This document shows, piece by piece, positions 1 to 10,314 of a DNA stretch of 10,314 bases. The position numbers and the translations under genes are program-made. The stretch's first letter is position 1. Each line of letters opens with the position of its first letter. The stretch comes from a virus (taxonomy: Duplodnaviria > Heunggongvirae > Uroviricota > Caudoviricetes). Under the pieces are notes generated by a model. It was not told where the DNA came from. It saw only the letters and a list, made by a program, of their open reading frames with translations, and ran no database searches. Where the stretch lies: positions 1-10,314 of the IMG/VR virus record IMGVR_UViG_3300010282_000006; one strand, 5' to 3'.

Positions 1-2
1 AC

Positions 3-78
3 TCCTCCTTAGCTCAGTCGGTAGAGCACGCGGCTGTTAACCGCGGTGTCGTTGGTTCGAGTCCAACAGGGGGAGCCA
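3..78 (+). tRNA. tRNA-Asn (GTT)
   Basis: Cloverleaf read directly: acceptor TCCTCCT/AGGGGGA, D-arm GCTC/GAGC, anticodon stem CGCGG/CCGCG with loop CT-GTT-AA, TTCGAGT T-loop, encoded CCA at 76-78. Confidence 0.97.
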
Positions 79-83
79 AAGAG

Positions 84-120
84 CAGCGCCGCCACGAAGG
101 TGGCGGCGCTGTTTCCATTT
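84..120 (+). terminator. GC-rich hairpin between tRNAs; possible weak intrinsic terminator or processing signal
   Basis: Perfect 12-bp stem CAGCGCCGCCAC (84-95)/GTGGCGGCGCTG (100-111), GAAG loop, followed by an interrupted U-tract TTTCCATTT. Confidence 0.5.
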
Positions 121-137
121 AGGGAACATGAATACAT

Positions 138-214
138 GGGCCTTTAGCTCAGTCGGTCAGAGCAGCCGGCTCATAACCGGTCGGTCCTGGGTTCGAGTCC
201 CCGAAGGCCCACCA
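138..214 (+). tRNA. tRNA with CAT anticodon, most likely tRNA-Ile2 (lysidine-modified) rather than tRNA-Met
   Basis: Acceptor GGGCCTT/AAGGCCC, anticodon loop CT-CAT-AA, encoded CCA. C4:G69 and C5:G68 pairs and the CTCATAA loop match bacterial tRNA-Ile2 features (established knowledge). The Ile2 versus Met call is inference. Confidence 0.9.
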
Positions 215-215
215 T

Positions 216-291
216 AGGGGTATAGCTCAGCTGGTAGAGCAGCGGTCTCCAAAACCGCGTGTCGAGAGTTCGAATCTTTCTGCCCCTGCCA
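216..291 (+). tRNA. tRNA-Trp (CCA); probable integration target
   Basis: Acceptor AGGGGTA/TGCCCCT, anticodon stem GCGGT/ACCGC with loop CT-CCA-AA, TTCGAAT T-loop, encoded CCA end. The gene is intact. Confidence 0.96.
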
Positions 292-299
292 AGAAAGTG

Positions 300-338
300 C
301 AGATTCTTTGGAGAAATCCAAGGAATCTGTTCTTTTTT
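300..338 (+). terminator. Rho-independent terminator of the tRNA cluster
   Basis: Stem CAGATTCTTTGGA (300-312)/TCCAAGGAATCTG (317-329) with one G-U pair, GAAA loop, followed by TTCTTTTTT. Confidence 0.85.
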
Positions 339-365
339 ATCTTAAAAAGTTGAGATAAATTTTGC

Positions 366-428
366 CATCTAACACACATGCCTCAGCATCTAACATTCAT
401 CTAACACTTTTCAAACACATCATCTAAC
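366..428. repeat. Four direct repeats of CATCTAAC; probable integrase arm-type binding sites
   Basis: Copies start at 366, 387, 398 and 421 (the first three continue with A), with spacings of 21, 11 and 23 bp, between the tRNA and the end of the integrase gene. Confidence 0.75.
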
Positions 429-1570
429 GCAGCCGCCATTTCGACCTTGGAAGTCTTCACGGCATGACCGTAAAACTTGAGCGTCGTGTTGGGACTTTCG
501 TGTCCGAGCCATTCCGCAACCTGGGATACATTGAATCCCATTTCCAAAAGATTCGTCGCGGCGCTGTGTCTGAGATCGTGGAGACGAACCTGCGGAAGCG
601 TGCTCTTTGTGATCGTCTTGTGAAATGTCTTTGTGAGGTAATTCGGTGTGATGACTCTGCCGTCTGGCCAGGTGCAAAGGAAGTTGCTCTCGATGTAGTA
701 GTCTCCCATGATCCGCTTGCGCTCGTCCTGCAGATCGCCCTGGTGTTTTATCAGTTCGTAGATGCTATCAGGCATGGGGAGCGTTCTCATACTGCTGTCC
801 GTCTTTGTTTCGTCTTCGTAGTCTCCGCCAACGCCCTGCTGCAATGTGTTTTCCACGGTGATCGTGCGGCGCTGGAAGTCGATTGCGTCCCATTTGAGGC
901 CGAGGACTTCACTTCTGCGGAATCCATAGAAAGCAGTCAGTCTAACCGGAAGCTCCACGACAGATCCATTGAAAAGCACCAGAAGCTCGTCGATTTCCTT
1001 CGTGTTCAGAAACTCAGGTTTGAACTTCCTTACCTTCGTTTCCGGCTTTGGCATATCAACCGCCGTTGCCGGATTGAGGGGTATCAGATGATCGTGAACC
1101 GCATCTGACAATGCCTTGCTGATGTTCTGCTGATGGTGTTTTACGGTTGTCGGCGACAGAGCTTCGCCAGTTTTGAGCTTGCTACCTCTTTTGAGCTTTG
1201 CTTTGAAGTATGCTTCGAGATCTTGCGTTGTGAGCGCTTGCAGTGGGATGTTTTTCGCCTTGAAGTATGGAATTATGTGGTTTTGCATATTCCCCTCGTA
1301 GTTGCGATAGGTGTTTTGCCTGACCTCTTTCTTGATCTTCACCAGCCAAAGCTCAAAGTATTCCGCGACGGTAATGTCGTTTTGCGGAACGACCATTCCG
1401 TTCAGCTCGATCAACTTCTCCTGCAAGAACCGCTCTGCAGCCTTCTTGTTGCCTCGAATCGGTAGCTCTGTACTGATCCACTTCTGTCTCCGTTTTCCGT
1501 TTTCGTCTTTTAGGTTGAGAACGACGTGGAATTTGCCGTTCTTGATTTGCAAGTTGCCTGTGACCGCCAT
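401..1570 (-). CDS. int: Tyrosine recombinase/integrase (phage/ICE type, 389 aa)
   Basis: Catalytic residues present: R (GFRRSE), K (ETKT), HxxR (HDLRH), H (LGH), Y (FYGH). N-terminal arm-binding-like segment (KFHVVLNLKDENGKRRQKW) and a core-binding middle domain. RBS AAGGAGG upstream. Confidence 0.96.
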   Translation of the reverse strand: MAVTGNLQIKNGKFHVVLNLKDENGKRRQKWISTELPIRGNKKAAERFLQEKLIELNGMVVPQNDITVAEYFELWLVKIKKEVRQNTYRNYEGNMQNHIIPYFKAKNIPLQALTTQDLEAYFKAKLKRGSKLKTGEALSPTTVKHHQQNISKALSDAVHDHLIPLNPATAVDMPKPETKVRKFKPEFLNTKEIDELLVLFNGSVVELPVRLTAFYGFRRSEVLGLKWDAIDFQRRTITVENTLQQGVGGDYEDETKTDSSMRTLPMPDSIYELIKHQGDLQDERKRIMGDYYIESNFLCTWPDGRVITPNYLTKTFHKTITKSTLPQVRLHDLRHSAATNLLEMGFNVSQVAEWLGHESPNTTLKFYGHAVKTSKVEMAAALDDVFEKC

Positions 1571-1620
1571 GAGTTAGATCCTCCTTTCACCTTGGCGTAC
1601 AGTCAACCATATCCCACTAC

Positions 1621-1648
1621 ATTATAGCATGGATATGGTCTAAAGCAA
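1621..1648 (-). promoter_or_regulatory. Putative sigma-A promoter of int (TTGCTT-N16-TATAAT, extended -10)
   Basis: On the - strand: TTGCTT (1648-1643), 16-nt spacer ending in TGC, consensus TATAAT (1626-1621). Flanked by the inverted repeat ACCATATCC (1606-1614)/GGATATGGT (1631-1639). Confidence 0.65.
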
Positions 1649-1655
1649 ACTGTTT

Positions 1656-1844
1656 TTATATCTCTTTTAGAATGTAAGAAATAACGCTTATCTTCGGGAT
1701 AATGTACCGCTTTCCTATGCGAATAGTTTTGATTGAGCCATCTTTCAGAAGCATATACGCGGCGTTGCGTCCAATGTGTAGCATCTCCATAAGGTCAGAC
1801 ACGGTTATGATGTCTGGATATGCGCCAAACATGCTGCTATCCAC
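1656..1844 (-). CDS. xis: Excisionase / recombination directionality factor (small winged-HTH, 62 aa)
   Basis: Excisionase-like pattern ITVSDLMEMLHIGRNAAYMLLKDGSIKTIRIGKRYIIPK, directly upstream of int. GTG start with RBS AAAGGAGGTG. Confidence 0.88.
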   Translation of the reverse strand: MDSSMFGAYPDIITVSDLMEMLHIGRNAAYMLLKDGSIKTIRIGKRYIIPKISVISYILKEI

Positions 1845-1868
1845 AATTTTTCACCTCCTTTATGATTC

Positions 1869-1903
1869 AGGGTATCGGTTTTTCGCCGATACCCTATTTT
1901 TTT
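1869..1903 (+). terminator. Intrinsic terminator oriented on the + strand, opposite to the element genes
   Basis: Perfect 10-bp stem AGGGTATCGG (1869-1878)/CCGATACCCT (1886-1895) followed by A and T7 (1897-1903). No U-tract on the - strand side. Confidence 0.7.
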
Positions 1904-1972
1904 GCCAGTTGTTTATAATCTGCGCGCGGCATTTACAAGGCTGAAAAGATAGTCAGCCCAGCGTTTCACCCC

Positions 1973-2257
1973 TTACATGAAAGCGTGCGCGACAAGCCCG
2001 TTAAGGAACAACACCAGATGCACCATCGACCCTTTGATAACGTAGACATACCATTCGCAGTCCTTACTGTGGTCGCTATGATGGTAGCGGTAGGTCGTCA
2101 GTAGACTGTCGAGGCCGATTGCGTGGGCTAAACTGAGCGGCGCAACGCCGAGTGGGACGATGAACCACGCCCACATCATCTTCAGTATCCATCCACAGTA
2201 GACGCACGATAGCGCAAGGCAGAGCAGTAGCACAAAAAGGTTCGGTTTCTTTTCCAT
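1973..2257 (-). CDS. Small membrane protein (94 aa), phage-type hypothetical
   Basis: Start reassigned to MEKKPNL (ATG 2257, RBS AAGGAG). Hydrophobic segments LFVLLLCLALSCVYCGWIL, WAWFIVPLGVAPLSLAHAIG and the C-terminus. Confidence 0.7.
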   Translation of the reverse strand: MEKKPNLFVLLLCLALSCVYCGWILKMMWAWFIVPLGVAPLSLAHAIGLDSLLTTYRYHHSDHSKDCEWYVYVIKGSMVHLVLFLNGLVAHAFM

Positions 2258-2270
2258 AGTTCCATTCTCC

Positions 2271-2813
2271 TTATCCGTATAGTTTCTTGCGGAGTTCGCG
2301 TTGCTCATGGTTGAGTATTTCCATCTGGCTATACGACTCGTCTTCTGTGATCTCCCCGACGTGTAGCATACTACGGACGATTCGCATTTGTTCTGTAAGC
2401 TCATGGTAACGCGCTTCGTTGCGCTTAAACTCATCCATTCGCGTTTTGTTATCGCGTAGCCATTTGTCGATAATCTTATCCTTCCACTCGCGCCACTCGA
2501 TGTCCGGCAGGTTGACAGTTGGATAGTCCCGCGTCTTATCGTCTACATTTAAGGCGGGCTTGAGTGTAAGGATGTAATAGATCTCGTAAAGGTTCATATC
2601 TGCCTCGGTCGGAAGCTCGGCGTATTCAATTCTCGTCATGCGCTCTATGTCGATCGTCCTGTGCATAGGTCTTTGGTGAAAGTGTCCGCGCAGGCGGTCT
2701 TTCAAGTCCATGTTCGTCCGTCCGACGTAGACGACGCGATCCGTCCCGTCCGCGTCCGCATAATAGATGCGGTAGAGCGTATGCTTTCGCGGTTTAGTCT
2801 GCCTGTTTGCCAT
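2271..2813 (-). CDS. GIY-YIG superfamily nuclease with C-terminal helical/coiled-coil tail (about 180 aa)
   Basis: Motifs LYRIYY ... YVGRT, conserved R (LKDRL), E (NLYEIYYI) and N (KPALN). Start uncertain: ATG 2813 immediately after the YopX stop, or ATG 2834. Confidence 0.75.
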   Translation of the reverse strand: MANRQTKPRKHTLYRIYYADADGTDRVVYVGRTNMDLKDRLRGHFHQRPMHRTIDIERMTRIEYAELPTEADMNLYEIYYILTLKPALNVDDKTRDYPTVNLPDIEWREWKDKIIDKWLRDNKTRMDEFKRNEARYHELTEQMRIVRSMLHVGEITEDESYSQMEILNHEQRELRKKLYG

Positions 2814-2814
2814 T

Positions 2815-3351
2815 TCAAACGCTTGCCTTTTCATATTCTTCGTTCGCAATGTCGCACTCGTAACATTTTTGCGAATAGGCGTCGTTGCAATATGATCCTC
2901 CGTCAAATGGGCAGAAAGGCTCCTTGTTTTCGGCGGGTCTATCCAGAAACTCCGCGATCCACTCCCTTTTTGAGTTGTCGTGGATATTTCCGATGATGGT
3001 CAGGCCGAAAGATGTGTCGATGAGCATAGGCACATATCCTCTTACTGCACTCATTTTTTGCGGGAGAAGATAGAACGCGCCGCAAATCCGCTTGACCTCA
3101 TAAACCGCTTCGTTGCGGTCACGCACAATGTCGCCGTCATAGATTTCTGCCTTGCTAATGTCGCAGCAGCCAGAATACTCGCCGACGGTCTTCGGATCGA
3201 CCTGAATCCAATCGCTTGTGTACGGTTGTCTGCCGTTGATCCAACATGTTCCGATCCAGTCGACTGATTTTGGGCGATTCAGCCCATCGCCGATTATCCA
3301 CTCGCCATTGTCGAGCCGCTTACCGCGAAATTTGATTTGGTCGAGTACCAT
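2815..3351 (-). CDS. YopX family protein (178 aa)
   Basis: Signature IKFRGKR.DNGEW..G, TVGEYSG..D....IYDGDIV and IIGNIHDN. Start reassigned to ATG 3351 with RBS GGAGAGGT. Confidence 0.88.
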   Translation of the reverse strand: MVLDQIKFRGKRLDNGEWIIGDGLNRPKSVDWIGTCWINGRQPYTSDWIQVDPKTVGEYSGCCDISKAEIYDGDIVRDRNEAVYEVKRICGAFYLLPQKMSAVRGYVPMLIDTSFGLTIIGNIHDNSKREWIAEFLDRPAENKEPFCPFDGGSYCNDAYSQKCYECDIANEEYEKASV

Positions 3352-3368
3352 TATTACCTCTCCTTGTA

Positions 3369-3509
3369 TCATGTGGTTCGTCGAACGCTCTGTTTTGCGT
3401 TTTTTATAGCGATTATCTCTGCAAAAATGATTCCGTTTTCTGTTGATACGCTCGTAATGAGTAATTTGATGGGTAAAATTTTGTTGACGAAACAAGCCGA
3501 GTTATTCAG
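3369..3509 (-). CDS. Possible small ORF (46 aa) with CTG or degraded start
   Basis: Fills the gap between two coupled genes. GAGGAAG precedes CTG AAT AAC, which overlaps the upstream stop. No homology recognised. Confidence 0.25.
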   Translation of the reverse strand: MNNSACFVNKILPIKLLITSVSTENGIIFAEIIAIKNAKQSVRRTT

Positions 3510-3813
3510 ACGCTTCCTCAATCGTTTCTTTTCCTGCCTGATTTTGCTCCATTGCTGCTTTAACAATCATGTCGTAGCTTTGCGGATATGTGTAGAAAAA
3601 TTCGCTGTGGCTGCCAACGTCGAATTTCGTCATCGGGCGACCATTCCAATCTTCGTTCCAGACGCGCGTGTAGAAGATTTTGAAATGACGCTCATCACAG
3701 AAAGAGCGGATCTGATTGAAGATTTCATCGACGATCTTTTTGGCAGGCATTCTTCCGTCGATTTTGCCGATTCGACGGAGCTGACCAAGCCCGTTTTTGA
3801 AGTAAAGGATCAT
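3502..3813 (-). CDS. Hypothetical phage-type protein (103 aa)
   Basis: ATGA overlap with the upstream gene, RBS GGAGAGGG. Motif FKIFYTRVW...FDVGSHSEFF resembles small phage proteins (from recall only). Confidence 0.75.
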   Translation of the reverse strand: MILYFKNGLGQLRRIGKIDGRMPAKKIVDEIFNQIRSFCDERHFKIFYTRVWNEDWNGRPMTKFDVGSHSEFFYTYPQSYDMIVKAAMEQNQAGKETIEEASE

Positions 3814-4004
3814 GTGACGCCCTCTCCCTCCTTCGGGAAGAAGTCGCGGATTTTCTGCATTGCCGCGTCATCTTCCATATAGAACGGATCGCGGTCGCCG
3901 AAAATGTTGACAATAAGCTGTCCGAAGCGCCAGTCGGGACATTCAATTTCCCAGATACTTGCAAGCTCTTCACAAAACTTGCGGATTCTGTTTGGATCTC
4001 TCAT
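3810..4004 (-). CDS. Small phage-type protein (64 aa, MRDPNRI...PDWRFGQL; possibly DUF1040-like)
   Basis: ATGA overlaps at both ends, RBS AAAGGAG. The family assignment is tentative. Confidence 0.75.
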   Translation of the reverse strand: MRDPNRIRKFCEELASIWEIECPDWRFGQLIVNIFGDRDPFYMEDDAAMQKIRDFFPKEGEGVT

Positions 4005-4445
4005 ATTGCTCCTTTCTCGTGAAATATCACTACCATACTTGGGAATGGCGCGGAGTTCTTTCCGTCTCCGAATTTCAGCCGTCCACGCACAAAGCGCACC
4101 TCGACGTTCGGCTTGTTGTAGATGTAGTCGTGGAAGTAACTCGTGTCTGTTCGAGCCGGTATCAGCATGACTACCGTGGTGTTAGGCTTGCAGGATTCTT
4201 CGGAGCTTTTCTTTACCCAATCCTTAATTGCTCTGCCGTATGGCGGATTGCAGAAGACCGTATGCCCCCCCCCACGACTGTTCAAGTCCATTTTGCTCCT
4301 CCGTATAATAGCGGTCGCATTTGTGATTGGACTTGTCCGCGCAGGGATCGAGGGTAAAGTGAAACTCCGAATCCAGTTCGTCGAAGAAATTCTGCGGGGT
4401 AGCCCACTCGTTTGACTTCGACGAAAACATGACATCCAGATTCAT
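4001..4445 (-). pseudogene. Phage-type DNA N6-adenine methyltransferase (Dam family, PF05869-like), frameshifted at a G9 tract; 147 aa if G8
   Basis: ATG 4445 (RBS GAGGTG) gives MNLDVMFSSKSNEWATPQ...FTLDPCA...QSWGG, then goes out of frame and stops at 4224. The other frame continues GGHTVFCNPPYG...LIPARTDT...GRLKF...APFPS to 4001. The break is exactly at C9 (4265-4273 on +). Deleting one base gives a 444-nt ORF. Confidence 0.9.
4265..4273 (-). repeat. G9 homopolymer tract inside the methyltransferase gene
   Basis: Nine consecutive C on + (4265-4273). The - strand reads TGG GGG GGG G CAT ACG. Confidence 0.95.
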
Positions 4446-4464
4446 AGGTTCACCTCGTAATATT

Positions 4465-4941
4465 TTAGATTTTCCAGATTTCGACGTTTCCGGGATAGCG
4501 TGCAAGCGCGTCGGCAACCATCGGTAGCACGATCTTCCATTCGCCGCCTCCGAGCGCACAGCCGAACATCCACGGGAAACCGAGTGAAAAGCTGTTTTCG
4601 CATAGGAATTTGTTGTTTGCAAGGCTTGTAAGCGCACGCTCCAGCGCAGCATAGTCGGTTTGCTGCTTGCCGCGCCCATAGTGCTCTTGCCCGAAAAGAT
4701 TTGCGACAATGCGAGTTTTGCCCTCGTCTGTGTAGACAAGCTGGCAGGAACCGAGTGGAGATTTGCCCTGCAATCGCTTGCCCTCGCAGAAGAGCTTGTA
4801 CTGCTCAAAGACGCGGGGATATTCACGCCGGATCTGTTTTGCTATCCCCGCGCCCATAACGCCCTGACAGTTGACTTGATGGCAGATCACATCAACCTTG
4901 GAATCAAAGAGCAGATTGCCGTCATAGACTTTGATAGTCAC
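4465..4941 (-). CDS. Macrodomain protein (ADP-ribose binding/processing, 158 aa)
   Basis: GNLL...ICHQVNCQGVMGAGIAKQI N-terminal macro motif and FGCALGGGEW diphosphate-binding loop. ATGA overlap with the upstream gene. Confidence 0.9.
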   Translation of the reverse strand: MTIKVYDGNLLFDSKVDVICHQVNCQGVMGAGIAKQIRREYPRVFEQYKLFCEGKRLQGKSPLGSCQLVYTDEGKTRIVANLFGQEHYGRGKQQTDYAALERALTSLANNKFLCENSFSLGFPWMFGCALGGGEWKIVLPMVADALARYPGNVEIWKI

Positions 4942-5357
4942 TGCGGATCGCTCTCTCCGAGTACAGCAGCAATGGCGTCGATTTCCAGCTCCGTGCGCTT
5001 GTCGTTGGAAAGGAGCTTATCGAGCTGCTTTTCCATGTCGGCGAGCTGGGCGAGATCCTTCTTCTGGTCGATTGTGGCAATACGCTCGCTGATGTCAGCA
5101 CCCCAGAGGTCAAGCTGGAAGCCAGACACGATTGGCTGGTCGATACCGAGACTGTCAGCGGCCATAGCCAACGCCCGCAACTTGCAGCGGAGCAGGATCA
5201 GTTCATCGCGCTGAAGCACGTTTATGTTGTGCTTCGCGCCGTCCAGTTCGATGACGCAGCTCGTTCTTGGCGAGAATCGGATGGGATTGCCGATTGCCTT
5301 GCGGCGCTGCTCGATCTGCTTTTTGAGAGCAAGGATCTTGTCGTCATTTTTGCTCAT
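4938..5357 (-). CDS. Hypothetical protein with N- and C-terminal coiled coils (139 aa)
   Basis: TAATG overlap with the upstream gene, RBS GGAGGG. Heptad-like helices (ILALKKQIEQRR; LAQLADMEKQLDKLL). Confidence 0.8.
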   Translation of the reverse strand: MSKNDDKILALKKQIEQRRKAIGNPIRFSPRTSCVIELDGAKHNINVLQRDELILLRCKLRALAMAADSLGIDQPIVSGFQLDLWGADISERIATIDQKKDLAQLADMEKQLDKLLSNDKRTELEIDAIAAVLGESDPQ

Positions 5358-6532
5358 TAGTTAGCCCTCCTATAAAAATTTCCATTCTTCAAGTATTGGT
5401 TCGTATAGGTCGGATGCAGCTTTTCCACCACGTCCGTCAACTTGACATTGCTTATCATCCGTCTGTAGTCAGATGAAATGCGATTATTTGGGAAATGCTG
5501 TTTCAAGCGCTCTGCAAGAGCTTTGCTGTATGTACGAATGTCGTACTCGTCATTCTCGTATCCTATACTGATTTCGCCGATGTCTGTCATTACGATTAAG
5601 TATCCTCGCTGACTCACTCCGTCAGCAAGCTCATCTACCGTATATGGGACTGTTTCATCTTTCTCCTTGTCCAATGGAGAGTAGAGTTCGCAGTGCTCCA
5701 ACTTGTCAAAGATGGAAGCGAACTCTTCCACGGGATGATCGGATAGCGTGTCGATCAGAAGCCCAGAAATTGAACGATATGCCTTGAAAACCAGCTTCGT
5801 GCTTCCATCAAAATCCTTTTCGTTCGGGTAGCAAAAGAAAAACCGCTGTTCGTCTGTTCCGCAATCGTACTTGATGTTGTTACTATTTACAGATGCAGCC
5901 TTTCCAACACTACTTGCGTAGCTAGTCAATCTGGCAAAGGTTGAGAAAAACTTTCCGTCAAAATAGTAGCCGTGGTCGTAATAGTCGAAGCGTCCCATAT
6001 AGATGCAACGTTCATTCCTCTTGGTGAGATACTCCGCGCCGACAACCAACTCTTTTGCTTTGACAGGATGATTTTCAAAGCGCTTGGAATTGAGTTCGCT
6101 CAACGCAGCATAGTCCGGCGAACAGACAGGAATGAGCACGAGATCTGTGCCGTCCCAACCGTAAACGAATTGACCCTCCAATCCCTTCCCCTTGATGGAG
6201 CTGGTATGTTCCAAAATGTAGAGCAAATTCGGAACGGTAATCTCAAACTCAAAACCTCTCGGATCGTAAACGCGAACATACGCCTGCCGGAAGTCTCCCC
6301 AATCGCCGGCATATCCGCCAACCTTCTTATTCAGGACAAATCCCTCTGTCGGTTCATTGTCGTACTCGACAGGTTTGATCGCATGGTCGCGCCAGCTCTC
6401 CCACGACGCTTCTTTACGGATCTTGTTCTTCTCGTCATAGTAGATAACATAGGCGAGCTTTTTTGTATAGGTGTCATTGCGCGCTTGAAAGCCAACGCGA
6501 ATGCGGCGCGGAAGAAAAATGCTGCTATTCAT
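5357..6532 (-). CDS. Hypothetical protein (391 aa)
   Basis: Start reassigned to MNSSIFLPRR (ATG 6532, RBS GGAGGGG, ATGA overlap). Long open frame with an aromatic-rich N-terminal domain. No function recognised. Confidence 0.85.
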   Translation of the reverse strand: MNSSIFLPRRIRVGFQARNDTYTKKLAYVIYYDEKNKIRKEASWESWRDHAIKPVEYDNEPTEGFVLNKKVGGYAGDWGDFRQAYVRVYDPRGFEFEITVPNLLYILEHTSSIKGKGLEGQFVYGWDGTDLVLIPVCSPDYAALSELNSKRFENHPVKAKELVVGAEYLTKRNERCIYMGRFDYYDHGYYFDGKFFSTFARLTSYASSVGKAASVNSNNIKYDCGTDEQRFFFCYPNEKDFDGSTKLVFKAYRSISGLLIDTLSDHPVEEFASIFDKLEHCELYSPLDKEKDETVPYTVDELADGVSQRGYLIVMTDIGEISIGYENDEYDIRTYSKALAERLKQHFPNNRISSDYRRMISNVKLTDVVEKLHPTYTNQYLKNGNFYRRAN

Positions 6533-6858
6533 TTTAGTTCCCCTCCAAACGCCTCGTCGTAGCTCATTCCGGTTACATTGAGAATTGCATCTACCTTTTC
6601 GGTATTGATACGCCCGTTGTGCAGCGCATATCTCAGCTTGAGACCGGTCATGCGTTCCAAATCTGTCAAGAATACGCGATGCTCTGTCATCCATTTACGA
6701 AGCCCCGGATAAATTACGGTGGACGGCAGAACGTGCCGATCGCCATATTTGCGAATCGCGCTTTGCACGGCCTGCTTGGTTATACCGAAACGATTGGCAA
6801 TACCGGTAAGCGACATACCTTCTGCGCGCAGAGAGATATAGGTTTCGGTTTTTGTCAT
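6529..6858 (-). CDS. Double helix-turn-helix DNA-binding protein (109 aa)
   Basis: N-terminal HTH (GMSLTGIANRFGITKQAVQSAI) and a second XRE-like HTH (GLRKWMTEHRVFLTDLERMTG ... KVDAILNVTGMSYDEAF). RBS AAGGAG. Confidence 0.7.
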   Translation of the reverse strand: MTKTETYISLRAEGMSLTGIANRFGITKQAVQSAIRKYGDRHVLPSTVIYPGLRKWMTEHRVFLTDLERMTGLKLRYALHNGRINTEKVDAILNVTGMSYDEAFGGELK

Positions 6859-6862
6859 GTAG

Positions 6863-7237
6863 TCACTCCTTTTGCGGACGCTTATGATAACGCTTTACGC
6901 GGACAAGCAGTTTGTACTTTTGAGCTGTTTCGATCATGTTTTTCGTGCCTCGGCTCACGCCGTCCCAAAACGCGACAAGCGCATCGGCATTTTGTGCCAT
7001 CTCCTCATTACGAACGATGCCGGCGCGTCGACCGAGACGATCCCAGTCAGCAGGGAAGTAATGCACCTTGTAGCTGTGCTCCTTGGCGTATCGCTCGCCG
7101 AGCGTATCTGCCCCGCGTGCTTTTCCGCAGACAATGACGATTTCATCATTGACGTTGGAAAGCAAATAGTCCACTGCTTTTTCAAGCGCTTCGTAATTGT
7201 CGAAATCGCGTCCACCGGCGATAATCAGGCGAAACAT
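6863..7237 (-). CDS. SLOG superfamily protein, YspA-like / DUF2493 (124 aa)
   Basis: LIIAGGRDF, IVCGKARGAD, ADW...G..AG..RNEEMA, LVAFWDG.SRGT..MI motifs. Start reassigned to ATG 7237 with RBS AAAGGAGG. Confidence 0.9.
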   Translation of the reverse strand: MFRLIIAGGRDFDNYEALEKAVDYLLSNVNDEIVIVCGKARGADTLGERYAKEHSYKVHYFPADWDRLGRRAGIVRNEEMAQNADALVAFWDGVSRGTKNMIETAQKYKLLVRVKRYHKRPQKE

Positions 7238-7248
7238 GATAACCTCCT

Positions 7249-7587
7249 TTACTCCTGTGCGCCTGTTTTGATGAGGTCTCCTTCCCAAAACGACCAGTTA
7301 CAGCCGTCCAAATCGAAAATGACGGGGTATCCTGCTTCACTGCTGTGGCGAAGCCGCGCTACAAACTCCTTGTCTGCGTTCTGTTCGACAAAATCGCGGT
7401 ACTCAGACTGCAACCGTTCCCATTCCTTGCGAGATCTGATTCGCTCCACGTTGATTTTTACGGTGTCTCCGTCGTTGATCGGATTCTCGGTGTTATGCGC
7501 GGCGTCTTCGATCAGACGCCTCAAGGCATCTGTGTCTTTTGTGGTGCGCAGGCGGTGCTCCAGTGAGCGCCTTTGTTGTCTGTTCAT
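7249..7587 (-). CDS. Hypothetical protein (112 aa)
   Basis: Start reassigned to MNRQQRR (ATG 7587, RBS GGAGG). The C-terminal part (DGDTVKI ... VIFDLDGCNWSFWEGDL) looks like a small beta domain. Confidence 0.75.
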   Translation of the reverse strand: MNRQQRRSLEHRLRTTKDTDALRRLIEDAAHNTENPINDGDTVKINVERIRSRKEWERLQSEYRDFVEQNADKEFVARLRHSSEAGYPVIFDLDGCNWSFWEGDLIKTGAQE

Positions 7588-7600
7588 CGGGAAAACCTCC

Positions 7601-7804
7601 TTACACAACGATTCTGCTGATACGCGGCGCTTCGTCCGCAGGGACGAGCGGCGTTATTTCTATAACCGCCCGATCCATTTCCATCGTTCCTTCGATGATT
7701 TCCTCTTCTTTGCCAAGACCGAGTAGTTTACGGCGTGTGGTCTTGTTTGTGATAACAACCTTGTAAGTGCCATCTTCGTTTTGTGTTGCGATGATCGTCT
7801 TCAT
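7601..7804 (-). CDS. Hypothetical protein (67 aa)
   Basis: Co-directional, fills the gap between neighbours, RBS GAGGAG upstream. Confidence 0.7.
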   Translation of the reverse strand: MKTIIATQNEDGTYKVVITNKTTRRKLLGLGKEEEIIEGTMEMDRAVIEITPLVPADEAPRISRIVV

Positions 7805-7819
7805 AGATTATTGTGCTCC

Positions 7820-8623
7820 TCAAATGCGCTTATTGATGTACTCACGATCCTGCGAGAAAATAGGGATTTCATGGTCAATCTCCCATATGCGGCGATCAAC
7901 GGCAATCAACTCGCCCGGATGACGCGGATCATCCATTTCAAGCCTAAGCGATTGCTTGACACAACATGAACCACGTTTGCAGTCAGTTGGAAAATCGTTC
8001 CAGTTGATGTTCTTTTCGGTGAAGAGCATATCCTGAATCTCATTGCAGCTTTTACCGTGAAGCTGGCGCTGACTGAAATTAGCCTGCCCGACCGCCTCGA
8101 TGCTGTTGCGCGTTGCGTCCTGCTGACGCCAGATCAGGCAGTTTGCTACGTCACTTTGCGGAACAGAGAAAGCGCGTGCGTCAAAGAGTGCCGAATTAAC
8201 CTTATCTTTATATCTGAAGAACTCTTCACCTGATACGGCTTCCGGACTCGTAATGACTCTAAAATACGCATCGTTGAACGCAAGCGTCGCCATTGACGCT
8301 GCAATGCTGGTCATCTTTTGAACATTGTACCCAAACCACGCATCTGTTGTGATAGTCGCATAGTCTGTCAGTATGAGTGAAATTTCATCTGACTGTGTGT
8401 ATCCGAGCACACAGCCCTGAATCTCTTCACACAGCGTTTTCATCGTGAGCTGCATGGCCTCCATCAAAACGGGGTCAAACGGCTTTTTCATTCCGCGCGT
8501 GAAAGTATGAAATGCTTTGCCGTCTAAGCGGATAATGGCGGGGATTCGGCGCGTCAGGTAGTTCTTCGGCACGGACTCGTACTGTTTCATACGATCGCCG
8601 AGACTGTCGGTTTTCTTACTCAT
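7820..8623 (-). CDS. thg1: Thg1-like protein (tRNA-His guanylyltransferase / 3'-5' nucleotidyltransferase family, 267 aa)
   Basis: LGDRMKQYE N-terminus, IIRLDGKAFHTFT (first catalytic Asp), GYTQSDEISL (second catalytic Asp), FDARAF, WRQQDA.RNSI. Start reassigned to ATG 8623 with RBS GGAGGAG. Confidence 0.93.
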   Translation of the reverse strand: MSKKTDSLGDRMKQYESVPKNYLTRRIPAIIRLDGKAFHTFTRGMKKPFDPVLMEAMQLTMKTLCEEIQGCVLGYTQSDEISLILTDYATITTDAWFGYNVQKMTSIAASMATLAFNDAYFRVITSPEAVSGEEFFRYKDKVNSALFDARAFSVPQSDVANCLIWRQQDATRNSIEAVGQANFSQRQLHGKSCNEIQDMLFTEKNINWNDFPTDCKRGSCCVKQSLRLEMDDPRHPGELIAVDRRIWEIDHEIPIFSQDREYINKRI

Positions 8624-8717
8624 TATCGCTCTCCTCCCAAGGAATTTTGATCGCGTGGCGGACGCCATCCATCTCGCATAGCAAGCGCCATCTTCCGTCA
8701 GTGCGTTTTGCCGTCAT
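8616..8717 (-). CDS. Possible 33-aa ORF bridging glyA and thg1 (MTAKRTDGRWRLLCEMDGVRHAIKIPWEESDNE)
   Basis: Read by hand: ATG 8717 inside the glyA 3' end after a purine-rich AGGAAGGAAAGTGA, with TAA at 8616 just inside thg1. Confidence 0.3.
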   Translation of the reverse strand: MTAKRTDGRWRLLCEMDGVRHAIKIPWEESDNE

Positions 8718-9936
8718 CCGATTCACTTTCCTTCCTCCTTTTCATTTGCTTGATGATGCGGTCGATCTCACGCGCAACCATTACAAAATCTTCCTCCATA
8801 TAGCCCCTAGTTGTCATTGCCGCTGTGCCAATCCGAATGCCGGACGTGAGCTGCGGCGAACGGGTTTCATTTGGAATACAGTTTTTGTTCACCGAAATAC
8901 CGCTCTGATCCAAGCATTCCTGAACTTCCTTACCGGTCAGTCCAGTCTTGGTGAGGTCGATCAGGAACAGATGGTTGTCTGTTCCTCCGGTCACAACATC
9001 ATATCCGAGACGAATGAACTCGTCGCACATAGCACGGCTGTTCCGAACGACTTGATGAATGTAGGATTTGAACTGATCCGTGCAAGCCTCTTCCGCTGTG
9101 ACCGCTTTCCCGGCGATGACGTGCTGCAAAGCGCCTCCCTGCGTACACGGAAATACAGCACTGTCAATCTTCTTGGCAAGTTCCGGCTTGCAGAAAATCA
9201 GACCGCCTCTTGTGCCACGCAAAGTCTTGTGCGTGGTTGTAGTAATTACGTCCGCAAGTCCAAACGGTGAAGGATGATCACCAGCAACGACCAAACCAGC
9301 AATATGGGACATATCCACCATAAAATACGGACGCTGTAAAGTCGTATAACTATAGCATGAATAATAACTGTCAATGATCTTGTTAATCCGGCGAAAATCA
9401 ATAATACGACTGTACGCGCTTGCTCCGGCAAGAACCAACTTTGGATGATATTCGTGCAATTTGCGGTATAAATCGTCGTAGTCGATCCAACCATCAGCAT
9501 CCACGCCGTAAAACTTTACGTTGAACAGTCTTCCGCTGAAATTGACCGGCGAACCGTGCGTAAGATGTCCGCCATCGTTGAGGCGCATGGAAAGGATCGT
9601 GTCGCCGACATTCAGGAGCGCCATATACGCCGCAAGATTCGCGGACGATCCGCTGTGCGGCTGAACGTTGACGTGGTAATCTGTGTTGAATACCTCCCGC
9701 CACTTTTGGCAGCAATATTCCTCCAACGTGTCTATGTACTGACAGCCGCCATAATACCTTCCACGGTTTCCAGTCTTTCGATATTCAGGATAGCCCTCGG
9801 AGTATTTGTTGGTCAGGCATGATCCGACTGCCTTCATAACGTTTTCGCTGACAAAGTTCTCGCTGGCAATCAACTCAATCGTGTTGCATTGGCGATTGCG
9901 TTCTCTTTCGATCATCTCAAAAACTTTTGATTCCAT
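8698..9936 (-). CDS. glyA: Serine hydroxymethyltransferase (412 aa)
   Basis: ELIASEN, NKYSEGYP...RYYGG, NVQPHSGS..N, GGHLTHG, TTTTHKTLRG (PLP lysine), GGTDNHL, VNKN.IP, SGIRIGT. Start probably ATG 9936 (MESKVF). Confidence 0.97.
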   Translation of the reverse strand: MESKVFEMIERERNRQCNTIELIASENFVSENVMKAVGSCLTNKYSEGYPEYRKTGNRGRYYGGCQYIDTLEEYCCQKWREVFNTDYHVNVQPHSGSSANLAAYMALLNVGDTILSMRLNDGGHLTHGSPVNFSGRLFNVKFYGVDADGWIDYDDLYRKLHEYHPKLVLAGASAYSRIIDFRRINKIIDSYYSCYSYTTLQRPYFMVDMSHIAGLVVAGDHPSPFGLADVITTTTHKTLRGTRGGLIFCKPELAKKIDSAVFPCTQGGALQHVIAGKAVTAEEACTDQFKSYIHQVVRNSRAMCDEFIRLGYDVVTGGTDNHLFLIDLTKTGLTGKEVQECLDQSGISVNKNCIPNETRSPQLTSGIRIGTAAMTTRGYMEEDFVMVAREIDRIIKQMKRRKESESDDGKTH

Positions 9937-10017
9937 GATGTATCCGTCGCCTCCATGCTTTGCGTAATAGTCACACAATGCGCATCTGAAAATAAATTAT
10001 TGTCGAGCTATAACTAA

Positions 10018-10045
10018 AGTATATCACGGATTTCCTCGTTGTCAA
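10018..10045 (-). promoter_or_regulatory. Putative strong sigma-A promoter upstream of glyA (TTGACA-N16-TATACT, extended -10)
   Basis: On the - strand: TTGACA (10045-10040), 16-nt spacer ending in TGA, TATACT (10023-10018). Overlaps a 14-bp inverted repeat (10024-10037/10046-10059). Confidence 0.75.
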
Positions 10046-10082
10046 GAGAAAATCCGTGAATTTTTGTCTTGCTTATATGATT

Positions 10083-10314
10083 TTAGAAATTGCTTGGTGA
10101 TGCAATGCGCAGGATAATCGCGAGCGGATTATCAGAGGCTTTTAACGTAGATTTATAACGTGCTTTCCACCACGCATATAGCATTTCATAGTCCTTGATA
10201 TCCTCGTAGCCCCTCATCAAGAGTTGCTGGTCGCCTGTAGAGGCATAGTCGAGGCGCATCGCGCGAATATCGTCCTTCGTAAAACTGCGAAGGGGCTTTT
10301 GCACAACAGACTCG
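10083..10314 (-). CDS. 3' part of a hypothetical protein (frame open to the window edge)
   Basis: The frame of ORF 10083..10304 has no stop up to 10313, so the true start may lie outside the window. No homology recognised. Confidence 0.55.
   Translation of the reverse strand, partial: ESVVQKPLRSFTKDDIRAMRLDYASTGDQQLLMRGYEDIKDYEMLYAWWKARYKSTLKASDNPLAIILRIASPSNF

Follow-up and report, generated by a model that had tools for sequence, protein, structure and literature searches.

Does one extra guanine in a phage DNA methyltransferase gene mark a decayed gene, a sequencing error or a gene that has been switched off? The question is raised by a locus in the first 10.3 kb (10,314 nt, the whole stretch analysed here, called the window below) of a 115,129-bp provirus record from IMG/VR, estimated to be 89% complete. 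A gene of the phage Dam family in this window is interrupted at a run of nine guanines (G9), and the initial annotation, made from the letters of the window, proposed that this element-borne adenine methyltransferase is phase variable, being ON with eight guanines (G8) and OFF with nine. The features of the locus are collected in Table 1.

Table 1 Features of the methyltransferase locus and its surroundings. Positions refer to the window unless stated otherwise; G000 is the whole provirus record.
Feature	Position	Strand	Basis and remarks
N6-adenine methyltransferase gene, PF05869 (phage Dam)	4001..4445	-	Three-frame translation; 147 aa with the tract as G8
Poly-G tract (G9), W-G-G codons	4265..4273 (plus-strand C9)	-	Sequence; G9 = OFF, G8 = ON
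Product of the G9 allele, 73 aa	4224..4445	-	57 native codons and W-G-G, followed by 13 codons out of frame up to the stop at 4226-4224
C-terminal two thirds of the enzyme, out of frame in the record	4001..4264	-	Frame B translation; TGA at 4003-4001
Motif IV, N-P-P-Y	4249-4238	-	In frame B, downstream of the tract
F-T-L-D-P-C-A segment with family-invariant Asp D33	4338..4358	-	D33 invariant in 19 homologues
RBS GAGGTG	4451..4456	-	Sequence; 5 nt ahead of the methyltransferase ATG at 4445
Next ORF, 64 aa, without family match	3810..4004	-	ATG at 4004-4002 overlaps the methyltransferase TGA as ATGA
Macro-domain / phrog_335 'phosphatase' gene	4465..4941	-	Pfam, PHROGs; upstream, co-directional, operon-like run
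Integrase	401-1570	-	
Three tRNA genes (Asn-GTT, Met-CAT, Trp-CCA)	3-291	+	At the provirus end, beside the integrase
SLOG/YspA-like protein	6863-7288		Co-directional run 6863-9978
Thg1-like 3'-5' nucleotidyltransferase	7820-8668		Co-directional run 6863-9978
Serine hydroxymethyltransferase, full-length	8698-9978		PF00464, E 7e-145
Five other G/C runs of 8-9 nt	G000 26867-29717 (L046 2868-5718), outside the window		DPPY amino-methyltransferase and split C5-cytosine methyltransferase

When the tract is read as G8, the methyltransferase frame runs through 147 codons free of other stops. This read-through product matches the Pfam family PF05869 with an E-value of 2.3e-31 and 109.2 bits (cut-off 28.1), residues 10-140 aligning with positions 8-143 of the 169 in the profile, and it matches phrog_111 at 4.6e-59. 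It contains the N-P-P-Y motif and all residues that are invariant in 19 homologues, among them W14, T16, P17, D33, W58, N66-G70, R98, T101, H105, D106, G121, and R122; the F-T-L-D-P-C-A segment has a putative role in SAM binding. These matches indicate a member of PF05869 by descent that is predicted to be non-functional as sequenced, its frame being broken by G9. The gene had been described from the outset as having a good ribosome-binding site, a single break and an ATGA overlap with the following gene, and three-frame translation and sequence agree with this description in all checkable details. We also considered dual coding by a 144-aa ATG ORF in the NPPY frame (4001-4435) and rejected it, as this frame is open by chance: other G9 copies do not conserve the ORF, and upstream of the tract they keep the frame open for only 6-59 codons, and for 6 codons in five of them.

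The gene belongs to a long co-directional run of small, closely packed genes beside the integrase. Other neighbours encode YopX, a GIY-YIG endonuclease, a SLOG/YspA protein, a Thg1-like protein, and serine hydroxymethyltransferase. None of the neighbours is recognised by Pfam or PHROGs as a restriction partner (res, hsd, endonuclease, or specificity subunit), and the term orphan, given to the methyltransferase from sequence inspection, thus holds as far as these two resources tell. The ATGA overlap is not conserved in the nucleotide alignment of relatives and is local to this phage; translation of the next ORF may be coupled to the ON frame, and the OFF state may lower it here, not generally. 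Promoter-like and terminator-like matches between 3400 and 7400 are no more numerous than in shuffled sequence. A scan of GTDB species representatives for the host finds no relative above 70% identity, the best matches being Clostridia MAGs.

Some further features of the surroundings deserve mention in their own right. The tRNA genes at the provirus end may represent the host attachment region or phage-borne tRNAs. At its 3' end, the YopX-domain ORF shares ~90 nt with the ORF that resembles a GIY-YIG endonuclease (ORFs 2271-2906 and 2815-3495), and the latter may be a homing endonuclease insertion. The run with the SLOG/YspA, Thg1-like, and serine hydroxymethyltransferase genes is unusual auxiliary cargo for a phage. 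Several tetranucleotides are strongly avoided in this record (CTAG, 10 vs 84 expected; GGCC, 156 vs 384) and in two of the related phage records, since CTAG is absent from the whole of G001 and G003, and G003 also has few ACGT (38 vs 187 expected) and GATC (285 vs 451), all of which is consistent with past restriction pressure. GATC, a guessed target of the methyltransferase, occurs 703 times in the present record against 777 expected, a mild deficit that is uninformative.

To locate the tract in the protein, we used an AlphaFold2 model of L002, a G8 homologue with 92% identity, built with 19 homologues. The model shows a single α/β class-I methyltransferase domain (pLDDT 81, pTM 0.80). By sequence, the PDB gives no match for the methyltransferase. 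By structure, the top solved match in Foldseek is CAPAM/PCIF1, an adenosine N6-methyltransferase with an NPPF motif (E 5.7e-5, TM 0.59-0.63), and the further matches are other class-I SAM methyltransferases, including E. coli Dam and DpnM, with weak scores. The tract corresponds to residues 58-60, i.e. the invariant Trp and a loop whose sequence and length vary in the family, and this loop directly precedes the strand (residues 62-65) that ends in NPPY. According to the model, in-frame length changes at the tract should be tolerated, while any frameshift would remove five of the seven core elements, and for this reason the position suits a switch. The tract had been thought to separate a SAM-binding half from a catalytic half; this division finds no counterpart in the model, in which both halves build one Rossmann-like domain, and the N-terminal fragment is predicted to be just a non-functional stub.

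We then compared the tract among related copies. Viral contigs were searched with the peptide as seed and also scanned by pattern, and metagenome contigs were scanned with a tract-blind pattern. The peptide-seeded search returned 37 loci, and in all 14 with at least 81% identity these same codons hold the tract, its length being G7, G8, G9, or G10. Farther homologues mostly have mixed codons, even if one at 68% identity also has the tract. In the tract-blind scan, the tract is present in 37 of 50 relatives, and the 13 matches that lack it, with codons such as GGT AAT, fall into other subclades. Homologues in cultured phages, with up to 75% identity, are all intact: the one in a Geobacillus phage contains no more than an in-frame G7 (GGG GGC), and those of Lactococcus and Parabacteroides phages have no tract.

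Among 65 non-duplicate phage and metagenome copies, G9 is the most frequent length (30 copies), followed by G8 (17), G7 (10), and G10 (8), so that 26% of the copies are in frame (ON) and 74%, or 48 copies, are OFF. This share of ON copies is about what drift among four lengths would give, and it is from sequence conservation, not from the state frequencies, that selection for the ON state is suggested. The nucleotide alignment of close relatives shows the tract as the sole indel of the coding region. Copies that are otherwise indistinguishable differ in it: six of the 12 groups with 100% identical 420-nt flanks hold differing lengths, e.g. 7/7/8/9 and 8/9/9/9. A maximum-likelihood tree of 30 copies, made with the tract columns removed, requires no fewer than 11 changes of length and no fewer than 5 of ON/OFF state, compared to 13.5 changes on average when the length labels are shuffled, and tract length is therefore almost free of phylogenetic signal. 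Every sublineage contains both ON and OFF copies, intermingled. The survey of homologues for tract polymorphism that was suggested along with the switch thus gives a clear outcome, with lengths from G7 to G10 that arose by repeated, independent changes.

Three homologues stand apart. In L099 and L110 (IMG/VR 3300029305_011225 and 3300032167_002744), the Dam frame extends upstream through 229 codons free of stops and reaches a metallophosphatase-like ORF, which is either a fusion or just a missing stop between two genes. L033 (2001-2400) contains a tract-less homologue of 62% identity, broken in its matched range by a frameshift and four stops, which looks like a genuine pseudogene, unlike the tract-bearing copies.

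Setting the tract to eight guanines turns every copy into an intact gene of 141-152 aa. The dN/dS ratio is ~0.09 for the N-terminal half and ~0.03 for the C-terminal half, with the same values for OFF-OFF pairs, which suggests strong purifying selection on both halves, OFF copies included. GGG is the rarest Gly codon elsewhere in the gene (3/156, 2%), and both tract codons are GGG in all tract-bearing copies despite saturated synonymous sites. This codon usage points to selection as what keeps the tract; whether homologues have GGG rather than mixed Gly codons had been named as a check at the outset, and GGG GGG is indeed what they keep.

The rest of the genome shows a similar signature. G/C homopolymers in the 115-kb record number 19 at length 5, none at lengths 6-7, and six at lengths 8-9, while A/T runs fall off smoothly with length. 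The same gap is seen when five relatives are added, with no G/C runs of length 6, 0-2 of length 7, and 2-10 of lengths 8-10. Under an order-1 Markov model, 0.64 G/C runs of at least 8 nt are expected in this record vs the six seen (P ~5.5e-5), and all six sit in DNA methyltransferase genes, which make up 3.2% of the genome (P ~1e-9). The tract of the DPPY amino-methyltransferase is also G9 and thus OFF, G8 being in frame, and the C5-cytosine methyltransferase locus that holds G/C runs is split and multi-modular.

The behaviour of these tracts is best seen in G001 (126 kb, with terminal repeats, complete) and G002, which align over 75.6 kb at 99.7-99.97% identity and come from the samples 3300021311 and 3300021318, probably of one study. 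All seven indels of this span are at poly-G/C tracts, including the Dam tract (G8 vs G7); seven of the 10 G/C tracts differ between the two genomes, whereas the 16 A/T runs of 7-8 nt are all unchanged, in a census that covers this one pair, G003, G004, and G005 being too divergent genome-wide. In the methyltransferase cluster of G001 (95900-99100), six of nine tracts differ in length from those of G002, the identity being otherwise 99.97%. Tracts of 8-9 nt also occur in other genes of the relatives. A PP-loop gene that resembles PAPS reductase, next to the methyltransferase cluster, holds one of them and is in frame in G003 (42455) but shifted in G005 (42374); the others are in genes for a 95-aa zinc-ribbon protein, a ClpP-like protease, and a second N6/N4 methyltransferase (G003 24028 / G005 59232; G004 53255; G005 22032).

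These observations have to be weighed against other readings of the locus. A simple pseudogene, i.e. one +1 frameshift followed by decay, would fit a gene that as sequenced cannot give a full-length protein and a family in which most natural copies (74%) are out of frame. Nevertheless, no further stop or indel occurs in any of the 48 out-of-frame copies, the dN/dS ratio downstream of the tract stays at ~0.03 even between OFF copies, and differing lengths between identical flanks, as well as the interleaving of ON and OFF copies in every sublineage, do not go along with a single loss. We regard decay as highly improbable, and the test proposed for it, namely whether homologues lack length variation, came out on the side of switching. 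The initial annotation also held a homopolymer error of sequencing or assembly to be a serious alternative, the gene being truly G8 everywhere and the other lengths artefacts. Sequencing is known to be prone to error on long G runs, 2-3x contigs account for some of the G7 and G10 copies, and the G9 of this record could itself be a consensus error, as the comparison was made with assembled contigs at depth 2-5: the public runs were taken as assembled Logan contigs (best share 0.37), and in consensus contigs on the window two of these runs give G9 and one gives G8. Near 4233, one run has a unitig break, which is due to the conserved NPPY region, shared with other phages, and not to the tract. 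Yet errors around a true G8 should peak at eight, whereas the modal length is the out-of-frame G9 (30/65), which is also called on Illumina contigs assembled by SPAdes at 11.5x, 19.5x, and 28.5x coverage, and all four lengths are found on contigs of 70-180 kb as well. Error would have to spare every A/T run of 7-8 nt while changing most G/C tracts between genomes that are 99.97% identical, and it cannot account for a tract conserved against codon usage or for the confinement of long G/C runs to methyltransferase genes. This alternative is thus disfavoured, and we consider it very unlikely.

The remaining alternative accepts the tract as real and sees G9 as a low-level ON state, reached by RNA polymerase slippage or +1 ribosomal frameshifting, with the tract length setting the level of expression. 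Bacterial transcription is known to slip on long homopolymers, and G9 as the modal state would make sense if it were not null. However, G7, G8, and G10 are all frequent and no single length is preserved, and the short alternative frame upstream of the tract, closed after 6 codons in five G9 copies, leaves no conserved second frame. Whereas programmed frameshifting or slippage goes with a fixed slippery sequence of conserved length, lengths here range from G7 to G10 and 26% of the copies need no shift at all. A modal G9 is also expected from a mutational bias of the Campylobacter type: Bayliss and colleagues reportedly found in 2012 that such a bias gives modal G9 in Campylobacter poly-G tracts. 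The excess of G9 fits this bias, and it could also reflect an advantage of the OFF state in the prophage, or leakiness of G9. On balance, we think it unlikely that G9 is a low-level ON state.

We therefore favour a phage orphan N6-adenine methyltransferase controlled by a slipped-strand contingency tract, with G8 ON and G9 OFF at this locus, as the probable explanation. The element-borne, phase-variable methyltransferase originally proposed thereby gains support from the tracts of homologues, from the length changes, and from OFF copies free of lesions. The locus combines what is expected of a contingency locus, i.e. an intragenic tract of at least 7 nt beyond what composition gives, lengths that differ in near-identical genomes, and homoplasy. 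That the tract changes by slippage, that it does so reversibly in real time, that the enzyme is active on a target, and why the switch would be adaptive are matters of inference.

In the mechanism that we propose, the poly-G run would gain or lose a base during phage or prophage replication, at a rate far above that of base substitution. G8, and presumably G11 too, would give the full enzyme, while G7, G9, and G10 would give a truncated product of 70-90 aa without most of the Rossmann fold, so that a phage population would always mix methylating and non-methylating variants. With the five further tracts in other DNA methyltransferase genes, methylation patterns would be mixed as well. The most likely benefit would be bet-hedging between hosts that cut unmethylated DNA (restriction-modification) and hosts that cut methylated DNA (Type IV nucleases), a rationale that is best supported by analogy with agt of phage T2. 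Altered gene expression in the lysogen, as might be suggested by the prophage methyltransferase PamA, would be a second possible effect.

Taken further, six independent poly-G/C switches, all in DNA methyltransferase genes, might form a combinatorial methylome that is heritable yet reversible (up to 2^6 states), in other words a phage-borne, multi-locus 'phasevarion', with which a single lysogen would release progeny pre-adapted to varied restriction-modification or methyl-dependent defences, and which could reprogramme gene expression of the lysogen. We put this forward tentatively, as a plausible extension that is somewhat less likely to hold than to fail. The word phasevarion would also need a wider sense than membership in a Type I or III restriction-modification system, given that the present gene encodes a small orphan enzyme with macro-domain, YopX, SLOG, Thg1-like, and unknown ORFs as neighbours.

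For a single gene the gain is incremental, and the added value lies in the Dam tract completing a set of six switches, all methyltransferases, in one phage. If the interpretation is right, phage contingency loci extend to the methyltransferases of temperate gut phages, and uncultured temperate phages of gut anaerobes would routinely hedge their own epigenetic identity, which bears on how phages cross the host barriers set by restriction systems. Metagenomic annotation should then treat 'frameshifted' phage methyltransferases as switches rather than as pseudogenes or errors. The linking of phages to hosts by methylation would be affected too, because methylation motifs would be unstable markers.

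The type of switch is already known, from poly-G methyltransferases in bacteria, from poly-G tracts in Campylobacter phages and in a Bordetella phage methylase, and from loci of T-even phages. Bacterial examples are the Type IIG methyltransferase cj0031 of Campylobacter jejuni (PMC4889913) and the Type III mod 'phasevarions' of Haemophilus, Neisseria, and Moraxella (PMC6902483, PMC13076061). As in the present gene, an intragenic run of ~8-10 G sets the frame of an adenine methyltransferase, near-identical genomes vary in it, and ON and OFF states coexist in nature. The bacterial systems differ in being chromosomal Type I, IIG, or III systems of mucosal pathogens, whereas the present gene encodes an orphan PF05869 enzyme of 147 aa, with no recognised restriction partner, in a temperate phage of gut anaerobes.

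Among phages, contingency loci have so far been shown experimentally in T-even phages (agt, rIIA) and in Campylobacter phages (receptor-binding proteins) (bioRxiv 10.1101/2025.10.21.683753). In T2 and T4, an A-run in the DNA-modification gene agt acts as such a locus, and for T2 agt, bet-hedging between defences against modified and unmodified DNA was shown by experiment (bioRxiv 10.1101/2025.10.21.683753). A phage DNA-modification gene is switched there by reversible frameshifts in a mononucleotide run, the same logic as we propose here. Nevertheless, T2 is a virulent coliphage with an A run of 6-9 in a glucosyltransferase gene and measured reversion rates, while our case is a G run in a methyltransferase gene of an uncultured temperate phage, with comparative evidence.

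Hypermutable poly-G tracts are likewise attributed to the Campylobacter Fletchervirus phages (Sorensen et al. 2021, Cell Rep 35:109214, cited in PMC12823448 and bioRxiv 10.1101/2025.10.21.683753), where, as cited, several G7-G11 tracts per phage genome make phenotypic subpopulations. Those tracts are described as lying in receptor-binding proteins and changing the host range via adsorption, whereas those of the present phage lie in DNA methyltransferase genes. PamA, a Dam-like prophage methyltransferase of Staphylococcus aureus that changes expression of the host gene fnbA (Ulrich et al. 2025, summarised in PMC13076061), is comparable as an orphan adenine methyltransferase carried by a prophage and offers a precedent for an epigenetic effect on the lysogen; unlike the present gene, it is not reported in that summary to be phase variable. 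Comparable, too, is the Bordetella phage BPP-1, which carries a diversity-generating retroelement; according to Liu et al. 2004 (J Bacteriol 186:1503), as cited in bioRxiv 10.1101/2025.10.21.683753, it has a poly-G tract in its methylase gene, and it shares with the phage studied here a poly-G run within a methylase gene of a temperate phage.
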